Source of the DNA: an uncultured Brevinematales bacterium
GTDB taxonomy: Bacteria > Spirochaetota > Brevinematia > DTOW01
Assembly (NCBI GenBank): GCA_964475465.1
Contig: CAYYXA010000047.1
Location: 20,466-84,465, forward strand
Length of the DNA: 64,000 nucleotides
Direction: 5' to 3'
Notes under the pieces: generated by a model
The model's database searches: none
What the model was told of the DNA's origin: nothing
The model's input: the letters and a program-made list of their open reading frames with translations, nothing else
Translations under genes and position numbers: made by a program
Shown here: positions 1-64,000 of the stretch, piece after piece
How the letters are laid out: every line of letters begins with the position of its first letter
How positions within the stretch are numbered: position 1 is the first letter of the stretch

Positions 1-1
1 C

Positions 2-1111
2 TTAGATGGGTTAAGTGATTTGAGCTCTGTTGTTTCCGATATAAAGAGGAGTTTCGATAGTTTATCTAATTCTATAAAGCTTTTTAATAACATTTCCGTT
101 GAGCTACAAGAAAAGATAACTGACTTGAGGCTTATACCGATAGAATATCTTTTCTCTAGGCTTCCTAGATTTGTTAGAGAGACAGCCGATATGATGGGTA
201 AGGATGTTAACCTTATAATAAAGGGACACGATACGAAACTCGATAAGTCAGTGGTTGACGAAATTTTTGATCCTATAATTCATATAATAAGAAATTCTAT
301 CGACCACGGTATAGAACCTGCGGAAGAAAGGGTAAGGTTAGGTAAATCTCCAAAAGGTAATATAGTTGTTGAGGCTTTTAATGAGGGTAATAGTGTGATA
401 ATAAGGATAAGAGATGATGGTAGAGGTATTAATTTTGAGAAGATAAGAAGGAAAGGTATAGAGAGGGGGTTATTGAAAGAAGGAGTTGATTATTCTAAAG
501 AACAACTTTTATCGCTTATATTTCTTCCTGGATTTTCTACTAAGGACCAAGTTTCTAGCGTTTCGGGTAGAGGGGTAGGAATGGATATTGTTAAAGCTAG
601 AATTGAGAAGCTTAGAGGTAGTATTTCTATAAGTACTTCTGAGGGTAAGGGAACATCGTTTTTGATAAAGCTTCCGCTTACTGTGGCTATAATGAAGGTG
701 CTGATGTTTGATATAAAGGGTATAATCTTTGCTGTTCCTGTTAACTCGATAGAAGAAGCTATAACGATCCATAGAAGTGACATAACGAAGTTTGAGAATA
801 GGTCAATAATAAAAATTAGAGACGAAGTTATAAGGATATATTCGTTTAGAGAGATATACTTTGACGAAGCTTTAGACAAAGAAGAACTGGACGTTCTTGT
901 GTGTTCTTACCTTGGTAAGAAGTATGCCTTTAGTGTTGATAAGTTTTTGGGTGAGGAGGATATATTTATTAGACCTATTGATACAACTTTAGTTCCTCCA
1001 CCTGGTATCGTTTCTGCTACTATCCTTGGTAATGGTAAAATAGGTTATGTCATAGACGTTGGTAATCTCATCTCTTATCTAGAGAAAAAGGATATCGTGC
1101 AGAACTTATGA
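2..1111 (+). CDS. cheA: Chemotaxis histidine kinase CheA, C-terminal portion (HATPase domain plus CheW-like P5 domain). The 5' end lies outside the window.
   Basis: The reading frame is open from the window edge, so the TTG at position 20 in the ORF track is not the real start. The translation contains the HATPase G-box region (IRDDGRGIN, GRGVGMDIV) followed by a CheW-like C-terminal domain, which is typical of CheA. Confidence 0.85.
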   Translation, partial: LDGLSDLSSVVSDIKRSFDSLSNSIKLFNNISVELQEKITDLRLIPIEYLFSRLPRFVRETADMMGKDVNLIIKGHDTKLDKSVVDEIFDPIIHIIRNSIDHGIEPAEERVRLGKSPKGNIVVEAFNEGNSVIIRIRDDGRGINFEKIRRKGIERGLLKEGVDYSKEQLLSLIFLPGFSTKDQVSSVSGRGVGMDIVKARIEKLRGSISISTSEGKGTSFLIKLPLTVAIMKVLMFDIKGIIFAVPVNSIEEAITIHRSDITKFENRSIIKIRDEVIRIYSFREIYFDEALDKEELDVLVCSYLGKKYAFSVDKFLGEEDIFIRPIDTTLVPPPGIVSATILGNGKIGYVIDVGNLISYLEKKDIVQNL

Positions 1112-1863
1112 AAGTACCTAAGAAAAGGTTAGATTTGGAGTTGGTTGAGAAGGGATTAGTTCAGTCCAGGGAATTAGCAAAAAGGTTAATAATGGCCGGT
1201 TATGTGCTTGTTAATGGTCAGAAGGTTTTTAAGCCTTCTACTGAAGTAAAAATTGGTGATGAAATAACAGTTTTGGAGAAACCTAAGTATGTGAGTAGAG
1301 GAGGATACAAATTAGAGGGCGCTATAAAAGATTTTGGTGTTGATCCCAGAGATAGGGTTTGCCTAGATGTCGGTTCATCTACTGGCGGGTTTACCGATTG
1401 CTTGCTTCAGCATGGTGCTAAGCTTGTCTATGCCGTGGATGTCGGACATGGTCAGCTTGATTATTCTCTTAGAAATGACTCTAGAGTCATTCTCTATGAA
1501 GGTGTTAATGCTAGGTATCTTGATGAATTAGTAAAAAAGGGGGAAATAAAACTTTCGGAGGATATTTCTTTGGTAGTTGTTGATGTTTCTTTCATATCTC
1601 TTACGAAAATAATTTTGCCTGTTAGCAATGTTGTGGGTGTGGGAACGGAGTTTTTAGTACTCATAAAGCCTCAATTTGAGTTAGAACCGAAGTTCGTCGG
1701 TAAAGGTGGAATAGTTAAAGAAGAGCATCATCACCTTGCTATAGAAAAAGTGAGAAATTTTCTTGCAGAGAACAATTTTGTTATAAAAGGTGTCGAAAAA
1801 TCACGTATAAAGGGTACTGATGGCAATCAGGAGTACTTTATCTATTTTATCAAAAGAACTTGA
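1108..1863 (+). CDS. tlyA: TlyA-family rRNA 2'-O-ribose methyltransferase (hemolysin A-like) with an N-terminal S4 domain.
   Basis: The ATG overlaps the cheA stop (ATGA). An S4-like N-terminus (LDLELVEKGLVQSRELAKRLI) is followed by an FtsJ-like SAM-binding region (CLDVGSSTGGFTDCLLQHGAKLVYAVDVG). Confidence 0.8.
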   Translation: MKVPKKRLDLELVEKGLVQSRELAKRLIMAGYVLVNGQKVFKPSTEVKIGDEITVLEKPKYVSRGGYKLEGAIKDFGVDPRDRVCLDVGSSTGGFTDCLLQHGAKLVYAVDVGHGQLDYSLRNDSRVILYEGVNARYLDELVKKGEIKLSEDISLVVVDVSFISLTKIILPVSNVVGVGTEFLVLIKPQFELEPKFVGKGGIVKEEHHHLAIEKVRNFLAENNFVIKGVEKSRIKGTDGNQEYFIYFIKRT

Positions 1864-1904
1864 ACAAATTCGCATAAGAATAGTTAAATTAATGTCAAGA
1901 AGTA

Positions 1905-3308
1905 TTACTTTCTTGATAAAAATAATGTTCCAGGTGTGAATTTTATTTCTTCCGAGTAGTCACTTTTGGTTCCGTCTTTTCTTACACTTCTCATTGATAT
2001 GTAGTAAGTTTCATTTAATTTTAAGCCTTTCAAGGTGTAGCTATAGACAGGGTAAAATTTCGTAGGTTTTTTCACTTTTATAGGAGATGGGCCGTTAAGA
2101 GCATCATTGCCAAAGTATTTGTCTTTTTCTGTTCCGTAGTATATTTCATAATAGATTATTTCGTCATCTAAGTCGTTTTGCCATGAGATCGTTACTTCTC
2201 CCTGGTTTAGTGATTTCATATCTACTATTTGTGGGGTGAGAGGTTTTATGTTAGTTTCTGTAATTAATGAGACTTTGAAGGATTTTATTTCTCCTTCTTT
2301 TTTAAGTGGTATGAGTTTTAATTGGATGTATCTGCCATTTATTCCTTCACCTTGGAATAGTTGCCATCCTATTTTGTTGTTGATTAGATCTATGATGTTG
2401 TTGCTACCTCTAGCGTAAACGAGGAATTCACCGATTCTTTTGTCTGTCTTTATGTAAAAGAGTTTTGATGAGTAGTTTTTTGTATCTATTATTCTTGATA
2501 CTATTTCGTTTGGTATTTCTTGGATAGGTTTTGTTGAGATTAGCCTATAGGGTACGAATGCGAAATCATCAATGTATCCTACAAAGTCTGAACCTATATC
2601 AAGGATGAAATTGTCATTTCCTATTTCCATTTTAGTCCCTTCGACTTTAGCAAGGCCTATTATTTCGTTGTTGAGATAGAGGAGGATCTTTGAGTTTAAC
2701 AAGTCAAGGACTATAGATATTTCGCTCCATCTGTTTAGTTTTACTTTGTCATGTGATAGTATGAGTATGTCCTTTTTGTCACCAGTTTCTGAGTTAATAA
2801 AAATATTTTTTATTCTCACGTTAACTGTTTCATTTCTTATTGCTGCACTTATTTCTTTGTCTTCTTCAAAGTTCAAAGATTTTAGCTTGAATAGATACGA
2901 ACCATTATCTAACCTTGTTGGATAAAATGATATGTGTATACTGATTACACTACCTAAGGCTTTTGAGGTAAAGAAATCCTTGGGTAGTACAATTGAAATA
3001 CCATGATACTTTGTGAAAACTTTAGCTGAATGATTACCACTGAATGGTTTTGGGGATTTCTCAAAACTAAATTTTGAAAACTTGTAGTTATTAATAATAT
3101 TTTCATCTTCGAAGTTTATGAATAAGCCGCTACTACTACCTGGCTCGTTTTCAATATGCGAAGTGGACATCATCCCAAGTACTTTTTGTTTGGTGTAGGG
3201 TTTTGGAATATTAAAGTCTCTTTCGGAAAGTTCAATTATGTCACCGAGTGCAATCGAGTATGATGCTAGAGATAGCAGGATTACGAATAATAAACTTTTG
3301 ATTTTCAC
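1905..3308 (-). CDS. Secreted protein with a signal peptide, a predicted central LamG/ConA-like jelly-roll region and a C-terminal fibronectin type III domain.
   Basis: There is an N-terminal hydrophobic signal sequence. The C-terminus reads as FN3 (EVTISWQND...YYEIYYG...YYISMRSVRKDGTKSDYSEEIKFTP). It lies 64 bp downstream of the beta-barrel gene on the same strand. Confidence 0.5.
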   Translation of the reverse strand: MKIKSLLFVILLSLASYSIALGDIIELSERDFNIPKPYTKQKVLGMMSTSHIENEPGSSSGLFINFEDENIINNYKFSKFSFEKSPKPFSGNHSAKVFTKYHGISIVLPKDFFTSKALGSVISIHISFYPTRLDNGSYLFKLKSLNFEEDKEISAAIRNETVNVRIKNIFINSETGDKKDILILSHDKVKLNRWSEISIVLDLLNSKILLYLNNEIIGLAKVEGTKMEIGNDNFILDIGSDFVGYIDDFAFVPYRLISTKPIQEIPNEIVSRIIDTKNYSSKLFYIKTDKRIGEFLVYARGSNNIIDLINNKIGWQLFQGEGINGRYIQLKLIPLKKEGEIKSFKVSLITETNIKPLTPQIVDMKSLNQGEVTISWQNDLDDEIIYYEIYYGTEKDKYFGNDALNGPSPIKVKKPTKFYPVYSYTLKGLKLNETYYISMRSVRKDGTKSDYSEEIKFTPGTLFLSRK

Positions 3309-3372
3309 AGAAAGAATTATCGGGAGAAAGGTGAAAATTTGAACAGGAGGCGTGAGCCTCCTGGTAATAAAC

Positions 3373-4761
3373 CTAAAATACCCATTCTATACTGAATTTT
3401 GATGATACTAAATCAAAGGAGTTGTTTCCACTTATTATCCACGGAAGTCCACCATTTATGAATACATTGTTAATGAAGCTATTACTTATAACCCAATCAA
3501 GAGATAATCCCTTTATTGGCTTCACTGAAAATCCTATCGTAAAGCTGCTTATTAGTGATGAGGAGGACGATATATCCACTGTTGCTTGTCCATCTTTACC
3601 GTTCTTTGTGTAAGAATAGGAAATTTCTAGAGGATTACCGATAACACCTGTTCTGAATGTTAGCCAATCAGTAAAAGGTATTTCAGCGGATACAAAAATA
3701 GGTACTCTTGATTCTGTTGTGTATCCTTTATAATCATTATCGTTTGTGAATACTCCATTGGCAATACCTCTTGCGTATATTTCCCTACTGTAAGTTGTAG
3801 AATAGTACCCAGTACCTAAGAGAATAAGTATGCCGTTTAGTATGTGTGTATTGTAGGATGCTAGTATGGTATAAGATACTACACCGTAGTTGTTTGTAAT
3901 TTGTGTATCTTCGTCACCGGTTTCTTCGAAGTTGCCATTACCGTCCGTGTCTCTCCTTGTTATTTGTAATGAAGGTAATTGGTAGTTAAAGAAGTTTACA
4001 AATCCTTTTACGTATGTCTTATCTCCATCTATCTTTAGCTTTAATGGCACATCGAGTGAAAAGTTGAATGATGGTAGTAATGTATGATGCCTGTAGTTTA
4101 CGTAATTCTCAATGTTAGCGTCTAGGTTGCTTACAGAATTTTCAGCTGATGGTAGGTATACTTTTAATGTTGGCGATAAGTTAATGAATCCTAGATTTAT
4201 ACTGCTACCGAGTATGATTTTTATTTGTGATATTGATTCTTTGGTAATTGTTTCGGTTCTACTAACCTCATTCGAGGTTATTGTAATCGAGAAGTCTCCA
4301 GCGTAACCTATTCCTAAGTAAGGTTTCAGGAATGTTATTGCTAATATATTATTTATTCCAAGAAGTACATCGATTCTGTCTCTGGAGTAATCTGCTAGTG
4401 TAAATGATGATAATGGTGTGGTACTTGATTGTAAAAAACCACCTGGAACACCAGTTGCAATATTAGGTATGTATGATAGTTCTTGATACGGGTAGTTAAT
4501 GATTACTCCCAAATTGAGTTGTTCTATTGGTGTTGGTATGGTATACTTTGCTAGTGCATAAAAACTGGTAGGTGATGTAATGGGTTCAAAAACAACGAAG
4601 TTGCTTGTAGAATTCACATACCATGGTTCCAGCACCATGCTAAAGTAGTCATCGATTAGTGTTGATGGCACTGCTAGTCCGTTTATCCTCGATTCTGAGG
4701 CAAACACAGCAGAATTGAATACTATCATTAGTATCGCTAAAATAAAAGCTAAAATTTTCAT
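3373..4761 (-). CDS. Putative outer-membrane (toga-associated) beta-barrel protein.
   Basis: It has a signal peptide (MKILAFILAILMIVFNSAVFA) and a strong GGAGG RBS. The composition is beta-rich with alternating aromatic and polar residues and abundant Y/T/N/S. The C-terminal residue is Phe (..SIEWVF), as in OMP barrels. Confidence 0.45.
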   Translation of the reverse strand: MKILAFILAILMIVFNSAVFASESRINGLAVPSTLIDDYFSMVLEPWYVNSTSNFVVFEPITSPTSFYALAKYTIPTPIEQLNLGVIINYPYQELSYIPNIATGVPGGFLQSSTTPLSSFTLADYSRDRIDVLLGINNILAITFLKPYLGIGYAGDFSITITSNEVSRTETITKESISQIKIILGSSINLGFINLSPTLKVYLPSAENSVSNLDANIENYVNYRHHTLLPSFNFSLDVPLKLKIDGDKTYVKGFVNFFNYQLPSLQITRRDTDGNGNFEETGDEDTQITNNYGVVSYTILASYNTHILNGILILLGTGYYSTTYSREIYARGIANGVFTNDNDYKGYTTESRVPIFVSAEIPFTDWLTFRTGVIGNPLEISYSYTKNGKDGQATVDISSSSSLISSFTIGFSVKPIKGLSLDWVISNSFINNVFINGGLPWIISGNNSFDLVSSKFSIEWVF

Positions 4762-5051
4762 AAAACCCTCCTTAATTTGGATTATTAAAATTTTTTTTTA
4801 ACTTTTCAAGTTAAGTAAAGTAGGTTTTGAGTCTACGGCTATATTAGTTGATGGTTCTTTTTTATTTCCGTTTTAAGTACCAATCTTAGTAAGCAAGTTT
4901 GGTAAGTATTTTTGTTTCAGAGAGGTCTAGTTTCTCTGTGGTCTTGAGTACTTTTGTTGAAGTTATGTTTGTGAAAACTTTATTTTTTAATTTACTGAAA
5001 AAGTGAGTGTTGGTATTCATTAATTTTTGGTTAGGAGTTGGATAGTGTTAG

Positions 5052-5741
5052 CTATTTTGTAATTCTGTCTTTGGTTATTTTTAGTTCTCTTTCTACTTCT
5101 TTTCTTATCTTTTCTGCTAATGTTTTGTTATCATCGAAGAGAATACTTACGCTTGTATCTCCGTTTAATCTTTTGATAGTTCTTACTATGAGTAATCCGA
5201 TGTTTACGGCGTCTAGAAGTGCTTTGTTGTCATGTAGTGGCATTTTGGTTCTTTTTGAGTAAGCCATTGCCCATGGTGGTAAGATGGCACCCATTGAGTT
5301 TAGAGTTGCTAGTAGGTAGCTACCGGCGAAACTTGCACCGTCGTCTGCACATGTTGTAATTACGCCTACAACTTTACCTTCCATGTAGCTAGGTTCACCG
5401 AATGCTACCATGTTTTCTAAAGAAGTCATTCTATCTATTAAGTTTTTAATTACGCCTGAGGGGGCAAACCAGTATACTGGTGTTGCGAAGATTATCCCGT
5501 CAGCTTCGTAAATTTTTTCTAGTAAAAACTTTCCGTAGTCTTCAAATATGCATGGGAACTTACAGTACGGTTCTTCTTCTCTTATGCAGCCTATGCAAGG
5601 TTTTATTTCACCATCGTATAGTGAGTACCATTCCGTTTTTGCACCTTCGAATTCTGCAGCCTTCAGGGCTGCAAAAAATAGTTGAGCGGTCTCTCTATCT
5701 TTATGGGGTGAACCGAGCAAGCCTAAAACTCTTATTTCCAT
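5052..5741 (-). CDS. Iron-sulfur flavoprotein (Isf) of the NADPH-dependent FMN reductase family.
   Basis: It has a flavodoxin-like fold signature and the compact cysteine motif C-x2-C-x7-C-x3-C (CIGCIREEEPYCKFPC) characteristic of Isf proteins. Confidence 0.75.
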   Translation of the reverse strand: MEIRVLGLLGSPHKDRETAQLFFAALKAAEFEGAKTEWYSLYDGEIKPCIGCIREEEPYCKFPCIFEDYGKFLLEKIYEADGIIFATPVYWFAPSGVIKNLIDRMTSLENMVAFGEPSYMEGKVVGVITTCADDGASFAGSYLLATLNSMGAILPPWAMAYSKRTKMPLHDNKALLDAVNIGLLIVRTIKRLNGDTSVSILFDDNKTLAEKIRKEVERELKITKDRITK

Positions 5742-5789
5742 ATAACCTCCCGAATTTGAAATTTGAGTAAATGATAACGAAAGAGTTGT

Positions 5790-6824
5790 TTAACCACTAA
5801 ACATTTTTAAGAATCTTATATCGTTTTCATAAAATAGTCTTATGTCTGTTATGTTGTATTTTACCATTGTTATTCTTTCTATTCCCATACCGAAAGCAAA
5901 GCCTTTGACTTCGTTTGGATCGTAGCCGGCATTTTTGAATACCTGGGGGTGAACCATACCGCAGCCTGCTATTTCGAGCCATCCTGAGAATGAGCAAACG
6001 TTACAACCTTTTCCTCCACATCCTGGGCATGTTACAGCTAGCTCTGCACTCGGCTCTGTGAATGGAAAGTAATCTGTTCTTAGCCTTATTTTTGTCTTGG
6101 GGCCAAACATTTTCTGTGCGAACAGCAACATGACACCTTTTAGGTCTGAGAATTTTACATCTTTATCGACGTACAAACCTTCGATTTGGTGGAAGGTATG
6201 GGAATGTCTAGCATCTACTGTGTCCCTTCTGAAGCATCTTCCTGGAGCGACGACTGCCACAGGTGGCTTGAACTTTTCCATTGTTCTTATCTGAACTGGT
6301 GATGTTTGAGTTCTGAGTAAGTATCTATCTACTATTCCTTTTACATCTAAGTAAAATGAATCGTGATCGTCTCTAGCCGGATGGTTAGGTGGAATATTCA
6401 ATCTATCAAAGTTGTAAGATTCCAATTCTATTTCTGGTCCCTCAACTACACTGAATCCCATTTCTAAGAAGATATTACAGAGTTCTTCTTTAACTGCGTT
6501 TACGGGATGTTTTGTTGGTACAATGTCATAAAGCCTTGTTAGAGTTATGTCTACCCATTCCGATTTAAGCTTCTTTTCTATTTCCAGACTTTCGATTTCA
6601 TTTTGCTTTTTCTTTATTTCCTCCTCTATTTTTTCTTTTAGTTGGTTAACTTTGCTGCCAAATTCTTTTCTCTGTGATGGTTCAACTTCGCTTATTTTTT
6701 TTAAAAGGTCTTTTATGATACCTTTAGTGCCAACATACTTAGCTTTGATCTTAGCAAGTGATTCACTGTTGCTGACTTCTTTTATTTCGTTCGAAAATTC
6801 ATCTAAGATTTTATCTAGATCCAT
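5790..6824 (-). CDS. pheS: Phenylalanine--tRNA ligase alpha subunit.
   Basis: Class II aaRS motifs are present (FRRDTVDARHSHTFHQIEGL, FPFTEPSAE, GMGIERI). No pheT is adjacent. Confidence 0.9.
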   Translation of the reverse strand: MDLDKILDEFSNEIKEVSNSESLAKIKAKYVGTKGIIKDLLKKISEVEPSQRKEFGSKVNQLKEKIEEEIKKKQNEIESLEIEKKLKSEWVDITLTRLYDIVPTKHPVNAVKEELCNIFLEMGFSVVEGPEIELESYNFDRLNIPPNHPARDDHDSFYLDVKGIVDRYLLRTQTSPVQIRTMEKFKPPVAVVAPGRCFRRDTVDARHSHTFHQIEGLYVDKDVKFSDLKGVMLLFAQKMFGPKTKIRLRTDYFPFTEPSAELAVTCPGCGGKGCNVCSFSGWLEIAGCGMVHPQVFKNAGYDPNEVKGFAFGMGIERITMVKYNITDIRLFYENDIRFLKMFSG

Positions 6825-6830
6825 AGGAAA

Positions 6831-6860
6831 ATTATAAAGAATCTTTAGGGGCTTTTGGAA
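6831..6860 (-). promoter_or_regulatory. Candidate sigma-70 promoter for a leaderless pheS mRNA (TTCCAA-18-TATAAT).
   Basis: On the minus strand, TATAAT ends 6 nt before the pheS ATG. No Shine-Dalgarno sequence precedes the ATG. Confidence 0.25.
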
Positions 6861-7070
6861 AATTCGCAGAATTTTAGGTTGGTGGCATTTTTAACTTTAA
6901 CTTTGTTGCTAGATAGTATCTTTATACGTACCTTATTGAGAGCTGGGAGAAGTAAAATTTAACAGAAGGTGGTATTGATTTAATAGAGATTTATAGAAAT
7001 GTTGGGCTAGTAGAGCAAGTATTTAAGTTTTTATGGGTTATATGGTAGTAGCGAGGAAATATGCCAGTTG

Positions 7071-7110
7071 GTGCTAATTAGCACTTGTGCTAGATAGTAC
7101 TTGTGCTAAT
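7071..7110. promoter_or_regulatory. Array of five alternating hexamer half-sites with an 8-bp period: GTGCTA-at-TAGCAC-tt-GTGCTA-ga-TAGtAC-tt-GTGCTA. It is a candidate operator or complex RNA structure.
   Basis: Read directly from positions 7071-7108. It includes a perfect 14-bp palindrome GTGCTAATTAGCAC. It lies 35 bp downstream of the moxR stop and about 250 bp upstream of pheS. Confidence 0.5.
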
Positions 7111-7144
7111 GAAATTATGTTTGAGTTTGCGAATTTTTTTATTC

Positions 7145-8095
7145 TTAGATGTTGTGCTCTACAAATTTGACAACTTCGCTGATTATCTGTTCTATACTTA
7201 TGTTTTCTAGTTTGGCAGAGTAGTTTAGTATTACTCTGTGTCTTAGAGAATCTACCAATATTTCGTCTATGTGCTTTTTTTGTAATGTTTTATCTCCGTT
7301 TAGATAAGCTAGTGTCATACTTGCTTTGAGTATGTGTTGTGTTACTCTTGGTCCTGCTCCCCATTCAACGAATTCTTTTACTAAGGGTAAAGGTGAGTCA
7401 TTGGGCCTTGTGGCTCTGACGATTTTGACGATATACTCTACTATTTTATCTGGTACAAATGTTTTTCTTATTTCCTCTTTTATTCTGAAAAAATCATTTT
7501 TTGTTATTATTGGCTTTATGGAGGATAGGTCTGGTTCTACCTTACAGATTTTTAATTCTTCTTCTAGTGATGGATAATCAACGATTACCTGCATCATGAA
7601 TCTGTCCAGTTGTGCTTCTGGTAATGGGTATGTTCCCTCTTGTTCTAGTGGGTTTTGTGTTGCTATTACAAAAAACGGGTTTTCTAGTTCGTAGGTTCTA
7701 CCGAAGACTGTTACTTTTCTTTCTTGCATTGCTTCAAGCAATGCTGATTGTGTTTTTGGTGAAGCTCTGTTTATTTCGTCTGCTAGTAGGATGTTGGTGA
7801 ATACAGGGCCTTTCTGGAAAACTAGTTTTTTCTTACCGCTTTCTAAGTCTTCTTCTATTATGTCGAATCCGATGATGTCGGCAGGCATTAGGTCAGGAGT
7901 GAATTGTATTCTTCTGAATTCTAGGTCTAGCATTCTTGCTACTACGTTAGCCATCAATGTTTTTGCTAATCCTGGCACACCAACTATGAGTATATGCCCT
8001 TCGGAGAATAGGCAAGTTATTATCCTGCTTATTACTCTGTCTTGCCCTACGATTACTTTACTTTTCTCTTTGTTTATTTCTTCGAATAAAGACAT
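7145..8095 (-). CDS. MoxR-family AAA+ ATPase.
   Basis: Walker A (GVPGLAKT), Walker B (LLADEINRASPKTQSALLEAMQE) and the MoxR C-terminal helical region are present. Confidence 0.85.
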   Translation of the reverse strand: MSLFEEINKEKSKVIVGQDRVISRIITCLFSEGHILIVGVPGLAKTLMANVVARMLDLEFRRIQFTPDLMPADIIGFDIIEEDLESGKKKLVFQKGPVFTNILLADEINRASPKTQSALLEAMQERKVTVFGRTYELENPFFVIATQNPLEQEGTYPLPEAQLDRFMMQVIVDYPSLEEELKICKVEPDLSSIKPIITKNDFFRIKEEIRKTFVPDKIVEYIVKIVRATRPNDSPLPLVKEFVEWGAGPRVTQHILKASMTLAYLNGDKTLQKKHIDEILVDSLRHRVILNYSAKLENISIEQIISEVVKFVEHNI

Positions 8096-8132
8096 TCAGA
8101 GATGGTAAAAAATAGTTTTTGTTTTTTTCAAA

Positions 8133-8163
8133 TTGAACTTTTCGTAGGTTCCTTATTTATAAT
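8133..8163 (+). promoter_or_regulatory. Candidate sigma-70 promoter for secDF (TTGAAC followed by TTTATA/TATAAT).
   Basis: TTGAAC is at 8133-8138 and TATAAT at 8158-8163. Spacing is 17-19 nt depending on which -10 register is chosen. Confidence 0.3.
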
Positions 8164-8193
8164 TGGTTCAGAATTTTAATTTTGGAGTAAGTT

Positions 8194-9735
8194 ATGAGTT
8201 GGTGGAGATTTATAACGATTCTCATTGTTATACTCGTTGGTATTTTGTTGCTTAAGCCTACTTATGAGTGGTATTTTGTTGTACCTGAAAGTGATAAAGC
8301 TCTTTTGTCTTTACCTGCTGAAGAGGTTAGTAAGCTTTCACCTGAGGTAAAGAAGAGGTATATGGAAGTAAAACAACTTAGGAATAGTACTGTTTTGGGA
8401 CTTGGTTTGGACTTGAGAGGGGGGGTGTATATTACTCTTGAACCTGATCCTGTCGACATGACTAACTTTTTGCTTGAAAAGTATGAGGGTGATATCGAAA
8501 AAGTCAGAGCAAATTATGCTGAGGAGTTAGAGGGCCAAGTTAATGTGATGTTAGAAGTTTTGAGGAACAGGCTTGATCAGTTTGGTGTTAGTGAGCCTGT
8601 TATAAGGAGAGAGGGGGGCAATAAAATTTCTGTTGAGCTTCCTGGAGTTTCTAGTCCTGCACAAGCAAGGGAAGCTGTTAGTAAAGCTGGAAAGCTAGAA
8701 TTTAAGTTTGTTGATGATGAATTGATGAAAGGAGTGGACAGAAGGTTCCTGAATGAGTACGGGTATATAAGGGATGTTAATGAGTTTTTATCAAACTATT
8801 CGTTGCCTGCTGATGATGAGATATTGGGTTATTATGAATCTGACGAATATGGTATTCCTGTTTTAAAGGGTTTCATTGTAGTTAAGAAAGAAGCAGTTCT
8901 TGATGGTAGTTTCTTAGCTGATGCTAGACCTGGTCAGGACCAATTTGGTAGGCCTGTTGTTGAGTTTTCTCTGACTTTGGAAGGAGCTGATATATTTGCT
9001 GACATAACTAAAAACAATGTTGGTAGAAGGTTAGCAATTGTGCTTGATGGAAAGGTTAGGTCTGCTCCTGTTATACAGACGGAGATACTTGGGGGTAGGG
9101 GTCAGATAACCGGCAGGTTCACTCCGGAAGAGGTCAATACTTTGGTTTCTATACTTAAATCTGGTGCTTTAAGTGTTAAACTCAAAGAACTTGAGGTTAG
9201 GGCTATAGGTCCTTCGTTAGGTTCTGATAGTATTAATCTAGGTATGAAGGCATCGTTAATTGGTATGTTGCTTGTTTTTGCATTTGCTACTTTCTACTAC
9301 AAAACTTTTGGCTTCATAACTACTGTTTCACTAATATTAAACTTATTCCTTACGTTGGCAGGTTTAGCAATGTTCAGAGCTACTCTTACTTTACCGGGTA
9401 TAGCTGGGCTTGCTCTAACTATAGGTATGGCTATAGATGCTAATGTCTTGCAGTTTGAGAGAATAAAAGAGGAGTTAAGAAATGGTAGAGATCTTATTTC
9501 GGCTATGAAGATAGGTTTTGATAGGGCTTTTATTACAATTATTGATACACACGTTACTGTCATTATATCGTCGTTTATATTGTCACAGTTTGGATATGGG
9601 CCTATAAAGGGATTCGGTACAACATTGCTTATTGGTATAATAGTGTCTTTATTTACATCTGTGTTTGTTGTTAGATTCTTTGCTGAGTTTGTAGTACAGA
9701 AGCTGAAGTTAAGGAATTTATCTTTTCTTATCTAG
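8194..9735 (+). CDS. secD: Protein translocase subunit SecD.
   Basis: It has a GGAG RBS, an N-terminal TM helix, a large periplasmic domain and a C-terminal 6-TM SecD/SecF fold (..AIDANVLQFERIKEE..). Confidence 0.9.
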   Translation: MSWWRFITILIVILVGILLLKPTYEWYFVVPESDKALLSLPAEEVSKLSPEVKKRYMEVKQLRNSTVLGLGLDLRGGVYITLEPDPVDMTNFLLEKYEGDIEKVRANYAEELEGQVNVMLEVLRNRLDQFGVSEPVIRREGGNKISVELPGVSSPAQAREAVSKAGKLEFKFVDDELMKGVDRRFLNEYGYIRDVNEFLSNYSLPADDEILGYYESDEYGIPVLKGFIVVKKEAVLDGSFLADARPGQDQFGRPVVEFSLTLEGADIFADITKNNVGRRLAIVLDGKVRSAPVIQTEILGGRGQITGRFTPEEVNTLVSILKSGALSVKLKELEVRAIGPSLGSDSINLGMKASLIGMLLVFAFATFYYKTFGFITTVSLILNLFLTLAGLAMFRATLTLPGIAGLALTIGMAIDANVLQFERIKEELRNGRDLISAMKIGFDRAFITIIDTHVTVIISSFILSQFGYGPIKGFGTTLLIGIIVSLFTSVFVVRFFAEFVVQKLKLRNLSFLI

Positions 9736-9743
9736 GAGGGTGT

Positions 9744-10661
9744 ATGTATAGTTTCCTCGAGCCTATTAGGAAGCTTGATTTTGTAAAGCATAGGTTTTAC
9801 TTTATTGTGTTATCGGTAGTAATAGTTGCGGTGGGTATTGTTTTGTTTTTCGTAAAAGGTGGTTTTAAACAGAGCATTGATTTTGCTGGTGGTACAAGGT
9901 TGGAGGTTAAAATAGAAGATGGTGATGCAACAATAGATGTTGTTAGGAGGGTTATATCCTCAACTGGTGTAACGAAGGATGTCACTTATGTGGGTGCCCC
10001 TTCAGAAAGGATATTCTTGATAAGTATCGGAGTAAAAGAAAATTACGAGCAAGATGTAGAAAAAGTGAAGCAAGCTTTAGTTAAAGAATTTGGAGACAAA
10101 GTTATTTTGAGAGGTGAGAACACTGTTGGCCCTAGGTTGAGTCAGGAATTTTTTAGAAATGCTATGCTTTTGTCATTTATAGTTGGCCTTTTAATACTAG
10201 GATACATTTGGGTTAGGTTTGATTTGGTATTTGGTATTGGTGCTATTGTTGCATTGATACATGACTTGCTAATTGTTCTTACCGCGGTTTTAATATTTGA
10301 TATCGAGATGGATATAAGTATTATTGCTGCTATATTGACGATTCTTGGATACTCTGTTACGGACACGGTTGTTGTCTATGATAGAATAAGGGAAAACCTT
10401 GAGCTATCCAAGAGTGCGGAGATAGAGTATATTGTTAATACTAGCATAAGGCAAGTTATAGTTAGGTCTATATTGACATCCTTTACGACACTTCTTATAG
10501 TTGTTTCGTTTATAATCTGGGGGCCAGAAAACTTGAAAGGTTTTGCTGCATCTCTCTTGGTAGGTATAATAAGTGGTACTTATTCGTCTTTGTTTATTGC
10601 TTCTCCTGTTGTAATAGAACTTGAGAAGAGGAGATTGTTAGCTAAGGAGAAGGCTATATAA
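9744..10661 (+). CDS. secF: Protein translocase subunit SecF.
   Basis: It has a GGAGGG RBS, lies immediately after secD, and has the SecF membrane domain signature. Confidence 0.9.
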   Translation: MYSFLEPIRKLDFVKHRFYFIVLSVVIVAVGIVLFFVKGGFKQSIDFAGGTRLEVKIEDGDATIDVVRRVISSTGVTKDVTYVGAPSERIFLISIGVKENYEQDVEKVKQALVKEFGDKVILRGENTVGPRLSQEFFRNAMLLSFIVGLLILGYIWVRFDLVFGIGAIVALIHDLLIVLTAVLIFDIEMDISIIAAILTILGYSVTDTVVVYDRIRENLELSKSAEIEYIVNTSIRQVIVRSILTSFTTLLIVVSFIIWGPENLKGFAASLLVGIISGTYSSLFIASPVVIELEKRRLLAKEKAI

Positions 10662-11386
10662 TGGCTGTTCTCAGAGCTGAGAACATATATAAAAGGTATG
10701 GCAAGAGGTATGTTGTTAATGGTATTTCGCTTCTACTAAATAAGGGGGAAATTGTTGGGTTTTTGGGGCCAAACGGTGCTGGTAAGACTACAACATTTTA
10801 TATAATTGCTGGCATCGTTGATCCTGATGGTGGTAATGTTTTCTTTGATGATATTAACATCACTAGGTGGCCCATATACAAGCGTGCTAATCTAGGTATA
10901 GGTTATTTGCCACAGGAGCATTCGATATTTAGGAAACTGACAGTTGAGCAAAACGTTATGGCTGTTCTGGAGTTAAAAGGATTTTATGGAAAGGAGCTGG
11001 TGAGGAGGACTTTAGAGGTTCTCGAATATATGGGGTTAATGCACGTTAGGAAAACCGTTGCTGCGGCTCTGTCAGGAGGTGAAAAAAGAAGATTGGAGGT
11101 TGCTAGAATGATAGCGCTTGAACCTAATTTTCTACTTCTTGATGAACCTTTTACAGGGGTTGATCCTATAGCCATAAACGATATACAGAAAATTGTAAAG
11201 ATGTTGAAAGAAGACAAAGGCATCGGGGTTTTGATAACTGACCACAACGTTAGAGAGACTTTGAAGATAGTTGATAGAGCTTACATAATACATCATGGGC
11301 AGATCCTTGTAGAAGGTGATGCTGATACACTGATAAATGATCCAAAAGCGAAGGAAATATATTTAGGCCACGATTTCGAAATTTAG
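10661..11386 (+). CDS. lptB: LptB-like ABC transporter ATP-binding protein (lipopolysaccharide export ATPase family).
   Basis: Walker A (GPNGAGKTTTF), the ABC signature (LSGGEKRRLE) and Walker B (LLLDEPF) are present. The LptB-type C-terminus (KEIYLGHDFEI) and the LGIGYLPQE motif are also present. Confidence 0.8.
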   Translation: MAVLRAENIYKRYGKRYVVNGISLLLNKGEIVGFLGPNGAGKTTTFYIIAGIVDPDGGNVFFDDINITRWPIYKRANLGIGYLPQEHSIFRKLTVEQNVMAVLELKGFYGKELVRRTLEVLEYMGLMHVRKTVAAALSGGEKRRLEVARMIALEPNFLLLDEPFTGVDPIAINDIQKIVKMLKEDKGIGVLITDHNVRETLKIVDRAYIIHHGQILVEGDADTLINDPKAKEIYLGHDFEI

Positions 11387-11543
11387 CGATGAATTAGTTT
11401 TGTTTCAATTAAGTAGCTTGTTGTTTGGGAATGATCATCTTAAGGGTATGAGTTGGGTTTTTGAATTTTGTGGGAGTATGGAATAAAGATATGGAACCTC
11501 TCTGAAAATGTGATAAGTGTTTTTTAGGGAAATTCTAGGTAAT

Positions 11544-12897
<1,354 letters not shown>

Positions 12898-12911
12898 TTT
12901 GGGGTGTGAGT

Positions 12912-13106
12912 ATGCCTAAAAAGAATAAACCTAATACATCTGCTCAGAAGAGGTTTAAGGTTACAGGTACCGGTAAGATTTTGAGAAGACAGGAAGGAAT
13001 GAGACACTTGCTTTCTGATAAATCAAGAAGAAGAAAAAGAAGACTTAAGAAAGAAGTAGAAGTTGTAGGAGCTAGGTATAGAAAAATTCAGCAGATGATT
13101 GGATGA
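12912..13106 (+). CDS. rpmI: 50S ribosomal protein L35.
   Basis: It begins MPKKNK...KRFKVTGTGKILRRQEGMRHLL...KRRLK. The true ATG is at 12912; the ORF track starts at a GTG at 12906. Confidence 0.85.
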   Translation: MPKKNKPNTSAQKRFKVTGTGKILRRQEGMRHLLSDKSRRRKRRLKKEVEVVGARYRKIQQMIG

Positions 13107-14347
13107 TTTACATTTCACCTTATGAAAGAAGAAAAGTGATTTTAGGAGATCTCGTTGAGGAGAGATCTCCTTCTGTTGTGTTCCTAAAGAAAGCAAGTTC
13201 AGGTTACGTTCCATCTTCTAGTGTTTCTTTCATTAGTTACTTAGATCTTAAGGTTTTTGATAAATGTGATGAAAAGTTCAGTTTGTTTTTTCTTGATCCT
13301 GAGGTAGTTGATAATCTAGGGAACGATTACATTGATTTAATTAAAAGAATCTCAAGAAACAGAAATTTAGATTCTGTGTTTATAGTTTCTAGGTCACTAT
13401 CTGTGAATGGAGTTATTAACTTTCTTAGGAAGACTGATTTGAGCAAGTTTGTTAAGGAAAAGAAGATAGTGATTGATGTGGCTAGATTACCCAGAATTTC
13501 TGTACTCATGACAGAGAAGAAGTTTTATGAGCTTGTTCGCTTGCTGAATTTACTTAGTAAGAGAGGTTCAAAGAGGGTAGTTGTTGTGGCTACAAGAAAT
13601 AGTTTAGAGTACTTGGAGAGAAGGTTAAGGAATATTGGAATAAAGGCGAAAGCTTATCTTTCGTCGTATGATGAAAGAATTAGAAGGAGGGTTTTGATCA
13701 ATTTTCGTTTGGGTAGGTATGAGGTTTTGCTAGTTTCTAGAGGCTTTTTTAAGGCTTATAAGGGGATTTTGAATCTTGGGGTTGTAGTTTATTTTTCTCC
13801 TCCTGTTACTTTTTTAGATTTTTTTAGGGATTTGTCTAATTTCTCTTCTGAGGTTGGTTTTGATGGTGAAATTTTTGTTTTGTTCTCGGAGCGTGATGAG
13901 AGAGTTGTTTCTAGGATAATTAGGAGACACCAGAATATGGATAAACATTGTTTGCGTTTTGTTAACTTTCTGTTTTCTAAGGATAAGGTTGGGGCTATTA
14001 AAGATTATTTTTTAGATGGATACATTCGTGCTAAGTTGCTTTACGGTTTCGATGTAAATTTTTCGATTGATGGTTATTTTTATCGCGATGACTACGGTAT
14101 TGCGGACGCTCGTAATGTAAAATTTGTGGAAGTTGATGATCTGAAAGGTGGCTATTGGGAGATGAGAGATATAGTTAGTTTGCTTTTGGGATTAGATGAA
14201 GGGATGAGGTTTTATAGGGGGTTTGGTAGTATGAGGGGGCGAAGAAGTGATGAAGTTAAGGAAATTATTTATTCGGCTTTGAACGAAGGATTTTTGGATG
14301 TTAGGTTTTTCTTGAGAGATGGAGTTTTAGTTAAGAAGTTTTTTTGA
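13103..14347 (+). CDS. Hypothetical cytoplasmic protein that retains only a degenerate helicase C-terminal (RecA-like domain 2) fold. It is predicted to be catalytically inactive.
   Basis: The ATGA overlaps the rpmI stop. Residues from about 140 to 290 resemble DEAD-box motifs IV-V (RVVVVATRNSLEYLERRLRNIGIKAKAYLSSYDERIRRRVLINFRLGRYEVLLVSRGFFKAYKGI). There is no Walker A, no DEAD box and no HRIGRTGR. Confidence 0.5.
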   Translation: MIYISPYERRKVILGDLVEERSPSVVFLKKASSGYVPSSSVSFISYLDLKVFDKCDEKFSLFFLDPEVVDNLGNDYIDLIKRISRNRNLDSVFIVSRSLSVNGVINFLRKTDLSKFVKEKKIVIDVARLPRISVLMTEKKFYELVRLLNLLSKRGSKRVVVVATRNSLEYLERRLRNIGIKAKAYLSSYDERIRRRVLINFRLGRYEVLLVSRGFFKAYKGILNLGVVVYFSPPVTFLDFFRDLSNFSSEVGFDGEIFVLFSERDERVVSRIIRRHQNMDKHCLRFVNFLFSKDKVGAIKDYFLDGYIRAKLLYGFDVNFSIDGYFYRDDYGIADARNVKFVEVDDLKGGYWEMRDIVSLLLGLDEGMRFYRGFGSMRGRRSDEVKEIIYSALNEGFLDVRFFLRDGVLVKKFF

Positions 14348-14415
14348 GTTTCAAAACGCTTGAAAATTTACTTTCGAACTTTTTTAATATTTATAAGACG
14401 GTAGGGGGATTATGT

Positions 14416-16035
14416 ATGGATAATGTGAACAGGAGGATAAGGCGACAGAAAGCGATAAAGGAGTTTTTGACAGCTTTAGCTTTTTTATCACCTAACTTTT
14501 TCGGATTCTTGCTCATAACAGCGTTTCCTATAGTTGCAGTTTTCCTTTTGGCTCTTACGGAATGGGATGGTATTAGCTATGCTTCTAGGGCTGAGGGTGA
14601 GGTTCAATTTGTTCCTGTCAAAACTCTAGATAAGGATGTTTTTATACCTAAGGGTACTGAGGTGAAAGGTGAGGTTATAGTTGAGAAGAGATTTACGGGT
14701 AGAATGAACAAGGAGCTTGTTGGGTTTAGTGAGATAAAGCTGCCGAAAGTGGGTGATGATTTTGTAATTCCCGTTAGTGTTAAAGGAGGTAAGGAAGCTT
14801 TTACTTATAGGTTTCCTGAAAATTCTGAATTTATAGTTGAGATTGCTCTTTACATTACTAATAAAGTGACGAATAATGGGACTATTTCCGAAGTTGTAGA
14901 AATTACTAATGCTAAGGTTAGGTTTGTCAGTACTTCAGAGTTTGAGGTTACTACTGGAACTTCAATTGAGATTGTTGGTAAGATAAAGGAAGTTGTTGAA
15001 GGAATATATCCGGAGGGAGCCTTTGTGCCTGTTGAAAACATTACTGTTAGGGGAATTCACAAAACCGTTGTGAAGTTTGATGGCCTAACTACGGAGAGTG
15101 TTACTATTCCAGCTGGTACTGAGCCTATAGATATAGGTAAGATTGGTATGACTATTGAAGGATATTTTGCCAAAGTTATTTCGATTAAGCCGGGCGAAGA
15201 GTTTAACTTGCCTGAAGGTAAGGTTTTGGCTATTGAGGGATTTCCGGAGGTTAAGGCTGTTGTTAGCAAAGCTTTTATAAACGGTAAAACAGGCATAAAG
15301 TTTGTGGGTCTTGATAACTTCAAAAAATTGTTTACCAGGGATAAAGATTTCTGGAGATATTTTATAAACACGTTGATATTTATGTTAGAGGTTCCGCTAG
15401 GTATGGCTTTTGCCATAATTCTAGCTTTGGCGTTGAATCAGAAGTTGAAGGGAATAACTGTGTTTAGAGTTCTTTATTTCTTGCCTTACATATCAAACTT
15501 GGTTGCTGTTGCCATGTTGTGGAGATGGATATATAACGACAATGGGCTCCTTAATGACTTCTTGAAGTCTTTAGGTGTTATTAATCCGCCTAGCTGGCTT
15601 GGTGATGGGAATTGGGCTAAAGTTGCTATAATTGTCATGGATATATGGAAGAATGTTGGTTATACAATGCTAGTTTATTTGGCTTCTTTGCAGCAAATAC
15701 CTTCTTATTTGTACGAGGCAGCTGAGATTGATGGAGCTAACGGACTTCAGCAATTTGCTTATATCACGTGGCCAATGTTAGGTCCTACAAACTTCTTCTT
15801 GATCATTATCGGTATAATAAATGGTTTCCAGGCGTTTGGTTCTCAGTATGTTTTGACTGGTGGTGGTCCTGCTGGTGCTACCAAGACTATCGTTTACTAC
15901 ATATATAACAATGCTTTCCAGTGGTTCAAGATGGGATATGCTGCCGCTCTCTCCGTGTTCTTGTTCTTCGTGATGATGATATTCACTATAATTCAGTGGA
16001 AGATGGGGCAAGAGTCCACCACTTCCTCTTGGTAA
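14416..16035 (+). CDS. Sugar-type (CUT1/MalF-like) ABC transporter permease with an insert of about 270 aa between TM1 and the conserved GLDNF motif.
   Basis: A GGGGGA RBS precedes the ATG at 14416 (the ORF track starts at a TTG at 14344). The C-terminal half carries the permease EAA motif (EAAEIDGANGLQQFAYITWPMLGP). The large hydrophilic beta-rich insert lies between TM1 and FVGLDNFKKLF. Confidence 0.75.
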   Translation: MDNVNRRIRRQKAIKEFLTALAFLSPNFFGFLLITAFPIVAVFLLALTEWDGISYASRAEGEVQFVPVKTLDKDVFIPKGTEVKGEVIVEKRFTGRMNKELVGFSEIKLPKVGDDFVIPVSVKGGKEAFTYRFPENSEFIVEIALYITNKVTNNGTISEVVEITNAKVRFVSTSEFEVTTGTSIEIVGKIKEVVEGIYPEGAFVPVENITVRGIHKTVVKFDGLTTESVTIPAGTEPIDIGKIGMTIEGYFAKVISIKPGEEFNLPEGKVLAIEGFPEVKAVVSKAFINGKTGIKFVGLDNFKKLFTRDKDFWRYFINTLIFMLEVPLGMAFAIILALALNQKLKGITVFRVLYFLPYISNLVAVAMLWRWIYNDNGLLNDFLKSLGVINPPSWLGDGNWAKVAIIVMDIWKNVGYTMLVYLASLQQIPSYLYEAAEIDGANGLQQFAYITWPMLGPTNFFLIIIGIINGFQAFGSQYVLTGGGPAGATKTIVYYIYNNAFQWFKMGYAAALSVFLFFVMMIFTIIQWKMGQESTTSSW

Positions 16036-16053
16036 GATTTTAGGAGGTGTTTT

Positions 16054-17004
16054 ATGGCTAAGACAAAAGAACAATTTTATGGTCAAAGTCTTGTTGAAGA
16101 GAGAAAAAGGAAAGAGATGATAAGTAATTTGATTGCTTACATAATTTTGTCTATTGGTGCTTTTACTATGGTTATACCTTTCCTTTGGACTATATCTACT
16201 GCTTTGAAGGATCCTTCGGATGTTTACGATGGTAGGTTTATTCCCCAAAGATTTTCTTACATCTACGTTGACAAAGACGGAAAGTTTGTTCCTGGCAGTG
16301 CATACAGAGAAGGTTATAAGGAAGTTAGATCATGGTGGGCTAACTTTGTTAAGGCTTGGATAGCAGTTCCGTTTGATAAGTATTATAGGAACAGCTTGAT
16401 AGTTGCTACGATAACAACTTTGGGGCAGCTTGTTACTTGTACTCTTGCGGCTTACGCTTTTGCTAGGTTGAGATGGTTCGGCAGAGATGCCGTTTTCTTA
16501 TTGTACCTGGGTACGCTCATGGTGCCGTTCACCGTTACAATGATACCTGTTTACATACTATTCAAATTGCTTGGGTTGGTGAACACCCTCGTAGCTGTCA
16601 TATTACCTGCTCTATTTTCTGCTTTCGGTACTTTCCTACTTAGGCAATTCTTTGTGTCCATACCGTATGATCTAGAGGAAGCTGCTTTTATAGATGGAGC
16701 TAATAGACTTCAAATACTTTGGCATGTGATATTACCTTTGTCCAAGGGTGCTCTTGCTACACTAGGTACATTCACATTCCTATTCCAATGGAATGATTTC
16801 TTGTGGCCATTGGTCGTTTTGAACTCTGATGAGGTTAAAACTATACCGATTGGATTGACAGCATTCCAGTCTGCTTATGGCTCTCAGTGGGAACTTGTTA
16901 TGGCTGCTTCTTTAATAGCGTTGATTCCTGTTATATTAATATACCTATTTAACCAAAGGTTCTTCACAGAAAGCATCATGCTTACAGGTTTCGGCGGAAG
17001 GTAA
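16054..17004 (+). CDS. Sugar-type (MalG-like) ABC transporter permease.
   Basis: It has a GGAGG RBS, six TM helices and the EAA motif (EEAAFIDGANRLQILWHVILPL). Confidence 0.85.
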   Translation: MAKTKEQFYGQSLVEERKRKEMISNLIAYIILSIGAFTMVIPFLWTISTALKDPSDVYDGRFIPQRFSYIYVDKDGKFVPGSAYREGYKEVRSWWANFVKAWIAVPFDKYYRNSLIVATITTLGQLVTCTLAAYAFARLRWFGRDAVFLLYLGTLMVPFTVTMIPVYILFKLLGLVNTLVAVILPALFSAFGTFLLRQFFVSIPYDLEEAAFIDGANRLQILWHVILPLSKGALATLGTFTFLFQWNDFLWPLVVLNSDEVKTIPIGLTAFQSAYGSQWELVMAASLIALIPVILIYLFNQRFFTESIMLTGFGGR

Positions 17005-17008
17005 AGTT

Positions 17009-17031
17009 AAAAGGGGTTTTACCCCTTTTTT
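17009..17031. terminator. Rho-independent terminator (AAAAGGGGT-tt-ACCCCTTTTTT).
   Basis: It is a perfect GC-containing hairpin flanked by an A-run and a T-run, 5 nt after the permease stop. Confidence 0.65.
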
Positions 17032-17348
17032 AATCTATTTTGGATACAAGTACTTTTTACTTTTATGACACTGAAGGAGAAGTTTGGAAGAGCTTTGTTG
17101 TTTGGCCTTTCGATTATTTCTGCTAAGTTGTGTTAATGACTTTGTTGTGTTAACAAATTTTCCTGTTCTCTTAGTGCTTGTATACTTATGAGCAATGGGA
17201 GTATCAGCACTAGTAGAGAATAATAATGTTGCGACACATAGGGGTACTAAAACAAGCACTGTCGACATTGGTAGTTGCTAATCGATTTTTACATTCGTTG
17301 CTTGTGAGTAATTAAGAAGATTTTATCAATAGTGTAGAGCAATTTTTA

Positions 17349-18155
17349 TTAGCTAATTTTTACGTTTTCAAAGAGTTCGTCTATCTTTGAGGATATGTTC
17401 TCTGCTTTCATTAGTGTTTCACCAATAAGGAAGGCATTGAAACCTACCTTAATTAGTCTGGTTATGTCATCTTTGGTTTTTATGCCGCTTTCAGCAACTT
17501 TTATAGGTATTTCTTTGGGTATCTTTTCGAAAATTTTTTCCTGGTTTTCGATTGATACTTCAAGAGTTTTTAAGTTTCTGCTGTTTACACCTATCATATT
17601 TATGGGTAGCCCTTCCACCTTTACTAGATCTCTTTCGTCGTATATTTCTACTAATGTATCTAATCCTAGTTCCTGAGCGATAATTAGGTATTCGGATAAT
17701 TGGCTTTTTGTTAAACATGTTGCTATTAGAAGAATGCAGTCAGCACCTAAGTAAGCGCTTTCGTATATTTGGTACTCATCTATTATGAAATCTTTCCTTA
17801 GAATGGGTTTGTTTGTTATATTTTTTACTCTCTGGATATACGAAGGGTTGCCTTTAAAGTACTTTTTTTCAGTTAATACTGAGATACAGGATACATAATT
17901 GTTGTCGTTGTATACCTTGGCAACGTCTTCGGGGGATAGATCATCCCTTATTATGCCTTTTGAAGGCGAGGCGAATTTTATTTCTGCTATTAGCCCAGGT
18001 TTCGATGATGATATCCTGTTTAATAGCGAATTGAAGAATTTCCTTTCTGTTGATTTAGGTTTTTCTGTGAGTAAGCTTTTTATGTCCTTTAGGGGTAACT
18101 TCTGTTTACATTCGTCGACTTCATCTATTTTATCGAGCAAAATTTTCTCTAGCAT
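17349..18155 (-). CDS. trpC: Indole-3-glycerol phosphate synthase.
   Basis: It has the IGPS fold signature (LIAEIKFASPSKGII...ILRKDFIIDEYQIYES...). The start is placed at MLEKILLDK; the ORF track extends it to 18194. Confidence 0.8.
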   Translation of the reverse strand: MLEKILLDKIDEVDECKQKLPLKDIKSLLTEKPKSTERKFFNSLLNRISSSKPGLIAEIKFASPSKGIIRDDLSPEDVAKVYNDNNYVSCISVLTEKKYFKGNPSYIQRVKNITNKPILRKDFIIDEYQIYESAYLGADCILLIATCLTKSQLSEYLIIAQELGLDTLVEIYDERDLVKVEGLPINMIGVNSRNLKTLEVSIENQEKIFEKIPKEIPIKVAESGIKTKDDITRLIKVGFNAFLIGETLMKAENISSKIDELFENVKIS

Positions 18156-18544
18156 CCTTAGTTTAATAATAAACCAAAGATAAGTTTTATTCAAGTTCTG
18201 GGATATTCTATTAAGAGTTTCAATGGGAAGATATAGTTATTCTCTACGTTTCGTGCTCTTTTTGTTTAAAACACTGTGTATAAAAACTATGTAACTACAA
18301 GAGTAGTTATTTCCAATTGAAGAGATTTTCTTAGGTGATCATTTTGAAAAAGTTAATTAAGTTTTGCAGATTTTTTGTTTTGTGTTGTATATTTTTATGG
18401 ATTTGGAGGTCGAGTATGATAGACTTCGGTAGGCTCATTAAGGAAAGTTTGTCTTTTAGCAAATCTGAGAGTTTACCGAAGTTTCAGGAATTAAAAAACG
18501 AGGTTAGTGAAGACATGGACTCTTACTATAAGGAGGTGGTGTAT

Positions 18545-20659
18545 ATGGGTAGAGGAAGTAAAATTTTGGTAGTTGTATCTTTGGCGTTAGTGGTGATAGG
18601 AGCTTTTCTATTTTTGTTATGGGACAAGTTGCCTTTTATATCTTCCTCAGAGCCAATTGCTAAAGTTCAAACTTCTACGGAAAAGGTTATTCAGCTGAAG
18701 CAGCCACAAAGTATAAATGCTAAGGTGATAATGGCTTACGGTGATGTCAAGGTAGTTAATTTGGGAGAGATTTCTGATGTAGATGTTGGTTATGTTCTCA
18801 GGGATGGCGATGTGATTCAGACGGGCCCAGACTCGGAGTGTGAAGTCCAAATTTCTGATAGTGGTATTTTGAGAATAACAGAAAATTCTTCTGTTTCATT
18901 ATCCGAGATAATTTTTGCTGCAAGTAAAAAGACTGATAGAGAGGCTTTTGTTATGTCTGGATCGGTAAAAGCAGCTTTCAAAAAATTGCCAAAGGGCGAA
19001 ACTTTTAAAGTTAAAACGGAAACAGCAATTGCTGCTGTAAGGGGTACTAAGTTTTCTGTTAGCGTTGAGGAGCAAGGTAAGACTAGGTTAGTTGTTACTG
19101 AAGGCAAAGTTATTTTTGCTCCTAGGATATCAAAACTTGAGGAGGTGAAAAATGTGACAGAGGATGAAAAAGTTAGAGAGAGGATTTCGGAAATAGAATT
19201 GAGTGGTGGTATTCTTGTGGATGGTGGTAAAAGGGCAGAGATCACTCCAAAAGCAAAGTTTGAGGCTGAGAAGAGTGTTAGCAATGTGATTGTGAAGATG
19301 GAGGATGCTATTGTCAAAGGAAAAGTAGATGATGAGGTAATTTCCAAAGTTGGAAAAGCTGTTGCTTCACTAGGAAAGAAGGATTTAGTCAAAAAGAGTA
19401 GAGCTGAGACTCGTGAAATCGATGAAATTGAAAATCAAGTTTCGAAAGACTTTGTGGGGGATGCTACTGTTAGGATTACCGTTGTACCTAGTGGTAAAGA
19501 AGTTGAAGGTGCTGAGGTTTATGTTGATGGGATTTTCATGGGTAAGATTCCTTTGTCTAAGATGTTGGTTTGGGGTAAGAAGTATGAGCTTGTGGTCAGG
19601 AAAAATGAAGAAACTATCTACTCATACGAGTTTGAAGCAAGTAAGGATATGAAAATAGAAATTAAGCCTAAGAAGGAGGGTAAGGAGCTATCTTCGATGC
19701 CTTTAGCCCAAAAGAAAGAAGAGATTGAGTTTATCTCCAAAAATATTGATTTTGTACCAGCGATTTCGTATGGTAAGGTTGGATTTTACTCAGGAGATTA
19801 TATAGCTATTCCTTCTCACTCTGGTGTCGCTTTTGTTTATGGTAACAAAGTGAAAACAATACCAACTAAAGAATTTATCTCTATGGGGTTTGGAAATGAT
19901 TTGATAGCTGTTATTTCAAGGGGTGAGGATGAAAAGAGATTTGTTAGAGTGTTTTCATTTGATGGTAATTTAGTTGCTGAATTTGATATAAGTGAGGTGT
20001 CTAAGGGATTACTTTCGGTAGGTGGAATTGCTGTTGTTTCGAAGAAAGTTATAGTTCCTATCCTGGATGGTGTGGGTATTATTGATATACCTTCTGGGAA
20101 TATAAGAGTTGTTAATCTGGGTAATACTTTCTCAGATATTGGTTCGCTAGGTGATTCTGCTGTAGTTGTTAATGAGATAGGAGAAGTTTACAAAGTTGGT
20201 TTGGATGGTTCTGCCTCTAAGATAGGGCAACTTAGTTCAACTTCTGTTAGAAGAGGCGTTGTTTTGACTCATTCGGACGGAAGTATATATGTTTTGCATA
20301 AAGGTAGGTTGTACAGTTTTGGTTCTAAAAACTATGTTAGCAATTTGGGAGTTTCTGATGCTTTTGGAGCTATATATGGTAACGAGATTGTTCTAAATGC
20401 TGGTACTAAGGTAATAGTTGTTGACAGAGATTCTGGTAAAGTTCTTGTTTCGGTAGACACTGTTGGTAAAGTTAACGGAGTACCTTATCTGAAAGACAAT
20501 TATCTAGTTATTACTGCCTCTGATGGTCTTCATATTTACAATCTATCTACTGGTAAGGAAGAAAAGTCGTACGATATAGTTGGCTATGCGTCACTGATCA
20601 AAAATGGTAACGTGTACGTAATAGGAAAGTCAAAGATGTTCATAATACCGATGAAGTAA
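18545..20659 (+). CDS. Membrane-anchored FecR-domain protein with a predicted PEGA-like domain and a C-terminal beta-rich (propeller-like) region.
   Basis: A GGAGGTG RBS precedes the ATG at 18545. There is an N-terminal TM helix, a FecR signature (VLRDGDVIQTG...AAVRGTKFSV) and a PEGA-like segment (ITVVPSGKEVEGAEVYVDGIFMGKIP). Confidence 0.65.
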   Translation: MGRGSKILVVVSLALVVIGAFLFLLWDKLPFISSSEPIAKVQTSTEKVIQLKQPQSINAKVIMAYGDVKVVNLGEISDVDVGYVLRDGDVIQTGPDSECEVQISDSGILRITENSSVSLSEIIFAASKKTDREAFVMSGSVKAAFKKLPKGETFKVKTETAIAAVRGTKFSVSVEEQGKTRLVVTEGKVIFAPRISKLEEVKNVTEDEKVRERISEIELSGGILVDGGKRAEITPKAKFEAEKSVSNVIVKMEDAIVKGKVDDEVISKVGKAVASLGKKDLVKKSRAETREIDEIENQVSKDFVGDATVRITVVPSGKEVEGAEVYVDGIFMGKIPLSKMLVWGKKYELVVRKNEETIYSYEFEASKDMKIEIKPKKEGKELSSMPLAQKKEEIEFISKNIDFVPAISYGKVGFYSGDYIAIPSHSGVAFVYGNKVKTIPTKEFISMGFGNDLIAVISRGEDEKRFVRVFSFDGNLVAEFDISEVSKGLLSVGGIAVVSKKVIVPILDGVGIIDIPSGNIRVVNLGNTFSDIGSLGDSAVVVNEIGEVYKVGLDGSASKIGQLSSTSVRRGVVLTHSDGSIYVLHKGRLYSFGSKNYVSNLGVSDAFGAIYGNEIVLNAGTKVIVVDRDSGKVLVSVDTVGKVNGVPYLKDNYLVITASDGLHIYNLSTGKEEKSYDIVGYASLIKNGNVYVIGKSKMFIIPMK

Positions 20660-20669
20660 AAAATAATTT

Positions 20670-20701
20670 AGGGGATAGGTGAACCTATCCCCTGTTTTTT
20701 A
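20670..20701. terminator. Rho-independent terminator (AGGGGATAGG-tgaa-CCTATCCCCT followed by TTTTTT). It is bidirectional and is shared by the FecR gene and queD.
   Basis: It is a 10-bp perfect stem followed by a T-run on the plus strand, with an A-run upstream that supplies a T-run on the minus strand. Confidence 0.7.
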
Positions 20702-21046
20702 TTAACCGAAGTACTCAACTTTGTTTGTAGGTGTTTCCCAAACTGTTACTTTATGAGGTTTTAATCCTTTCTTTGAGAGTTCATCGAAGATGTACTTAGC
20801 TAAGTTTTCGGCTGTTGGTTGTTTAATTATATCATTTAAATGAGTATGGTCAAAATTAAAAGATTCGAGGTGCTTTTTGAGTTCACCGAAATCTACACCT
20901 ATTCCTATTTCGTTTAATTCGTTTACTTCTACCGTAAGCTCTATTTTCCACCTGTGGCCGTGTAATCTCGCACAAGGCCCATTGTAACCTTCTACTACGT
21001 GTGATGCATCTATTTCTATGCTTTTTGATATTAACCACTTAGGCAT
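20702..21046 (-). CDS. queD: 6-carboxy-5,6,7,8-tetrahydropterin synthase QueD (PTPS family).
   Basis: The CxxxHGH motif is present (CARLHGHRW). It is about 114 aa, with the start at MPKWL. The ORF track N-extension overlaps kbl. Confidence 0.8.
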   Translation of the reverse strand: MPKWLISKSIEIDASHVVEGYNGPCARLHGHRWKIELTVEVNELNEIGIGVDFGELKKHLESFNFDHTHLNDIIKQPTAENLAKYIFDELSKKGLKPHKVTVWETPTNKVEYFG

Positions 21047-22266
21047 TATTTTATTATTCCTAGTGCTTTTCCGTGCTTTTCGAATATTGCTAAAGCCCAA
21101 TCTAGCTGTTCATCAGTGTGTGTTGCCATGTAGCTAGTTCTTATTATCGTTTCTGAAGGTGGCACTGCTGGCGGTAGTACAGGGTTTACGAATATACCAT
21201 CATCACTTAGTGCTTTCCAGAACATTAGAGTTTTTTCGAAATCGTTTATTTTGAGGGGGATTATAGGTGTACAAGATGAGCCTATGTCAAATCCCATACT
21301 TTTGAAAGCATTTGCCATTTTGTGTGTTATTTGCCATAGCCTTTCTATTCTTTGAGGTTCTTCGTAGATGATGTCTATTATTTTACTTACTACTGCAGCT
21401 GTTGCTGGTGTTGGACTTGCACTGAATATTAGAGCTCTTGCCTTATGCTTTAGATAGTTTATTAACCTTTCACTACCTGCTACAAAACCACCTATTGAAG
21501 CAAATGTTTTACTGAAAGTTGACATTATTATGTCTACTTCATGGTCTAAACCGAAGTGATGTGCTGTTCCTTGTCCGTACTTACCACCCATTACGCCTAT
21601 GCCATGAGCGTCGTCAACCATTACCCAGGCATTGTATTCTTTGGCTACTTTCACTATGTTTGGTAAGTCGGCTACATCACCTTCCATGCTGAATACCCCA
21701 TCTACTACTATAAGCCTTGCTTTCTCCTCAACTTTCTCCATTACTTTTCTCAGGTGGTCTATATCATTGTGCCTGAATCTATACATTTTTGCACCTGATA
21801 GTCTACAAGCGTCTATTATGCTAGCATGATCAAGTTTGTCCGTTATTACTGCGTCACCTGGACCTAGTAGCCCTGCTATGGCTACAAGGTTAGCCATATA
21901 ACCAGTACTTGCTAAAAGTGCTGCTTCTTTGTTTACAAACTTAGCTAGTTTAGCTTCTAGCTCTTCATGAATTTTCAAAGTTCCGTTCAGGAATCTCGAA
22001 CCTGCGTTTCCTGTTCCGTAGAATTTCGTTGCTTCAATAGCAGCTTGTTTCACTCTTTCGTCTGTTGTTAAACCTAAGTACGAATTTGATCCTAGCATTA
22101 GGTACTTTTTGCCGTTTATGTAAACCTCGGTGTCTTGAGCTGATTCTATAGGTCTAAAGTAAGGATAAAGGCCTTTTGCCTTTGCTTCGTCTGCATCTTT
22201 AAACTCAGTTATCCTTCTGTAAAGAACTTCATTTTTTAGATGGGTTTCTAGATCTTTACTAGCCAT
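21046..22266 (-). CDS. Alpha-oxoamine synthase family PLP enzyme (glycine C-acetyltransferase Kbl-like, or 8-amino-7-oxononanoate synthase).
   Basis: The PLP-lysine region (SFSKTFASIGGFVAGS) and family motifs are present. The start is at the ATG 6 nt after the GGAG RBS (MASKDLE). Confidence 0.8.
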   Translation of the reverse strand: MASKDLETHLKNEVLYRRITEFKDADEAKAKGLYPYFRPIESAQDTEVYINGKKYLMLGSNSYLGLTTDERVKQAAIEATKFYGTGNAGSRFLNGTLKIHEELEAKLAKFVNKEAALLASTGYMANLVAIAGLLGPGDAVITDKLDHASIIDACRLSGAKMYRFRHNDIDHLRKVMEKVEEKARLIVVDGVFSMEGDVADLPNIVKVAKEYNAWVMVDDAHGIGVMGGKYGQGTAHHFGLDHEVDIIMSTFSKTFASIGGFVAGSERLINYLKHKARALIFSASPTPATAAVVSKIIDIIYEEPQRIERLWQITHKMANAFKSMGFDIGSSCTPIIPLKINDFEKTLMFWKALSDDGIFVNPVLPPAVPPSETIIRTSYMATHTDEQLDWALAIFEKHGKALGIIK

Positions 22267-22461
22267 ATTCATCTCCTAAAATAAATTTTTTCATAATTTT
22301 GAAAGATTAAAAGTCGATTTTCAAATAGAGATGGGAAGCTTAAGAATTCAGAGATATAATTTGGTTAATAAGTGCTTAAAGTATCTGTGTTGGTTAGCAA
22401 CTTTTACCAAATAGATAGTGAAGTGGAGGTGCGAAAGTTGATTTATTCTTAGATGAGAACA

Positions 22462-22505
22462 AAAGGATCATGCCTGCTAGTTTACCTGAATCAGATCCTT
22501 TTTAA
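22462..22505 (-). terminator. Possible terminator hairpin after ksgA (AAAGGATC...GATCCTTT with a large loop, T-rich flank).
   Basis: It is an 8-bp inverted repeat with a 24-nt loop and is therefore weak. Confidence 0.3.
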
Positions 22506-22527
22506 TTTTTCAGTGGGGTGATCAAAC

Positions 22528-23406
22528 TTATTCGCTTGGAAGTTTTTTTATTTCTCTTGCCAGTAGTAGGATTTTTTTTGGTGGTAGCTTTTCAATTCTT
22601 TCATCTGGTGGTATTCCTAAAGTTTTTAGAATTTCTTCTATTTTGTTGCTTTCCAATTTTTTGAAGTATAGCTTTATTGATTTGATAATTGTTTTTCGTC
22701 TCATTGAGAAAAGAGATTTTATTATTTCTCTTTCATCTTCTGATGTAGGTGTTTCTGATTTTTCAATGTAGATAAAAACGGAATCAACTGATGGGATAGG
22801 GAAGAAGTGATTTTTTGGTATTTCTAGGAGTTTCTGAATTTTTATTGTGTCCAGCTGGTATATTACAGATAGGTAAGAATAATTTTCGGCACCAGTTCTT
22901 GCCGTAAGCCTTTCGAAGAATTCCTTTTGTACCATAACGAAAATTTTGTTTAGGTATTTTATTTCGTATATTACCCTTTTTAAGATTTCTCCACCTACGC
23001 TGTAAGGTAAGTTCGATACGAATATCGTTTCTTCCCCTGAGTCTGCGTTTAGGAATCTGTCAATTTCGTTTAAATCGGCTTTTAGAAAATCTTTGTGAAT
23101 TGGTATTGCATTAGTTATTTTGTGCTCTTCTAACACTTTTACTAAACAGGAGAATATTCCTTTGTCTATTTCAAAGGTTATCACTTTGTTAAAATTTCTA
23201 CAAAGTTGTAGCGTTAAGCTGCCTATGCCGCTTCCCACCTCAATAACATTTGTTTTTTCCGGATTTTTGGTATGAAGTTTTATAGAGTTTGCTATTTCTA
23301 TAGCTATTTTTTCGTCACAAAGATAATTTTGCCCTCTTGACTTTGATAGAAATAAGTTGTTTCTCCTAAGTATTTCTTTTATTCCCTCAGGTGAATAGAT
23401 ATTCAT
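22528..23406 (-). CDS. rsmA: 16S rRNA (adenine1518/1519-N6)-dimethyltransferase.
   Basis: It has the KsgA/Dim1 family signature (GQNYLCDEKI, VIEVGSGIGSLT, FVSNLPYS). Confidence 0.85.
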   Translation of the reverse strand: MNIYSPEGIKEILRRNNLFLSKSRGQNYLCDEKIAIEIANSIKLHTKNPEKTNVIEVGSGIGSLTLQLCRNFNKVITFEIDKGIFSCLVKVLEEHKITNAIPIHKDFLKADLNEIDRFLNADSGEETIFVSNLPYSVGGEILKRVIYEIKYLNKIFVMVQKEFFERLTARTGAENYSYLSVIYQLDTIKIQKLLEIPKNHFFPIPSVDSVFIYIEKSETPTSEDEREIIKSLFSMRRKTIIKSIKLYFKKLESNKIEEILKTLGIPPDERIEKLPPKKILLLAREIKKLPSE

Positions 23407-23407
23407 T

Positions 23408-23435
23408 TAAGAACACCGCTTTAGTAGCCGATAAT
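23408..23435 (+). promoter_or_regulatory. Candidate sigma-28-type promoter (TAAg-N15-GCCGATAA) on the plus strand, pointing into the ksgA/yggS intergenic region.
   Basis: There is an exact GCCGATAA at 23428-23435, with TAAG 15 nt upstream. Confidence 0.2.
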
Positions 23436-23481
23436 CCATGATAGTTGAGGTTTTGGGTAAATTCCCCTCCCATTCCTCAAG

Positions 23482-23526
23482 CCCCGGGCGTCATCCTATT
23501 CCAACGCTCGGGGATAATTATTTTTT
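23482..23526 (+). terminator. GC-rich hairpin (CCCCGGGCG...CGCTCGGGG, 9 bp with one G.U pair) followed by a T-run. It is oriented for plus-strand transcripts.
   Basis: Read directly. It is an unusually GC-rich segment in an AT-rich intergenic region. Confidence 0.3.
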
Positions 23527-24196
23527 ATGAGAAGATCAAACTCCCTATTCTTATCATGTTGCTTCCTTCCTTTATTGCTATTTCGTAATCATTTGACATC
23601 CCCATCGATAGATATGTTAAATCTACTTTGTACGTAGATTCTATTTTTTCTTTAATTTTTCTAAGAGTAGAGAAACACTTTGATAGTGTGCTTATGTTGC
23701 TTGTGTATGGTGCTAGAGTCATTAGTCCGCTTATTTTTATTTTGTTCTCGAGTAGTTTACCAAAAAAATCGATAGCTGCTTCTGGAAGTACACCATGTTT
23801 TGTTGCTTCATTGCTAACTTTAATTTCGAGGAACATTTCACCTTGATAGTTCCTTTTAAGGAGCCCTAGGGGGATATCAAGGTTTTCGATTGATTGAACA
23901 AAATCAAACATTTTCGATACTTTTGATAGTTTGTTGCTTTGAACGGGGCCTAGCATGTGCTTTTTTATGTTTTCTAACAAACCTTCTTGAGCAAGTATAG
24001 AGAATTTCTTTTCTGCTTCTTGTACTCTGTTTTCACCTATGTGTTCTATCTTTTCGTTTTTCAGTAAAGTTATTACATCTTCAACTTTGGCATATTTTGT
24101 TACTACTACGATTTCAATTTTGTAGTTTATGTTGTTCTGAGCCCTTATTCTTTCAACATTTTCCAAGAGAGATTTGTATTTTTCACAAGGATTCAT
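23525..24196 (-). CDS. yggS: YggS-family pyridoxal-phosphate homeostasis protein (alanine racemase N-domain fold).
   Basis: It has the typical YggS N-terminus and the PLP-lysine region (IEIVVVTKY...IGENRVQE). Confidence 0.85.
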   Translation of the reverse strand: MNPCEKYKSLLENVERIRAQNNINYKIEIVVVTKYAKVEDVITLLKNEKIEHIGENRVQEAEKKFSILAQEGLLENIKKHMLGPVQSNKLSKVSKMFDFVQSIENLDIPLGLLKRNYQGEMFLEIKVSNEATKHGVLPEAAIDFFGKLLENKIKISGLMTLAPYTSNISTLSKCFSTLRKIKEKIESTYKVDLTYLSMGMSNDYEIAIKEGSNMIRIGSLIFS

Positions 24197-24462
24197 ATAG
24201 TTATTTTACATATTTTTTCAAGCTTCTATAAAGTTAATTTTCCCTTGTTCCCATTTAGCGAATTGCTATAGTGGTAGCTTATTTTTAAATTTTGAGGGCA
24301 TTTTACATTCTTAGCTTCTAGGGATGGGTATGCTTTTACAAAGAATATTATGAAGCACAGATTTAAAAGGTATAACTTTTTGGTATAGGTGTGTAAGTGA
24401 AGTTGATAAAAATACGTATGCCTATCTTTTATTGAGATGTTCCGAAAGTTGAGTTTAAAATT

Positions 24463-25326
24463 TTGGTCATGAGAGTAATTTTTAGTTCTTTTGAAATGCA
24501 AAAAGAGGTGATGAGTTTGAAGAGGCAGGGTAAAAGTATAGGCTTTGTTCCGACTATGGGAGCGTTACATGAGGGGCATCTCTCTCTTGTTAGGCAAGCG
24601 AGAAAGGAGAATGATGTGGTTGTTGTGAGTATATTTGTGAATCCTACTCAATTTGGTCCTAATGAAGATTTTGAGAGGTATCCAAGGCAGTTTGATAAAG
24701 ATAAGGAGCTACTTGAAAAGGAGAATGTTGAATATGTTTTCTATCCTTCGGTTTCTGATATGTATCCCGAAGGGTATGAAACATATGTTTATTTAGAAAA
24801 ACTTCATAAACACTTGTGTGGTTTATCTAGGCCAGGGCACTTTAGGGGAGTAGCTACCGTTGTGGCAAAATTGTTTAATATTGTTCAACCTGATAAGGCA
24901 TACTTTGGACAGAAAGATTATCAGCAGGCGCTGATAATAAAGAAGATGGTGAGAGACTTGAATTTTCCTGTAGAGATAGTAGTGATGCCTATTGTGAGGG
25001 AATCTGATGGGTTAGCTATGAGTTCGAGAAATATGTATCTATCACCTGAAGAAAGGAAAAATGCTACTGTTCTCTACAGATCTCTACAAAAGGCTAAAGA
25101 GTTAATAAAGGCTGGGGAGAGGGATGTCAGAAAAATAAAGAAGGAGATGGAAAAAATAATTTCTTCTGTACCTTCAAGGATAGACTATGTGGAAATTGTT
25201 CATCCTGAGACACTTGAGAGTTTGGAAGTAATACCTGAAAAAGGTAGTATTGATAGAGTTGTTGTTGCTGTTGCTGTTTTTATTGGGAGTGCAAGGTTGA
25301 TAGATAATGAGATAGTTGAGTTATGA
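24463..25326 (+). CDS. panC: Pantoate--beta-alanine ligase.
   Basis: The HIGH-like motif is present ([16 protein letters not shown]), together with [11 protein letters not shown]. Confidence 0.9.
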
Positions 25327-25916
25327 GGATAGGACTGTTTGGAGGTTCTTTTGATCCCATACACATCGGGCATCTTATAATTGCTAATTTTTCGTTAGAA
25401 GAGTTTGACTTAGATAAGGTTTTTTTCATTCCTGCTAATGCCTCTCCTTTTAAGACGGAGTATTTATTCTCACCAAAGTGTAGACTTGATATGGTAAGGC
25501 TTGCGGTTGAGGATAATGAGAAATTTGAAGTGTCAGATTTTGAGATATCGAAAGGAGGAACATCTTACACAGTAACAACTGTTGAACACTTTGAAAAATT
25601 GTTTCCTAATTCCAGAATTTTTCTAATATTAGGGCAAGATTCTGCTCAGTCTTTGCATCTTTGGAAGGATAACAAGAGGATATTAGAGAAGGTTGATGTG
25701 ATAGTCTATCCTAGGAGCATGAGTGGGAAGTTTGAGAGGTTTGAGATTCCGGAACCTCTTGAGGTTTATAGGGATAAATTTTTCATTCTGGATACACCTT
25801 ATATTGACATAAGTTCTACTTTGATAAGGGAAAGGTTAAAATCTGGAAAGTCAATAAGGTACCTTGTCCCTGAAGAAGTTTTTGATTACATAAGTAAGCA
25901 TTTTGCTAACATTTGA
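25323..25916 (+). CDS. nadD: Nicotinate-nucleotide adenylyltransferase.
   Basis: The motif [12 protein letters not shown] is present. The gene overlaps the panC stop. Confidence 0.85.
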
Positions 25917-26145
25917 GATAAGGGGTATTAGCTCTTGAGATGCTAAAACTTTCTTTACTTTTTGGGGTTTGTTTTAAAAAATCTTATTAGGGGTTATAAG
26001 CCCATTACTTGTATTTTTTGAGGGGTTTTAGGATGTTACCGCTTCTTTTGGAAGCTTATGAGTCAACAACATAAGATTTTAATTTTTCAACTAACTTTAC
26101 TTTAGTATATAATTTTAGTATTATTTTGTATTACCTGGGGGCAAG

Positions 26146-26988
26146 ATGATAGAGCAGAAGTTGAGTATTAAGGAGCTAAAGAAACTGGCTACTGAAATCC
26201 GGAAAAAGATACTTCTAATGACTCACAAAGCGAATAGTGGCCATCCTGGTGGATCAATGTCATTGGTTGAGATACTCTTGGCATTGTATTTCTATAAGCT
26301 TAGGTATGATCCAAGGGATCCCAAGTGGGAGTTTAGAGATAGGGTGATAATTTCGAAAGGGCATGCTACTCCGGCAGTTTATGCTGTACTTGCAAAAGCT
26401 GGTTTTTTCCCAGAAGAGGAGTTAGAAGGATTTAGGCAATTTGGTTCTAAGCTTCAGGGACATGTTTATTTTGAAGTTCCGGGAATAGAGTTCAATACAG
26501 GTTCGCTAGGGCAAGGTCTTTCTGCAGGTATAGGGATGGCTTTGGCTTCTAGGTACAAAGGTATAGATTTTAATGTTTATGTTATACTCGGAGATGGTGA
26601 AATACAGGAAGGGAGTATTTGGGAATCGGCAATGTTTGCATCTCATCACAAAATAGACAACCTCTGTGCAATATTGGATTACAACAAAGTTCAAGAAAAT
26701 GGATTTGTTAATGAAATACTCAAGGTAGAGCCTCTTAAGGACAGGTGGGAAGCATTTGGGTGGAATTGTATAGAAGTAGATGGACATGATTTTAATCAAT
26801 TGTTTGAGGCTTTGGATGCTTTTACTTCTAACAAAGGAAACGGTAAGCCTACAATAGTAGTTGCACATACTGTTAAAGGTAAAGGTGTTTCTTTCATGGA
26901 GTATAACCCTGCTTTCCATGGAAGAGCGCCAAACAAGGAAGAGCTTGAAAGAGCTTTAGATGAGCTAGGTGGAGGAAGCAATGTCTAG
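26146..26988 (+). CDS. Transketolase N-terminal (TPP-binding) subunit.
   Basis: It has the transketolase TPP motif (GHPGGSMS...GDGEIQEGSIWES) and a GGGGG RBS. Confidence 0.9.
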   Translation: MIEQKLSIKELKKLATEIRKKILLMTHKANSGHPGGSMSLVEILLALYFYKLRYDPRDPKWEFRDRVIISKGHATPAVYAVLAKAGFFPEEELEGFRQFGSKLQGHVYFEVPGIEFNTGSLGQGLSAGIGMALASRYKGIDFNVYVILGDGEIQEGSIWESAMFASHHKIDNLCAILDYNKVQENGFVNEILKVEPLKDRWEAFGWNCIEVDGHDFNQLFEALDAFTSNKGNGKPTIVVAHTVKGKGVSFMEYNPAFHGRAPNKEELERALDELGGGSNV

Positions 26989-27937
26989 CGAACTAAAACC
27001 TAGACCAACGAGAGATGGTTTTGGTGAAGAATTAGTTCAGTTGGGGTATGAGAACCCAAAGATTATTGTTTTGTCGGCTGATTTGGAAGATTCAACGAGA
27101 GCAGAGTATTTTAAGCACAAGTTTCCGGATAGGTTTTTCAATGTTGGTATAGCCGAGCAGAACATGGTTGGTATTGCTGCGGGCCTTGCTAGAGAAGGTT
27201 TTATAGCTTTTGCAGCTTCATTTGCTGTGTTTCTAACAAATAGAGCGTATGATTTTATAAGAATATCTGTTTGTTATAACAATGCTAATGTGAAACTTTG
27301 TGGTTCGCACGTTGGCGTTACTGTTGGTGAAGATGGTGCAACTGCACAAAGCCTGGAGGATGTTTCAATCATGGCTGTTTTGCCAAATATGAGAATAGTT
27401 TGTCCTGTTGATTACATAGAAGCCAGAAAGGCGACGAGAGCGATAGCTGAAGAGTACGGGCCATTTTATATGAGGTTGAGTAGGGCGCCGTATCCTATCA
27501 TAACGTCACCTGACGATGAGTTTAAAATTGGTAAAGCGAGTGTACTAGAGAATGGTGAAGATTTGACTATAATATCGTACGGTATAACAGTTTCTGAGTC
27601 ATTGAAGGCTGCGGAAGAGCTGAGGAAGGATGGTATTCACGCTAGAGTGGTTAACATGAGCACATTAAAGCCTTTTGATAAAGAAGTGGTGATAAAGGCT
27701 GCAGAAGAAACAGGTGCTATTTTGGTTGTTGAGGAACACCAAAAAATAAATGGGCTAGGTAGCATGATTGCTATGTTTTTGGCAACTAGTTATAACAGAT
27801 TTGTTCCTATAGAGGTCATAGGAATGAATGATGAATTTGGGCAGACAGGAAAGCCTTATGAGCTACTTGAGTTTTACGGGTTGGATTACAAAAACATATT
27901 CAGGGTTGCTAAAGAGTTGATCAAAAGAAAGAAATGA
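26981..27937 (+). CDS. Transketolase C-terminal (pyrimidine-binding) subunit.
   Basis: A GGAGG RBS precedes the start. There is an 8-nt overlap with the N-subunit. It has the transketolase Pyr and C-terminal domains. Confidence 0.9.
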   Translation: MSSELKPRPTRDGFGEELVQLGYENPKIIVLSADLEDSTRAEYFKHKFPDRFFNVGIAEQNMVGIAAGLAREGFIAFAASFAVFLTNRAYDFIRISVCYNNANVKLCGSHVGVTVGEDGATAQSLEDVSIMAVLPNMRIVCPVDYIEARKATRAIAEEYGPFYMRLSRAPYPIITSPDDEFKIGKASVLENGEDLTIISYGITVSESLKAAEELRKDGIHARVVNMSTLKPFDKEVVIKAAEETGAILVVEEHQKINGLGSMIAMFLATSYNRFVPIEVIGMNDEFGQTGKPYELLEFYGLDYKNIFRVAKELIKRKK

Positions 27938-28701
27938 AGATGATTTTCCTCGTAGGTGAAAATAAACTTGTTGGCGACAAGGTTTATATAAATGATTCTA
28001 CTGATGTTAAGCATCTTAAAAAGGTTCAGAGGATTAAGGTTGGTGAGGAAATAGAAGCTTTTGATGTTGAAACTTCGAGGAAGTACCTAGTCAAGATAGT
28101 AAGCATGGATAACGAAGGGCTAATAGGTAGAATCATTAGCTTTGTTACTATACAAAGGCCAAAGCCTTTTATTTTCATTCTTCAAGGTTTGGTACAAAAA
28201 GGAACGTTTGAGGATGAGCTACATAAGTTGTCTGAACTTGGAGTAGATTATGTAGTACCTCTATTAGGTAGGCATTCACAGAATTTCCCTATAAACGAAA
28301 GATATAAGGAAAGGCTTAGAAAAATTTGCATTGAATCGGCCAAACAGGTGGGGAATCCATTTCCTTCATCTGTACTTGACCCGATAAGCATATTAGCAAG
28401 TTTTGAAAATCTTGAGAAGCTAATTAATTCGACTGGGGGAAGCAAAAAAAAGATTATTTTGACCTGGCAAGAAGTGAATGGTAAGGAGCCTAAAAATCTG
28501 TTAGAAGTAATCAACGAATTGAAGGGAGTAGACAATATTTTTGTCGCTGTAGGAAGCGAGGGAGGGTTCACTTCGGAGGAAGAGCAGGAGTTCGGTAAAT
28601 TGGGTTTTGAAGCTGTACACCTTGGTAGAGAGGTTTTCTTAAAATCAGATACGGTATGTATTGGCGTTTCTTTTATTCTTAGGTTATTGAGGTACCAATA
28701 G
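27934..28701 (+). CDS. rsmE: 16S rRNA (uracil1498-N3)-methyltransferase RsmE.
   Basis: It has the RsmE C-terminal SPOUT signature (FVAVGSEGGFTSEE...HLGREV). The ATG overlaps the transketolase stop. Confidence 0.8.
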   Translation: MKMIFLVGENKLVGDKVYINDSTDVKHLKKVQRIKVGEEIEAFDVETSRKYLVKIVSMDNEGLIGRIISFVTIQRPKPFIFILQGLVQKGTFEDELHKLSELGVDYVVPLLGRHSQNFPINERYKERLRKICIESAKQVGNPFPSSVLDPISILASFENLEKLINSTGGSKKKIILTWQEVNGKEPKNLLEVINELKGVDNIFVAVGSEGGFTSEEEQEFGKLGFEAVHLGREVFLKSDTVCIGVSFILRLLRYQ

Positions 28702-28732
28702 CTTTGTTTATTCTTGGGATAGGAAAATCCCT

Positions 28733-28750
28733 TCTCAGTGCTGAATAGCA
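28733..28750. promoter_or_regulatory. Perfect palindrome CAGTGCT-gaat-AGCACTG between rsmE and cinA.
   Basis: Read directly. It has the same GTGCT-N4-AGCAC architecture as the palindrome at 7071-7084. No T-run follows. Confidence 0.25.
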
Positions 28751-28919
28751 CTGATTTGGGGGATTGGATGACATTCGGTAAGGTTAATTTTTTGCTTAAT
28801 GTTATATTATGCTTAGTAGCACTTGGGATAATTAGTTAAGAGAGAGTCGTAGGCTTTCTATTATGTTTACTTGATAAAGTGTTTCAGATAGCACCAAAAT
28901 ATTGGTTAAAGAGAGGTTT

Positions 28920-30185
28920 ATGAGGTCTTTTATCATAGGGATAGGTACTGAGCTAATAAGGGGTTTTATATTGGATACAAATGGTAACTACATAGCTAGA
29001 TTTCTTAATTCTTTAGGTATTGATGTTGTAGGTATAGTTATCGTTGGCGATGACAAGAAGATGTTGATGAAAACTCTAAGTTTTGCTTATGATAATTCGG
29101 ACATTATAATTACTACTGGAGGCTTAGGCCCTACAAGGGATGACATAACGAGAGAGTGTATATCAGAGTTCACAGGTATTAAGTTCGTTCTTTCTGAGGA
29201 GATCCTCGAAGAAATAAGGAAGAAATTTTTGGCGGTTCATAGGGAAATGCCAGTTTCAAATCAGAAACAAGCTTTTATTCCGGAGAACGGAATAGTGATA
29301 AAAAACAGAGTAGGTTCGGCACCTGGTTTCATAATAAACAAGGATGGTAAGACAATTATTTCTTTGCCAGGTGTTCCCAGTGAGATGGTGGATATGTTGG
29401 AAAATGAGGTAAAGCTATACGTGATAGGATTAATGACTAATCATAATGAAAAAGAGTTCGTTGTAAGAATATTAGGTGTACCGGAATCAAAAGTTGATGA
29501 GATAGTGGCTGAAGTATTCAAGAACAAAAAGTATGGTACTATAGCGGATTATGGGATAGTGGATGTTATATTTTATTTAGACCACAGTAGGTATGAGGAA
29601 GAAGTGAAAGGGATAAAGGAAAAAATAATTGGGGAGTTTAAAAAAAGTTTGGGATTTGTTCCTACAGTTCTTTTCCTTGAAGAAAGGGATGATATATCTG
29701 TGAATCTTAGAGATATTTTCATGAGTAAAGGTTTTACTCTTTCTGTTGCTGAGTCTATGACAGGAGGGTATCTATCGCAGATTATAACTAGAGCACCAAA
29801 TGCTTCGAAGTATTTCTTGGGAGGTATTGTTTCTTATTCTGAGGTAGCTAAGGAAAAGGCACTTGGAGTGAACAGGGAAATCTTACAAAAATACTTTGCA
29901 ACGAGTCCTGAGGTGACAAGAAATATGGCAGAAAATGTTTTAAGAATTTTTGGTAGTGACGTATCGGTGGCAATAACGGGAATAGCAGGTCCAGAAACTG
30001 ATTCATCAAGCAGGGAAGTAGGCACAACTTTTATATCGGTATTTTCAAAAAAGGATGGAACTATAACGAGAGAGTTTAAATTGTTCGGTAATAGGGATAA
30101 GATAAGGTTTTCAGCAGCTATGCGTGCAATATCAATGCTAATAGAATTTTTGAGTGAAAGAGGTGCTGAGAATGAGAAAAAGTAG
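28920..30185 (+). CDS. cinA: Competence/damage-inducible protein CinA (MoaB/MogA-like N-domain plus CinA C-terminal deamidase domain).
   Basis: The N-terminus reads MRSFIIGIGTELIRGFILDTNGNYIARFL. The C-terminal domain carries the SCTGG-like region (SMTGGYLSQ). Confidence 0.85.
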   Translation: MRSFIIGIGTELIRGFILDTNGNYIARFLNSLGIDVVGIVIVGDDKKMLMKTLSFAYDNSDIIITTGGLGPTRDDITRECISEFTGIKFVLSEEILEEIRKKFLAVHREMPVSNQKQAFIPENGIVIKNRVGSAPGFIINKDGKTIISLPGVPSEMVDMLENEVKLYVIGLMTNHNEKEFVVRILGVPESKVDEIVAEVFKNKKYGTIADYGIVDVIFYLDHSRYEEEVKGIKEKIIGEFKKSLGFVPTVLFLEERDDISVNLRDIFMSKGFTLSVAESMTGGYLSQIITRAPNASKYFLGGIVSYSEVAKEKALGVNREILQKYFATSPEVTRNMAENVLRIFGSDVSVAITGIAGPETDSSSREVGTTFISVFSKKDGTITREFKLFGNRDKIRFSAAMRAISMLIEFLSERGAENEKK

Positions 30186-30483
30186 TTTGATTATTGACAT
30201 TTCGGCTATAGTTCTAATCTCAGTACTCTTGATTTTAGGTTTGTCGTACGGGCTATATTACCTAGCTAACTACAAAGTGGTATATAACTATCTTGTTATA
30301 ACTCTTTCTTTCGTTTTATTTGTGGCTTGGAGAGTTTCAAAGTTTATCAAGCTAGGGGATACAAATGTATCTCCGTTGAAGGCTGTCTATATCTCATTTT
30401 TTAAACCATTGCTTTTGCTTATTGTTATTTTCATACTTATTTCAGTAGCAATAGTGTTATCGTTGCTTTTGAACCTTTACTGA
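30172..30483 (+). CDS. Small hypothetical membrane protein (three TM helices).
   Basis: The ORF is hydrophobic and overlaps the cinA 3' end. It has no recognisable family. Confidence 0.35.
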   Translation: MRKSSLIIDISAIVLISVLLILGLSYGLYYLANYKVVYNYLVITLSFVLFVAWRVSKFIKLGDTNVSPLKAVYISFFKPLLLLIVIFILISVAIVLSLLLNLY

Positions 30484-30626
30484 ATTTTTGTTTTAACCTT
30501 ATCAGTGCTAGAGAACGTTCTTGTTTATTTAATTTCAACTTAGCTAATACTTTTGAAGTTTAGTTATCAATTGGTGAAGTGAAGGTGTGATGGCCTTTCT
30601 AAGCAATAGGTTGAGTGTACTCTAGT

Positions 30627-31232
30627 TTAAGAAATTTGATCCAGGTTGTACCCTAGAGTGCTTAGATCTTTCTTTAATTTGTTCATAGGTACGCCTATTA
30701 TGCTTTCAATTGTGCCTTCGATGATGTTGAAGAAATCTTTAGCTATTTCTATAGCTATTCCGCCTGACCACATCTCAACGGGATTGGAATCAATGTATTT
30801 GTTTATTTTTTCGTCACTTACGTTTTTGAAGTATACAGTGCATTTGTCATGTCCTACGACAAAAATACTTTTTTCGGATGAAAATATGGTGTATCCTGTT
30901 ATTATTTCTTGAAAGTCATTTTTGTAGCATAGAAGCCATTTTCTAGCCTCTTCTTTATTAGAAGGTTTGAATTTTATGTCTCCTTGATGGACAACGACAG
31001 TGTCAAATGTGAAAAGTAAAAAGGGTTCTGTCTTTTCTAGCTTTTTGACAATGTCTTCTGCTTTTTTGTATGAAAGGTACATAGCAACAAAAACGGGGTT
31101 TGTTTTGTAAATTCCTAGTTCCTTTAGGGTTTTCTCTTCGTCAATTTCAGATTTTACAACTGAGAAATTTTTGAAGTGCTTAGAAAAAATTTTTTTTCTT
31201 CCTTCTGAGGCACTGCCTAAAATTATCTCCAT
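30627..31232 (-). CDS. maf: Maf-like nucleoside triphosphate pyrophosphatase.
   Basis: It is Maf-like at the N-terminus (EIILGSASEGRKKI) and the C-terminus (GGIAIE...IIGVP). Confidence 0.65.
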   Translation of the reverse strand: MEIILGSASEGRKKIFSKHFKNFSVVKSEIDEEKTLKELGIYKTNPVFVAMYLSYKKAEDIVKKLEKTEPFLLFTFDTVVVHQGDIKFKPSNKEEARKWLLCYKNDFQEIITGYTIFSSEKSIFVVGHDKCTVYFKNVSDEKINKYIDSNPVEMWSGGIAIEIAKDFFNIIEGTIESIIGVPMNKLKKDLSTLGYNLDQIS

Positions 31233-31316
31233 ACTCAAGTATGAACGTAGAATACAAGCCTTTTCAAACTTGAATTTGATTTTTATATCATTTTATACTG
31301 TCTTACTAAGAGGCTG

Positions 31317-32360
31317 ATGATGAAGAAGAAGCTTTTGTCTTTTGTTGCCTTTTTGCTTTTGTTTCTAGTTGATTTTTCTTTCGCTGAGAGAGTTCTCCTA
31401 GATAAGGTTATTGCCAGGGTAGGAGGAAATGAAGTTGTTAGCTTATTGGAGTACCAGAAGATGAAATCGTTCCTTGAAGAAGGGTATTTATTGAATGGAA
31501 GGACCAATTTAGCTATTTCTAAGGATGAAGTAATGAAAAAGCTTGTAACTCAAAAAGTTTTGCTTGTTCTTGCTAAGAAGCTAAGTATCGTTGTTCCTGA
31601 TGATGATAAAATTGTTAATATCATAAATGACGAAAAGATTATAGATTTTATAAATTCTAACAAGCTATTTAGTAGCCAAATGATATCTGAGGTGAAAAGC
31701 CAGTTTATTCTCTCTAGGCTTATAGGTGCTGACCAAGAGTTTAAAGATTACGTGCAGAGAGAGCCAGATGAAAGTGAGTTAAATAAGGTTCTTAGGGAAA
31801 TTTATTCAAAAGATGAAAATCTGAGTAAGGTTATAAAAGTGAGTTTTATACTTATAACTACATATCTTCCAGATAATTTAACTCTTGCTCAGGAAAAGGA
31901 GATACAAGCAGTTTTCGGAGAGATTAGCAATCATATTTACTTAGGCAGGTATGAGAAAGCTTTAGAAGTTGCTAACAAGAAGCTTAGCAAGTACATTGTT
32001 ACGAATCTTACGAGATATCAAGGTGAGCCTGTTTCTTTACAGAAGTTATACTCTGAGGGTATGCCTATTGAATTTCTTAACATATTGGGTGGTGTTAGGT
32101 TGGATAAGAGATTACCGGTTCCCGTTAATTATAAAGTTGGTGATAGGCTCTACACTATAGCGGTTAGAGTTATCTCGAGAAAAGAGGAGAATGTTAGTTT
32201 TGAAGAGTTCAAGTCTAATGTATTAAGTGTACCTGAGCTTAAAAATCAGATTTATTCGAGGATTGTTGAAGATAGAATCAAGGAGTGGATAAGAAAGTCA
32301 GTTAGTAAGTACAATATATCAATTAATTTTTCTGATGATTCTTATAAAGTTGAGTTATGA
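31317..32360 (+). CDS. Secreted protein with a SurA N-terminal-like chaperone domain.
   Basis: It has a signal peptide (MMKKKLLSFVAFLLLFLVDFSFA) and a SurA-N-like region (VIARVGGNEVVSLLEY). No clear PPIase motif was seen. Confidence 0.4.
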   Translation: MMKKKLLSFVAFLLLFLVDFSFAERVLLDKVIARVGGNEVVSLLEYQKMKSFLEEGYLLNGRTNLAISKDEVMKKLVTQKVLLVLAKKLSIVVPDDDKIVNIINDEKIIDFINSNKLFSSQMISEVKSQFILSRLIGADQEFKDYVQREPDESELNKVLREIYSKDENLSKVIKVSFILITTYLPDNLTLAQEKEIQAVFGEISNHIYLGRYEKALEVANKKLSKYIVTNLTRYQGEPVSLQKLYSEGMPIEFLNILGGVRLDKRLPVPVNYKVGDRLYTIAVRVISRKEENVSFEEFKSNVLSVPELKNQIYSRIVEDRIKEWIRKSVSKYNISINFSDDSYKVEL

Positions 32361-32953
32361 ACAGGATCTTAATTGCTACTACGAACAAGCATAAGTTTGC
32401 TGAGATAAGAGATATATTATCTTCTATTATTGGAAATGTCGAATTTTTATCTTTGAGTGCTTATAAAATTCATCCTCCTAAGGAGGATGGTAAGACTTTT
32501 TTGGAGAATGCTTTAGTAAAGGCTAGGTATTATTATTCGAAGTTGGGGGTACCTGTTTTGACTGATGATTCTGGGCTTGAAGTTGAGGCTCTTGGTGGTA
32601 GGCCTGGGGTTCTTTCTGCTAGGTATGCTGGTGAGAATTCTACTCAGGAAGACATGATAAACAAACTACTTAGAGAGATGGAGAATGTAGCTAATAGAAG
32701 GGCTAGGTTTGTCTGTGTTGCTGTTTTCATGTACGGTGATGAGAAGTTTATATTTTCTCAGGGGGTACTCTGGGGAAATATTTCTTATGAGCCTAGGGGT
32801 GATAAGGGGTTTGGTTATGACCCTGTCTTTATCCCTGACGGATATAATAAAACTCTAGCTGAGTTAGGTGAGGAGGTGAAGAACAAGATAAGCCATAGGT
32901 ATAATGCTTTTTTTGAGTTAGCAATGAAAATGAGAGATTCAGGCATTTTTTAA
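32357..32953 (+). CDS. rdgB: RdgB/HAM1-family non-canonical purine NTP pyrophosphatase.
   Basis: HAM1 motifs are present (ILIATTNKHKFAEI, FGYDPVF, ISHR). Confidence 0.85.
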   Translation: MNRILIATTNKHKFAEIRDILSSIIGNVEFLSLSAYKIHPPKEDGKTFLENALVKARYYYSKLGVPVLTDDSGLEVEALGGRPGVLSARYAGENSTQEDMINKLLREMENVANRRARFVCVAVFMYGDEKFIFSQGVLWGNISYEPRGDKGFGYDPVFIPDGYNKTLAELGEEVKNKISHRYNAFFELAMKMRDSGIF

Positions 32954-33010
32954 ATTGAAACGCTTAATTATTGTGTTTTATAATGGCTAAAAATTTTCTT
33001 GGAGTAGGGT

Positions 33011-34369
33011 ATGTGGAAAGCTTTTGTTAACATTTTCAAGATAGAATCACTTAGGGGTAGGGTGCTTTTTACTTTGTTCATGCTTATAATTTTTAGGATT
33101 GGTACTGCTATACCTGTCCCGGGTGTAGATTATTCGGTTTTGGTTCACTATTATGAAAACTTTGGTAGGGGTAACTTAGGAGTTTTGGAGTTCTTTAACC
33201 TCTTTGCTGGTGGTGCTCTAAGGAACATTAGTATTTTTGCCTTAGGTGTGATGCCTTACATTTCTTCTTTGATTATCATACAGCTACTTGTCTATGTTAT
33301 TCCTTCTCTTGAGAGGATCTCGAAGGAACCGGATGGTAGAAGAAGGATAATGCAATATGCCAGGATAGGTGCGGTTCCGATGGCTATAATTGAATCTCTA
33401 GGGTTGAGTTTGTATTACCTTAGGGCGATGAAAGCAGAAGTTGCGGCTTATACTGGCTTGGCTCTCTTCCCAGAAACTTTCTGGTTCTATTTGAGTTTCA
33501 TTATTACCGTTACTACAGGTACGATGTTTTTGGTATGGATGGGTGAGCAAATAACTGAAAAGGGTATAGGTAATGGTGTGTCTTTGATAATAATGGGTGG
33601 AATAGTTGCTAGGATACCGGATTCTGTGTATAGGATATATGAGCAGATGAGAACTTCTGGTACCATTGAACTCACGATGTTATTAGTTGTTATTTTATTC
33701 CTTGCGGTTATTATTTTTGTTGTTTGGTTTGAGCAATCAGTTAGAAGAATCCCTGTTAACTATGCTAAGAGGGTTGTGGGTAGAAAGGTTTACGGAGGTC
33801 AGAGTACATACATACCTATAAAGCTAAATCCTGCTGGAGTCGTTGCTATAATTTTTGCTTCGGCTGTTATGTCTTTCCCACAGCAGTTGTTGACTTTCTT
33901 TGGTGGTTCGGATTCATCCGTTGTAAGAACTCTAGTATCTTGGCTATCTTTTGAAGGATGGTTGTATGTTACTTTGTACTTTTTACTTGTTATCTTTTTC
34001 TCGTATTTCTACACTTTCATACAATTTAATCCACAGGATTTGGCTGAGATGTTGCAGAAAAACGGCGGGTTTATACCTGGCATAAGACCAGGAGAGAATA
34101 CCTATAGGTTTTTGAATGATACTTTGAACAAAGTACTTGTGCCCGGTTCTATAATAGTCGGTATAATTGCCGTTGCTCCTAATATTCTTTATAGTTCTCT
34201 TAAAGTTCCTACGTATATAGCTTACTTGCTTGGTGGTACTTCGCTTTTGATAATGGTTGGTGTTGCTCTTGATACGCTTACACAGATAGAGTCTCAGCTC
34301 ATAATGCATCATTACGATGGATTCTTGAAAAAAGGTAGAATTAGGGGTAGGGGGACTAGGTACGTATAA
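33011..34369 (+). CDS. secY: Protein translocase subunit SecY.
   Basis: SecY is recognisable along its full length and is very close to Thermotoga SecY (MWKAFVNIFKIESLRGRVLFTL..., GIGNGVSLII, KKGRIRGR). Confidence 0.9.
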   Translation: MWKAFVNIFKIESLRGRVLFTLFMLIIFRIGTAIPVPGVDYSVLVHYYENFGRGNLGVLEFFNLFAGGALRNISIFALGVMPYISSLIIIQLLVYVIPSLERISKEPDGRRRIMQYARIGAVPMAIIESLGLSLYYLRAMKAEVAAYTGLALFPETFWFYLSFIITVTTGTMFLVWMGEQITEKGIGNGVSLIIMGGIVARIPDSVYRIYEQMRTSGTIELTMLLVVILFLAVIIFVVWFEQSVRRIPVNYAKRVVGRKVYGGQSTYIPIKLNPAGVVAIIFASAVMSFPQQLLTFFGGSDSSVVRTLVSWLSFEGWLYVTLYFLLVIFFSYFYTFIQFNPQDLAEMLQKNGGFIPGIRPGENTYRFLNDTLNKVLVPGSIIVGIIAVAPNILYSSLKVPTYIAYLLGGTSLLIMVGVALDTLTQIESQLIMHHYDGFLKKGRIRGRGTRYV

Positions 34370-34439
34370 GATTATCCAATTCAAAAATTTGAGTTTTTTA
34401 CGAATCCATCTAGGTTAACGAAAATTTATATACTTATTA

Positions 34440-34460
34440 TAGAGAGGCTATGCCTCTCTA
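34440..34460. repeat. GC-rich hairpin element T-AGAGAGGC-tat-GCCTCTCT-A. It is copy 1 of a dispersed family.
   Basis: It is a perfect 9-bp stem with a 3-nt loop, 70 nt after the secY stop. The same arms recur at 46321 and 62375. Confidence 0.5.
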
Positions 34461-34616
34461 ATGTAAAGTTTGTATGCTTGTTTATGCTAAATAGTGTGGG
34501 TGTTGAGTGGTATTTATAAAAAACAATTGTTATTAAGCCTATTCTAGGTGCTGGGGAACTTTACCTTATCTTTTGTATTTGAATTCATTTTAATTCAATG
34601 ATTAGAATTTTTTTCT

Positions 34617-35600
34617 ATGGAGAGAGTTTTAAGTGGGATGAGACCTACGGGATATTTACATCTTGGTAACTATGTGGGGGCTTTGAGGCAGTGGGTTCAG
34701 TTACAGGATAGCTATGAATGCTTTTATATGGTTGCAGATTTACATGCAATGACTACTGAGTTTGATCAAAGTATAGATTTGAAAGAGCTTACTATGGAGA
34801 TGGTGATAGATTGGCTTGCTGCTGGTGTAGATCCTAACAAAAGTGTGATTTTTGTTCAGTCCACGGTGCCTGAGCATTCGGAATTGTTCACTATACTTTC
34901 TATGATAACTCCATTAGGTTGGCTTGAGAGGAACCCAACTTACAAGGATGCCAAGGAAAATATAAAAGATAAGGATTTGAACAACGTTGGTTTTTTGTCT
35001 TATCCTGTCCTACAAGCAGCTGATATAATAATTTACAAGGCTACAAGGGTTCCTGTTGGTAAAGATCAGCTACCACACCTTGAGATAACTAGAGAGATAG
35101 TTAGAAGATTTAATTATCTTTTTGGTGAAGTTTTTCCGGAGCCTCAAGCTATACTTGGCGAAGTACCACATGTTTACGGAATTGATGGTAGGAAAATGAG
35201 TAAGAGTTATAACAATGCTATATACCTGAAAGATTCTAAGGAAGAGATAATGAAGAAAGTTAAGATGATGGTCACTGATATAGGAAGGCCTAGAAGGAGT
35301 GATCCTGGGCACCCCGAAGATTGTAAAGTTTTCCCTCTTTACAAAATATTTTATCCTGAAATTGTTGATACTGTTGTTGATGAATGCACTTCTGCTAAGA
35401 TTGGATGCACTGAGTGTAAGGATAGGATTGCGAAAAAATTGATAGAATACCTTGAACCTATAAAGGAGAGAAGGAATTACTATGAAAATCATAGGGATGA
35501 TGTTATTGATATCCTTAAGGAAGGCTCGAGGAAGGCTAGAGAGGTAGCCTCTAGGACTATGGAAGAGGTTAGAAGAGCAGTAAGAGTTAAGTACTGGTGA
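34617..35600 (+). CDS. trpS: Tryptophan--tRNA ligase.
   Basis: The HIGH motif (GYLHLGNYVGA) and KMSKS motif are present. Confidence 0.9.
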   Translation: MERVLSGMRPTGYLHLGNYVGALRQWVQLQDSYECFYMVADLHAMTTEFDQSIDLKELTMEMVIDWLAAGVDPNKSVIFVQSTVPEHSELFTILSMITPLGWLERNPTYKDAKENIKDKDLNNVGFLSYPVLQAADIIIYKATRVPVGKDQLPHLEITREIVRRFNYLFGEVFPEPQAILGEVPHVYGIDGRKMSKSYNNAIYLKDSKEEIMKKVKMMVTDIGRPRRSDPGHPEDCKVFPLYKIFYPEIVDTVVDECTSAKIGCTECKDRIAKKLIEYLEPIKERRNYYENHRDDVIDILKEGSRKAREVASRTMEEVRRAVRVKYW

Positions 35601-35609
35601 TTTCTGTAA

Positions 35610-36275
35610 ATGTCCTTAATCAAGTTTTCAGAAATATTTGTTAGTATCCAAGGTGAAGGTGACAGTGTAGGTAGATTAGCACTTTTTCTGAGAGTTCAAG
35701 GCTGTCCCCTCGATTGCATTTGGTGTGATACAAAGTATTCTGTACCTTTTGAAGGAGGTAATGAATTATCTTCTAGTGAACTAGCAGAACTAATAAAGGA
35801 GTTTGTTGAGAGTAAAGGGGGAATAGTCATTTTCACTGGTGGTGAACCTCTTTTTTACCAGGATGCCATTTCCGAAGCACTCAGCATCTATTCGCCTCGT
35901 TGTGTAGAGTTTGAGACATCGGGTATATATTTGCCTTCGCAGCAGATTAGTAAATATAAATTCAATGTTTCGCCTAAGCTTAGTGGTGCAAAACTATCAG
36001 GTGGTGGGAAAGTTTATGAAAGGATTTATGAGAATCTTAGAGAGTTTGCTAAGCTGAATAGTATATTTAAGTTCGTTATTTCTTATGAACATGAACTTGA
36101 AGAGGTTATTGGAATTCAGAAGAAGTATGGACTTCCTAGGGAAAGAATTTTCTTGATGCCTGAGGCTACTACACTTGAAGAAATGATTGACAAGTCAAAA
36201 TTCATAATACCTTTTTGTCTGAAGCATGGATTTAATTATTCACCTAGATTACAGGTTATTCTCAAGATAAAGTGA
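35610..36275 (+). CDS. queE: 7-carboxy-7-deazaguanine synthase QueE (radical SAM).
   Basis: The motif CPLDCIWCDT and a QueE-like N-terminus (IFVSIQGEG) are present. Confidence 0.8.
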   Translation: MSLIKFSEIFVSIQGEGDSVGRLALFLRVQGCPLDCIWCDTKYSVPFEGGNELSSSELAELIKEFVESKGGIVIFTGGEPLFYQDAISEALSIYSPRCVEFETSGIYLPSQQISKYKFNVSPKLSGAKLSGGGKVYERIYENLREFAKLNSIFKFVISYEHELEEVIGIQKKYGLPRERIFLMPEATTLEEMIDKSKFIIPFCLKHGFNYSPRLQVILKIK

Positions 36276-36307
36276 GAGCTTTGGTGCATTCCTATAGGAT
36301 TTGGAAG

Positions 36308-36337
36308 TTGAAATAAGTTGTTTATTTCTGCTATAAT
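36308..36337 (+). promoter_or_regulatory. Sigma-70 promoter TTGAAA-18-TATAAT upstream of tRNA-Asp.
   Basis: TTGAAA is at 36308-36313 and TATAAT at 36332-36337. The tRNA starts 14 nt downstream. Confidence 0.45.
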
Positions 36338-36350
36338 ATTGGTATAAGTT

Positions 36351-36425
36351 GGGGTTGTAGCTCAGCCTGGTCAGAGCGCTGGTCTGTCACACCAGAGGTC
36401 GCGGGTTCAAGTCCCGTCAACCCCG
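36351..36425 (+). tRNA. tRNA-Asp (anticodon GTC).
   Basis: It folds into a cloverleaf: acceptor GGGGTTG/CAACCCC, D-arm GCTC..GAGC, anticodon stem CTGGT/ACCAG with loop CTGTCAC, and a T-arm GCGGGTTCAAGTCCCGT. No CCA is encoded. Confidence 0.9.
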
Positions 36426-36447
36426 AATTTTATGTTGCCTAACTTTT

Positions 36448-37365
36448 ATGCAAAAAAACTTCATTTCTTCAAGGGACATATCGAGGGAAGAGTTAATAAC
36501 TCTTTTTTCATTATCTTCTGAATTAAAAAAAAATAGGTTCTTGTACTCAGATTTTCTAAGTGGTAAGACAATACTAATGATATTTGATAAACCTTCTACA
36601 AGGACAAAAGTGTCGTTTTTTGTTGGTATAACTGAGTTGGGGGGTACTGCTTTACCTTTGCAGTCTAATGAGTTGCAGCTAGGAAGAGGGGAGACGATAG
36701 AAGATACAGCTAGAGTTCTTTCTAGGTATGTCCACGGTATAGTTATAAGAACGTATAATCACGATGATGTTGTTAAGCTGGGAGACTATTTCAAGTATCC
36801 GGTGATAAACGCTTTGACTAACTATGAACATCCTTGTCAGGCTTTGGCTGATGCTTTTACGATATTTGAAAAGTTTTCGTCTTTTGACGTTAAAATTGTT
36901 TATCTTGGCGATTTCAATAATGTTGCCAGATCTCTTATGATGACATTGGCAATTCTACAAGCTAGGGAATTATGTTTTTCAGGGCCTCTCGAGTACTATG
37001 ACAGATCTATAGAGAGAATAGTATATGAACTTTCAAGAGGTAGGACGAGGTTTTATGTTGAGACTAATCCTGAGAAAGCTGTAAAGGATGCTGATGTCAT
37101 ATATAGTGATGTTTGGGTGAGTATGGGGTTTGAAGAAACTAAAGAAGAGAGGGAAAGGCTTATGAGGCCATACCAAGTTAATTCGAATATTATGTCGCTT
37201 ACCGGTAAAAATACATACTTTATGCATTGCTTACCTGCCAGAAGAGGTGAAGAAGTCACTGATGAGGTTATCGACTCTGTCCAATCTATCGTTTTTGACC
37301 AAGCAGAGAATAGATTGCATACCCAGAAAGCTCTTTTGATAAAATTGTTTGAAAACGTTCATTAA
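36448..37365 (+). CDS. argF: Ornithine carbamoyltransferase-family transcarbamylase.
   Basis: The motifs STRTKVSF, HPCQALAD, VWVSMG and HCLPARRGEEVTDEV are present. It begins 22 nt after tRNA-Asp. Confidence 0.75.
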   Translation: MQKNFISSRDISREELITLFSLSSELKKNRFLYSDFLSGKTILMIFDKPSTRTKVSFFVGITELGGTALPLQSNELQLGRGETIEDTARVLSRYVHGIVIRTYNHDDVVKLGDYFKYPVINALTNYEHPCQALADAFTIFEKFSSFDVKIVYLGDFNNVARSLMMTLAILQARELCFSGPLEYYDRSIERIVYELSRGRTRFYVETNPEKAVKDADVIYSDVWVSMGFEETKEERERLMRPYQVNSNIMSLTGKNTYFMHCLPARRGEEVTDEVIDSVQSIVFDQAENRLHTQKALLIKLFENVH

Positions 37366-37432
37366 GTGTTTGAATCGTATTACGACAAGAATGTATTACA
37401 AGTTTTGATGGTGTTTTCTTGAATTTGCCTTT

Positions 37433-40357
37433 ATGAATCTTTATCTTTATTGTATGAATAAGTTTGTAATTTTGTTTTTTGTTTTCTTCTTCTTGTTAGT
37501 TAATTTTGTTTTCCCATTCGGGAAAAATAAGGTAAACTATTCTACTGCTAGCTGGTATGTTTATGAACTTGGGAATTATAAGCTTTTCCTTGATATATCC
37601 CAGACAAATATTTTCAAATATGTTGTTAGGGCGATAAAGGATTCAGATGAAAAGCTGAGGGCACTGACATTTAGGGATTTGAGTGAGACATTTCCTGTTA
37701 TAGTTTTTGCTAATCAGATAGAGTTTCAAGCGAATAATATTGTTGATGGGTTTATAGGTGAAGGAACAGGAGGGTTTACCGAAGGACTTAAAAATAGGTT
37801 GGTTATTCCTATGAATGGGAATTTAGGGTTTTTTAAGAGAGTTTTGAATCATGAGATGGTACATGTTTATCAATTTGATACTATCAAAGGGGCCAAGAAT
37901 AAAAGAGTTCTTGGAGATGTTTTTGTCCCTCTTTGGTTTATTGAGGGAATGGCAGAGTATTACTCCGTTGAGTGGGATTTCTATTCTGAGGAGGTCTTGA
38001 GGGATATAGTCATTAACAATAGAATTGTACCTCTTGATAGACTCTCAGATCTTAATTCTCTTAGGCCTGATGAGTATTATTTAGTGTACAAGCAGGGTCA
38101 AGCTTTCTTGAAATTCATCGGAGACACTTATGGTAAGCAGTCCGTATATAAAATTTTTAAAGGTTACCTTAACGGTGATAAGGATCCTTACAAAACGGTG
38201 TTAGGTAATAGTTTAATTGATTTAGAGAAAGCTTTTGTTTTTTCCGTTAGGAAAAAGTATTTGCCAATGCTTAGTGAGTATGATGAAGTTCTTTCTTTTG
38301 CTAACCAAATAGATAATACTAGGTTTGGTGAAACTCCCTATCAGAAGTTTATACCTACCTTTGTTTCTAGCAATACTGTTGCGTTTTTAACGTACAAGGA
38401 TATCTACCCTAAGATTGTGCTTTATGATGTAAGGGAAAAGAAAATAATCAAGGATTTGGTTATAGGTGGCTTCAATGAGAATTACCTTGAGTTTCATATA
38501 ACTAGGAACAATGTCGCTGTATCGACTAATGGTATAATGGTTTTTGTTTCGAAATCTGGTGGTAAGGATGCTATAAATGTGTATGATTTGAATAGAAATT
38601 TTTCGTATCAAGTCAAGTTTGATAGAATATTTATAATATCATCACCTGATGTATCTTTAGACGGCAAACTTGTTGCATTTAGCGGTTTTGATAATGTGAG
38701 TGAGGATATATATATCTACAACCTTGAGACAAAAGAACTAAGGAAAGTTACGGATGATATGTTTTATGATGCTGAGCCTAGGTTTTCTCCTGACAAGAGT
38801 AGTGTGTTCTTTGTTTCAACGAGAAACAAAGAAAGCATATTTTCGCAGGATACTGATATATATAGGCTTAACCTAAGTACAGGTGAGATTGATAAATTTA
38901 TAGATTTAGGCGGAGAGGAGCAGAATCCCTTTGTTTCTCAGGATGGTGAATATTTGCTATTTGTTTCCACTATTGATGGTGTCAGAAATATATTTATCTA
39001 CGACTTCGATAATGGAAAAGTGTTTAGAGTGTCGAAAGTTATGACCGGTGCTTTTTCGCCTAAGCTTGACCCATCTGGTAATACTCTGATTTTCTCATCT
39101 GAGAATAATTTATTGTACGATATATACTACAAAAACTTTTCACTGACTGATTTGGTGAGTAATGAAGTTAGTAACTACGTTTACGTTTATGAAAATTCAA
39201 AATCTAACTTTTTGGCTGAGAAATCGAGGATAGAGGGGATAGAAATAAGGGACTATTATAGTTATAGTATTATTCCAACGGTTGACTACGTAACTGGTGG
39301 GTTTAGTTTGAGTTCTGACTTGGGGTTTATGCTTTTGCTCGGTGCAAGTTTTAGTGATTTGCTTGGTGATCAGAGACTCTCAATAATACTTAACAACATG
39401 TATCTGCAAAGTTATGGGACTTTCAACCTCTCTGAGATTAATATTTTGGTTTCTTATATAAATCTCAAGTATTACTTTGATTTTGGTTTTCAGTTTTATA
39501 ACATTAGGGATTACTTTTTCTCTCTGATGAATTTCTTTGTTTATCCTTCTGTTTTCTATCAAGTTGAGCCTAGTTATTATTCGAAGGCTGGCTTCAGTGG
39601 ATTTTTGATGTATCCTTTTTCAACGTTTTCCAGGCTAGAGTTGTCTTTTGAGCATTCTGACTACTTCTGGGTACCAATTTATGATTACTATAATAACGTT
39701 TTTCACGACAATTTCATGTACTCAATGAATACTTTATCTCTTAGCTATGTTTACGATGCTACGCTTTGGAGTGTTGTTGGTCCGGTAGATGGTATTAGGT
39801 CACAGGCAGTATTTTCATACTCTCCAAAGTTTGTTCCTAGTGATAAGAGTTTCTTTTCGACTGTATTTGATTTTAGAAAATACTTTATGATAACCGTCAT
39901 TGATACTCTTGCTTTCAGGTTTGTTGGGGGGTATAAGTTTGGGCTTGATGCTGATTCTTTTCCATTTTACGTTGGCGGTGTAGGGACTCTGAGGGGATAT
40001 GATTTTAAGGAGTTTAGTGGTAAGTTGTTATTTCTTTCCAACTTAGAACTAAGGATAGCACTTATAAGAGCACTGTTGGGGCCATTTGGTTTCTCTTTCC
40101 CACCAGTTTTTGGTTCTCTTTTTGTAGATGCTTCCTTGATAGGTGACGATATAATGAAGTTTCAACTTACTAGTTTTGATTCGAATGAAGGAGTTTATAA
40201 GCTAAAAGATCTTAAGGTTGGTGTGGGGGTTGGGATTGGCATTGCTCTGGGAGTTGGGTTTAAGCTGAGGTTTGACTTTGCTTCTCCATTTGATGGTAGA
40301 AGGCTTCTCGATGCTAAGGATTGGAAAACGTACTTTCAGCTAGGGTACGAGTTCTAG
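37433..40357 (+). CDS. Large secreted or outer-membrane protein. It has an N-terminal HExxH (zincin-like) domain, PD40/TolB-like beta-propeller repeats and a C-terminal beta-barrel ending in Phe.
   Basis: A signal peptide is present. HEMVH lies within LNHEMVHVYQFD. There are repeated TolB-like blades (LDGKLVAFSG, PRFSPDKSSVFFVS, PFVSQDGEYLLFVS, FSPKLDPSGNTLIF). The C-terminus is aromatic-rich and reads ..WKTYFQLGYEF. The true start may instead be MNKF at 37454. Confidence 0.55.
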   Translation: MNLYLYCMNKFVILFFVFFFLLVNFVFPFGKNKVNYSTASWYVYELGNYKLFLDISQTNIFKYVVRAIKDSDEKLRALTFRDLSETFPVIVFANQIEFQANNIVDGFIGEGTGGFTEGLKNRLVIPMNGNLGFFKRVLNHEMVHVYQFDTIKGAKNKRVLGDVFVPLWFIEGMAEYYSVEWDFYSEEVLRDIVINNRIVPLDRLSDLNSLRPDEYYLVYKQGQAFLKFIGDTYGKQSVYKIFKGYLNGDKDPYKTVLGNSLIDLEKAFVFSVRKKYLPMLSEYDEVLSFANQIDNTRFGETPYQKFIPTFVSSNTVAFLTYKDIYPKIVLYDVREKKIIKDLVIGGFNENYLEFHITRNNVAVSTNGIMVFVSKSGGKDAINVYDLNRNFSYQVKFDRIFIISSPDVSLDGKLVAFSGFDNVSEDIYIYNLETKELRKVTDDMFYDAEPRFSPDKSSVFFVSTRNKESIFSQDTDIYRLNLSTGEIDKFIDLGGEEQNPFVSQDGEYLLFVSTIDGVRNIFIYDFDNGKVFRVSKVMTGAFSPKLDPSGNTLIFSSENNLLYDIYYKNFSLTDLVSNEVSNYVYVYENSKSNFLAEKSRIEGIEIRDYYSYSIIPTVDYVTGGFSLSSDLGFMLLLGASFSDLLGDQRLSIILNNMYLQSYGTFNLSEINILVSYINLKYYFDFGFQFYNIRDYFFSLMNFFVYPSVFYQVEPSYYSKAGFSGFLMYPFSTFSRLELSFEHSDYFWVPIYDYYNNVFHDNFMYSMNTLSLSYVYDATLWSVVGPVDGIRSQAVFSYSPKFVPSDKSFFSTVFDFRKYFMITVIDTLAFRFVGGYKFGLDADSFPFYVGGVGTLRGYDFKEFSGKLLFLSNLELRIALIRALLGPFGFSFPPVFGSLFVDASLIGDDIMKFQLTSFDSNEGVYKLKDLKVGVGVGIGIALGVGFKLRFDFASPFDGRRLLDAKDWKTYFQLGYEF

Positions 40358-41263
40358 CGAAAGCTTCTTCATCAGTTCTTCAAATTCCTTTGGTAAGTCT
40401 ATTTCAAAGAACATTATCTCATCCCGTGAGGGATGAGGAAAAGAAATCTTCTTTGCTACTAGCGGTATAAACGATTCAGGTAAATTGAATTCTTTTATTT
40501 GTTTGCTTGCTTGTGGGTTGTATGTTGCGTCTCCTACGATTGGGTGTCCTACGCTTTTCAAGTGTACTCTTATCTGGTGTGTTCTGCCCGTTATTGGTCT
40601 TGCTTTTACTAAGGAGTATTTGCCGTTGGTTGCCAGAAGCTCAAATTCTGTTATTGCTTGCTTGCCATCAGGAACTATTGCCATCTTTAACCTGTTTTTT
40701 GGGTTCCTACCAATTGGTTTGTCTACTGTGAAGCTTTTTAACTCTACTTTCCCATTCACTATTGCCCAGTACTCTTTGTACACTTTCCTTGACTTGAATA
40801 GAGAAGATAGTATTGCGTGTGCTTTGTCATGTAGAGCTATTACCATTAGTCCTGATGTCTCTTTGTCAAGTCTGTGTACTATTCCAGGCCTTGTATAGCC
40901 ACCTACGAAAGAGAGTTTGTCTTTGAGATTGTAGAGTAAAGCATTTACTAGTGTGCCGTTCCAATGTCCCGGAGCGGGGTGTACAACCATGTTGTATGGT
41001 TTTTCTATCACTGCTATGTCATCGTCTTTGTATAAAACCTTTAGTTCTATGGGTTCTGGAGCAATATCACATACTTCTGGAACTATGTCCTCGAATTCTA
41101 TTATGTCTCCTTCTTTTGCTTTGTAACCGAAATGCTTGGGTTTGCCGTTTACAAATACCTCTTTTACCTTACCTTTTATTTGGCTTCTTGTGTAGTTTGT
41201 GTACCTTGAGATTATGACATCTATTCTGTGGCCAGCGTCGTTACTTGTTACTACTATCCTCAT
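40340..41263 (-). CDS. rluD: RluA-family 23S rRNA pseudouridine synthase (RluD-like).
   Basis: It has an S4 domain plus the catalytic motif (HRLDKETSGLMV). Confidence 0.85.
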   Translation of the reverse strand: MRIVVTSNDAGHRIDVIISRYTNYTRSQIKGKVKEVFVNGKPKHFGYKAKEGDIIEFEDIVPEVCDIAPEPIELKVLYKDDDIAVIEKPYNMVVHPAPGHWNGTLVNALLYNLKDKLSFVGGYTRPGIVHRLDKETSGLMVIALHDKAHAILSSLFKSRKVYKEYWAIVNGKVELKSFTVDKPIGRNPKNRLKMAIVPDGKQAITEFELLATNGKYSLVKARPITGRTHQIRVHLKSVGHPIVGDATYNPQASKQIKEFNLPESFIPLVAKKISFPHPSRDEIMFFEIDLPKEFEELMKKLSLELVP

Positions 41264-41876
41264 AAGACGACAGCACTGTTATCACCTCTTCTGCTAATAG
41301 GTTGGGTAAAATTTTACCACATACCTCTTTGTTAAATACTTTTGATATGAAAAAGGTTTGCTTTATTCTTATTCCCTTTGCCTTACATAGGTTTACAAAA
41401 TCTTTGTAAGTGAATAGATGGATGTTTGGGGTATCAAACCATGAGTACGGTAATTCCGAACTTACTGGCATTGTGCCTTTAAGTAGCAACTGTAATCTTA
41501 GTTTGTAATATCCAAAGTTAGGAAAGCTGATTATTGCGTTTTTGGATATTCTGAGTATTTCTTCAAGTAGGAGTCCGGGAGATTTTAGCTGCTGAATGGT
41601 TTTGCTTACTATCACATAGTCAAATGCTTTATCTTCTATCTCTAGGAAGTTTCTGTCTTTGAAGCCCTTGTTTATGTCATAATGTATCACGTTTAATCCT
41701 TTTGATAAGCATTCTATTACTTCGGAAGTGTCAATCTCTACTCCTACACCTTTTATGTTTTTCTTTCTTTTGAGATATACAAGTAACTCACCATCACCAC
41801 AACCTAGATCTAGAACTCTGCTGCCTTCTTCTATTATTTCTTCTATTATTTCGAAATCTTTCCTAACCTTTTTCAT
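41241..41876 (-). CDS. metW: Methionine biosynthesis protein MetW.
   Basis: It has a MetW-like N-terminus (FEIIEEIIEEGSRVLDLGCGDGELL). It lies immediately downstream of metX. Confidence 0.75.
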   Translation of the reverse strand: MKKVRKDFEIIEEIIEEGSRVLDLGCGDGELLVYLKRKKNIKGVGVEIDTSEVIECLSKGLNVIHYDINKGFKDRNFLEIEDKAFDYVIVSKTIQQLKSPGLLLEEILRISKNAIISFPNFGYYKLRLQLLLKGTMPVSSELPYSWFDTPNIHLFTYKDFVNLCKAKGIRIKQTFFISKVFNKEVCGKILPNLLAEEVITVLSSYEDSSNK

Positions 41877-43101
41877 AGACTTTCTCTTTTTTGTTCTGTT
41901 TTTCTTGAAGTGTGGCCTCAAGGAATGCTCTTATAGCCTTGCTTTCTATTTCTGTGTCTATGAGGAATGAGTCGTGTCCATTTATGCTTTCTATGTTTAT
42001 GTATGATACATCTCTACCAGCAGCTAGTGCTGCTGATACCATTTCTAATGATTCCGAAGGGGGGAATAACCAGTCAGTTGAGAATGAGATAAAGAGAAAT
42101 TTACTGTTAGTTTTGCGGAATACTTCTTTTAAGTCCCCGTTTCCGTATTTTTCAGTTAGGTCGAAGTAGTCCATCGCTTTTGTTATGTATAAATATGAGT
42201 TTGCGTCAAATCTGTTCACGAATTTTTCACCTTGATAGCCTAGGTAACTTTCCACTTCAAACTCTATGTTGTCAACATCGTATGTTTTGCCGTTTATGAG
42301 CTTCCTACCGAATTTCATGTCCATGGATTTCGAACTTAGATAGGTGATATGTCCTATCATTCTGGCAATACTCAGGCCTTTTGAAGGAGTCTTGCCTTTT
42401 TCTAGGTATTCTCCGTTTTCCCAATTAGGATCGGAAATTATAGCGTTTCTACCCACTGCATCGAATGCTATGTTTTGAGCCGAACAACTTGCCGTTGCTG
42501 CTATCACAACAGCACTTTCGACTACTTCTGGATACATTACTGACCATTCGAGTGCTTGCATGCCGCCCATCGAGCCACCTACAACCGCTAGAAGCTTTTC
42601 TATACCTAGCTGCCTTATTAGCTCTCTTTGGACTTTCACCATGTCCGATATAGTTATCGTTGGAAACGTTATTCCGTACCTCCTGCCCGTTTTGGGATTT
42701 ATTGACGTTGGGCCAGTAGTACCATAACAGCTTCCTAAGAAGTTTGAACATATTACGAAAAACTTGTTTGTATCTATACCTTTGCCAGGACCTATTACAT
42801 CTTCCCACCACCCTTCTGTAGATCCATCAAATGTTTCTTCATCCACCATTTTATGGTAACCTGCAGCATGCGCTGAACCTGATAAAGCATGACAAACGAG
42901 TACAACATTGCTTTTATCATCATTCAGTGTGCCATAAGTTTCATAAGCTACATCTATAGGTCCTGGTAAAATCTCCCCAGACTCTAATTCTAGCCCTTCT
43001 GGAAATATCTGTATGATGTTAGTCTTTACAAGCCCTACTGTTTCACCTTTTAACTCTTCAACTATGTTCCCAGTTCTCTTCTTTCTTAAAACCTTATACA
43101 T
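41863..43101 (-). CDS. metX: Homoserine O-acetyltransferase.
   Basis: The alpha/beta hydrolase nucleophile elbow is present (GGSMGGMQA), with a MetX N-terminal region (ELESGEILPGPIDVAYETYGTLN). The start is placed at MYKVL; the upstream RBS is weak. Confidence 0.8.
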   Translation of the reverse strand: MYKVLRKKRTGNIVEELKGETVGLVKTNIIQIFPEGLELESGEILPGPIDVAYETYGTLNDDKSNVVLVCHALSGSAHAAGYHKMVDEETFDGSTEGWWEDVIGPGKGIDTNKFFVICSNFLGSCYGTTGPTSINPKTGRRYGITFPTITISDMVKVQRELIRQLGIEKLLAVVGGSMGGMQALEWSVMYPEVVESAVVIAATASCSAQNIAFDAVGRNAIISDPNWENGEYLEKGKTPSKGLSIARMIGHITYLSSKSMDMKFGRKLINGKTYDVDNIEFEVESYLGYQGEKFVNRFDANSYLYITKAMDYFDLTEKYGNGDLKEVFRKTNSKFLFISFSTDWLFPPSESLEMVSAALAAGRDVSYINIESINGHDSFLIDTEIESKAIRAFLEATLQEKQNKKEKVYEKG

Positions 43102-43204
43102 TTCTGTGTAAGATCTTTTATAAATTTTATATAAATAAAGAAAAATTTTCAAATTTTCAAAATTTGAAAACTGTCTGTTGATCTTACAAGTATTTCACAA
43201 CTTC

Positions 43205-43258
43205 CCAACTCGTTGAGTTTCCAACTCGTTGAGTTTTCAACTCGTTGAGTTTCCAACT
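43205..43258. repeat. Tandem direct repeat of a 16-bp unit (CCAACTCGTTGAGTTT), about 3.4 copies. Each unit contains the hairpin AACTC-gtt-GAGTT.
   Basis: Read directly. It lies in the 530-bp divergent region between metX (minus strand) and the FNR-like gene (plus strand). Confidence 0.6.
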
Positions 43259-43683
43259 TTACGACTTCTAATTCTCAAAGAATTTTTATTGAAACATTGC
43301 TGGAATTCAAATTTTTAAACGGTGGTTATGTGGTCATTAATGTTTAATATGGTGAGTTTGTTGTATGAAGAAGTTTTGATCTTTGATAGTGCGTCTCAAG
43401 TTTATTGAAACTTCAAGTTGTTTATTGATCGTGTTCAAAGATGTTCTAATAGATGAGAACTATTTTCTCATATATAAGTTTTGAATTCTACATTTTTGAT
43501 AATTTTTCTTGTGGATGTGGGGAGGCATAGTTTCGAAAATGAGTTACTCCTGGGATAAGGATATAATTGCCTTTTTTTGGTAAGAATTCTGTTTTTGTTA
43601 TTTAGGGATTCCAGTGAGGTTCTTTAACCGATGTAATTGTTGACAAAAAATATACTTTTTTAGTAAACTTTTGGAGTAGTTTT

Positions 43684-44433
43684 TTGGAGGTTTGCATGGG
43701 GCAAGTGAAGAAACTTATACAAGGTGAGTTTGAGGTTAGGAAGATAGAAGATAATGGCAAGGGGGTCAAGAATTTTCTTTTTGAGATGAGGGATATTGAG
43801 TATATGCCTGGGCAATTTCTGATGTTGGCTTTTCCTGAGGAAGCGGCTGATAAGAAAAAGAGAAGAGCATATTCTATTTCTACTTCTCCGACAGAAACTG
43901 CTAAGACTGGTTTGGTTGGAGTTACCATAAAGCTTGTTGAGGGTGGATACTTCACTACTAGGTTGTTTGATGAAAGTTTCGTTGAAGGGAATAAACTTTT
44001 TGTGGAGGGACCTTTCGGTCATTCTATTTTCAAAACGAATAGCATTAAATCGGTTGTGTTTTTTGCAGCGGGTAGTGGTATAGCACCTGTTAGATCCGGC
44101 ATGAAGTATATATTCGATGCTATGCCTGATACCAGGGTTACACTGTTTTTCAGTATTAGGACTCCTGAGGAGTTTATATTTGAGGATGATATAAACGAGA
44201 TGTTGAAAAATCCAAATTTCAGAGGTTTTATTACTGTTACTAGGTATGAAGGTGATGATTGGAAAGGGTTAAAGGGTAGAATTGACAGAAATATAATTTT
44301 GGATAATGTTAAGGGTGATGAAGATCTCTTTTATATTTGCGGTAATACTTCCTTTGTTAAGAGTATAAAGGAGATTTTGGAGGGGGATTTAAAAGTTGAC
44401 AAATCGAAGATTATATCAGAGGCTTGGGGGTAA
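43684..44433 (+). CDS. FAD/NAD(P)-binding oxidoreductase of the ferredoxin-NADP+ reductase-like family. It lacks a C-terminal Fe-S cysteine cluster.
   Basis: The RxYS FAD motif (RAYSIS) and a GxGxxP NAD-binding motif (AAGSGIAPV) are present. The RBS is GGAGG. Confidence 0.65.
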   Translation: MEVCMGQVKKLIQGEFEVRKIEDNGKGVKNFLFEMRDIEYMPGQFLMLAFPEEAADKKKRRAYSISTSPTETAKTGLVGVTIKLVEGGYFTTRLFDESFVEGNKLFVEGPFGHSIFKTNSIKSVVFFAAGSGIAPVRSGMKYIFDAMPDTRVTLFFSIRTPEEFIFEDDINEMLKNPNFRGFITVTRYEGDDWKGLKGRIDRNIILDNVKGDEDLFYICGNTSFVKSIKEILEGDLKVDKSKIISEAWG

Positions 44434-44640
44434 GAAGCTTTATAAAGGAGATTTTTGTCTAATTCTGTTGAAGCACTGAAGTGTGGGATGTTCAATGCTT
44501 GCTTAATTATTGTATTACTTTAGGTAATTTAATAGCTATACCTAGGATATGAATAAATTTGAGCACATAAGCATTTTTTGATGCAATATTTTGATTTTGT
44601 ATTGATTGGGTATCCATAATAATTTGATATTCAATAGGAG

Positions 44641-46308
44641 GTGTTTATGATTTGGGTTTTTGGTTTTTCGCTTTTGTTTTTTGCTTTTGGGTATTTTGTT
44701 TATTCTAGATACTTAGCGAGAGTTGTGGGTGAGAATCCTAATATTGCTACTCCTGCCCATACTAAGAAGGATGGAGTTGATTTTGTCCCGACTAATAGAT
44801 TTATTCTTTTTGGGCATCATTTTGCTTCTATAGCTGGAGCAGGGCCTATAATTGGGCCAACGATAGCGGCTAGTATGTATGGTTGGGGACCCGTTTGGTT
44901 TTGGATTTTGGTAGGTGGGGTGTTTTTCGGAGCTGTACATGATTATCTTTCTCTTATGATCTCTGTTAAGAACGATGGAAAATCAATATTTAACATATCA
45001 AGTGATGTTTTTGGTAAGTTTGCAGGGTTTTTTATGTCTTTGTTTGTTCTTGTTGCTTTGATAATAGTCGTTGCTGTGTTTGCAGCTTTTACTGCTGTTT
45101 CTTTCGTTAGTGAGCCCAGAATAGTTATTCCTACTCTTACATTATTAGTTGTGGCGGTTCTTTTTTACTTCATGGCTTATAGATTAAAATTTGGTTTGGT
45201 TGGCTCTACAATTGTTTCGTTGATTTTAGTTGGTTTATCAATATACTTTTCGTTTGCCTTCAATTTAGCTATCGTTTTACCGTTTCCGAGTGATGTGTCA
45301 GTAATGATTTGGATTATAATTCTTCTTGCTTATTCATTCCTTGCTTCCATTCTCCCAGTTAATTTGATTTTACAGCCTAGAGATTATATAAATTCTTATG
45401 TTCTAGTTATAGGATTGCTCGTTGGTATACTCGGAATATTATTTTCTTCTTTCTTGCCAAACATTGCTGTTAATATTCCGTTCTTTGGAATAAGTGATGT
45501 TGCTAAGGATCCTAAAACTGGTTTGGTTGACCCTCTCTGGCCTATACTTTTCATAACTGTGGCGTGTGGTGCTGTATCTGGTTTCCATTCACTTGTTGCT
45601 TCGGGTACTTCTTCTAAGCAGCTCAATAACGAGAGGGACGGTAGATTAGTAGGTTATGGCTCTATGCTTACCGAGAGTCTTTTGGCTCTCACTGTATTGA
45701 TAGGAATAATGTACTTCATTGGGTATGATAAATTGGTTTCCCTTGTGAAGGAAGGGAAAGCAATTATAGCATTTGGCACTTCTTTCGGTAATATGACCAA
45801 TACTATAATTGGAAGTTGGGGATTTGCATTTGCTATATTCATGATAAATGGCTTTATGTTGACTACTCTTGATACTGCCACTAGAATATCAAGGTTTATT
45901 ACCGAAGAGATATACAAGTCATTGACTAACTCAAACTTGAATAAGTACATTTCTGCGTTTTTTATAATTTTGGCTGCTGGTTACTTGTCTTTGAGTGGTA
46001 GCTATAAAGCTTTGTGGCAGTTGTTCGGTACAGCTAATCAGCTGATGGCAGCTTTCGCCTTGATTGTAATATCCGTATATTTACTGTACAGGGGTAAAGA
46101 TTATTTTGTAGCATTTGTTCCGGCTATTTTTATGGTATTGACTACATTTGGTTCTTTGTTGTTCTACTTCTACAAGTATGCTTTTGTTTCGTTCAATATA
46201 ACCTATCTGATAATAGATATTGTTCTTCTCTTAATTGCTTTGATTTCTTATGTTGCGATCTTTATAAGCCTTTTGAGGAGGAGTAAAGTTGCTACTGAAA
46301 GTTTGTGA
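44641..46308 (+). CDS. cstA: CstA-family carbon starvation protein (peptide or pyruvate transporter).
   Basis: It is CstA-like at the N-terminus (FVPTNRFILFGHHFASIAGAGPIIGP) and has multiple TM helices. Confidence 0.85.
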   Translation: MFMIWVFGFSLLFFAFGYFVYSRYLARVVGENPNIATPAHTKKDGVDFVPTNRFILFGHHFASIAGAGPIIGPTIAASMYGWGPVWFWILVGGVFFGAVHDYLSLMISVKNDGKSIFNISSDVFGKFAGFFMSLFVLVALIIVVAVFAAFTAVSFVSEPRIVIPTLTLLVVAVLFYFMAYRLKFGLVGSTIVSLILVGLSIYFSFAFNLAIVLPFPSDVSVMIWIIILLAYSFLASILPVNLILQPRDYINSYVLVIGLLVGILGILFSSFLPNIAVNIPFFGISDVAKDPKTGLVDPLWPILFITVACGAVSGFHSLVASGTSSKQLNNERDGRLVGYGSMLTESLLALTVLIGIMYFIGYDKLVSLVKEGKAIIAFGTSFGNMTNTIIGSWGFAFAIFMINGFMLTTLDTATRISRFITEEIYKSLTNSNLNKYISAFFIILAAGYLSLSGSYKALWQLFGTANQLMAAFALIVISVYLLYRGKDYFVAFVPAIFMVLTTFGSLLFYFYKYAFVSFNITYLIIDIVLLLIALISYVAIFISLLRRSKVATESL

Positions 46309-46320
46309 TTTTTACTTTAT

Positions 46321-46340
46321 CAGAGAGGCGTGCCTCTCTG
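46321..46340. repeat. GC-rich hairpin element CAGAGAGG-cgtg-CCTCTCTG. It is copy 2 of the dispersed family.
   Basis: It lies 13 nt after the cstA stop. No U-run follows. Confidence 0.5.
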
Positions 46341-46401
46341 TATGATTAGAATAATCCAAGTTAGCTAAAAATTAGCTAAAAAGAACCGATAGATTAAGAA
46401 G

Positions 46402-47124
46402 ATGGTAGAGCCAATACAATCAGTGCAAATGAGGATAAGGGAAATATACGGAAGGATTGGTGAGATAAACAAAAAGGTAGCCAATATCTATGCTACATTG
46501 AATGTTAATTCTGCTCAGAGAATCTATAATACAAGCTTACAACAAAAAGAGGTAGCTTCTCAGAAAGAAGCGAAGACATTCCAGGAGATCCTAAATGAAG
46601 CTATGCAAAGCCAGAAAGAGGAGAGACGAAACAATATAGATATTATTTCAAGGCCGAACGAGAGCTTAAGAGATGTAATTCTTGAAGGTACTCAAAACAG
46701 GACTGTGCAAGGTAACAGCGAGATAAGCCAAAAGTTTGATGAAATAATAGAAGAAGCCTCCCAAAGATACAATATACCGAAGGAACTAATAAAGGCGGTC
46801 ATAAAGGCAGAATCGAATTTTAATCCTTTTGCTATATCTCCTAAGAATGCCATTGGGTTAATGCAACTGCTTCCATCGACAGCAAAGGAGATGGGGGTAG
46901 AGGATATATTCGATCCATATCAGAACATAATGGGAGGGACTAAGTACCTGAGAACGTTGTTAGATAAGTATAACAATAATTTATTTTTAGCACTGGCTTC
47001 CTATAACGCAGGTCCGGGACGGGTTGATTCATCTGGTGGAATACCAAGAATAGAAGAAACCAAAGATTATATTGAAAGAGTTATAAGGTACTACAAAGAA
47101 TATTCTGAAAGGATAACAAGATGA
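46402..47124 (+). CDS. Lytic transglycosylase (SLT domain) protein with an N-terminal coiled or charged region and no obvious signal peptide.
   Basis: SLT motifs are present (AVIKAESNFNP..IGLMQL, ASYNAGPGRV). Confidence 0.6.
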   Translation: MVEPIQSVQMRIREIYGRIGEINKKVANIYATLNVNSAQRIYNTSLQQKEVASQKEAKTFQEILNEAMQSQKEERRNNIDIISRPNESLRDVILEGTQNRTVQGNSEISQKFDEIIEEASQRYNIPKELIKAVIKAESNFNPFAISPKNAIGLMQLLPSTAKEMGVEDIFDPYQNIMGGTKYLRTLLDKYNNNLFLALASYNAGPGRVDSSGGIPRIEETKDYIERVIRYYKEYSERITR

Positions 47125-47471
47125 CAACTTATGAGATACTCAATAACGAAATACTTCTAATAAAGCCCAAAGATGTAATAACTGTGAGTGAAGCTTTATC
47201 TTTCTCTAAGTTAGTAAATCAGATAGTTTCGAGCAAATCTGTAAAATACGTAATCATTGACTTTCAGAATACTACAGTTGTATCGAGTGCTTTCTTAAGT
47301 GCTTTACTTAGTTTGAAGAAGAGGCTTCTTGAATTGGGCGGTGAAGTAGTCCTAGTTTCATTGAACGAGAAGATAAGGAAAATATTTGAATTAGCCGAAA
47401 TAATACACCTATTTAAAACTTTCCCTTCAATAGAAGAAGGGAAGAATTATTTGTTGGGAAAGAATATCTAG
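47121..47471 (+). CDS. STAS-domain anti-sigma-factor antagonist (SpoIIAA-like).
   Basis: It has the STAS fold pattern (VIIDFQNTTVVSSAFLSALLSL). It overlaps the upstream stop. Confidence 0.7.
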   Translation: MTTYEILNNEILLIKPKDVITVSEALSFSKLVNQIVSSKSVKYVIIDFQNTTVVSSAFLSALLSLKKRLLELGGEVVLVSLNEKIRKIFELAEIIHLFKTFPSIEEGKNYLLGKNI

Positions 47472-47544
47472 GTTTCTCAAAGTCTGGTTTTTAAGTTTTA
47501 ACAACATTCGTTAGAAATTTATAATAATTCCCATGAAGAAGCTG

Positions 47545-50145
47545 ATGAGTAGAGAGATAAGAAGGATATTTTTGGAATTTTTTGAATCGAAGGGGCACAA
47601 GGTTGTTGAGAGTAGTTCTCTTATTCCTGCGGATGACCCTACACTTCTTTTTACTACTGCCGGAATGGTACAGTTCAAGCCGTATTTCTTGAGGGAAAAG
47701 GAGCCACCGTTTACTAGAGCAACTTCGGTGCAGAAGTGTTTAAGAGCTGGTGGTAAGGCTAGTGATTTAGAAAATGTTGGTAAGACGCCTAGACATCATA
47801 CATTTTTTGAAATGCTTGGTAATTTTTCGTTCGGTGATTACTTTAAAAGAGAAGCGATAAAATTTGCCTGGGAGTTTGTTACCGAAGTTGTTGAAATAGA
47901 CAAAAGTTTACTCTATGTTAGCATATACAAAGATGATGAGGAGGCTTTTGAGATATGGACCAAAGAGATAGGTGTATCACCGGATAGAGTGGTAAGGTTG
48001 GGTGAGAAAGATAATTTTTGGGGACCGCCAGGTGATGAAGGACCTTGTGGGCCTTGTTCAGAAATATATATAGACCTTAGGGATGTTTGGGGATACGATA
48101 AGGAAAAGTGTAAATCTCTTGAGGATTGTGATGGATTTTTAGAGTTTTGGAACTTAGTTTTTATGCAATATTATCAGGATAGGCATGGAAACAGGAAAGA
48201 ACTAGAATTTAAGGGAATTGATACCGGTATGGGTTTAGAAAGATTGGCTATGATACTCCAAGGTAAGAAGAGTGTCTACGAAACGGATATTTTTGAGCCT
48301 ATAATAAACAAAATATGTGAAGTTACTGGCAAGAGATATGAAGGTGATAATATAGTGCCGATGAATGTTATAGCTGACCACACTAGAGCTATCACTTTTG
48401 TTGGTTCTGAGGGGGTTTATCCTTCTAATGAAGGTAGGGGATACGTTATAAGGAGGATACTGAGGAGAGCTCTAAGGTACGCCAGCAAGATGGGAATAAA
48501 CGAACCGATAGTTTATAAGGTCATAGATGGTGTTGTTGAAAGTATGGGGGACATTTATCCTGAGATTGTAGCTAAAAGGGATGCTGTAAAGAAAGTAATA
48601 AAGGTGGAGGAGGAAAGATATTTTGATACGGTTAGTAAGGGAATTCAGTATCTTACGGGCGTTATAGAAAAATTGAGAGATATGAAGGTTAGTGTTTTGC
48701 CTGGAGAAGAAGTATTCAAGCTTTATGATTCTATGGGTGTTCCCATTGATTTGATAGAGGATATTTGTAGCGACGAAGGTATAAGCATAGAGTGGAGTAG
48801 GTTCAATGAACTTATGGAAGAGCAGAAGAAGAGGGGTAAGGTTAGTTGGAAAGGAGCAGATAAACTCGATTTTGCTGCCATTGTGAAGGATATTAAGCCA
48901 ACGAAGTATGTTGGAGATGATTGCCACGAGTATGAATCAACAATAGTTTCTTTGTTTAGATATGGAAATGGGAAGGTAGAGAAGGTTGATACTCTTGTGG
49001 AAGGTGAGGTTGGGCTTGTTATTGTTGAGGAAACACCTTTTTACGGTGAGGGGGGTGGACAGGTTGGAGATATTGGGATGATGATGAGTGATGAGAACAT
49101 AGCGATTGTCAACGATACTAAGAAGTCAAATGATGTTTATGTACACTTTGTTAAAGTTGACAAAGGAAGTTTCTCCGTGGGTAGAAAGGTTAGGTTATCT
49201 GTTGATTATGATAGAAAACTGAGTACAGCGAGACATCATACTGCTACCCATCTACTCCACGCTGCATTGAGGAAGGTTTTAGGTGAGCACGTTGTACAGT
49301 CTGGTTCTTTAGTTGAGCCTAATAGGTTGAGATTTGATTTTTCTCACTATGCACCTTTGGACGAAAAAGAAATAGAAGCTATTGAAGACGAGGTTAACGA
49401 GATGATACTAAAGAATGTAGAAGTTGTTAAGAAGTTTATGAGTAAGAAGGAAGCAATAAGCGGCGGTGCTTTGGCGTTTTTTGGTGATAAATACGGAGAT
49501 GTGGTTAGAGTGGTTGAGGTTCCAGGATTCTCGAAGGAGCTTTGCGGTGGTACTCATGTCAATAGGACGGGTGATATAGGTATGTTCAAGATAGTTGACG
49601 AAGAGTCGATAGCCTCTGGAGTTAGAAGGATAACTGCTGTTGCTGGTAAAGCTTTGCTTAACTACGTGAGAGAAAGAGAAAAGATAATCTCCTCATTGTC
49701 ATCTAGACTTAGTGTGCCTTCGAGTGATATAGTAAACAGAGTTGAAGGGTTGCTTAATAAATTAAAGGAGCTGGAAAAAGGTAAGGTCTCAAGACAAGTA
49801 AGTAAGGAAGAGATTCTTTCCTCTACTTTCGAAATAAATGGTGTTAAGGTCGTTTTTAAGGTTCTTGATAACGTTGATATAAATCAGCTTGGAGGGATAG
49901 TTGATACTATTAGGGCTGAGATCCCTAGTGTTGTTGTGATGCTTATTTCTAAATCTGACGATAAGGTTTCTTTTGTTTGTGGTACGAACGTTGATGATGT
50001 AGATTTAAGGGATGTGATAAATAATCTTTCCTCTTTAGGCGTTAAGGGTGGCGGTAGGAAAGATTTTGTCAGAGGTGGCATAGCAAAAGATAGCGACTTG
50101 GAAAAAATAAAGTCAGATTTTGTGGCTATTGTTACTAAGATTTAG
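47545..50145 (+). CDS. alaS: Alanine--tRNA ligase.
   Basis: AlaRS motifs are present (FTTAGMVQFKP, HHTFFEMLGNFSFGDYFK, the editing domain HTATHLLH, and a C-terminal DHHA1 domain). The start is at MSREIRRIFLEFF. Confidence 0.95.
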   Translation: MSREIRRIFLEFFESKGHKVVESSSLIPADDPTLLFTTAGMVQFKPYFLREKEPPFTRATSVQKCLRAGGKASDLENVGKTPRHHTFFEMLGNFSFGDYFKREAIKFAWEFVTEVVEIDKSLLYVSIYKDDEEAFEIWTKEIGVSPDRVVRLGEKDNFWGPPGDEGPCGPCSEIYIDLRDVWGYDKEKCKSLEDCDGFLEFWNLVFMQYYQDRHGNRKELEFKGIDTGMGLERLAMILQGKKSVYETDIFEPIINKICEVTGKRYEGDNIVPMNVIADHTRAITFVGSEGVYPSNEGRGYVIRRILRRALRYASKMGINEPIVYKVIDGVVESMGDIYPEIVAKRDAVKKVIKVEEERYFDTVSKGIQYLTGVIEKLRDMKVSVLPGEEVFKLYDSMGVPIDLIEDICSDEGISIEWSRFNELMEEQKKRGKVSWKGADKLDFAAIVKDIKPTKYVGDDCHEYESTIVSLFRYGNGKVEKVDTLVEGEVGLVIVEETPFYGEGGGQVGDIGMMMSDENIAIVNDTKKSNDVYVHFVKVDKGSFSVGRKVRLSVDYDRKLSTARHHTATHLLHAALRKVLGEHVVQSGSLVEPNRLRFDFSHYAPLDEKEIEAIEDEVNEMILKNVEVVKKFMSKKEAISGGALAFFGDKYGDVVRVVEVPGFSKELCGGTHVNRTGDIGMFKIVDEESIASGVRRITAVAGKALLNYVREREKIISSLSSRLSVPSSDIVNRVEGLLNKLKELEKGKVSRQVSKEEILSSTFEINGVKVVFKVLDNVDINQLGGIVDTIRAEIPSVVVMLISKSDDKVSFVCGTNVDDVDLRDVINNLSSLGVKGGGRKDFVRGGIAKDSDLEKIKSDFVAIVTKI

Positions 50146-50192
50146 AGAAATATTTCTGCTTTATTATTGCCTAGAGTTTTTGGGAGATTTTT

Positions 50193-50639
50193 ATGGTTAG
50201 AGTTAATCTTTTGAATGAGTATGGAGAGGTGGGTATCCCTGAGAGGAAAATAAAAGAGGTGATTAGGTGGGTTCTGAAGGAGATGAATAGGGATAATTCT
50301 GAGCTTAGTTTGGTCCTGTGCAACAACGATTACATACACTTTTACAATAGAGAATACAGAAAAAAGGATTACCCGACAGATGTTCTATCTTTCGTTGATG
50401 GTGAGAGAGTGGGTAAGATCACTTATCTTGGGGATATAATTATTTCAGTTGATAAAGTTAAATCTCAGAGTGAGGAGTATGGAGTGAGTTTTGAGGAGGA
50501 GTTTTCTAGACTTTTGGTTCATGGGATACTTCATCTTTTAGGGTATGACCATGAAACTAGTGAGGATGATGAGAAGGTAATGATAGGTATACAGGATAGA
50601 CTTGTTGATGAGGTGGTGAAAAAATTTTTTGGTCATTAG
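50193..50639 (+). CDS. ybeY: Endoribonuclease YbeY (rRNA maturation factor).
   Basis: The motif HGILHLLGYDHE is present. Confidence 0.85.
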   Translation: MVRVNLLNEYGEVGIPERKIKEVIRWVLKEMNRDNSELSLVLCNNDYIHFYNREYRKKDYPTDVLSFVDGERVGKITYLGDIIISVDKVKSQSEEYGVSFEEEFSRLLVHGILHLLGYDHETSEDDEKVMIGIQDRLVDEVVKKFFGH

Positions 50640-53600
50640 TATATGCTTTCTATTATTTCTTTTATTGTGCTTATCTTTTCGGCTAGATTATCAGTTTTTA
50701 TTTTTAGTAATATTTCGTTTTGGGCTCTTTGTGAAAATTCAAGAGGGTACTTGTTGCTAAGAAGTAGAGCTGTGAACTTTTCGGGATCCGGTAGACTTTT
50801 GGGTGAAAATCTTATGTATATGCCCTCTGAAGATTCTGATACTTCTTCTATTTGGTACTTTTTTAGGTAGATTCTGAACTTTACTATTTCTGATAGTTTT
50901 AGCAGACCTTCTGGTAGTATTCCATATCTGTCTTTGAACTCTTCAAGTATGAAGTTTAATTGTTTCTCGGTGAATGCTATATTTAGCTTAAGCATTATTT
51001 CTATCTTTTCGCTGTCGGGGATTTTTATGTCTGGTGGGAATATTCTGTCAAATGTGAAGTATACTACAGGATCTGAATACTCGATTGGCTCACCGCCTTC
51101 CGCTACAATTCTTAGTGTTTCTGATAGCATTCTTGTGTAAAATACATATCCTACGCTTTTTATGTTGCCGTGTTGTTCTTTGCCTAGCAGGTTTCCCGCC
51201 CCTCTCATTTCTAAATCTTTTAGTGCTATTCTGAAGCCTGCCCCCAGATCTGAGTGTTCTTCTATGGCGTTTAGTCTTTTCATCTGGAGTTCCGTTAAAA
51301 TGTACTTAGATGGATATATAAGGTAAGCATATCCTTCTATACTTCCTCTACCGACCCTACCTCTTATCTGGTGTAGATCTGCTAGCCCGAACATATGAGC
51401 GTTGTTTATTATTACTGTGTTGACGTTTGGCATGTCGAGCCCTGACTCTGAAATTATAGTTGATACCATTACCTTATACTTGTCATTTAGAAAATCGAGG
51501 AATACGTTTTCAATTGTTGATCTATTGAGTTGCCCATGAAGTAGACATACATCCTTTTCATCTATTATCTCTTTCGACAATTCTAGTATCTTCTCTTTTA
51601 ATTTGTCTATTGTTTCTACTTTGTCATTAATTATCAACACCTTTCCGCCCCTTTCGATTTCGTGTTTTATTGCTTCTCTTATTATCTCGTTGTTCCATTC
51701 TACTATGAAGGTTTTTATTGGTTTCCTCGATTTTGGAGGTGTTGTTATCAATGAGATGTCTCTTAGATTTGCCAGGCTCATGCCTAAGGTTCGTGGTATT
51801 GGTGTTGCCGAAAGCATTAGGACATCTATATTTTCATAACCTTTGAGTATATTTTCTTTGTGAGTGACGCCGAATTTGTGTTCTTCGTCAATTATTATTA
51901 GGCCTAGGTTCTTGAATCTTTTCAGTGCCCCATTCTCTGAAATTAGTGAGTGGGTGCCTATGAGTATGTCTATGTTGCCCTTTTCTACCTCTTCTAGCGT
52001 TTTTTTTACTTCCGAATCAGTTTTGAGCCTTGATATTACATCAACTTTGACGCCGAAGTTTTCAAATCTTTTTGAGAAATTCCTGAAGTGCTGTTCAGCA
52101 AGTATGGTAGTAGGGACGAGAACCATTACCTGCTTGCCGTTTAACACATAGAGATATGATGTTCTCATCGCTATTTCAGTTTTGCCGAATCCAACGTCAC
52201 CGCAAACAACTCTGTCCATTACTTTGTGAGAGGTGAGATCGTTTTTTATCTCTTCCATAACTTTTATTTGGTCTGGTGTTTCTTCATAAGGGAAACTATC
52301 TTCAAACATTTCGTATTCCTCAAAGTCAACTCTCATTGGTTCCTTTGAGAATGATTGCCTAGTTGCTTTTATTCTCAGAAGGTCCCTCGAGAACTTTAAT
52401 ATGCTTTCCTGTACCTTCTTTTTTATTGATTTCCAGTTTTCTTTTTTGAGAGAGCTTAGTTCTACCTTTTCGCTGCCTATGTATTTGCTCAATAGATTAA
52501 ACTGTTCAGGTGGTAAGTAAAGTATGTCTTCATTTGCGAACTCTAAGACAGCGAATTCTTTAGGTTTGCCGAGATAGTTTAGTTCCTTTAGTCCTCTAAA
52601 TATTGCTATTCCATAGTTTGCATGTACTACGTAGTCACCTTCCTTTACTTTTTCGAAAAAGAAGATATCTTTTAATTCTTCTGAAGATAAGGAATTATCT
52701 TCAAACTCGTATCCGAATTCTTCTTTCCCAAAAAGCTCTTTAGGTGTGATTGCCATTATTTCATTTGATTCGGCACCGTTTGGCAGCAGGATACCTTCGA
52801 GTATCAGTACTTTGCCTTTTTCATGATTTTCCAATAGGTTGTTGTCAAATTTTTTTATTTCGAAAGGAATTCTATATTTTTCGAATAGTTTTTTGGCCTT
52901 TGTTGTATATTTCTCATTTGGTGAGAAGAAAAAGATTGTTTTAGAGAGGTTGGATAAGATGTATTTTGAAAGTAGTTTATAATTAGGTAGAATGCTATTA
53001 GAAGTTGAGAAGTTGGGTAGACTTTCAAATTTGGTTTTCTCTATGTATTTTATTTTTTCTAAGTTTTCTGTGATTAGTTCGCTGGGAGGTAAAAAATTTT
53101 CTTTGTTCTTTGTTTCATGATAGAGCTTTTCAATCCTTTCTTTCAGAGAAAGAAATTTGTTGATTAGCGTATCTTTAGGTATCAGTGATATAATATTTCC
53201 TATTTTCTCTAACTCTATCAGGCTTCTTAGTTTGGTTTTGAAAAGTGTGCTCAAATCACATTCAAATGGTGGATATATTGTTACTTCTTCTAGTTTTGAT
53301 ACACTTACTTGTGTTTCTGGGTCAAATACCTTTATTGCTTTAATTTCGTCAAATTCAAATACTATCCTTACAGGGTTTTCATAAATTGGTGGGAATATAT
53401 CGACAGTGCTTCCTTTGTGTGTCATTGTGCCATAATCTTCTACTTTCTCAACTACTTCGTAGTAGTTACCTAAGGTTTCGAATAGTTTGGTTAGGTTTTC
53501 ACCTTCACCTACTCTTAGGGATGTTATTGGACATAAGTTATCTTCGTTAATTGTTTTTATACAAGCTCCTTCAAGTGAGGTGAGAACCACGAAGTTTTTT

Positions 53601-53836
53601 CTGGTTATTAGTTTTATCAGAGTGTTTTGCCTATCTTTGAGGTTATCGATCGGTGGTACTGAATTTATGTATGGTACTATGTTTAGATCAGGGAAAGTTA
53701 GGAAATTTAGTCCTTTTGTTAGGTTATTTATAGCGTCTAATTCTTCCTCTTCTACTATTACGATTGCGTTTTGAGAATTTTTTATGTCGGGATCAAAGAG
53801 AATTTCGTAAAGCCAGTTATAATTTTTCTTTAGCAT
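50636..53836 (-). CDS. mfd: Transcription-repair coupling factor.
   Basis: It is a superfamily-2 helicase (GDVGFGKTE, DEEH) with Mfd-specific N- and C-terminal modules. It is 1066 aa. Confidence 0.9.
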   Translation of the reverse strand: MLKKNYNWLYEILFDPDIKNSQNAIVIVEEEELDAINNLTKGLNFLTFPDLNIVPYINSVPPIDNLKDRQNTLIKLITRKNFVVLTSLEGACIKTINEDNLCPITSLRVGEGENLTKLFETLGNYYEVVEKVEDYGTMTHKGSTVDIFPPIYENPVRIVFEFDEIKAIKVFDPETQVSVSKLEEVTIYPPFECDLSTLFKTKLRSLIELEKIGNIISLIPKDTLINKFLSLKERIEKLYHETKNKENFLPPSELITENLEKIKYIEKTKFESLPNFSTSNSILPNYKLLSKYILSNLSKTIFFFSPNEKYTTKAKKLFEKYRIPFEIKKFDNNLLENHEKGKVLILEGILLPNGAESNEIMAITPKELFGKEEFGYEFEDNSLSSEELKDIFFFEKVKEGDYVVHANYGIAIFRGLKELNYLGKPKEFAVLEFANEDILYLPPEQFNLLSKYIGSEKVELSSLKKENWKSIKKKVQESILKFSRDLLRIKATRQSFSKEPMRVDFEEYEMFEDSFPYEETPDQIKVMEEIKNDLTSHKVMDRVVCGDVGFGKTEIAMRTSYLYVLNGKQVMVLVPTTILAEQHFRNFSKRFENFGVKVDVISRLKTDSEVKKTLEEVEKGNIDILIGTHSLISENGALKRFKNLGLIIIDEEHKFGVTHKENILKGYENIDVLMLSATPIPRTLGMSLANLRDISLITTPPKSRKPIKTFIVEWNNEIIREAIKHEIERGGKVLIINDKVETIDKLKEKILELSKEIIDEKDVCLLHGQLNRSTIENVFLDFLNDKYKVMVSTIISESGLDMPNVNTVIINNAHMFGLADLHQIRGRVGRGSIEGYAYLIYPSKYILTELQMKRLNAIEEHSDLGAGFRIALKDLEMRGAGNLLGKEQHGNIKSVGYVFYTRMLSETLRIVAEGGEPIEYSDPVVYFTFDRIFPPDIKIPDSEKIEIMLKLNIAFTEKQLNFILEEFKDRYGILPEGLLKLSEIVKFRIYLKKYQIEEVSESSEGIYIRFSPKSLPDPEKFTALLLSNKYPLEFSQRAQNEILLKIKTDNLAEKISTIKEIIESIY

Positions 53837-53848
53837 TTGAGGAACCTT

Positions 53849-54358
53849 TTAGAGTTTTGATAAAAACTCTATTGCCTTGCTCGAAAATCTGTTTTTCTCA
53901 GATAAGCACTTGTTTATGGTTTCTCTTGTTATTGTGTACCTATAAAAAATTTGATATTTGCCACTTTTCAGTTGTTGCCAATAATACCCACTTAGAACAA
54001 GTTTTAGTTCTTTAGCTAATAGGTTGGCGTCAGGTATGAAGTCCTGCAAATATACTTCTAAGTAATCTTGGGGGTTTAGGATTCTATCATCTGGGTAACT
54101 TGATTCTGTACCGATTACGAAGTATGAATCTTCTGGTGATTTTTGAATGATGCCTTCGGCATTTAGTTTTATTACCCACTCAGGAATAGGTCCTTTACCT
54201 TGGAAAGAAGAGCTATTTTGAATTATTTCGTCTTGATTAAGTACAGGTTTTATAAACCTTACCTGAGGTTTTGGGGTAGGGCAGCCATATACTATAATAA
54301 AAGTGATTAACAATATTAGTGAAAGCTTTAAGACTTTCTTAGCTTTGCACATAGCCAA
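53849..54358 (-). CDS. Hypothetical lipoprotein.
   Basis: It has a signal peptide with a lipobox-like IVYGC. It has no recognisable family. Confidence 0.4.
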   Translation of the reverse strand: MAMCKAKKVLKLSLILLITFIIVYGCPTPKPQVRFIKPVLNQDEIIQNSSSFQGKGPIPEWVIKLNAEGIIQKSPEDSYFVIGTESSYPDDRILNPQDYLEVYLQDFIPDANLLAKELKLVLSGYYWQQLKSGKYQIFYRYTITRETINKCLSEKNRFSSKAIEFLSKL

Positions 54359-54496
54359 GCTATAGAAATTATCATAGTTTACTCACTGATATTTCAATTT
54401 GCCCTGATATCCTAAATACATTGCGCCAAATGTTATTTCTTTGTTGGGTATTCGGGGAACAAAAAGAGGTAAGCTTTTGATATTGTAAAGTAGTAG

Positions 54497-54910
54497 TTAT
54501 TCTCCTATAACTTTTACTATTAGCCTTTTTTTTCTTTGCCCATCAAATTCAGCATAGAATATTTCCTGCCATGGTCCTAAGTCAAGATTTCCGTTTGTTA
54601 TTGGGACAATAACCTGGTGATGAACTAGTATGTTCCTTAGGTGAGCATAACCGTTGTCTTCACCTGTGTGATGATGGTGGTAGTGAGCATTCATTGGTGC
54701 TAGCCTCTCTAGCATTTCGTCTAGGTCTTTTAAAAAACCTGATTCGTTGTCGTTTACAAACACACCGGCTGTTATGTGCATTGCGGATACCAGTGCGAAA
54801 CCTTCCTTTATGCCACTCTTCTTTACGACTTCTCTTACTTTGTCGGTGATTCTTATGTATTCTATCCTTTTTTGAGTGTTGAACCAGAAATATTCTGTGT
54901 ACGATTTCAT
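54497..54910 (-). CDS. YjbQ/UPF0047-family protein.
   Basis: The UPF0047 signature is present ([17 protein letters not shown]...HHHH...GPWQEI). Confidence 0.75.
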
Positions 54911-55210
54911 ACTTTAATTTTGGAGTATGAAAACTAGAAAAATCATCTTGAGAAAGCCTTATGTGAACATCCCGGTGGTGGAAAACAAGCTAGGAAGTTA
55001 GCTTTTATAGAGATTTTGTGCTTAAACTCATTGCTCACTTAATTAAAAAAGTGCTATGGGGGTGATAAAGTATTATAACCACTTTTTGATTGGGTAATTA
55101 AGGAAAAGTGATCCTGTAAAAGACTTTTTTGGTGAAGTGAAGTTAATCTTAGCTTTATGGTAGAGTTATAGATTTACTAGATTAAGTAATCTATTATTTC
55201 TTCCGAATTT

Positions 55211-55239
55211 ATTGAAAGTAGAAAGTAAATATCTTATAA
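55211..55239 (+). promoter_or_regulatory. Sigma-70 promoter TTGAAA-17-TATAAT upstream of the STAS gene.
   Basis: TTGAAA is at 55211-55216 and TATAAT at 55234-55239. A GGGGGGA RBS follows. Confidence 0.45.
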
Positions 55240-55270
55240 TTCTTGCTAAGAAGGTTTTAGGGGGGATTAT

Positions 55271-55609
55271 ATGGAAGTAACGAGAAGGGAAATAGGGGAT
55301 GTTGTCGTCTTTGATGTTGTTGGCGAAATAGATCTTTACAATGCTCCTACGATAAAGGAAATGGTAAGACAAGAGATTGAAAAAGGTAAAGTAAATATTG
55401 TTGTAAATTTAGATAAAGTTAGTTATATAGATTCTTCCGGTATAGGTGTCTTAATATCTAGTTTGTCTAACCTAAAGAAGGTTGGAGGAGGATTGAAGTT
55501 AGCTAATGTTTATGCTTCTGTTAGGAAAGTCTTTGAGTTAACGAAATTGACGGGTTTCTTTGATATATACGATTCTGTTGAGAATGCGGTAAATGCTTTT
55601 AATCAGTAA
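55271..55609 (+). CDS. STAS-domain anti-sigma-factor antagonist.
   Basis: It has the STAS fold and a phosphorylatable Ser region (IDSSGIGVLI). Confidence 0.75.
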   Translation: MEVTRREIGDVVVFDVVGEIDLYNAPTIKEMVRQEIEKGKVNIVVNLDKVSYIDSSGIGVLISSLSNLKKVGGGLKLANVYASVRKVFELTKLTGFFDIYDSVENAVNAFNQ

Positions 55610-55628
55610 AGTTTTGCTTTAGTTGCCC

Positions 55629-55658
55629 AAGGTAAAAAGGGAGGTTGAACCTCCTTTA
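55629..55658 (-). terminator. Rho-independent terminator for flgC (minus-strand RNA AAAGGAGG-uucaa-CCUCCCUUU followed by UUUUAC).
   Basis: The hairpin abuts the flgC stop codon. The U-run is present only in the minus orientation. Confidence 0.5.
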
Positions 55659-56111
55659 TCTTCCTATCTGTAGCGATTTTTCGAACATTTGTCTTGTTGA
55701 GTTTATAACTGTTACGTTCGCTTCGTATGCTCTTGATGCTGATATGAGGTCTACCATTTCTTGGACTATATTGACGTTTGGATAGAGAACGTAACCTTTG
55801 TATTTCCCGTGCTTTATGGCGTCGGGGTGTGAAGGATCGTATACTAACCTCGGGGGAGAGTTGTCTTTCTCTACTCTTACAACTTTTACACCTGCTCCTT
55901 GGCCTGGCTGGAGTGCTTCAGGTAAAAGGTGGCTTTTGAATTTTAGGCTATCATCTCTTGGCATAAGGACAACTCTTTGCCTTTGGTAAGGACCACCTTC
56001 TGTCGTTCTGGTTGTTTCAGCGTTTGCTATGTTGTTTGCTATGACGTCCAACCTAAATCTTTGAGCTGTTAATCCGCTACCACCAATGTTAAGAGCTGTG
56101 AACATCCCCAT
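55656..56111 (-). CDS. flgC: Flagellar basal-body rod protein FlgC.
   Basis: It has the rod-family N-terminus (LDVIANNIANAETTRT) and C-terminus. No flgB is adjacent. Confidence 0.85.
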   Translation of the reverse strand: MGMFTALNIGGSGLTAQRFRLDVIANNIANAETTRTTEGGPYQRQRVVLMPRDDSLKFKSHLLPEALQPGQGAGVKVVRVEKDNSPPRLVYDPSHPDAIKHGKYKGYVLYPNVNIVQEMVDLISASRAYEANVTVINSTRQMFEKSLQIGR

Positions 56112-56120
56112 ACACTATTA

Positions 56121-56147
56121 TGATCGGCTAGAAGAAAAAGGTTTTTA
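56121..56147 (-). promoter_or_regulatory. Near-consensus sigma-28 (FliA) promoter TAAA-N15-GCCGATcA immediately upstream of flgC.
   Basis: On the minus strand, CTAAA-aacctttttcttcta-GCCGATCA reads directly into the flgC start. The -35 element overlaps the stop codon of the upstream cvpA-like gene. Confidence 0.4.
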
Positions 56148-56609
56148 GAAGATTTTTATTCCTATCACTAGCTTAAGGATATTTTCGAATATCCTTAAGA
56201 AACTTGATGAATCTAGGATATAATATAGCTGTGGTATGAAGCCGGAAAATATCACAAGGTATCCTATTATCAATATACCATTCATTAAGAACTGAAGTAG
56301 TCCTATTGTTCTGTCTACTATCTTGGGTTCTATATCTCCAACGAGGTTATATATTTTTTCTGCTAAGGGTTTAAAAACAAAAAACGTTACCACTGAGGTG
56401 ATGGCTAGTATACCTAATTCTATGAGTATTAGGTATTCCTTTATGAGAAAGTGTTTGAAAATTCTGTAGACTATTGCGTTTATTAGTGTTATTACAAAAA
56501 AGTAAAATGTTATTCTTAGGCTTTTTCTGAATCCTGACCAGAAGCCAAAGAGAAGCAAGGCGATGTATAGAAGAGCTCCAAGTACATCTAAGGTTTTTGA
56601 CAACCACAT
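56145..56609 (-). CDS. CvpA-like small integral membrane protein.
   Basis: It has four predicted TM helices and is CvpA-like in size and N-terminus. The assignment is tentative. Confidence 0.4.
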   Translation of the reverse strand: MWLSKTLDVLGALLYIALLLFGFWSGFRKSLRITFYFFVITLINAIVYRIFKHFLIKEYLILIELGILAITSVVTFFVFKPLAEKIYNLVGDIEPKIVDRTIGLLQFLMNGILIIGYLVIFSGFIPQLYYILDSSSFLRIFENILKLVIGIKIF

Positions 56610-56850
56610 ACGTAAGAATTCTAAATAGGTGCGTTTGTTCCTTTCTAGTTGGTAAGATTGCGCTAAGAGAATGTTCTTAGGTGTCTTGTTCGGTATGTTT
56701 TGTATTAGAGTTACTTGATTTAACTAATATCTGGGACTTTGAGTGAGAATGAAAAATTCCTGTTGGGCAAGAAATGCTATTAGGCATATTGCCTTGGGAA
56801 ATTACTAAAAGAAAATTGTTTCTTAACGAAATTAATAATGGAGGGTTTGT

Positions 56851-57324
56851 ATGATAGTGAACAACAACTATAGTCTTGATCTGGTTTCTCGAAGGCAGCA
56901 AGCGGTAGATGCTGCTACGAAGGAGGAGATAAGAAAGTTAAATGAGATGCTTAGAGAAAATCATCAAGGTAGTAAGCTTGAGTTGGCTGAAACTGATTTC
57001 CTTAAAATATTGACTACTCAGCTAAAAACCCAAGATCCTACAAACCCTGTGGATGACAAAAATTTCATTACTCAGATGGCTCAGTTAACTTCGATAAGAG
57101 AGTTGAATAATCTTAACAGAAATATTCTGTCACTTGTTTCTCAAAACTCTATAAATAGTTCTTTGTCAATGATATCCAAGACTATAAGTTGGATAGATAA
57201 CCAAACGGGTCAGTCCATGTCTGATAAGGTTGTGGGTGTGAGGCTTAATGAGAACGGAGAAGTTTTCTTGAAGACTTCTAAGGGTGTCTTTGTTTCAATT
57301 AAGGACGTTATAGAGGTGGAGTGA
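56851..57324 (+). CDS. flgD: Flagellar hook assembly/capping protein FlgD.
   Basis: The FlgD N-domain is present (TDFLKILTTQLKTQDPTNPVDDKNFITQMAQLTSI). The RBS is GGAGGG. Confidence 0.7.
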   Translation: MIVNNNYSLDLVSRRQQAVDAATKEEIRKLNEMLRENHQGSKLELAETDFLKILTTQLKTQDPTNPVDDKNFITQMAQLTSIRELNNLNRNILSLVSQNSINSSLSMISKTISWIDNQTGQSMSDKVVGVRLNENGEVFLKTSKGVFVSIKDVIEVE

Positions 57325-58016
57325 TGGTTTTGGGGATTGTGCAGGCTAGAATTGATTCAGGTAGATTCCCGCTAAAAATTTTTGCCAAGTTTTCAGATGG
57401 TACTTCCTTGCTTGAAAGAGTGATAAAACAAGTTTTGAGTAGCAAACTTATTGATAGAGTGGCTATAGCAACTAATTATTTTTCGTATGGGATGATAAAA
57501 GATTTTGTAAATGAATTTGGTTTTGATATTGATGTTAAGGTTGGGGATGATGAAGATGTTTTGGGTAGGTTTGTAAAATGTGTTTTATCGTATGATATCA
57601 ATTTTGAGCATGTTGTCAGAATAACTGCTGATAATCCTCTTACGTGTCCTAATGCTATTGATGAAGCTATAAAGTTGCACGTAGAGAAGAAGGCAGATTT
57701 GACACACTTTCTTGGTATGCCTTTGGGGACTGGCGTTGAGGTTATAAAGGCATCTGTTCTCTTCGAAATAAACGAATTGGCATTTGAGAAATACGACAGG
57801 GAGCACGTTACACCTTACCTGTATAAGCATAAAAACTTGTATAGGGTGTTAGAACCTTTTTATAAGGATGGGGTAGATTATCAAGGTATAAGGGTCACTA
57901 TAGATTATCCTGTTGATTTGGAGAGTGTTGATAGATTACTAAGTAAACTTAATTACAAGATTCCTGTTTATGTTGGAGATGTTATAGGGGTCATAGAGGA
58001 ATTAGCTAGGGTTTGA
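57321..58016 (+). CDS. CMP-sugar (acylneuraminate/pseudaminic-type) cytidylyltransferase-family protein (SpsF/PseF-like).
   Basis: The N-terminal motif GIVQARIDSGRFPLKIF (Ax-ARxxSxRxPxK) is present. The ATG overlaps the flgD stop. Confidence 0.6.
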   Translation: MMVLGIVQARIDSGRFPLKIFAKFSDGTSLLERVIKQVLSSKLIDRVAIATNYFSYGMIKDFVNEFGFDIDVKVGDDEDVLGRFVKCVLSYDINFEHVVRITADNPLTCPNAIDEAIKLHVEKKADLTHFLGMPLGTGVEVIKASVLFEINELAFEKYDREHVTPYLYKHKNLYRVLEPFYKDGVDYQGIRVTIDYPVDLESVDRLLSKLNYKIPVYVGDVIGVIEELARV

Positions 58017-58459
58017 TGGATTTTATAATTGTTGTTGGTAATTTGGTTTTTTTGTTGGTTTTTGCTATTTTTGACGTTTTCAATAGGCGAGTTGTTCCGA
58101 ATTATTTGACAATTATTTATGTTTTTCTGTCGGTTATTAGTATTCCCTTTAGGAAGGATCTTTTACCTTATGTTTTGGGATTTGGGGAATTCTGCTTGAT
58201 TTTGTTAATAGTGTGGGGATATTCCAAGTTCAGAGGGGTTAGGTTAGTTAATGTCATTGGTGGGGCTGATGTAAAGGTTTTCTTTGGGTTGGCTGTCAAT
58301 TCTGGAATTTTTGTTTTTAACTATACAGTTCTGATTTCATCGTTTCTGGGAATCGTTTTTGGGCTGGCGTTTAAGAAGAGGAAAATCCCGTTTTTACCTT
58401 TTTTGTTCTTTGGTTACCTACTTGCTATCGCTTTTCTTTTTCTGAAAGAAAGGTTTTAG
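58013..58459 (+). CDS. Prepilin (type IV leader) peptidase-like membrane protein (CpaA/TadV-like, A24 family).
   Basis: The candidate catalytic Asp residues lie in FDVFNRRVVPN and IGGADVKVF. It has 4-5 TM helices. It overlaps the upstream stop. Confidence 0.5.
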   Translation: MMDFIIVVGNLVFLLVFAIFDVFNRRVVPNYLTIIYVFLSVISIPFRKDLLPYVLGFGEFCLILLIVWGYSKFRGVRLVNVIGGADVKVFFGLAVNSGIFVFNYTVLISSFLGIVFGLAFKKRKIPFLPFLFFGYLLAIAFLFLKERF

Positions 58460-59254
58460 TTTTTCTCTGAGCAATTCTAAAGCTCTTGCGTGTAACTGTG
58501 ATACTCTTGATTCAGTAACGTTTAATATTGCTCCTATTTCCTTTAATGTCAGTTCTTCGTGGTAGTAGAGCATTATGACTTGTAGTTCTTTTTCAGGTAG
58601 CTCTTTTATTGCTTCTTTTATCTTTTCTATTATTTCGTTCTTTATTGCTAATGTTTCCGGGTTTGCGTCTTCGTATGGTACTTCCAGGACATCTTCCAGG
58701 GTTATTGAGTTTTCAGAGGATGAGGAGTCGGGGAAGATAACATTATCCAATGAACTTATGTAGTTCTTTGCATTCTGGAGTTTCAGAGTATTTTCTTTCA
58801 GTTCTTCCAAGGAGAAACCTAATCTTTCGGCTATCATTTCTTCGGTTGGTTTCTCACCAAGTTCATATTGAAGTTCTGATACTACCTTTTGGTATTCCTT
58901 CTCTATCTGTCTTACTGAGCGTGGTATCCAATCCATTTCTCTTAGTTTGTCGTATATTGCTCCCCTTATTCTTATTATTGCGTAGGTTTTGAATTTTACC
59001 CCCCTGTCTGGGTCAAATCTTTCAATAGCATCTATTAGTCCTTCTATACCCCAGCCTATGAGGTCGTCGTAGTCGGATTGGTTGCTAACGTATACGTTCA
59101 TGTTAGACACTACGTATCTAACTAAGGGAGCATACTTTTCTATGAAAAAGTTTCTAATTTTTATGTCCTTGGTTTTCTTATATTCCTTCCACTTTCTATC
59201 TTCTTCTTCTGGATCTAACTCATATTTTGAAAGGTCTATGTTAGGTCCCCTCAC
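58418..59254 (-). CDS. fliA: Flagellar RNA polymerase sigma factor FliA (sigma-28).
   Basis: Sigma-70 regions 2, 3 and 4 are present (YAPLVRYVVSNM, region 4 LTLKEIGAILNVTESRVSQL). A GTG start is suggested. Confidence 0.8.
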   Translation of the reverse strand: MRGPNIDLSKYELDPEEEDRKWKEYKKTKDIKIRNFFIEKYAPLVRYVVSNMNVYVSNQSDYDDLIGWGIEGLIDAIERFDPDRGVKFKTYAIIRIRGAIYDKLREMDWIPRSVRQIEKEYQKVVSELQYELGEKPTEEMIAERLGFSLEELKENTLKLQNAKNYISSLDNVIFPDSSSSENSITLEDVLEVPYEDANPETLAIKNEIIEKIKEAIKELPEKELQVIMLYYHEELTLKEIGAILNVTESRVSQLHARALELLREKLKPFFQKKKSDSK

Positions 59255-59311
59255 ACATCCCTCACTCTGTGATTAATTATTTTTATAACTCTGCTGTTTA
59301 TTCAAATTTTT

Positions 59312-60412
59312 TTATCTTATTTTCAAGCTTGCTAGTGCTATCATTGCAAAGGTTATGCCCATTATCCAAAATCTTATGAGTACTTGCGTTTCGCTCCATC
59401 CGCTTAACTCGAAGTGGTGGTGTAGTGGAGCCATTTTGAATATCCTTTTGCCTTTTGTTATTTTGAAGTATATTATTTGCAACGCGACGGAAAGTGTTTC
59501 TAGGACAAATACCAATCCTACTATGATGAGAAGTAATTCTTGTTTTACAAGTATTGCCATTGCTCCTAATGTAGCTCCTAGTGATAAAGCTCCCGTATCT
59601 CCCATGAATATCTGGGCAGGGTGAGCGTTGTACCATAGGAATCCACCAAGAGCACCTACCATACTGCCTGCAATTATTGTTATTTCTCCTACCTTATCGA
59701 TGTAAGGTATGAGTAAGTAATTTGATATTATTATGTTTCCTGCCAGGTAGGCAAATACGCCGTATACGGCAAAGGCTATACTGGATAAACCTGTTGCTAA
59801 CCCATCTATTCCATCTGTCAGGTTTACTCCGTTTGATGCTCCCGATATTACTAAGATGTAGAATATAAACATTGCAAGTGGGGGTAATGTTATCACTAGT
59901 TCATTTGTGTAGGGGATATATACTTTTGTAAAATATTCTTTAAAGGTTGGGAGGAAATATATTCCTAATATGAATATTAGTGAAAAGATGATTTGAAGTG
60001 AGTATTTTTGAATCATTGATAATCCGTTGTGGCTTTTCCTTATTTTTTTTAGATAATCATCTAGGAATCCGATGAATGCAAACGATAGCATTACGAAGAG
60101 CACCAGAGGTATATAATGGTTGTTGAACCTACACCATAGTACGGATGATAGTGCTGCTATGGGTATGAACAAAGCACCGCCCATTGTTGGGGTACCTTGT
60201 TTCGATAGATGTGAGGAAGGCCCAAATTCCCTTTCAATTTGTTTGAATTGCTTCTCTTTCATGAATTTTATGAAGTATGGCATTAGTATGAGAACTAAGA
60301 GAAAAGAGGTGAACATTGCACCTAGAGTTCTGAAGGTTATGTACCTAAAGAGGTTGAATCCGAAGAAAAATTCTCTCAGAGGGAAAAATATTTCGTACAG
60401 CATGTTATCCAC
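59312..60412 (-). CDS. mraY: Phospho-N-acetylmuramoyl-pentapeptide transferase.
   Basis: MraY motifs are present (NLTDGIDGLA, HHHFE). Confidence 0.9.
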   Translation of the reverse strand: MDNMLYEIFFPLREFFFGFNLFRYITFRTLGAMFTSFLLVLILMPYFIKFMKEKQFKQIEREFGPSSHLSKQGTPTMGGALFIPIAALSSVLWCRFNNHYIPLVLFVMLSFAFIGFLDDYLKKIRKSHNGLSMIQKYSLQIIFSLIFILGIYFLPTFKEYFTKVYIPYTNELVITLPPLAMFIFYILVISGASNGVNLTDGIDGLATGLSSIAFAVYGVFAYLAGNIIISNYLLIPYIDKVGEITIIAGSMVGALGGFLWYNAHPAQIFMGDTGALSLGATLGAMAILVKQELLLIIVGLVFVLETLSVALQIIYFKITKGKRIFKMAPLHHHFELSGWSETQVLIRFWIMGITFAMIALASLKIR

Positions 60413-61892
60413 CTTTTGCCATTTCTACAGCTTTTAACACTGCTTTTGCTTTATTCATTGTTTCGTTATATTCACTTTCAGGAACCGAGTCATAGACTAT
60501 TCCTGCTCCTGCTTGTACGTATGCTTTGTTGTCTTTCGCTATCATTGTTCTTAGTGTTATTGCTGAATCCATGTTCCCGTTGTAGGAGAAATATGCTATT
60601 GCTCCTGCGTATGGACCTCTTCGTACGTTTTCGAGTTCATCAATTATTTCCATTGCTCTTACCTTTGGTGCTCCTGATACCGTGCCTGCCGGAAATACAG
60701 ATTTCATGACATCTATGCTTTTTGCACCTTCTTTAAGTTCTCCAGTAACATCCGAAACGATATGCATTACATGAGAATACCTCTCTATCACCATGTATTC
60801 GTTAACCTTGACACTTCCGTATTTTGATACTCTTCCCAAGTCGTTCCTTGCTAAGTCCACTAGCATTATATGTTCTGCCAGCTCCTTTTCGTCCGAAAGT
60901 AGCTCTTTTTCTAGTACTTTATCTTCATCTACACTCTTGCCTCTCGGCCTCGTTCCCGCTATTGGCCTGGTTTCTATGGTGCCGTTCCATACTTTAACTA
61001 GCATTTCAGGTGATGAGCCTGCGATGGATATGTCACCAAAATTCAGGAAAAACATGTATGGTGATGGATTTATCATTCTAAGGTTTCTGTAGACACTAAA
61101 AGGATCGATATCTAGATTGAAGCTTAATCTTTGTGATAGAACTACCTGGAATATGTCTCCGTTTTCTATGTACTTTTTGGCTTTTTCGACTGACTTTATA
61201 AATGATTCTTTTGTTACATTTGATGTCCAGTCTATTGTTCCTTTTGGATGAGAGAGTGGTACTATTGGTATGTCAATAGGTTTCTTTATTCTTGATATTA
61301 TTTCTTCTATTGCCTTTGAGGCTCTGTTCATCGACTCTCTTTCATCTGTTATTACTGGTTCTATTGATATGATTTTTATCAATTTTAGTATGTTGTCAAA
61401 GCATATTAATATTGATGGAGAGATGAAGTAGAGATCTGGGATATCTATTTCTTGTGGGTTTTTGTCAGGTATTTTCTCGATGTACCTTATAGCGTCATAC
61501 GATATGTATCCTACTAAGCCACCGTAAAATGGTAGTTCAAAAGGTTCACCTGAGCACTTTATCACCTCAACATCGAGTAAACTGTTAAGGATTTCGAATG
61601 GATCATTTGTTTCTCCTGATACATTTGAGGTGCCTTCTACGTAAAATTTTGCTACAGATTTGCCAGTTTTTTCATCTGTGCCTATTTTTTCGCTTCTGAA
61701 GATATCGAAAGGCTTTGTTCCTATGAATGAGTATCTACCTATCACTTCGTTACCTACAACACTTTCCAGTAAAAAAGAAAAAGGAGAAATGTCCCTTATC
61801 TTGAGGTATATCGAAACGGGAGTTTCTATGTCCCCTGGTAAGGTTTTTTCGGATATACAGACTTTCATTTTAGCTTGACAATCTTTTTTCAA
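60405..61892 (-). CDS. trpE: Chorismate-binding enzyme: anthranilate synthase component I (TrpE), or aminodeoxychorismate synthase PabB.
   Basis: It has the C-terminal chorismate-binding signature (GPYAGAIAYFSYNGNMDSAITLRT, GAGIVYDS). Confidence 0.75.
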   Translation of the reverse strand: MKKDCQAKMKVCISEKTLPGDIETPVSIYLKIRDISPFSFLLESVVGNEVIGRYSFIGTKPFDIFRSEKIGTDEKTGKSVAKFYVEGTSNVSGETNDPFEILNSLLDVEVIKCSGEPFELPFYGGLVGYISYDAIRYIEKIPDKNPQEIDIPDLYFISPSILICFDNILKLIKIISIEPVITDERESMNRASKAIEEIISRIKKPIDIPIVPLSHPKGTIDWTSNVTKESFIKSVEKAKKYIENGDIFQVVLSQRLSFNLDIDPFSVYRNLRMINPSPYMFFLNFGDISIAGSSPEMLVKVWNGTIETRPIAGTRPRGKSVDEDKVLEKELLSDEKELAEHIMLVDLARNDLGRVSKYGSVKVNEYMVIERYSHVMHIVSDVTGELKEGAKSIDVMKSVFPAGTVSGAPKVRAMEIIDELENVRRGPYAGAIAYFSYNGNMDSAITLRTMIAKDNKAYVQAGAGIVYDSVPESEYNETMNKAKAVLKAVEMAKGG

Positions 61893-62322
61893 CTAAACTT
61901 TTTACTAATGATCCGTCGGCTCTGCCCTTTACTTTAGGCATCAACTCTTTCATTACTTTCCCTACGTCTAGGGATGATGAAGCACCAACGGATTTTATTG
62001 TCTCGTCTATTAATTTCAATAGTTCTTCCTCTGAAAGTTGCTTTGGCATGTAGCTTTCGAGAATCTCTAGTTCTTTTTTTTCTTTTTCAACTAAATCTTG
62101 GCGATTGCCTTTCTCGTAAAGTTCTATTGCTTCTTTCCTCTTTTTTATCTCTTTTGAGATAACTCCAATTATTTCTTCATCCGTTAGCTCTTTACCACTG
62201 GCTCTTAGTTCTATTTGCCTGTACTTCAGAGCAGAAAGAAGAAGATTAATAGTATTTCTTCTTATTTCGTCTTTGTTTCTTATAGCTTCCTTATAGTCTT
62301 CATTCAGTTTTTCTAGTAACAT
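61870..62322 (-). CDS. yqeY: GatB/YqeY-domain protein.
   Basis: It has a YqeY-like N-terminus (MLLEKLNEDYKEAIRNKDE). The RBS is GGAGGGG. Confidence 0.75.
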   Translation of the reverse strand: MLLEKLNEDYKEAIRNKDEIRRNTINLLLSALKYRQIELRASGKELTDEEIIGVISKEIKKRKEAIELYEKGNRQDLVEKEKKELEILESYMPKQLSEEELLKLIDETIKSVGASSSLDVGKVMKELMPKVKGRADGSLVKSLVEKRLSS

Positions 62323-62374
62323 TTTCCCCTCCAACCGATATTTTAATTTTAGATTTAATTCACTTTCTAGAAAT

Positions 62375-62395
62375 GAGAGAGGCTTTGCCTCTCTC
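62375..62395. repeat. GC-rich hairpin element GAGAGAGGC-ttt-GCCTCTCTC. It is copy 3 of the dispersed family.
   Basis: It is a perfect 9-bp stem with a 3-nt loop, between the vWA gene end and the yqeY start. Confidence 0.5.
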
Positions 62396-62573
62396 CTAAA
62401 AATATTTGACCTCCACTAGACAAACCTTCCAAAGCTGGATGTATAGTTTGACAAAGTTAGGAGTTTCTGAGAAGTATTAAATCACGTTTTTTAGATACTT
62501 GCCGAAAAATGAAAGGGAAGGCTTTACCTTTCAGGGGTTGGTATATTGTGTGTAGTACTAGGTAGTGTGTATG

Positions 62574-63608
62574 TTATTCAAATTCGAATGTGTAATTTGA
62601 GATTATTAATTTGTAACCTTTTGTCATGGTTTCCCCGTTTTTGAACGGTGAAATGACTTTCGATGTATCGGTTACAAATATTCTGTATCCTGAGATAGTT
62701 GATTTTACCTTTATTTCTCCTTCGTATTCCCAATCTTTAAGCTTTATGTCACCTTTTTCTTTCGAGATTGTAATTGTTCTTTTGGTTAGGGGTAGTTGGA
62801 AAGCCTTTTTGGTTTTTCCTGATATGCATATAACTCTAGATATCTTTGATTTTTTCTTGGATGAGGTTATTATCAATATGTTTGCTAATATGATTAGTAG
62901 TAGGATTGCAAGGAGTGAGATTCCTATTAATGGTAGGATTTTGTTTATTAAATTTTCTCCTTTGATGGTTTCTACTATGGCTCTTTGAGCTTCTTCTGGT
63001 TCTTTAGCTTCTATGACAGATATTTTGGTGCCTTTTATCTTTTCTTTTATACTACTTTTTTGTTCTTCAGTTTTTGGTTGTTGAACTAATTTTTCTAGGG
63101 ATATGTAATATATTAGTTGGGATGGATCAAACAATGTTGCTATTTTGTCGAGTTCAATTAGGTATTCTTTACTTTTTATAGGTGGATCATCTATTCCATC
63201 TGAGATTATTATTATTCTTGACTTTTCAGGAGGTATGTTGTTTGTTTTTGCTAAAGTTGATATATCCTTTAACATTTGGTAGGTAAATGTCCATTTGCCG
63301 TATGGTCGTGTACCATACATTATTTTAACAATAACATCCTTTGTATGATTTCCTTTTATTTCTATTGGCCCTCTAATTTGGGTTTTTTCGTTGAAATCTG
63401 CAATGTAAACAATATCTCCGTTTTTTAGAGAGTATATAGCGTTTGATAAGGACTTAAGCGCTATATCGTAGAGTCTTTGGTTGTCTATAACTTTTCTATT
63501 CATGCTAAGGGAAGTGTCGAGTACTATTATTATATAGTCGCCAAAGGCAAGATTAGAAACGAGCAAAATGATGACTAAGAGAGGATATAATGCTATACTT
63601 TTTTTCAT
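62574..63608 (-). CDS. von Willebrand factor type A (vWA) domain membrane protein (BatA-like).
   Basis: The RBS is GGGGG. It has a signal or TM anchor, a vWA MIDAS-like region (IIIVLDTSLSMN), an internal TM helix and a C-terminal 95-aa domain. Confidence 0.6.
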   Translation of the reverse strand: MKKSIALYPLLVIILLVSNLAFGDYIIIVLDTSLSMNRKVIDNQRLYDIALKSLSNAIYSLKNGDIVYIADFNEKTQIRGPIEIKGNHTKDVIVKIMYGTRPYGKWTFTYQMLKDISTLAKTNNIPPEKSRIIIISDGIDDPPIKSKEYLIELDKIATLFDPSQLIYYISLEKLVQQPKTEEQKSSIKEKIKGTKISVIEAKEPEEAQRAIVETIKGENLINKILPLIGISLLAILLLIILANILIITSSKKKSKISRVICISGKTKKAFQLPLTKRTITISKEKGDIKLKDWEYEGEIKVKSTISGYRIFVTDTSKVISPFKNGETMTKGYKLIISNYTFEFE

Positions 63609-63617
63609 AATACCCCC

Positions 63618-64000
63618 TTATGTTGATTTTTTTATTCTGTGAGCACCTTTCCTTTCTAGGTCGAGAATTGAGTTTACAAAATTCTCGATTTTCATTTTGT
63701 CTTTCCAATCCATATTAGCCGAAAATTTTAGTCCTATGTCTACAATTTCGTCAGATATCCTGGCATATATGTTTACTACTGCCGATAGCACTTTAACATA
63801 AGTTTTATCTGGGAAAAATATTTGGCAGAACATTCTTTTGTTCATTCTCACATACTTGCAGAAATTGGGATCTCTTATTATTGTTCTCATTCCCCCTATG
63901 CTAAGATCTATTATTTCTTGAGGTTCCTTTGTTATTGTTTCAAATGATCCTTCAGTTTCTAGTTTGAGAGATGCGTTTTGCGATAGGGAGATTAACCTTT
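63618..64000 (-). CDS. Hypothetical protein, 3' portion only. The reading frame is open to the window edge, so the gene starts beyond position 64000.
   Basis: The minus-strand frame continues without a stop from 64000 down to 63618. The 90-aa ORF in the track is only the tail. It lies directly upstream of the vWA gene, as in a Bat/MoxR-vWA-type operon. Confidence 0.4.
   Translation of the reverse strand, partial: RLISLSQNASLKLETEGSFETITKEPQEIIDLSIGGMRTIIRDPNFCKYVRMNKRMFCQIFFPDKTYVKVLSAVVNIYARISDEIVDIGLKFSANMDWKDKMKIENFVNSILDLERKGAHRIKKST

Follow-up and report, generated by a model that had tools for sequence, protein, structure and literature searches.

The moxR-pheS spacer of a Brevinematia-like spirochaete holds an array that is probably a small local copy of a hairpin-forming intergenic repeat family

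Results

Organization of the array in the moxR-pheS spacer

In the window (the whole stretch of 64,000 nucleotides that was analyzed, with a G+C content of 36%), a spacer of 320 bp separates two genes on the minus strand: a gene for a MoxR-type AAA+ ATPase (7145-8095; Pfam AAA_3, E=3.5e-63, together with AAA_lid_2 and bpMoxR) and pheS (5790-6824; Pfam tRNA-synt_2d, E=9e-98). The neighbors of this pair encode SecD, SecF, and an FMN reductase, and no regulator gene adjoins it. The spacer contains a tandem array of 2.5 hairpin units with a period of 16 nt (7071-7108, plus strand), which was delimited by its sequence, by Tandem Repeats Finder (period 16, 2.5 copies), and by the geometry of the repeat family described below. 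Between the moxR stop and the array are 36 nt, and a further 246 nt lead from the array to the pheS ATG, in agreement with the preliminary description, which had placed it just downstream of moxR and about 250 bp upstream of pheS.

The plus strand reads GTGCTA-at-TAGCAC-tt-GTGCTA-ga-TAGtAC-tt-GTGCTA, and the five GTGCTA/TAGCAC half-sites noticed earlier are present letter for letter. The perfect palindrome that had been claimed corresponds to unit 1 (GTGCTAATTAGCAC, 7071-7084); it is followed by a TT gap, by unit 2 (GTGCTAGATAGTAC, 7087-7100), which has one arm mismatch, by another TT gap, and by a half unit GTGCTA (7103-7108). Each unit occupies 16 nt and consists of a 14-nt palindrome, GTGCT-N4-AGCAC, plus a gap of 2 nt. 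An 8-bp period had been proposed for the array; the hexamers do alternate at this spacing, but this is a special case, arising when both the gap and the part of the centre outside the hexamers measure 2 nt, and the periodicity found throughout the family is 16-17 nt. The array has plus-strand polarity, judged from the TT gaps and from unit 2, whose centre reads NNAT. This polarity agrees with the G-rich plus strand, yet it is antisense to both moxR and pheS.

Searching the window with the 14-bp pattern GTGCTANNTAGCAC, allowing at most one mismatch, returned three matches where dinucleotide-preserving shuffles gave an expectation of 0.06, and three or more matches were reached in none of 100 shuffles, so the regularity of the array does exceed chance, as had been supposed. 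The arrangement TAGCAC-N(0-30)-GTGCTA occurred once in the window, only at the array, and the same was true of the reverse arrangement. The hexamer GTGCTA taken alone was not enriched in the window (24 observed against 20 expected); the signal therefore resides in the arrangement and not in the word. An assembly artefact was excluded because an independent ENA metagenome contig (L032) carries an identical moxR-pheS spacer, array included.

Comparison with the orthologous spacer and the likely pheS promoter

The closest genome found was the MAG 'Spirochaetes bacterium RSWP19' (L001), with a PheS that shares 95% identity with the one encoded in the window; for the PheS of a Brevinematia MAG (L025), the identity is 74%. 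The moxR-pheS spacer measures ~170 bp in L001 compared to 320 bp in the window, and only the ~70 bp next to pheS can be aligned, leaving the array region without a counterpart. A TATAAT box that ends 6 nt before the pheS ATG (6825-6845, minus strand) lies within the ~70 bp kept in L001, with no Shine-Dalgarno sequence between the box and the ATG. Because the box is inside the conserved part, the likely pheS promoter, as read from the sequence, would lie at a distance of more than 200 bp from the array, and the pheS mRNA is probably leaderless. In the related locus L035 (13385-13428), TTGACA, 17 nt, and TTATAT precede an ATG, with TTATAT ending 8 nt before it and again no Shine-Dalgarno sequence in between.

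A perfect 10-nt inverted repeat (AAAATTCGCA at 6859-6868 and TGCGAATTTT at 7128-7137) encloses 259 nt of the spacer, including the array, which is roughly the part absent from L001. This repeat could be the mark of an insertion or could have arisen by chance. A MITE bounded by it was considered and found no support in the relatives.

Folding, termination, and promoter predictions

It had been suggested that the array, as RNA, can form alternative hairpins, and two alternative registers indeed fold. In the minus-strand RNA, an inner hairpin is enclosed by an outer stem of 8 bp; the more stable fold is that of the plus-strand RNA, with -23.3 kcal/mol for 101 nt. On either strand, however, folding remained within the range of shuffled sequences (z-scores of -1.15 and -1.54), and the 5-bp stem is marginally stable. 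No terminator-like site was detected on either strand of 6700-7300, where no U-run follows the hairpins, and no sigma-70-like promoter site overlapped the array. At the gathering threshold, the only Rfam match in the window was a tRNA; when positions 6780-7200 and a repeat-rich relative were scanned against Rfam with an E-value cutoff instead, only chance matches below the gathering threshold were returned.

Other units and arrays in the window

A degenerate solo unit (GTTGCTAGATAGTATC, 6904-6919, plus strand) lies in the same spacer as the array. Its TGCTAGATAGTA (6907-6918) is a 12-nt exact copy of the core of unit 2, 181 bp away, whereas by our own arithmetic a 12-mer is expected to recur by chance within 320 bp about 0.003 times.

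A second spacer with such units lies 3' of an RsmE-like gene and upstream of cinA. The palindrome CAGTGCT-gaat-AGCACTG, which the preliminary description had noted as related to the array, is located at 28736-28753 (plus strand) and not at 28733. The relationship itself is borne out: it is a solo unit of the same repeat family, with the stem extended to 7 bp, and the syntenic relatives L038 and L088 carry arrays of the GTGCT unit in their cinA-upstream spacers. Two one-mismatch units, ATGCTTAGTAGCAC (28809-28822) and GTGTTTCAGATAGCAC (28879-28894), both on the plus strand, are found in this spacer as well. The three units start at 28738, 28809, and 28879, with start-to-start distances of 71 and 70 nt. 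Together with a further unit at 30505, in another spacer, these solo or degenerate units occupy two spacers in which relatives hold full arrays.

With up to one mismatch, the window contains 12 units, compared to a chance expectation of ~4 for the whole window, and seven of the 12 fall in the 8% of the window outside long ORFs; only two units are perfect. The GTGCT family is sparse in this genome, and its local copy may represent either a remnant in decay or a seed.

The window also has a second tandem array of period 16 (CCAACTCGTTGAGTTT, 3.4 copies, 94% match) at 43205-43258, with the palindrome AACTC-gtt-GAGTT in each unit. This array has the geometry of the GTGCT family but different arms and is situated in a divergent spacer of 531 bp between ORFs at 41863-43152 (minus strand) and 43684-44433 (plus strand).

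Hairpins that are rich in G+C and have mostly purines in the 5' arm (e.g., TAGAGAGGC-tat-GCCTCTCTA) were seen at 34440-34460, 62375-62395, 46321-46340, 3344-3363, and 20670-20693, the last followed by a T-run in a terminator-like manner. The GC skew is strongly positive over positions 1-64000 and never changes sign, reaching 0.43 in 2-kb bins at plus-strand genes and falling to about zero at minus-strand genes. A replication terminus or dif site was rejected as an explanation of the array, given that the cumulative GC skew rises monotonically across the window.

Distribution of the repeat in related genomes

Scanning metagenome contigs for GTGCTANNTAGCACNNGTGCTA yielded 68 loci, ~55 of which were contigs with a GC content of 0.31-0.37. 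These contigs came from a small number of JGI samples, and many of them had several arrays, with up to six or more units in one array. Two of the contigs (L038 and L088) share synteny and ~85% nucleotide identity with the 20-39 kb part of the window, and three more (L091, L080, and L042) match the window at 70-78%, which identifies the repeat-rich genomes as relatives of the window organism. Spacers that are short in the window are long and filled with units in L038: 27 bp (37372-37398) corresponds to 283 bp and 163 bp (30482-30644) to 586 bp. When the moxR-pheS spacer was compared with more than 50 related loci by short-word BLAST, the matches covered only 7068-7110; the idea that the 320-bp spacer is a decayed full mosaic module was rejected on this result and on that of the module profile described below.

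For a census of the family, we used 31 non-redundant related loci (293 kb) and took long ORFs as coding. Among 290 perfect GTGCT-N3/4-AGCAC units, seven were in long ORFs and 283 outside, placing 98% between genes. Unit densities per kb were 8.5 in divergent, 5.4 in tandem, and 7.6 in convergent spacers, for loci picked for containing arrays and hence with absolute densities biased upward; 25 of the 39 divergent spacers had at least one unit. The distances from arrays to gene starts or ends were spread from 0 to ~500 nt (3 to 527 nt to starts) without a mode.

A collection of 2.9 million viral contigs gave a single unit match, and a phage origin of the repeat was rejected accordingly. Comparison of filled and empty sites defined no insertion signature in the form of a target duplication or terminal repeats. 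Tandem repeats of the GTGCTAAATAGCACAT type, comprising 10-14 units separated by AT, are present on two further short contigs that come from other samples (L049, 881-1098, and L092, 197-351; one with 27% and one with 36% G+C).

Geometry, turnover, and polarity of the units

In the related loci, the unit centre was 3 nt long in 97 units and 4 nt in 231, the gap between units was 2 nt in 54 cases and 3 nt in 90, and the period was 16 in 80 cases and 17 in 61. The family can be described as a palindrome of 13-14 nt, with 5-nt arms GTGCT/AGCAC and an A/T-rich centre, followed by a gap of 2-3 nt; the array in the window fits this geometry with a centre of 4, a gap of 2 (TT), and a period of 16. Among tandem repeats in the related loci, period 16 accounted for 90 rows, compared to at most 12 for most other periods. 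An identical 16-nt layout is shown by ~20 further arm sequences, including GAGGC/GCCTC, GATAC/GTATC, GTGTT/AACAC, GATGC/GCATC, and the arms of the 43205-43258 array in the window.

Adjacent units shared an identical centre in 31% of cases, compared to 4.9% of random pairs, and orthologous arrays in contigs that are 96-99.5% identical differed by one or two whole units. Units thus tend to be duplicates of their neighbors, and whole units are gained and lost between near-identical strains. To assess compensation in the arms, we counted units with two arm changes that are adjacent to perfect units; in nine of the 22, both changes affected a single base pair and restored pairing (GTGTT/AACAC, GTACT/AGTAC, and GTGAT/ATCAC being such variants), whereas independent changes are expected to do so in ~4%. 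The units also have a direction: the NNAT centre was found on one strand over the other in a proportion of ~95 to 14, and the NNAT strand was the G-rich strand of the locus in ~70% of cases. With this polarity and G-rich-strand bias, the units are not neutral symmetric palindromes.

Mosaic modules associated with the arrays in relatives

In the relatives, GTGCT arrays form one module of repeat-filled spacers of up to 1.1 kb (L051, 2760-3860; L042, 8270-9340; L038, 3241-3817). The modules are ordered as arrays, TTTCTTATTAA, GGAGAGTG, a variable hairpin with a complementary stem, AATAG, and a G-run such as GGGTGGGAGGGTGGG. Examples of the variable hairpin are TAGAGAGG-tgaa-ACCTCTCTA and TAAGGGAGGC-gata-GCCTCCCTTA, and the stem type with a purine-rich arm that was seen in the window forms this hairpin as well. 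Under a tighter definition, the G-run motif had 56 copies in 424 kb and none in shuffles; 54 of the 56 were intergenic, and in 44 of these 54 the downstream gene was on the same strand. Neither the window nor L001 or L025 contained the motif. With a profile derived from 53 modules found in relatives, the only matches in the window were the generic hairpins at 34440 and 62375, and the moxR-pheS spacer had none.

Repeated hairpins with GGA loops are a hallmark of CsrA-titrating RNAs, and some sister arrays of period 16 similarly display GGA in every loop in one register (L088, 8452-8527; L055, 1093-1156; L048, 9214-9267; L091, 13708-13762), for example GATAC-GGA-GTATC in 4.8 copies and GAGAC-GGA-GTCTC in 4 copies.

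A multi-copy ORF family adjoins repeat-filled spacers (L035, 13420-14080; L069, 13692-14359; L066, 7063-7755; L087, 40-687; L089, 2705-3460). Its proteins are coiled-coil, with a reiterated (D/E)KRFE(D/E)(M/I)NKRFE motif, a C-terminal hydrophobic anchor, and an internal repeat number that varies by copy. We considered that a multi-copy gene beside the arrays might encode a mobilizing enzyme and rejected this candidate, as the only such family encodes this coiled-coil, membrane-anchored protein, which is not an enzyme.

Discussion

A probable lineage-specific repeat family

The array at 7071-7108 probably belongs, as a small local copy, to a family of intergenic repeats that is specific to a Brevinematia-like spirochaete clade, forms hairpins, and is prone to slippage. 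The family is restricted to extragenic positions, turns over between relatives and strains, and maintains its palindromes. We propose that the arrays grow and shrink by replication slippage or by unequal exchange between hairpin units, and that selection, or else template-directed repair inside the hairpin, preserves the capacity of the single-stranded DNA or RNA to form hairpins. The units may have a strand-specific function in RNA or single-stranded DNA. The copy in the window would have no gene-specific regulatory role, providing at most a modest stem-loop in moxR read-through transcripts, and is probably inert.

Alternative explanations

The polarity of the units, their G-rich-strand bias, the compensatory arms, the ~20 arm families, and the association with modules bearing G-quadruplex-type runs (GGGTGGGAGGGTGGG) in a genome of 35% GC point to a more far-reaching possibility, which we put forward as speculative and rather unlikely: that an undescribed system in the Brevinematia clade, of which the array is a local trace, multiplies any small hairpin with a stem of 5 bp and a loop of 3-4 nt, in head-to-tail order and with a fixed period of 16-17 nt. 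This system would depend on an enzyme or binding protein that is specific for hairpins and distinct from RAYT and IS200-type transposases; alternatively, the arrays could have a strand-specific structural role, for example as RNA or single-stranded DNA scaffolds.

The units could instead be sites on double-stranded DNA, spread over the genome, for an abundant protein (nucleoid-associated, a global regulator, or an insulator) that binds as one dimer per 14-bp palindrome. A strongly conserved arm with a variable centre is the usual pattern of a dimer operator, and the frequent occurrence of units in divergent spacers and the co-orientation of the composite modules with the downstream gene are consistent with such a role. 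We nevertheless regard this explanation as improbable, as compensated arms and a multitude of arm sequences argue for a structure and not for one recognition sequence, the distance to gene starts is not fixed, and copy number is unstable between strains. Moreover, a period of 16-17 bp would place successive dimers on opposite faces of the helix, and no candidate protein was identified.

Ranked after it, and likewise improbable, is an RNA element whose stem-loops, formed in an antisense transcript or in the 3' untranslated region of moxR, would act as a barrier to 3'-exonucleases, a weak terminator, or a processing site, as for some REP elements. The proximity of the array to the moxR stop in a spacer without any other terminator-like hairpin, the 8-bp outer stem of the minus strand, and the folding energy of the plus strand are in line with this role, and unit polarity and compensated arms fit a single-stranded function. 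Against it, neither strand has a U-run, the z-scores are unexceptional, Rfam yielded no match, and the polarity of the array is antisense to both flanking genes. In relatives, moreover, arrays also lie upstream of the promoters of apparently leaderless genes (e.g., L035, 13357-13420), where they would not be transcribed with the gene.

The preliminary description had offered the array as a seat for several dimers of a helix-turn-helix regulator, and this proposal did not withstand the comparison with relatives. A dedicated operator array for a helix-turn-helix or ribbon-helix-helix regulator of pheS and/or moxR, with MetJ boxes as the model, would account for regularly spaced half-sites between two genes that include a perfect 14-bp palindrome. 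We judge it very improbable. The array is missing from the orthologous spacer of L001, which keeps only the 70 bp beside pheS, and the likely pheS -10 box is over 200 bp downstream of it, with no promoter-like site overlapping the array itself; the neighboring genes include no regulator. In addition, the unit is scattered through unrelated spacers, with hundreds of copies in relatives and no fixed distance to genes, its copy number differs between near-identical strains, unrelated arm sequences share the same 16-nt geometry, and compensated arm variants are found, which a sequence-specific dimer would not favor.

A purely local accident, in which a 16-bp palindrome was duplicated once or twice by slippage and has no relation to the arrays of other genomes, would suit the mere 2.5 copies and the sparseness of the family in the window, but it is the least credible explanation, since hundreds of units in syntenic relatives have the same arms, centre length, gap, and period and further solo or degenerate units occur in window spacers where relatives hold full arrays.

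Significance of the repeat family

Recognizing a repeat family at this locus removes a tempting but wrong annotation of a regulator-binding array for pheS or moxR and explains the 7071 array, the cinA palindrome, and the 43205 array by one reading. It also adds a poorly studied spirochaete lineage to those with an intergenic hairpin-repeat family of their own, one that, as far as we searched, is undescribed: the literature consulted held no description of Brevinematia or Brevinematales repeats of this kind. The family is unusual in its rigid geometry of 16-17 nt, its many arm variants, and its fast change in copy number. Such repeats confound motif-based regulon prediction and break metagenome assemblies, and they may be usable as markers for strain typing. 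Should the family have an enzyme or binding protein dedicated to it, the REP/RAYT paradigm would be extended to a new mechanism.

Comparison with known systems

The CIRCE operator of HrcA (TTAGCACTC-N9-GAGTGCTAA) has the half-site core TTAGCAC/GTGCTAA in common with units 1 and 3 of the window array. Its core spacing is 13 nt, however, compared to 2 or 18 nt in the array; the flanking genes are not chaperone genes, and most units of the family read GTGCTT... and not TTAGCAC. With the wrong spacing and no match to CIRCE in the window at up to three mismatches, this identity was rejected.

The 8-bp metboxes of MetJ and the 7-bp heptads of the omega repressor resemble the array in being contiguous short boxes, direct or inverted, with a period of ~8 bp. 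MetJ and omega arrays occupy fixed promoter positions in a defined regulon and are conserved at orthologous sites, whereas the array in the window is neither fixed nor conserved and has a true period of 16-17 nt.

NIMEs (with dRS3) and Correia elements of Neisseria are strain-polymorphic intergenic mosaics of short inverted-repeat units and variable linkers. The composites of L051, L042, and L038 are similar in style, although there is no sequence similarity, the unit size is different, and we saw no sign of phage integration or IS-type mobilization. The window differs further in having only the hairpin-array module and no mosaic.

Close parallels exist with the REP sequences and BIMEs of Proteobacteria; in E. 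coli, BIMEs are located at the 3' ends of transcription units. Like them, the GTGCT family consists of short palindromic stem-loops in many copies that are almost exclusively extragenic, and in the relatives it is reiterated in tandem or clusters, varies between strains, and forms mosaics with other short motifs. In contrast to the E. coli BIMEs, GTGCT units are frequent in divergent spacers. REP systems involve a REP-associated tyrosine (Y1/HUH) transposase whose gene typically has REPs on its flanks. Searches for a Y1/RAYT/IS200 transposase by tblastn and phmmer, with E. coli TnpA-REP and ISHp608 TnpA as queries (identical to PDB 4ER8 and 2A6M), gave a best E-value of 0.47 in 510 kb of genome fragments, single-sequence queries of this kind being prone to miss distant relatives. 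One end of a REP palindrome carries a conserved tetranucleotide, GTAG or CGTC, by which the REP superfamilies are defined (PMC3733652). In the GTGCT family, GTAG/CTAC was found within 6 nt of only six of 327 units and CGTC/GACG near none, and the gaps of 2-3 nt between units leave no room for such a tag. A REP unit measures 20-40 nt and has a G+C-rich stem, as opposed to the 13-14 nt of the GTGCT unit and its 5-bp stem with three G-C pairs, although REPs with stems of only 5 bp are known, as in Thauera (PMC3733652). Strict head-to-tail packing at 16-17 nt and the many arm sequences within one geometry also set the GTGCT family apart. The repeat family thus behaves like REP/BIME or Neisseria mosaic repeats while standing outside the REP superfamilies.

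Follow-up and report, generated by a model that had tools for sequence, protein, structure and literature searches.

The infC-rpmI-rplT operon is near-universal in bacteria and among the most conserved ribosomal-protein operons. The analysed stretch, a 64-kb piece of DNA referred to below as the window, carries rpmI next to an ORF of 414 aa, termed X, and two permease genes. This raises the question of what X is, how it is expressed and which of the surrounding genes belong to it. The source is a member of the Brevinematia (Spirochaetota) and not of the Thermotogae, as a first-pass annotation of the window had assumed. With moderate confidence, we read X as a catalytically dead, selectively maintained protein of SF2 helicase origin, which is coupled to rpmI in an eno-rpmI-X operon and next to which the permeases are incidental.

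Gene order and separation of rpmI from infC and rplT

The first gene of the conserved triad is eno (enolase; 11599..12897, + strand), which has a strong Shine-Dalgarno sequence (SD; AGGAGG) and for which the Pfam families Enolase_N/C are listed in related loci. The 213-nt gap upstream of eno holds a weak promoter-like site at 11544-11573. After 14 nt, eno is followed by rpmI (12912..13106, + strand) with its own SD (GGGGTG, duplex energy -6.0). Its product, ribosomal protein bL35 of 64 aa, matches Pfam Ribosomal_L35p (8.6e-18) and TIGR00001 (60 bits, exceeding the cutoff of 51).

The order eno-rpmI-X is kept in all ten lineages examined (the window, L003/L006, L004/5, L007, L008, L009, L010, L011, L012 and L016), even at ~22% identity in X, and the ORF is thus conserved behind rpmI. 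The lineage L013/L014 has eno-rpmI followed by a gene unrelated to X; hence, the eno-rpmI linkage is independent of X. From this distribution, eno-rpmI-X appears to be a compact operon in Brevinematia.

Searches with L20 and IF3 (rplT and infC) using tblastn gave no match in the 64-kb window or in any X-bearing locus, in agreement with the first-pass annotation, which had found neither gene adjacent to rpmI. Among the loci examined, only the contig L015 has the canonical rpmI order (thrS-infC-rpmI-rplT-pheST), and its L35 homologue is more distant (51% identity). Compared with this cluster, X fills the usual rplT slot, as had been proposed. No L20-binding leader or operator RNA was detected in the window with Rfam at the gathering threshold, the sole match being one tRNA. 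The gene order shows that rpmI of Brevinematia has left the infC-rpmI-rplT operon and is now located in eno-rpmI-X.

Junction between rpmI and X

The end of rpmI (...ATT GGA TGA) and the start of X (ATG ATT) share the ATGA at 13103..13106 (+ strand), which confirms the overlap described before; no SD is present upstream. In the ten lineages, the spacing between the rpmI stop codon and the X start codon is -4, -4, -4, -1, -1, -1, -1, +1, 0 and +12 nt. The last value is that of L016, and abutment is therefore not absolute. The SD duplex energies at X range from +0.2 to -1.4, compared to -6 to -11.5 at rpmI, eno and the permeases, and according to these energies an SD for X is absent in all lineages examined. 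Stop-start overlap or abutment combined with a downstream cistron without SD is what characterizes a translationally coupled pair. Since the SD-less start of X lies next to the rpmI stop, X would be translated only by ribosomes which have just completed L35. We infer that X is expressed by termination-reinitiation coupling: ribosomes finishing L35 would reinitiate at X, and the coupling would fix the output of X to that of L35 at a lower and constant ratio.

An RNA hairpin (AGGAGATCTC / GAGATCTCCT; 13144..13171, + strand; -17.8 kcal/mol) is located at +42 to +69 of X and is called terminator-like in the scan. It is found in nine of the ten lineages and is missing in L007. The 5' arm is SD-like, and in the window's own clade a U-rich stretch lies 3' of the hairpin. 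In the alignment, 83% of the cells are paired, versus 44-64% when the alignment is slid. Four pairs are changed on both sides, and these compensatory changes are synonymous. The z values are -2.2 to -4.9 and the stability exceeds that of synonymous-codon resamples (p 0.0007-0.013), both for 9/10 lineages. Being 41 nt into X, the hairpin probably lowers the X:L35 ratio further. Candidate roles are a stabiliser of the 3' end of the eno-rpmI message, a barrier to elongation or an attenuator; it could act as the latter.

Family, selection and fold of X

X (13103..14347, + strand) encodes a basic protein of 414 aa (pI 9.6), which was assigned to the SF2 pseudohelicases using profiles, AlphaFold2 and alignments. 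Members of the family have 377-414 aa and a pI of 9.1-9.8; there are nine full-length cluster representatives at 50% identity. No Pfam or NCBIfam family exists for X and the sole name given in the source is 'hypothetical protein', in line with the earlier statement that the arrangement is undescribed. Between lineages, X is 20-73% identical, versus 83-93% for eno, and evolves far faster than its neighbours. Nevertheless, 23 columns are invariant across members sharing 22-27% identity. LDPE, S96, SxxDE, NF, GFG..RG and a terminal KK are invariant. A dN/dS of 0.13-0.24 indicates purifying selection. A frameshifted pseudogene was ruled out by this ratio and by the intact reading frame in all lineages. 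Length and selection show X to be a functional gene for a protein derived from SF2 helicases.

The match of X to Pfam Helicase_C (PF00271; E 8.5e-4, 20 bits) is below the gathering cutoff of 23.5 and just 2 of the 11 family members have such a match. Pfam DEAD (PF00270) gave no match on X. Mfd from the same window served as control and reached 98 bits (DEAD) and 74 bits (Helicase_C). A regex scan for G..GK[ST], DE.[DH] and GR.GR had no hit in any of the 11 family members, and Walker A, DEAD and the arginine finger are missing from the ORF as previously claimed. The motif II site is LDPE, which is invariant and closes the equivalent strand (DExD/H absent), and SAT/TAT is replaced by SRS. The motif VI site reads RDLSNFSSEVGFDG in the window protein and YDxxNIxSKxY in a distant clade, without GRxGR. 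The stretch from strand 1 to motif II is shortened from ~95 to ~30 residues. The alignments show that X has lost every residue for binding and hydrolysis of ATP: the P-loop is deleted, DExD/H is changed to LDPE and both motif VI arginines are gone.

The AlphaFold2 model (pLDDT 79.8, pTM 0.79) predicts two tandem RecA-like domains, which define the SF2 fold. X is laid out as a trimmed RecA1, RecA2 (~137-262), a helical subdomain (~263-315) and a winged helix (~350-414). The first-pass annotation had described a Helicase-C-like middle part. The strings quoted for it are present (KRVVVVATRNSLEYLERRL at residues 157-175 and EVLLVSRGFFKAY at residues 207-219), but the similarity extends over both lobes of a complete, if trimmed, SF2 core and over the winged helix. 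Likewise, the expected Foldseek result, a RecA-like domain 2 without catalytic residues, was right about the residues and too narrow about the fold. RecQ cores from bacteria take the first four Foldseek ranks (E 2e-14 to 8e-13, ~460-470 columns), followed mostly by RECQL5, BLM and RECQ1. With hhalign, X is colinear with residues 154-481 of E. coli RecQ. The helical and winged-helix parts (pLDDT 82-94) match D2-Zn-WH of RECQ1, whereas the four zinc cysteines of the RQC module are absent. An HRDC domain was not found by Pfam, and the chain stops directly past the winged helix. In BLASTP, residues 51-266 are 26% identical to a DEAD-box protein. Sequence alone cannot separate a RecQ from a DEAD-box ancestry of X.

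The permease pair downstream of X

A spacer of 68 nt (14348..14415, + strand) separates X from permease 1. Within it, TTGAAA (14360-14365) precedes TAATAT, and its strong SD reads GGGGGA. The spacer is 94% identical to that of the relative with 73% identity, compared to a synonymous divergence of 38-43% in the flanking genes, and is probably a separate promoter and ribosome binding site for the permeases. Permease 1 (UgpA/MalF-like, 539 aa; 14416..16035, + strand) starts with the ATG at 14416 (SD duplex energy -9.3) and carries an extracytoplasmic insertion of ~280 aa between TM1 and TM2, which matched no Pfam family. Permease 2 (UgpE/MalG-like, 316 aa; 16054..17004, + strand) has a dN/dS of 0.03 against L003. 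Both are ABC permeases with a BPD_transp_1 domain and lie outside the conserved unit. The clean terminator expected behind them was found as an intrinsic-terminator-like hairpin (AAAAGGGGTTTTACCCCTTTTT; 17009..17030, + strand) 3' of permease 2.

The coupling had been thought to run on into the permeases; due to the distance of 68 nt from the X stop, translation of permease 1 is not coupled to that of X. The permease pair behind X is confined to the window clade (window, L001, L003, L006). In 7/10 lineages the next gene is a different one, namely ExbD, an SSF transporter, a flavin reductase (encoded on the opposite strand), a SufC-like ABC ATPase or an ORF without annotation, which contradicts a common unit of X and the permeases. 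The pair was correctly described as lacking an ATPase and a binding protein: the window yielded neither a substrate-binding protein nor a MalK-type ATPase, and the sole ABC ATPase there (10661-11386) has a C-terminal tail of the LivG/LptB type. Two BPD_transp_1 permeases without adjacent SBP and ATPase do not constitute a CUT1-type ABC importer. Given the conserved spacer with its strong SD, the permease pair is adjacent to X without being its partner; judged by gene order, it is specific to the clade and outside the eno-rpmI-X system.

Possible function of X and alternative explanations

For the function of X, we tentatively prefer an ATP-independent scaffold or chaperone that binds nucleic acids, i.e., a pseudohelicase, in RNA or large-subunit metabolism. 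X would sit in the slot which is elsewhere held by rplT, itself coupled to rpmI. A more specific and rather unlikely version would make X a counterpart of Utp25 in large-subunit biogenesis or RNA metabolism with a dosage linked to bL35; the hairpin at +42 to +69 would then be a feedback operator for X or a ribosomal protein and replace the lost L20 control. Independent of function, the gene order eno-rpmI-X could persist merely because X has no promoter. It is conceivable, if somewhat doubtful, that X is a RecQ-derived protein binding DNA in repair, recombination or regulation, much like the pseudohelicase PriA of Deinococcus, and that its position behind rpmI is a frozen accident, which lends it promoter and ribosomes. 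Over its whole chain, X is structurally matched best by RecQ catalytic cores, with the helical and winged-helix module included, which is compatible with this, as are the basic protein, the eno-rpmI linkage without X in L013/L014 and the documented bacterial SF2 pseudohelicase which retains DNA binding (PMC4504706). However, zinc ligands and HRDC domain are lost, and the abutting, SD-less junction persists at ~22% identity of X while all other neighbours changed, which exceeds what hitch-hiking needs.

The pseudohelicase reading has also to be weighed against X still being an enzyme, with a non-canonical NTPase site or a P-loop borrowed in trans from a partner. The invariant acidic residues D65-P66-E67 and S262/D265/E266 would fit such a site, but it is very improbable as no member has a P-loop, the stretch leading from strand 1 to motif II is shortened and the motif VI arginines are missing. 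Slightly less credible still is the original model, in which a ribosome-linked pseudohelicase and orphan permeases form one unit from eno to 17030. Although all five genes are on the same strand, no strong terminator separates X from the permeases, a clean one follows permease 2, and the window has no binding protein or MalK-type ATPase, the unrelated genes behind X in the other seven lineages and the spacer, with its strong SD and a conservation far above that of synonymous sites, argue against it. The least probable explanation is a decaying DEAD-box or RecQ remnant. Loss of every catalytic motif, fast evolution relative to the neighbours and the subthreshold Helicase_C match would be expected of it, but the same length without frameshifts or stops in ten lineages, the dN/dS, the invariant columns and the confident fold prediction are not.

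Significance and comparison with known systems

X is a clear natural example of a helicase-derived pseudoenzyme that selection has maintained for a non-catalytic task. To our knowledge, few bacterial pseudoenzymes derived from helicases are documented. Further, infC-rpmI-rplT was broken up across a whole spirochaete class, where the rpmI-coupled cistron encodes a non-ribosomal protein rather than L20. An action of X on rRNA or pre-50S particles would place it among the bacterial assembly factors as a new type; failing that, X still lends itself as a model to the study of SD-less reinitiation and of RNA structures within coding sequences. The family could receive a Pfam or NCBIfam model.

In E. 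coli, rplT is expressed through translational coupling to rpmI (PMC1865079), and the infC-rpmI-rplT operon combines this coupling with autoregulation by L20 (PMC1865079, PMC1888825). The X locus resembles this operon in that the cistron after rpmI appears to depend on rpmI translation. It differs in the lack of infC and rplT, in eno as upstream gene, in X as coupled cistron and in that Rfam detects neither an L20 leader nor an L20 operator in the window.

Compared to RecQ cores (E. coli and C. sakazakii RecQ, PDB 1OYW, 4TMU and 6CRM; human RECQL5, BLM and RECQ1), X is only 10-17% identical, has a RecA1 shorter by ~60 residues, lacks motifs I and Ia, the motif VI arginines, the four zinc cysteines and HRDC, has LDPE in place of DEAH and is encoded in a ribosomal-protein operon. 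The DEAD-box RNA helicases that act in ribosome biogenesis (bacterial SrmB, DbpA, CsdA and RhlE; eukaryotic Dbp10 and DDX28) have the Q motif, Walker A, DEAD and HRIGRxGR, all absent from X, in whose model the tail forms a winged helix of RecQ type instead of an RRM-like RNA-binding domain.

Two validated pseudohelicases provide further parallels. Yeast Utp25 belongs to the SSU processome and acts in ribosome assembly (PMC9539457), and PriA of Deinococcus radiodurans keeps DNA and partner binding (PMC4504706). Both are from other families and other lineages, and the Utp25_C match of one X family member is at chance level (E 0.002). What X shares with Utp25 and D. radiodurans PriA is the SF2 fold with degenerate or dispensable motifs, and those proteins have been retained as binding or scaffold factors.

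Gene content of the locus and taxonomic placement

The ORF listing and direct reading of the sequence gave, on the forward strand, secD (8194-9735), secF (9744-10661), a gene for an LptB/LivG-type ABC ATPase (10661-11386), eno (11599-12897), rpmI (12912-13106), the 414-aa ORF X (13103-14347; the name is also used for its protein family), and the ABC permease genes 1 (UgpA/MalF-like, 14416-16035) and 2 (UgpE/MalG-like, 16054-17004). The terminator scan placed a terminator-like hairpin at 17009-17030 (forward strand), and trpC (17349-18194) was read on the opposite strand. The G+C content of the window is 36%. rpmI is a genuine gene for ribosomal protein bL35 (Pfam 8.6e-18; TIGR00001 at 60 bits, cutoff 51). 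Two features reported in the first-pass annotation were confirmed: the overlap of the rpmI stop with the X start, read directly as ATGA, and the lack of infC and rplT beside rpmI, since tblastn with L20 and IF3 gave no match in the 64 kb. Neither gene was found by tblastn in the X-bearing loci read. pheS (5790-6824, reverse strand) stands alone, with a gene for a MoxR-type AAA ATPase upstream (7145-8095) and one for an FMN reductase downstream (5052-5741); no rplT precedes it and no pheT follows. The thrS-infC-rpmI-rplT-pheST cluster is therefore dispersed in this genome. An Rfam scan of the window at gathering level returned a single tRNA gene (36351-36425, forward strand) and, among its matches, no ribosomal protein leader.

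The previous assignment to Thermotogae was wrong. A search of 185,579 species genomes had 'MAG: Spirochaetes bacterium RSWP19' as its sole match, and several of the L35 homologues at 60-97% identity are named Brevinematales or Brevinematia bacterium by NCBI; Brevinematia is a class within Spirochaetota.

Conservation of the eno-rpmI-X order

The order eno-rpmI-X was found for every X member with a readable contig; the conservation of X behind rpmI, which had been proposed for examination in relatives, is therefore established. The gene following X varies in the comparison, from which locus L009 was left out: two ABC permeases in the window, L001, L003 and L006, ExbD in L004/L005, an SSF transporter in L007, a flavin reductase on the opposite strand in L008, L011 and L016, a SufC-like ABC ATPase in L010 and an unannotated ORF in L012. 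Hence, the conserved unit is eno-rpmI-X and the permeases lie outside of it. In L004/L005, and in this lineage only, an RNase Y gene (11693-13261, reverse strand) is located just past ExbD, at a distance of about 450 nt on the downstream side of X; taken together with the enolase gene of the operon, this is reminiscent of degradosome-type associations (enolase, helicase, RNase).

In two loci of a more remote lineage with an L35 of 60% identity, L013 (1640-2941) and L014 (1464-2765), eno and rpmI are still adjacent, and rpmI is followed by a 54-nt gap and an unrelated 346-aa ORF without Pfam match. This ORF was rejected as a diverged X (hhalign probability 0.1%). In this lineage, the eno-rpmI linkage thus exists without X. 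L015, with an L35 of 51% identity, has the canonical order thrS-infC-rpmI-rplT-pheS-pheT.

A functional link of X to the orphan permease pair had been suggested, but permeases 3' of X are confined to the window, L001, L003 and L006 and their position is incidental. The spacer between X and permease 1 (14348-14415, 68 nt) is 94% identical to that of a relative differing at 38-43% of synonymous sites. It contains a promoter-like TTGAAA (14360-14365) followed after 19 nt by TAATAT, which was not listed by the consensus scan, and a strong SD (duplex energy -9.3). Given these elements in a conserved spacer, the permeases probably have their own promoter. Permease 1 carries an extracytoplasmic insertion of ~280 aa between TM1 and TM2 (residues ~35-315), which has no Pfam family match. 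As a binding protein is missing too, the insertion might be a tethered domain for substrate binding or docking. A frameshift near residue 92 splits permease 1 in the JGI contig L003 (8135-9755), whereas the matching stretch of the closely related MAG contig L006 (11314-11967) is intact; the split probably reflects an error of assembly or a disruption at strain level.

Sequence family and selection

A word-index search with X recovered three clusters only (100, 73 and 50% identity). An exhaustive profile search of 1.84 billion representatives gave nine full-length members (377-413 aa, E 1e-12 to 1e-221), past which only ordinary helicases were hit, matching RecA2 alone. At least one further member came from a word-index protein search that used the profile of 11 sequences, and a metagenome scan with the distant X clade yielded a single locus. 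In the alignment of 11 sequences, 23 columns are invariant, among them P23, P66-E67, S96, K140, P234, F240, S262/D265/E266, N288-F289, Y302, Y351, G363, G375, G379 and the terminal KK; the LDPE motif is near-invariant (D65 is N in one member). All members are basic (pI 9.1-9.8). No model in Pfam, NCBIfam or PADLOC covers X, and the sole source-given name recovered was 'hypothetical protein'. PADLOC models gave chance-level matches to the DpdF and PbeA helicase domains only, and a defence-system reading was dropped.

Across lineages, X is 20-73% identical, compared to 83-93% for eno; against the L004 relative, the values are 50% for X, 90% for eno and 87.5% for L35. In the three closest pairs, the dN/dS of X was 0.24, 0.13 and 0.18, compared to 0.02-0.04 for eno, rpmI and permease 2. 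X is thus fast-evolving, yet under purifying selection, and its reading frame is never interrupted, which excludes a pseudogene or a frameshifted remnant.

Predicted structure and missing helicase motifs

The AlphaFold2 model computed from the 11-sequence alignment reached a pLDDT of 79.8 and a pTM of 0.79; with three sequences only, the model was unusable (pLDDT 46.6). In a Foldseek search against the PDB, the four best matches were bacterial RecQ catalytic cores (6CRM, 4TMU, 1OYW and 1OYY; E 2e-14 to 8e-13, about 460-470 aligned columns), followed mostly by RECQL5, BLM and RECQ1, while DEAD-box cores aligned over fewer columns. The expectation of a RecA-like domain 2 without catalytic residues was therefore right as to the lost residues and too narrow as to the fold, since whole RecQ cores were matched. 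In a profile comparison, X 72-397 was colinear with E. coli RecQ 154-481 (a RecQ sequence agreeing with stretches of 1OYW), a weak match with a pairwise E of 0.006 and a probability of 6%. This alignment takes in the aromatic-loop region and motif III, then RecA2, what was the zinc subdomain, and the winged helix. For the N-terminal third against RecQ, hhalign gave the expected register (LDPE with DEAH, SxS with TAT) without statistical significance; a separate hhalign comparison with two long-insert RecQs covered RecA2 alone.

Walker A, DExD/H and GRxGR are absent from every member, so the description of X as catalytically dead holds for the whole family; X departs from RecQ and from DEAD-box helicases on each catalytic criterion. 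Aligned by eye, the N-terminal segment PSEKRK..IGE.I.L.SPTLII falls on the Q-motif/motif 0 helix and on strand 1, which would leave ~60 residues with motifs I-Ib missing before the strand 59-64 and LDPE. As an internal control, full-length Mfd (TRCF; 50636-53836, reverse strand) had normal scores of 98 bits for DEAD and 74 bits for Helicase_C, which shows that true helicase motifs are readily picked up in this genome; X had no score on DEAD and 20 bits on Helicase_C.

Descent from RecQ is also the premise of the main rival to the reading preferred here, namely that X is a RecQ-derived DNA-binding protein merely hitch-hiking behind rpmI. The modelled fold is RecQ-like, but at the sequence level the X core is as close to DEAD-box proteins as to RecQ: one DEAD-box protein was 26% identical over residues 51-266 (pairwise E 4e-10), and the NCBIfam matches to RhlE1 and RecQ were both near 7e-4. 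For this reason, X is named an SF2 pseudohelicase whose architecture is RecQ-like, with RecQ and DEAD-box helicases both as candidate ancestors.

Probable translational coupling and the hairpin within X

The spacing from rpmI to X in ten lineages is -4, -4, -4, -1, -1, -1, -1, +1, 0 and +12 nt. For the 20 nt before X, the anti-SD duplex energy is +0.2 to -1.4 kcal/mol in all ten; it lies between -6.0 and -11.5 for rpmI (eight lineages) and, in the window, for eno, secF, both permeases and the ABC ATPase gene at 10661. Termination-reinitiation coupling is classically marked by a start without SD that abuts the stop of a strongly translated cistron, and X would accordingly be translated by reinitiation coupled to rpmI. 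E. coli rplT is likewise expressed via coupling with rpmI (PMC1865079), and X may resemble it in an apparent dependence on rpmI translation.

The terminator scan also flagged 13144-13171, within X. A hairpin of 7-12 bp at +42 to +69 of X is present in nine of ten lineages and absent in L007, with energies of -9.7 to -18.3 kcal/mol (z -2.2 to -4.9 against dinucleotide shuffles). In the gap-free codon alignment, 83% of the hairpin cells pair, compared to 44-64% with the partner slid, and four pairs change on both sides, e.g., GGA/TCT to GGG/TCC at synonymous third positions. Synonymous codons were resampled from local usage with the amino-acid sequence fixed; the hairpin was more stable than the resamples in 9/10 lineages (p 0.0007-0.013), which are non-independent but use different codon pairs. 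The 5' arm resembles an SD (AGGAG or GGGGAG), and a U-rich tract follows in the window clade, not in the distant clade. An internal start after this arm was rejected, as no in-frame or conserved start codon exists; conservation of the N-terminus (M..I.PSEKRK) begins with the annotated ATG. The hairpin might act as a partial attenuator or 3'-end stabiliser of the abundant eno-rpmI message, as a brake on X or as a protein operator.

Comparison with known systems

The finding is real and broader than in the first-pass annotation, comprising a predicted class-wide operon, a pseudohelicase family that had no name, probable coupling without an SD and an RNA hairpin embedded in X. A literature search found nothing on eno-rpmI operons or the X family, in line with the statement that an rpmI-coupled arrangement of this kind is undescribed. 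Over mere hitch-hiking behind rpmI, we prefer to read X as an ATP-independent nucleic-acid-binding factor that would be dosed via L35 translation, possibly with a role in the 50S subunit or in RNA metabolism. The closest functional analogies are two documented pseudohelicases. One is Utp25, which belongs to the SSU processome of yeast (PMC9539457); the other is D. radiodurans PriA, which still binds DNA and DnaB although it lacks ATPase activity (PMC4504706).

Follow-up and report, generated by a model that had tools for sequence, protein, structure and literature searches.

How does a bacterial outer-membrane protein come to combine a zinc peptidase and a β-propeller with an Omp85 barrel, and would such an enzyme work beneath the outer membrane or outside the cell? 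Omp85 proteins are central to the building of the outer membrane. The question is raised by a 974-aa open reading frame in a 64,000-nucleotide stretch of DNA (the whole stretch that was analysed, hereafter the window) from an uncultured Brevinematales bacterium. The gene product is a Sec-exported, Omp85-superfamily outer-membrane protein of a Brevinematia spirochaete, in which a gluzincin zinc-peptidase, a six-bladed TolB-like PD40 propeller, a short helical linker and a 16-stranded BamA-type barrel follow one another from N- to C-terminus (Table 1).

Table 1. Features of the 974-aa protein, with residue numbers and positions in the window.
Feature	Residues (aa)	Window positions	Strand	Basis or remark
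Whole ORF: peptidase, propeller and Omp85-barrel outer-membrane protein	1–974	37433..40357	+	ORF list; 974 aa; coordinates take in the stop codon
Signal-peptide-like segment	1–28	37433..37516	+	Read from sequence; hydrophobic FVILFFVFFFLLVNFVF after MNK
FGKNKV motif at predicted mature N-terminus	29–34	37517..37534	+	Conservation
Gluzincin (clan MA) metallopeptidase domain	29–290	37517..38302	+	
GGFTE motif	113–117	37769..37783	+	Conservation; 23 aa upstream of HExxH
HEMVH zinc-binding/catalytic motif (H140, E141, H144)	140–144	37850..37864	+	Conservation and structure alignment
EGMAE: predicted third zinc ligand E171, then E175	171–175	37943..37957	+	Conservation and alignment
Y219, predicted catalytic tyrosine	219	38087..38089	+	Conservation and alignment
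Six-bladed PD40/TolB-like β-propeller	296–568	38318..39136	+	
Short sequence-variable linker with two helices (47 aa)	569–615	39137..39277	+	AlphaFold2/DSSP; not POTRA
16-stranded Omp85-type β-barrel	616–974	39278..40354	+	Ends ...GYEF; β-signal-like C-terminal Phe
Loop-6 RGY (R854, G855, Y856), Omp85 hallmark	854–856	39992..40000	+	Conservation and BamA alignment
FVDAS, strand 13; counterpart of Omp85 (F/G)xDxG	897–901	40121..40135	+	Conservation and BamA alignment

A peptidase, a propeller and an Omp85 barrel in one chain

An earlier note, made from the sequence alone, had described a three-part envelope protein with an HExxH domain, propellers and a C-terminal barrel, and had proposed structure prediction as a check. 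The ORF is real and the strings quoted in that note are all present (SPDKSSVFF at aa 452–460, SQDGEYLLFVS at aa 502–512, SPKLDPSGNTLIF at aa 542–554 and a C-terminus ending in ...QLGYEF). The AlphaFold2 model is confident (mean pLDDT 89.6, pTM 0.89) and upholds the layout, each part of which is also backed by profile searches and fold searches. The signal stands far clear of what chance would give, and the homologue search returned more than 776 homologues, those spanning the full length being 960–976 aa long. An exact-sequence look-up, from either start codon, found no identical record. The second possible start, an ATG (M8) at 37454, agrees with the start of P0001, a homologue of 967 aa that is 90% identical, and translation may in truth begin there.

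The signal-peptide-like segment is modelled as a low-confidence helix (aa 11–26), and in 150 family representatives the N-terminal domain begins at about residue 20–40. From the sequence, signal-peptide cleavage would occur just before the mature N-terminus, where the FGKNKV motif stands. F29, G30, N32 and K33 are each at least 90% conserved in the homologue alignment, and the pattern FG[KQR]NK[VI] is found in 229 of 261 family proteins, at a median position of 27.

Does the N-terminal domain retain a working active site? The Pfam match to Peptidase_MA_2 (aa 74–268) scores 33.1 bits, barely over the cut-off of 32.4. The domain has the HExxH motif and the downstream glutamate as third ligand, on a thermolysin-like fold, that define a gluzincin. 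H140, E141 and H144, together with E171 and E175, are invariant across 79 aligned homologues at about 27% identity, which bears out the suspicion of a gluzincin-like peptidase for which conservation of HExxH and of a third ligand had been named as the check. The HExxH motif is present in 119 of 120 homologues and in 139 of 142 further representatives. Furthermore, in alignments with M9 and M1 structures, HEMVH coincides with their HExxH, and ‘WFIEGMAEY’ pairs with two M9 collagenase strings, ‘WWSEGIAEY’ and ‘WFEEGSAEF’, as well as with ‘LWLNEGFA’ of an M1 aminopeptidase. Y219 is also invariant and aligns with conserved tyrosines of M9 collagenases (‘YRWGY’, ‘YKYGY’); by analogy with M1 and M9 enzymes, it presumably stabilises the transition state. 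The catalytic set H140, E141, H144, E171 and Y219 is complete and strictly conserved. As E141, all three zinc ligands and Y219 are strictly invariant across phyla, catalysis seems to have been retained and the zinc peptidase is probably active. In the GGFTE motif, G114 is invariant, and conservation reaches 90% or more at G113, F115 and E117; about 220 of the 261 family proteins carry variants of the GG[FV]TE type. By analogy with the GxMEN motif of M1 enzymes, the motif may form a substrate-binding edge strand.

The catalytic fold and the HExxH...(W/F)xEGxAE(Y/F)...Y motifs are shared with M9 collagenases, the M30 proteases hyicolysin and lugdulysin, and M1 aminopeptidases, whereas sequence similarity to all of these is marginal (E 1e-3 to 3e-2). 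The 974-aa protein has neither the activator domain of the collagenases nor the N-domain or C-domain of M1 enzymes, and FGKNKV at the N-terminus sets its family apart from the M9, M30 and M1 peptidases. Membership of M9 was rejected: there is no Peptidase_M9 match (relatives reach 21.8–24.1 bits, against a cut-off of 26), and the domain, of about 260 aa, lacks an activator.

For the second part, the earlier description of several TolB/PD40 propellers was right about the fold but not about the number, as the protein has a single six-bladed propeller. It matches PD40 in Pfam (E 3e-11) and the NCBIfam TolB propeller at aa 369–559 (E 9e-26). Labels of Tricorn_N and Tricorn_2nd in Pfam are generic propeller matches and no evidence for a tricorn protease. 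The best propeller matches, both by sequence and by structure, are TolB proteins. Could the protein then act as a tether or remodeller resembling Tol-Pal? A Pal-like or peptidoglycan-associated lipoprotein would then be the binding partner of the propeller, and the peptidase would trim peptides linked to peptidoglycan or lipoproteins that act as tethers, tying the outer membrane to cell-wall dynamics. This is very improbable. The match is limited to the propeller half of TolB (TIGR02800, the TolB equivalog, gives 90.8 bits against a cut-off of 343.15, over profile positions 205–387 only), and the N-terminal, TolA-binding domain is absent, so that identity with TolB was rejected. Moreover, PD40 propellers are generic to peptidases such as DPP IV, tricorn and S9, and no tol or pal genes lie nearby at any locus examined. 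The 974-aa protein also differs from TolB in being covalently anchored in the outer membrane.

Between the propeller and the barrel, DSSP assigns to the linker of the AlphaFold2 model two helices (aa 571–577 and 587–601) and one three-residue strand, and the alignment consensus shows no conservation there. No POTRA family was matched in Pfam scans at E-values up to 1 or 10; orthology to BamA, TamA or PlpD was rejected on account of the missing POTRA.

The barrel itself, which the earlier note had suspected from alternating aromatic residues, is identified as a 16-strand Omp85/BamA-type barrel by the AlphaFold2 model, by fold searches and by alignment with BamA. The last 359 aa are 22% aromatic, as compared with 16% for the rest of the protein. 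NCBIfam Omp85_fam matches at aa 765–974 (E 1.5e-11), the scores for Omp85_fam and TamA being far under their cut-offs. In loop 6 (L6), where Omp85 proteins have (V/I)RG(F/Y), the protein reads LRGY; R854 is invariant and G855 at least 90% conserved, and ‘GGsktlRGYd’ aligns with ‘GGGNSLRGYD’ of Fusobacterium nucleatum BamA. In strand 13, D899 is invariant and F897 at least 90% conserved, and ‘slFlDigsvW’ aligns with ‘VVFADAGRAW’ of the same BamA; the final residue of FVDAS is Ser where the family consensus, LFxDxG, has Gly. Two further barrel residues, E872 and R874, are invariant and likewise align with BamA. The protein thus combines a BamA-homologous barrel with the loop-6 motif and a strand-13 motif that pairs with L6, and the barrel looks functional as an Omp85.

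A catalogued family and its gene neighbours

The host had been taken for a member of the Thermotogae, with the protein in the toga. It is a Brevinematia spirochaete: the SecY encoded in the window is 81% identical to that of Brevinematales/Brevinematia MAGs, with the next matches at 54% or less, and the nearest named relatives of the 974-aa protein are from Brevinematia. In the relatives, the genes alongside fall into CfpA_C and TP_0747_N, two Pfam families that we take to be of spirochaete proteins.

The combination of parts had also been expected to be unusual. The N-terminal domain is in fact found in no fewer than 1,500 clusters (clustering at 50% identity) from many phyla, and the whole architecture in Spirochaetota, Ignavibacteria, Bacteroidota, Gemmatimonadota, Calditrichota, Zixibacteria, Eisenbacteria and others. 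It was catalogued by Heinz & Lithgow (2014; PMC4104836) as the POTRA-less ‘WD40-like Omp85’ subfamily, made of PD40 (PF07676) and the Omp85 barrel (PF01103). In Table S3 of that survey, the TolB templates 2ivz and 2w8b are best for the propeller, and the ‘best aminopeptidase hit’ consists of M1 aminopeptidases (templates 1z5h, 4kxd and 4fgm); the table also has proteins of Rhodothermus marinus and Caldithrix abyssi (PMC4104836). The 974-aa protein has this same architecture, with a PD40/TolB-like propeller before the barrel and an aminopeptidase-like region further upstream, and there is no substantive difference. The gene is therefore real but not a new find: it is a Brevinematia member, in a spirochaete clade, of a catalogued family, and as one more spirochaete member it brings no new principle. 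The conservation of the catalytic residues, the FGKNKV motif and the neighbourhood described below go beyond the 2014 survey, which discussed none of them. On functional or experimental work on the family, the literature gave only this survey and passing mentions. A 2024 paper describes the group as having ‘divergent WD40 and peptidase domains’. A paper on Borrelia BBJ25 proved unrelated to the family.

In a Bacteroidota–Ignavibacteria–Gemmatimonadota-type clade, the gene is translationally coupled to genes for a BamB-like lipoprotein, which follows directly in 32 of 72 loci, and a PEGA protein, which comes next in 16. A lipobox is present in most of the BamB-like lipoproteins, and 11 of the 16 PEGA proteins end in a hydrophobic segment at the C-terminus; both partners are expected on the periplasmic side. 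Neither the window nor any of the Spirochaetota loci examined has this operon, although ORF 18335–20659 of the window may be an unlinked BamB-like or PEGA gene. As the window protein falls in a separate clade, the context carries over to it only indirectly. An apparent 1373-aa ‘fusion’ with the BamB-like gene, at locus L035, was discarded as an artefact of ORF calling (an out-of-frame, Arg-rich ORF in high-GC DNA) and provides no Rosetta-stone link.

Membrane side and proposed role

On which side of the outer membrane does the enzyme module lie? In the AlphaFold2 barrel, odd-numbered loops are long (L3, 24 aa; L6, 28 aa; L7, 22 aa) and even-numbered turns short, a canonical topology that puts the N-terminus in the periplasm. 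In Omp85 barrels, strand 1 begins with a periplasmic N-terminus, and in PlpD, the only enzyme-Omp85 fusion tested so far, the patatin domain was found experimentally to be periplasmic, its translocation after folding being judged energetically implausible (PMC11116518). Given this topology and this precedent, we place the enzyme module most probably on the periplasmic side and not at the cell surface; the ‘surface-anchored’ placement of the earlier note is the less likely orientation. PlpD and FplA, formerly assigned to ‘type Vd secretion’, have an enzyme domain N-terminal to an Omp85 barrel, as does the 974-aa protein, and are in our judgement the best available precedent for the proposed orientation. 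The likeness has limits, as PlpD is a patatin phospholipase with one POTRA that forms homodimers, whereas here a gluzincin peptidase and a propeller precede the barrel, with no POTRA.

The opposite orientation would make the protein a surface-displayed or secreted protease, its barrel exporting its own peptidase-propeller passenger in a type V (Vd-like) manner for extracellular action such as nutrient acquisition. The layout of N-terminal passenger and C-terminal barrel would suit this, as would the secreted M9 collagenases and M30 proteases that are its closest peptidase folds; the helix before strand 1 (aa 587–601) superficially resembles autotransporter linkers, and surface translocation was proposed as possible for enzyme-Omp85 fusions (Heinz & Lithgow; PMC4104836). 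We nevertheless consider it quite improbable: strand 1 of Omp85 begins on the periplasmic side and the lumen is occupied by L6, an arrangement that the conserved RGY, E872 and D899 fit, and the passenger, about 570 aa long, would be two globular domains with stable folds, in contrast to β-helical passengers. In addition, the POTRA present in known Omp85 translocases is missing, the linker is unconserved, the partners encoded in the operons of related clades seem to be periplasmic, and the model for such export, PlpD, itself turned out to be periplasmic (PMC11116518).

How might a periplasmic enzyme of this kind work? BAM would insert the barrel in the outer membrane through the C-terminal Phe signal. 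As strand 1 of the barrel sets out from the periplasm, the peptidase and propeller would hang beneath the membrane, in the place taken in BamA and TamA by POTRA domains. The peptidase module would be a membrane-tethered zinc endo- or oligopeptidase, with the propeller as a platform for substrate docking or gating. The Omp85 barrel would be intact, with the RGY of L6 fastened to strands 12 and 13. It may serve only to keep the enzyme close under the outer membrane, at its inner face, or, alternatively, may engage unfolded β-barrel clients. The most probable role would be the processing or quality-control degradation of envelope proteins. On balance, we lean modestly towards an outer-membrane-tethered periplasmic zinc protease that acts on envelope proteins.

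BepA, a periplasmic M48 zinc metalloprotease, is held at the outer-membrane assembly site by a protein-interaction domain and has a role in quality control. The 974-aa protein could be a fused functional analogue of BepA at BAM, by analogy of function and with no homology claimed, M48 being an unrelated family. BepA has a TPR domain and is soluble or peripherally bound, whereas the 974-aa protein has a propeller and is fused to the Omp85 barrel. A bolder version of the tethered protease is an outer-membrane ‘degradase’, in which the barrel seam would engage stalled or misfolded β-barrel or envelope proteins and the propeller would pass them to the gluzincin for destruction. In the Bacteroidota–Ignavibacteria–Gemmatimonadota-type clade it would work with the BamB-like lipoprotein and a membrane-anchored PEGA protein, and FGKNKV could be a latency or plug element. 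We regard this as speculative and rather unlikely; if true, it would be an unrecognised, widely distributed machine for envelope quality control, in parallel to BAM and BepA.

The barrel also invites comparison with outer-membrane insertases or assembly factors. The protein would then be primarily an insertase or assembly factor paralogous to BamA, its propeller standing in for POTRA and BamB as a scaffold for clients or partners and its peptidase-like domain being mainly a binding or chaperone module rather than a protease, in line with the ‘BamA-BamB fusion’ idea already in the literature (Heinz & Lithgow; PMC4104836). All Omp85 hallmark residues are kept in the barrel, a TolB-like propeller could dock partners and, in one clade, a BamB-like lipoprotein is encoded next to the gene. 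That E141, the three zinc ligands and Y219 are strictly invariant from phylum to phylum speaks, however, for retained catalysis, POTRA is missing, and such Omp85 subfamilies co-occur with canonical BamA according to the 2014 survey (PMC4104836); we think the reading distinctly improbable. Insertase and protease roles are not mutually exclusive.

This POTRA-less family pairs a peptidase clearly under selection with a BamA-type barrel in many poorly studied phyla. Its cleavage target and membrane side would show reuse of the Omp85 scaffold beyond protein insertion, and it may offer a route of envelope quality control to bacteria without the periplasmic protease set of Escherichia coli.

The locus in the window

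The gene is native and intact, since its GC content is the same as that of the surrounding DNA and a 90%-identical relative has the downstream gene order of the window. The window has only this one Omp85 barrel and this one copy of the N-terminal domain, and the neighbours there are housekeeping genes that give no functional hint. A scan for promoters and terminators around the gene found them in numbers like those in shuffled sequence; the sole strong promoter-like site is upstream of the OTCase gene that precedes this one.

Domain architecture

The ORF list confirms the 974-aa reading frame claimed in the earlier note, and every string quoted there is present, namely HEMVH, three PD40-like segments and the C-terminal QLGYEF. 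The GC content of the gene (0.345-0.357) is the same as that of the remaining window. M8 may be the true start, since it matches the start of P0001, a 967-aa homologue of 90% identity. The N-terminus has a short basic stretch followed by a long hydrophobic run; read from the sequence, this segment fits the signal peptide already suggested. The conserved N-domain begins at about residue 20-40 in every one of 150 family representatives.

An AlphaFold2 model with 79 homologues as input (mean pLDDT 89.6, pTM 0.89) shows a peptidase domain, a propeller and a barrel, as had been proposed, and fold searches are consistent with this layout. The whole architecture was not found in any solved structure (query-normalised Foldseek TM-score <=0.25). 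The identity of the domains can be regarded as close to certain.

Features of the gene, its protein and related loci
Feature	Coordinates (nt)	Strand	Residues
ORF of the 974-aa protein	37433-40357	+	1-974
Alternative ATG	37454	+	M8
FGKNKV	37517-37534	+	29-34
GGFTE	37769-37783	+	113-117
HEMVH		+	140-144
Peptidase_MA_2 (Pfam)		+	74-268
Alpha/beta peptidase domain (AlphaFold2)		+	41-290
Propeller (AlphaFold2)		+	296-568
Propeller half of TolB (NCBIfam)		+	369-559
PD40-like segments		+	452-460, 502-512, 542-554
Barrel (AlphaFold2)		+	616-971
Omp85-family barrel (NCBIfam)		+	765-974
3' overlap with pseudouridine synthase gene	40340-40357
Sigma-70-like site	36308-36337	+
FecR-domain ORF	18335-20659	+	1-774
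Sub-threshold PEGA in FecR-domain ORF			390-423
Sub-threshold PQQ_2 in FecR-domain ORF			685-739
MetX-like and MetW ORFs	41241-43152	-
MetX-like/MetW product in the 90%-identical relative	L084:4086-5939		617 aa
Linkage examples, BamB-like/PEGA	L019:10754-11923; L031:11991-12761
BamB-linked loci (32)	L004-L006, L009, L010, L012-L016, L019, L020, L022, L024-L026, L030, L031, L035, L037, L040, L044, L048, L051, L052, L055, L060, L062, L064, L069, L075, L078

The Peptidase_MA_2 match scores 33.1 bits against a cut-off of 32.4. When 79 full-length homologues (mean identity to the query about 27%) are aligned, H140, E141, H144, E171, E175 and Y219 are among the invariant columns. Of 120 first-round homologues, 119 have HExxH, the lone exception being an N-terminally truncated fragment, and of another 142 representatives at 50% identity, 139 have the pattern HExxH...xEG. 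Against solved structures, the N-domain profile aligns its HExxH with that of M9 and M1 chains, 'WFIEGMAEY' with M9 'WWSEGIAEY' and 'WFEEGSAEF' and M1 'LWLNEGFA', and 'YKQGQ' with M9 'YRWGY' and 'YKYGY'. In M1 and M9 enzymes the Glu of xEG serves as third zinc ligand and a Tyr further along the chain stabilises the transition state. Together, the invariant columns, the aligned motifs and these roles point to a complete predicted catalytic set under purifying selection, in agreement with the HExxH metallopeptidase suggested earlier and arguing against a non-catalytic look-alike. Membership of M9 or M1 proper was rejected, as the PDB E-values are only 1e-3 to 3e-2; Pfam Peptidase_M9 gave no match in the query and stayed below threshold in relatives.

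Two further motifs are nearly invariant and family-specific. GGFTE lies 23 aa before HExxH. FGKNKV is found at the predicted mature N-terminus, and 229 of 261 family proteins have the general form FG[KQR]NK[VI], at a median position of 27 and a median distance of 111 aa from the HExxH downstream. In the full-length model, residues 31-40, directly after the motif, are placed with confidence; modelling the N-domain in isolation leaves residues 27-36 poorly placed. The difference suggests that the N-terminal segment makes contact with another domain. The segment could serve as a latency or plug element or as a docking strand.

The propeller is supported by PD40 repeats in the Pfam scan, by the NCBIfam TolB match (E 9e-26) and by the model, where it has six blades of four strands each. 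A 47-aa linker with two helices joins it to the barrel. Pfam scans of the query and its relatives found no POTRA family, and the linker itself was rejected as a POTRA domain, being too short and having the wrong order of secondary structure in the model.

The C-terminal barrel, also foreseen from the sequence, is an Omp85 barrel with its hallmarks intact. NCBIfam identifies it at E 1.5e-11, relatives score 42-61 bits against the Pfam Omp85 cut-off of 24, and a profile built from the barrel alone matches the entire barrel of Fusobacterium nucleatum BamA (E 9e-14), followed by E. coli BamA and TamA. The model has 16 strands and, as in BamA, L6 connects strands 11 and 12. The L6 motif L-R854-G-Y aligns with BamA 'LRGYD', and the strand-13 motif (family consensus LFxDxG, with D899 invariant; F-V-D-A-S in this protein) with BamA 'FADAG'. 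The chain terminates in Phe. A mainly non-proteolytic role as an insertase appears unlikely.

Family and host lineage

The earlier note placed the protein in the toga of a member of the Thermotogae. SecY from the window instead shares 81% identity with that of Brevinematales/Brevinematia MAGs (next matches <=54%), the closest named relatives of the protein are from Brevinematia (63-65% identity), and the contigs of these relatives carry genes of two Pfam families, CfpA_C and TP_0747_N, whose members we take to be spirochaete proteins. By these sequence markers, the envelope concerned is the spirochaetal outer membrane.

Nor is the architecture unusual, as had been supposed. The first search returned >776 homologues, and at least 398 confirmed genome loci carry the family gene, from Spirochaetota, Ignavibacteria, Bacteroidota, Gemmatimonadota, Calditrichota, Zixibacteria, Eisenbacteria, KSB1, Latescibacterota, Marinimicrobia and others. 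At E <= 1e-30, 1,536 representatives (50% identity) match the N-domain profile, and most of the top-scoring proteins are 900-1130 aa long. The 'WD40-like Omp85' subfamily was defined with exactly these Pfam combinations (Heinz and Lithgow, 2014, PMC4104836), and Table S3 of that paper names, for members of the subfamily, the best TolB template as well as a 'best aminopeptidase hit'. A 2024 paper on the subfamily mentions 'divergent WD40 and peptidase domains', and another states that these Omp85 subfamilies 'have not been well characterized'. The literature search found no functional study of the family. The protein is thus an additional member of a known, catalogued and uncharacterised subfamily.

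Orientation and proposed role

Which side of the outer membrane does the peptidase-propeller module face? To our knowledge, strand 1 starts in the periplasm in all characterised Omp85 proteins. The predicted odd-numbered loops, including L6, are long and the even-numbered turns short. The N-terminal module consists of two globular domains totalling about 570 aa, unlike those passengers that are exported in an unfolded state. The products of the partner genes in related clades appear to be periplasmic. Finally, the enzyme domain of PlpD, earlier believed secreted, was demonstrated to be periplasmic (PMC11116518). From these points we infer a periplasmic orientation; the surface anchoring proposed earlier is probably wrong, and surface display of the module is improbable.

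The module would thus be tethered to the outer membrane facing the periplasm, with the propeller as a putative docking or gating platform and envelope proteins as the likely substrates of the zinc peptidase. This would be analogous to the role of BepA at BAM, of unrelated ancestry. As a whole, the proposal of a periplasm-facing, tethered zinc peptidase acting on envelope proteins is somewhat favoured; a Tol-Pal-like role in tether remodelling, for a protein with a TolB-like propeller, is the least probable reading.

Gene neighbourhood

Of the 72 loci whose downstream sequence is long enough, 32 have a BamB-like lipoprotein gene immediately after the family gene, on the same strand and often overlapping it by a few bases at the stop and start codons. 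These lipoproteins are about 380 aa long; their propeller is of the BamB type (PQQ_2, E 1e-28 to 1e-54), and most have a lipobox. A gene for a PEGA-domain protein comes next in 16 loci, and 11 of these 16 proteins have a C-terminal hydrophobic segment. In a neighbour-joining tree the BamB-linked genes form one clade of Bacteroidota–Ignavibacteria–Gemmatimonadota type, and a second, unlinked clade holds paralogues from some of the same phyla; the Ignavibacteria MAG SZUA-254 has one of each (L075 linked, L067 unlinked). The linkage is absent from the window and from the Spirochaetota loci examined, and no mention of it was found in the literature searched. It lends support to envelope biogenesis or quality control as the setting of the family, and can be transferred to the window gene only indirectly, because the window protein and Brevinematia sequences fall in a separate Spirochaetota clade.

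In the window, genes for tryptophanyl-tRNA synthetase, a radical-SAM (QueE-like) protein and ornithine carbamoyltransferase lie upstream. The 3' end overlaps by 18 nt that of a pseudouridine synthase (RluD-like) gene converging from the minus strand, and a scan around the gene found no terminator-like site between the two. The downstream genes are common to the 90%-identical relative; at more distant loci, in Brevinematia and other spirochaetes, the family gene lies among unrelated housekeeping genes. Neighbouring genes are uninformative on function in this lineage. The ornithine carbamoyltransferase gene and the 974-aa ORF may be co-transcribed, as the promoter scan found no promoter-like site in the 67-nt gap between them. 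The region's only strong sigma-70-like site (11/12 matches, extended -10 TG) precedes the ornithine carbamoyltransferase gene.

An ORF 17 kb upstream has a FecR domain (E 7e-16) and, below threshold, a PEGA match and BamB-type PQQ_2 repeats near its C-terminus, domain types it shares with the family's operon partners elsewhere. Separate alpha/beta-hydrolase (MetX-like) and MetW ORFs overlap by 59 nt in the window; the single product called with both domains in the 90%-identical relative may reflect a genuine fusion, a frameshift or a difference in gene calling.

Follow-up and report, generated by a model that had tools for sequence, protein, structure and literature searches.

Flagellin glycosylation with nonulosonic acids is already known, and loci for this modification that include a CMP-pseudaminic acid synthetase have genetic ties to the flagellar regulon. 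The CMP-nonulosonic acid synthetases PseF/NeuA-FlmD of Helicobacter and Campylobacter, and the flm genes of Caulobacter and Aeromonas, are tied to flagellar genes and to the flagellar regulon, and glycosylation is needed for filament assembly (PMC4065374; works listed in PMC9481697). Among spirochaetes, the FlaB flagellins of Treponema denticola carry an O-linked acylated and methoxylated nonulosonic acid, which the assembly of filaments strictly requires (PMC13439194). The glycan is given there as 2-methoxy-4,5,6-trihydroxy-hexanoyl nonulosonic acid, after Kurniyati 2017, and flagellin is the only flagellar protein for which we know of such a precedent in spirochaetes (PMC13439194). Outside the flagellar field, the Bacillus subtilis SpsF protein, after which the family is named, is a putative CMP-legionaminic acid synthetase, which is needed for Leg transfer (PMC7439481).

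The locus described here comes from an uncultured spirochaete of the class Brevinematia, and was analysed within a window of 64 kb, by which we mean the whole stretch of DNA that was studied. It contains the gene for an SpsF-type cytidylyltransferase (CT) directly behind flgD, and represents a system of a known kind in an unusual layout rather than a novel one. CT shares with B. subtilis SpsF (COG1861, sps operon) the PF02348 domain and the QAR..S.R.P.K and T(A/G)DNP signature, and the CT genes of other spirochaetes are followed by a PseG/SpsG-like gene. In contrast to SpsF, the CT gene of the window stands apart from the other pathway genes, inside a flagellar operon, and its target would be the flagella and not the spore crust. 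The PseF and Flm loci are similar in that a CMP-nonulosonic acid synthetase (predicted in our case) is genetically tied to flagellar genes. However, CT is not a PseF equivalog, no synthase, Maf or FlmG was found nearby, and the coupling is to the hook-stage gene flgD instead of the flagellin genes. The T. denticola system belongs to the same phylum and also concerns periplasmic flagella. Moreover, the PseG-like, O-methyltransferase, ATP-grasp ligase and radical-SAM activities encoded by the spirochaete CT cluster would suit an acylated, methoxylated sugar.

Gene arrangement at the flgD locus

Three ORFs follow one another on the plus strand, namely flgD (56851..57324), which codes for a hook-cap (hook assembly) protein of the short type with 157 aa, the gene for CT, the predicted CMP-nonulosonic acid synthetase (57324..58016), and a gene for a small orphan membrane aspartic peptidase of the CpaA/FlaK-like A24 family (58016..58459), here termed A24. 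We confirm these ORFs, which an earlier note on this DNA had pointed out, and the motifs quoted there (ARIDSGRFPLK, FDVFNRRVVPN and GGADVKVF) are all found in the translations. On the minus strand, fliA (sigma-28, 58418..59254) is convergent with the flgD operon. Its product matches TIGR02479 (FliA_WhiG) with 244 bits versus a cutoff of 189.6, and contains the Sigma70 r2, r3 and r4 domains. The convergent neighbour had been noticed before; moreover, the 3' coding ends of A24 and fliA overlap by 42 nt (58418..58459). The convergent arrangement is kept in the related loci L007/L008, L010 and L092, with overlaps of 42-44 nt retained in L010 and L007. An intrinsic terminator scan of 56000-59600 returned no terminator-like sites, and none is predicted between the A24 and fliA units.

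FlgD matches PF03963 with an E-value of 1.4e-17 and 64.1 bits versus a cutoff of 27. Among the NCBIfam models, the FlgD equivalog NF007197 fits best, with 95.8 bits, under its cutoff of 129, in an alignment of nearly full length (FlgD 30-156 on model positions 10-135 of 138). Judged by these profiles, the protein is a divergent short FlgD; its orthologues are 69-93% identical.

The genes had been described as overlapping by 4 nt each in the sequence ATGA. This sequence is absent from both junctions, and an overlap of 4 nt results only with GTG and TTG starts (GTGA and TTGA). The flgD/CT junction reads GAG-GTG-GAG-TGA-TGG (57321-57326), and the CT/A24 junction reads GGT-TTG-ATG-G (58013-58018). 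With ATG starts, the overlap is reduced to 1 nt (TGATG) in both cases. CT then has 230 aa, versus 231 aa from the alternative GTG at 57321, and the A24 protein has 147 aa, versus 148 aa from the alternative TTG at 58013. The ATG starts are favoured, since gene callers choose them and the N-termini of the orthologues agree. A literal ATGA junction is found in the orthologous locus L007 only. The Shine-Dalgarno sequence of flgD (GGAGGG) lies 6 nt upstream of the gene, and that of CT (GAGGTGGAG) sits inside the 3' end of flgD. The layout suggests that flgD, CT and A24 form one tight three-gene operon, which would be translationally coupled at both junctions and is probably co-transcribed.

A Pfam scan of about 55 window ORFs identified housekeeping genes together with flgC, fliA, a CheA fragment, an SLT protein and two STAS proteins, and the flagellar genes are scattered among the housekeeping genes. 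In Rfam and tRNA scans of the window, the only hit was a tRNA-Asp (36350-36426). NeuB/PseI, PseB/C/H and PseG were not found in the window by Pfam searches of ORFs of at least 110 aa, tblastn with cluster proteins and partner profiles. Likewise, Pfam searches of window ORFs of at least 110 aa detected neither a Maf/FlmG-type flagellin glycosyltransferase nor flagellin genes. When the window was screened by tblastn with 15 clusters of neighbour genes, among them the GT-A-like, PseG/methyltransferase and amidase proteins of the spirochaete cluster, no partner other than CT turned up.

A FliA-type promoter candidate

A sigma-28 (FliA)-type promoter candidate is located at 56805..56832 on the plus strand (CTAAA-AGAAAATTGTTTCTT-AACGAAAT), and ends 19 nt ahead of the flgD ATG. 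It is composed of TAAA, a 15-nt spacer and aaCGAaat, for a consensus of TAAA-N15-GCCGATAA. In TAAA-N15-AACGAAAT, the spacing is correct and the CGA core is present, and four of the eight -10 positions deviate from the consensus. An alignment of six genomes identified the motif as the sole conserved block in the otherwise unalignable DNA 5' of flgD, with ACTAAA, one G, one T and CGAAA invariant throughout. The pattern occurs three times in the window (0.6 matches expected). The same type of motif precedes an SLT gene (window 46365-46391), and also fliS in L007. As judged from the motif match, the flgD operon may thus be expressed from a sigma-28 (FliA)-type promoter.

In most other spirochaetes, a sigma-28-like motif is missing before the CT cluster. 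In L017 and L026, such a motif stands before the gene for a small signal-peptide protein, possibly of the outer membrane, which precedes the GT-A-like and CT genes, and L030 contains a near-match to it. Because these genomes are closely related, the three occurrences constitute weak evidence.

Family and fold of the cytidylyltransferase

CT matches PF02348 with an E-value of 1.3e-26 and 94.2 bits versus a cutoff of 22.6, with residues 5-206 aligned to positions 2-205 of the 217 in the profile. Both the N-terminal CTP-binding loop, (Q/P)AR-x2-S-x-R-x3-K, and the D-x-P metal/CTP motif are present, and by analogy with KdsB and NeuA we take them to be catalytic. Invariant residues in 24 CT homologues are Q7, A8, R9, S12, R14, K18, D103, N104, P105, E160, H161 and D194. 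The AF2 model (pLDDT 94.7) can be assigned with confidence to the CMP-ulosonic-acid synthetase fold. In a Foldseek search, the closest solved structure is 6oew, a Leptospira borgpetersenii cytidylyltransferase from structural genomics without assigned function (TM 0.88, rmsd 1.8 A), followed by CMP-Kdo synthetases (KdsB, TM about 0.70) and CMP-Neu5Ac synthetases (NeuA, TM about 0.63). 6oew is also the best PDB sequence match of CT (1e-12), but is just 24% identical and not an orthologue. Family, intact catalytic motifs and fold thus agree with the SpsF-type nucleotidyltransferase proposed in the earlier note, and close homologues are annotated as SpsF by JGI.

A strict PseF-type assignment, which had also been suggested, does not hold, as CT scores only 13.7 bits on the PseF equivalog TIGR03584 (cutoff 205.7). 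A clostridial relative of CT (L054, 32% identity) is part of a complete Pse cluster that consists of a DegT aminotransferase, CT, PseG (167.5 bits versus a cutoff of 153.55), NeuB and GNAT. This CT likewise stays under the PseF cutoff, with 24.2 bits, and therefore the CT lineage counts as analogous to canonical PseF and not as a member of it. The best KdsB model scores 45.7 bits, versus a cutoff of 193, and matches only the N-terminal 125 residues of CT. Since CT is far under both the PseF and KdsB equivalog cutoffs, its sugar is not defined by these models. The activity predicted from family and fold is the conversion of CTP and a nonulosonic acid to CMP-sugar and PPi.

Conservation of the flgD-CT pair and its neighbourhood

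In seven of seven related Brevinematia genomes, CT is found directly after flgD, with at most 18 nt at the junction and CT proteins that are 54-100% identical. As the pair is kept in all of them, although the outer flanks differ on both sides, the adjacency is, on the evidence of gene order, more than chance. The earlier note was correct that flgE is absent after flgD: none was found among the window ORFs of at least 110 aa that were scanned against Pfam. The usual flgD-flgE synteny is not seen, and CT occupies the place after flgD in all seven clade genomes.

Two more genes of the pathway are found next to flagellar genes in this clade. In L007, a PseG-like gene (profile E-value 7e-66; TIGR03590, 4e-11) is located directly upstream of fliS, 4 kb away from the CT gene, and in L012 a pathway methyltransferase gene (6e-84) is located directly upstream of flgD. 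Two other upstream candidates were rejected. A protein of 525-547 aa encoded upstream of flgD in L003 and L005 was considered as FliK, but has no Pfam match even at an E-value of 0.5, and its conserved sequence reads, in our judgement, like that of an enzyme. An aminotransferase encoded upstream in L012 is a general class I/II enzyme (PF00155, 5e-67) and not a sugar aminotransferase.

In Spirochaetales, the gene order is spiro-SPASM (TIGR04321, 521 bits), GT-A-like protein, CT, a fusion of PseG-like and O-methyltransferase domains, and ATP-grasp, and the cluster is followed by genes for an Amidase_3 cell-wall amidase and a GerM-like protein. Housekeeping genes and not flagellar ones flank the CT cluster in most spirochaetes, and about 65 other spirochaete loci contain it without flagellar neighbours. 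The GT-A-like partner was not found by profile and tblastn searches in the window or in the examined loci of the clade.

On balance, we slightly favour the view that CT makes CMP-nonulosonic acid for flagellar glycosylation and is co-expressed with flgD. The enzyme would join CTP to a nonulosonic acid of the pseudaminic or legionaminic type, and the resulting CMP-activated donor would serve in the O-glycosylation of periplasmic-flagellum proteins, among which the FlaB flagellins, modified in this way in T. denticola, are the most likely targets. The position of CT behind flgD and a FliA-type promoter would tie the supply of the donor to flagellar assembly. The linkage of a sugar enzyme to flagella that the earlier note had proposed is upheld by the flgD-CT pair, present in seven of seven genomes and with the motif conserved upstream in six, and by the PseG-like gene next to fliS and the methyltransferase gene next to flgD. 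It does not extend to A24, the linkage of which is limited to the closest relatives.

Alternatively, CT could serve a non-flagellar glycoconjugate, such as a lipo-oligosaccharide, a surface protein or a cell-wall polymer, and could have come to lie after flgD by the packing of mixed operons in a compact, shuffled genome. The CT loci of other spirochaetes that have no flagellar neighbours are consistent with this view, as are the amidase and GerM-like genes that follow the cluster in Spirochaetales, and the interspersion of flagellar and housekeeping genes in the window. CMP-Kdo synthetases, moreover, come next after 6oew among the structural matches, but the KdsB models stay far from their cutoff and cover the N-terminal half only. 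The persistence of the flgD-CT pair while both flanks change also speaks against a mere passenger, as do the two more pathway genes that independently adjoin fliS and flgD, and the conserved sigma-28-type motif upstream. We regard this alternative as unlikely, but as one that has to be taken seriously.

If CT acts in flagellar glycosylation, the donor could also be meant for the hook or rod, that is for FlgE or for FlgD itself, which would explain why CT is placed after the hook-cap gene. A spirochaete precedent for glycosylation of the hook is not known to us. The position of CT directly after flgD, at the usual site of flgE, is the only point in favour. In contrast, the PseG-like partner adjoins fliS, the gene for the flagellin chaperone, and the documented flagellar glycan of spirochaetes is on FlaB (PMC13439194). 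A hook or rod target thus appears extremely improbable. The earlier note had spoken of a flagellin or hook modification module; the conserved link of CT to the flagellar system supports the modification part, and nothing in the data separates hook from flagellin glycosylation.

The A24 peptidase

The A24 protein matches PF01478 in residues 11-118 (8.3e-10, 39.5 bits versus a cutoff of 26.5). D20 in FDVFNRRVVPN and G82-G83-x-D85 in GGADVK are invariant in 14 homologues. The A24 profile matches FlaK (3s0x) at 1.4e-4, which is its only PDB sequence relative, and both aspartate motifs align with their FlaK counterparts, QDFRSREIEDY and GGGDGK. The protein resembles CpaA/TadV and FlaK/PibD in its size of about 150 aa, its approximately six predicted helices, its D...R..PN and GG(A/G)D.K motifs and the lack of an N-terminal methyltransferase domain. 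It differs from them in that tad, pil, gsp or archaellum genes, or a class III substrate, were not found in six genomic contexts. The AF2 model, built from a six-sequence alignment, is unusable (pLDDT 47.7, pTM 0.33); it has seven helices, the sixth and seventh of which are separated by a short unstructured stretch. Judged by its motifs, A24 is a prepilin-peptidase-like orphan that is predicted to be competent in catalysis. Only six relatives came out of word-indexed searches and a scan of metagenomes, among 5.8e9 proteins, and an exhaustive HMMER search identified 19 representatives among 1.84e9. By these searches, the A24 lineage is a very small and divergent orphan family of Brevinematia.

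Three species-level genomes have A24 coupled to CT within one sigma-28-type unit, but in L003, L004/L012 and L005 the flgD-CT unit lacks A24. More distant Brevinematia homologues are placed in unrelated surroundings. No flagellar genes adjoin those in L097 and L100, and in L099, another Brevinematia contig, a 30% identical homologue has a flgL-like gene as its divergent neighbour. A24 would thus have entered the flgD-CT operon only within a narrow, genus-level group around the window. Pilus, secretion or archaellum genes were not found within 8 kb on either side of A24 in L007, L092, L097, L099 and L100. Regular expression searches for class III (prepilin-type), type IV pilin and Flp-type N-termini in the window and nine related loci returned internal membrane segments or nothing, and thus no candidate ORFs.

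The full model of the earlier note combined CT and A24 in a flagellar modification-and-processing module, in which A24 would cleave a component of the flagellum or periplasmic flagellum, in analogy with the archaeal preflagellin peptidase FlaK. The translational coupling of A24 to CT in the shared unit, the invariant catalytic aspartates, the relationship with FlaK, and the flgL-like neighbour in L099 fit this model. However, the axial proteins of the flagellum pass through its type III export system uncleaved, and FlaA, the protein of the sheath, uses the Sec pathway. The absence of A24 from the flgD-CT unit of L003, L004/L012 and L005, the homologues without flagellar neighbours, the lack of class III signal peptide ORFs in the searched loci and the unusable structure model argue in the same direction. 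A processing role is thus unsupported, with the flgD-CT link limited to the closest relatives and no substrate found, and we consider the combined module very unlikely. We are just as doubtful that A24 is a flagellum-dedicated bacterial processing enzyme, a counterpart of FlaK expressed from the sigma-28-type flgD operon, that cleaves a component of the periplasmic flagellum or of the glycosylation pathway.

Implications

To what is known, this locus contributes a link between sugar activation and the hook-cap gene that is kept throughout the clade, downstream of a promoter motif of the FliA type, together with a second pathway gene beside fliS and a third beside flgD. The locus also draws attention to the orphan A24 peptidases of Brevinematia, which form a tiny and divergent family. 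Furthermore, it provides a testable handle on a conserved and uncharacterised spirochaete cluster, which encodes the spiro-SPASM radical-SAM protein, the GT-A-like protein, the SpsF-type CT, the PseG-methyltransferase fusion and the ATP-grasp ligase. Tentatively, this cluster might be the spirochaete-wide pathway for an acylated, methoxylated flagellin glycan, a possibility that we would not yet call probable. If it is, then the flagellar linkage of CT, PseG-like and methyltransferase genes in this Brevinematia clade would be the first genomic tie of the cluster to flagella.

Gene organization around flgD

Three co-directional open reading frames, each with a Pfam match, make up the flgD locus, as the earlier note had described. 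flgD itself (56851-57324, +) encodes 157 aa (PF03963, 1.4e-17). It is followed by the gene for a SpsF-type cytidylyltransferase, here termed CT (57321 or 57324 to 58016, +; CTP_transf_3, PF02348, 1.3e-26), and by one for a small A24-type membrane protein, here termed A24 (58013 or 58016 to 58459, +; Peptidase_A24, PF01478, 8.3e-10). The note had also described ATGA junctions. The reading frames do overlap, but the literal ATGA is present only in the orthologous locus L007, and the window has GTGATGG between flgD and CT, and TTGATGG between CT and A24. The ATG starts, which are chosen by gene callers and match the N-termini of orthologues, lead to 1-nt overlaps, the alternative GTG and TTG starts to 4-nt overlaps. 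A purine-rich ribosome-binding stretch lies 5' of each of the three starts.

The fliA gene (58418-59254; TIGR02479, 244 bits versus a cutoff of 189.6) is located on the convergent strand beside A24, as noted before, and moreover the 3' coding ends of the two genes share 42 nt (58418-58459), an overlap kept at 42-44 nt in the related loci L010 and L007. No intrinsic terminator is predicted across 56000-59600. The reported lack of flgE holds 3' of flgD, and the Pfam scan of window ORFs of at least 110 aa did not reveal the gene either.

The nearest homologues come from uncultured Brevinematia/Brevinematales of the phylum Spirochaetota. Flagellar and chemotaxis genes otherwise stand singly in the window, as a CheA C-terminal fragment, flgC and fliA; well-studied spirochaetes have large flagellar operons. 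The CheA-type kinase fragment (20-1111, +; HATPase_c and CheW domains) opens at an internal TTG, since the gene extends past the window start. flgC (55656-56111, -) is found without flgB or fliE, 33 nt behind a gene for a CvpA-like membrane protein; the two genes together span 55656-56609 (-), and a STAS-domain gene (55271-55609, +) adjoins this pair. The remaining genes are housekeeping genes (Mfd, AlaRS, SecY, SecDF, enolase and others).

Conservation of the flgD-CT pair

CT directly follows flgD in all seven distinct clade genomes compared, with a junction of at most 18 nt, so that the proposed linkage of the two genes holds up. In the window (CT 100%; percentages are CT identity to the window protein) and in L010/L092 (88%), a divergent CvpA-like gene lies 5' of flgD, and A24 and convergent fliA lie 3' of CT. 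L007/L008 (73%) have the same 3' genes, and a MoxR ATPase gene 5' of flgD. In L011 (60%), only the flgD C-terminus is present at the contig end, and CT is followed by an unannotated 388-aa ORF on the opposite strand. The pair is flanked by genes for an unknown 525-aa protein and a phosphate ABC transporter in L003 (57%), a methyltransferase and an fn3 protein in L004/L012 (56%), and an unknown 547-aa protein and an opposite-strand Zn/Mn ABC transporter in L005 (54%). A24 with overlapping, convergent fliA is restricted to the window, L010/L092 and L007, the three closest lineages. Only flgD-CT stays constant throughout, an argument that the pair is under selection. A homologue of the L012 fn3 protein (6662-8017), 41% identical, is encoded in the window (1905-3308, -), about 54 kb from CT and adjoining a 462-aa protein without family match (3373-4761).

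A cytidylyltransferase probably of nonulosonic acid metabolism

The CT residues Q7, A8, R9, S12, R14, K18, D103, N104, P105, E160, H161 and D194 are invariant in 24 homologues; among them are the CTP-binding loop and the D-x-P motif known from KdsB/NeuA-type enzymes. AF2 gave a confident model (pLDDT 94.7), which is matched best in the PDB by a Leptospira borgpetersenii cytidylyltransferase (6oew, TM 0.88) and next by synthetases of CMP-Kdo (about 0.70) and of CMP-Neu5Ac (about 0.63). Together with the PF02348 match and the JGI annotation of close homologues as SpsF, these matches bear out the earlier assignment to a sugar nucleotidyltransferase family. CT scores below every curated equivalog cutoff (PseF, 13.7 versus 205.7; KdsB, at most 45.7 versus 193). 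The namesake, SpsF of B. subtilis, is a putative CMP-legionaminic acid synthetase, which according to genetics is needed for Leg transfer, not Leg synthesis (PMC7439481).

Neighbour genes were clustered at 80 CT-family loci from species-representative genomes; very few members of the subfamily fall outside Spirochaetota. In Spirochaetales, the gene order is spiro-SPASM, GT-A-like, CT, PseG-like/O-methyltransferase fusion, ATP-grasp ligase and Amidase_3. The spiro-SPASM protein (TIGR04321, 521 bits) combines NTP-transferase-like, radical SAM and SPASM domains, and its name had no match in the searchable literature. The GT-A-like protein (about 320 aa) has remote similarity to GT-A glycosyltransferases (6p61, E 2.4e-4), and the 610-aa fusion protein consists of a PseG-like domain, a zinc ribbon and an O-methyltransferase. 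A Marispirochaeta locus (L059, 3547-11664) exemplifies about 40 similar loci, which also feature a GerM-like protein. Leptospirales-like MAGs have spiro-SPASM, CT and a PseG-like protein, and more distant Brevinematales (CT 35-39% identical) a GT-A-like gene, then CT. In the non-spirochaete Asaccharospora (L054), CT lies within a textbook pseudaminic acid cluster of DegT aminotransferase, CT, PseG (167.5 bits versus a cutoff of 153.55), NeuB and GNAT. By gene context, these neighbourhoods, including that of L054, place the CT subfamily in nonulosonic acid metabolism, and it looks to be analogous to canonical PseF.

Flagellar neighbours of other pathway genes

A Pfam scan of the window ORFs found no nonulosonic acid synthesis genes. 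In L007, a gene located directly 5' of fliS, 4 kb from flgD-CT-A24, encodes a PseG-like protein of 338 aa (E 7e-66 versus the spirochaete PseG-like profile, 4e-11 versus TIGR03590) that carries a zinc ribbon at its C-terminus. In L012, the gene directly 5' of flgD-CT encodes a methyltransferase, a homologue of the methyltransferase portion of the Spirochaetales fusion (E 6e-84). In view of these two loci, the ancestral cluster looks dispersed in the clade, with three of its genes now beside flgD or fliS. The L007 PseG-like gene (10905-12835, -, together with the gene preceding it) adjoins fliS (10369-10827); the preceding gene encodes a strongly hydrophobic 305-aa protein, which looks polytopic and has no family match.

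In T. denticola, the FlaB proteins bear an O-linked 2-methoxy-4,5,6-trihydroxy-hexanoyl nonulosonic acid, without which filaments do not assemble (PMC13439194). The O-methyltransferase, ATP-grasp ligase, radical SAM enzyme, PseG-like protein and CT of the cluster would suit a sugar of this type. We lean, by a modest degree, towards flagellar glycosylation as a whole; this estimate covers the flagellar target only, the remainder being split among rivals. The main rival reading, in which CT supplies a non-flagellar glycoconjugate and flgD is no more than its operon partner, would have to accommodate the constancy of the pair, and we consider it rather unlikely.

The A24 protein

D20 and the GG(A/G)D motif (D85) of A24 are invariant in 14 homologues, and in a match of the family profile to FlaK, the preflagellin peptidase (3s0x, 1.4e-4), the two aspartate motifs line up. 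A24 is thus probably an active peptidase; its structure model was unusable. The family is tiny, with 6 matches among 5.8e9 proteins and 19 representatives among 1.84e9. Distant homologues (30-37% identical), at least one of them named from Brevinematia, are found at other loci. One (30% identical; L099, 6473-8450 together with its neighbour) is encoded next to, and divergently from, a flgL-like gene, and those in L097 and L100 have no flagellar neighbours. L099 is another Brevinematia contig, from a sample shared with L005, and its flgL-like gene encodes 419 aa with Flagellin_N, Flagellin_IN and Flagellin_C domains.

The earlier note had read the three genes as a module for flagellin or hook glycosylation and processing. 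Comparative context supports the glycosylation half. The processing half found no support: a Pfam scan of the window ORFs revealed no pilus or secretion genes, and neither such genes nor class III signal-peptide candidates occur in any A24 context examined. Processing by A24 is very improbable, and a flagellar role for the protein is possible but unsupported.

A candidate sigma-28-type promoter

Across six genomes, the DNA 5' of flgD can be aligned at a single block only, made up of ACTAAA(A/G)G and (A/C)CGAAA with variable sequence between them. In the window, this candidate promoter (56805-56832, CTAAA-AGAAAATTGTTTCTT-AACGAAAT) shares TAAA, the 15-nt spacer and the CGA core with the sigma-28 consensus TAAA-N15-GCCGATAA, a motif match only; the elements of T. 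denticola PflaB2, by comparison, are TTAA and CCGATAA. A similar motif lies immediately 5' of fliS in L007. The sigma-28-type pattern has three matches in the window versus 0.6 expected by chance. A near-canonical motif, CTAAA-N17-CCGATA (46365-46391, +), is located 11 nt before an SLT-domain gene, the product of which may be a flagellum-associated peptidoglycan-cutting enzyme of the FliA regulon. This SLT lytic-transglycosylase-domain gene (46402-47124) overlaps a STAS (anti-sigma-antagonist-type) gene (47121-47471).

In a second Brevinematia subgroup (L017 4395-6642, L026 and L030), the GT-A-like and CT genes follow a gene for a protein of about 205 aa, possibly of the outer membrane, that begins with a signal-peptide-like segment. 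A sigma-28-like motif, (T/A)TAAGTTAT...TCCGAAAA, lies 5' of this gene, but its conservation is weak evidence, because the three genomes are closely related.

If FliA drives the flgD operon, transcripts that read through its convergent end would be antisense to fliA and could exert negative feedback. The locus shows a known kind of system in a new arrangement, and it is of value chiefly as a way into a gene cluster that is spirochaete-wide and uncharacterised.
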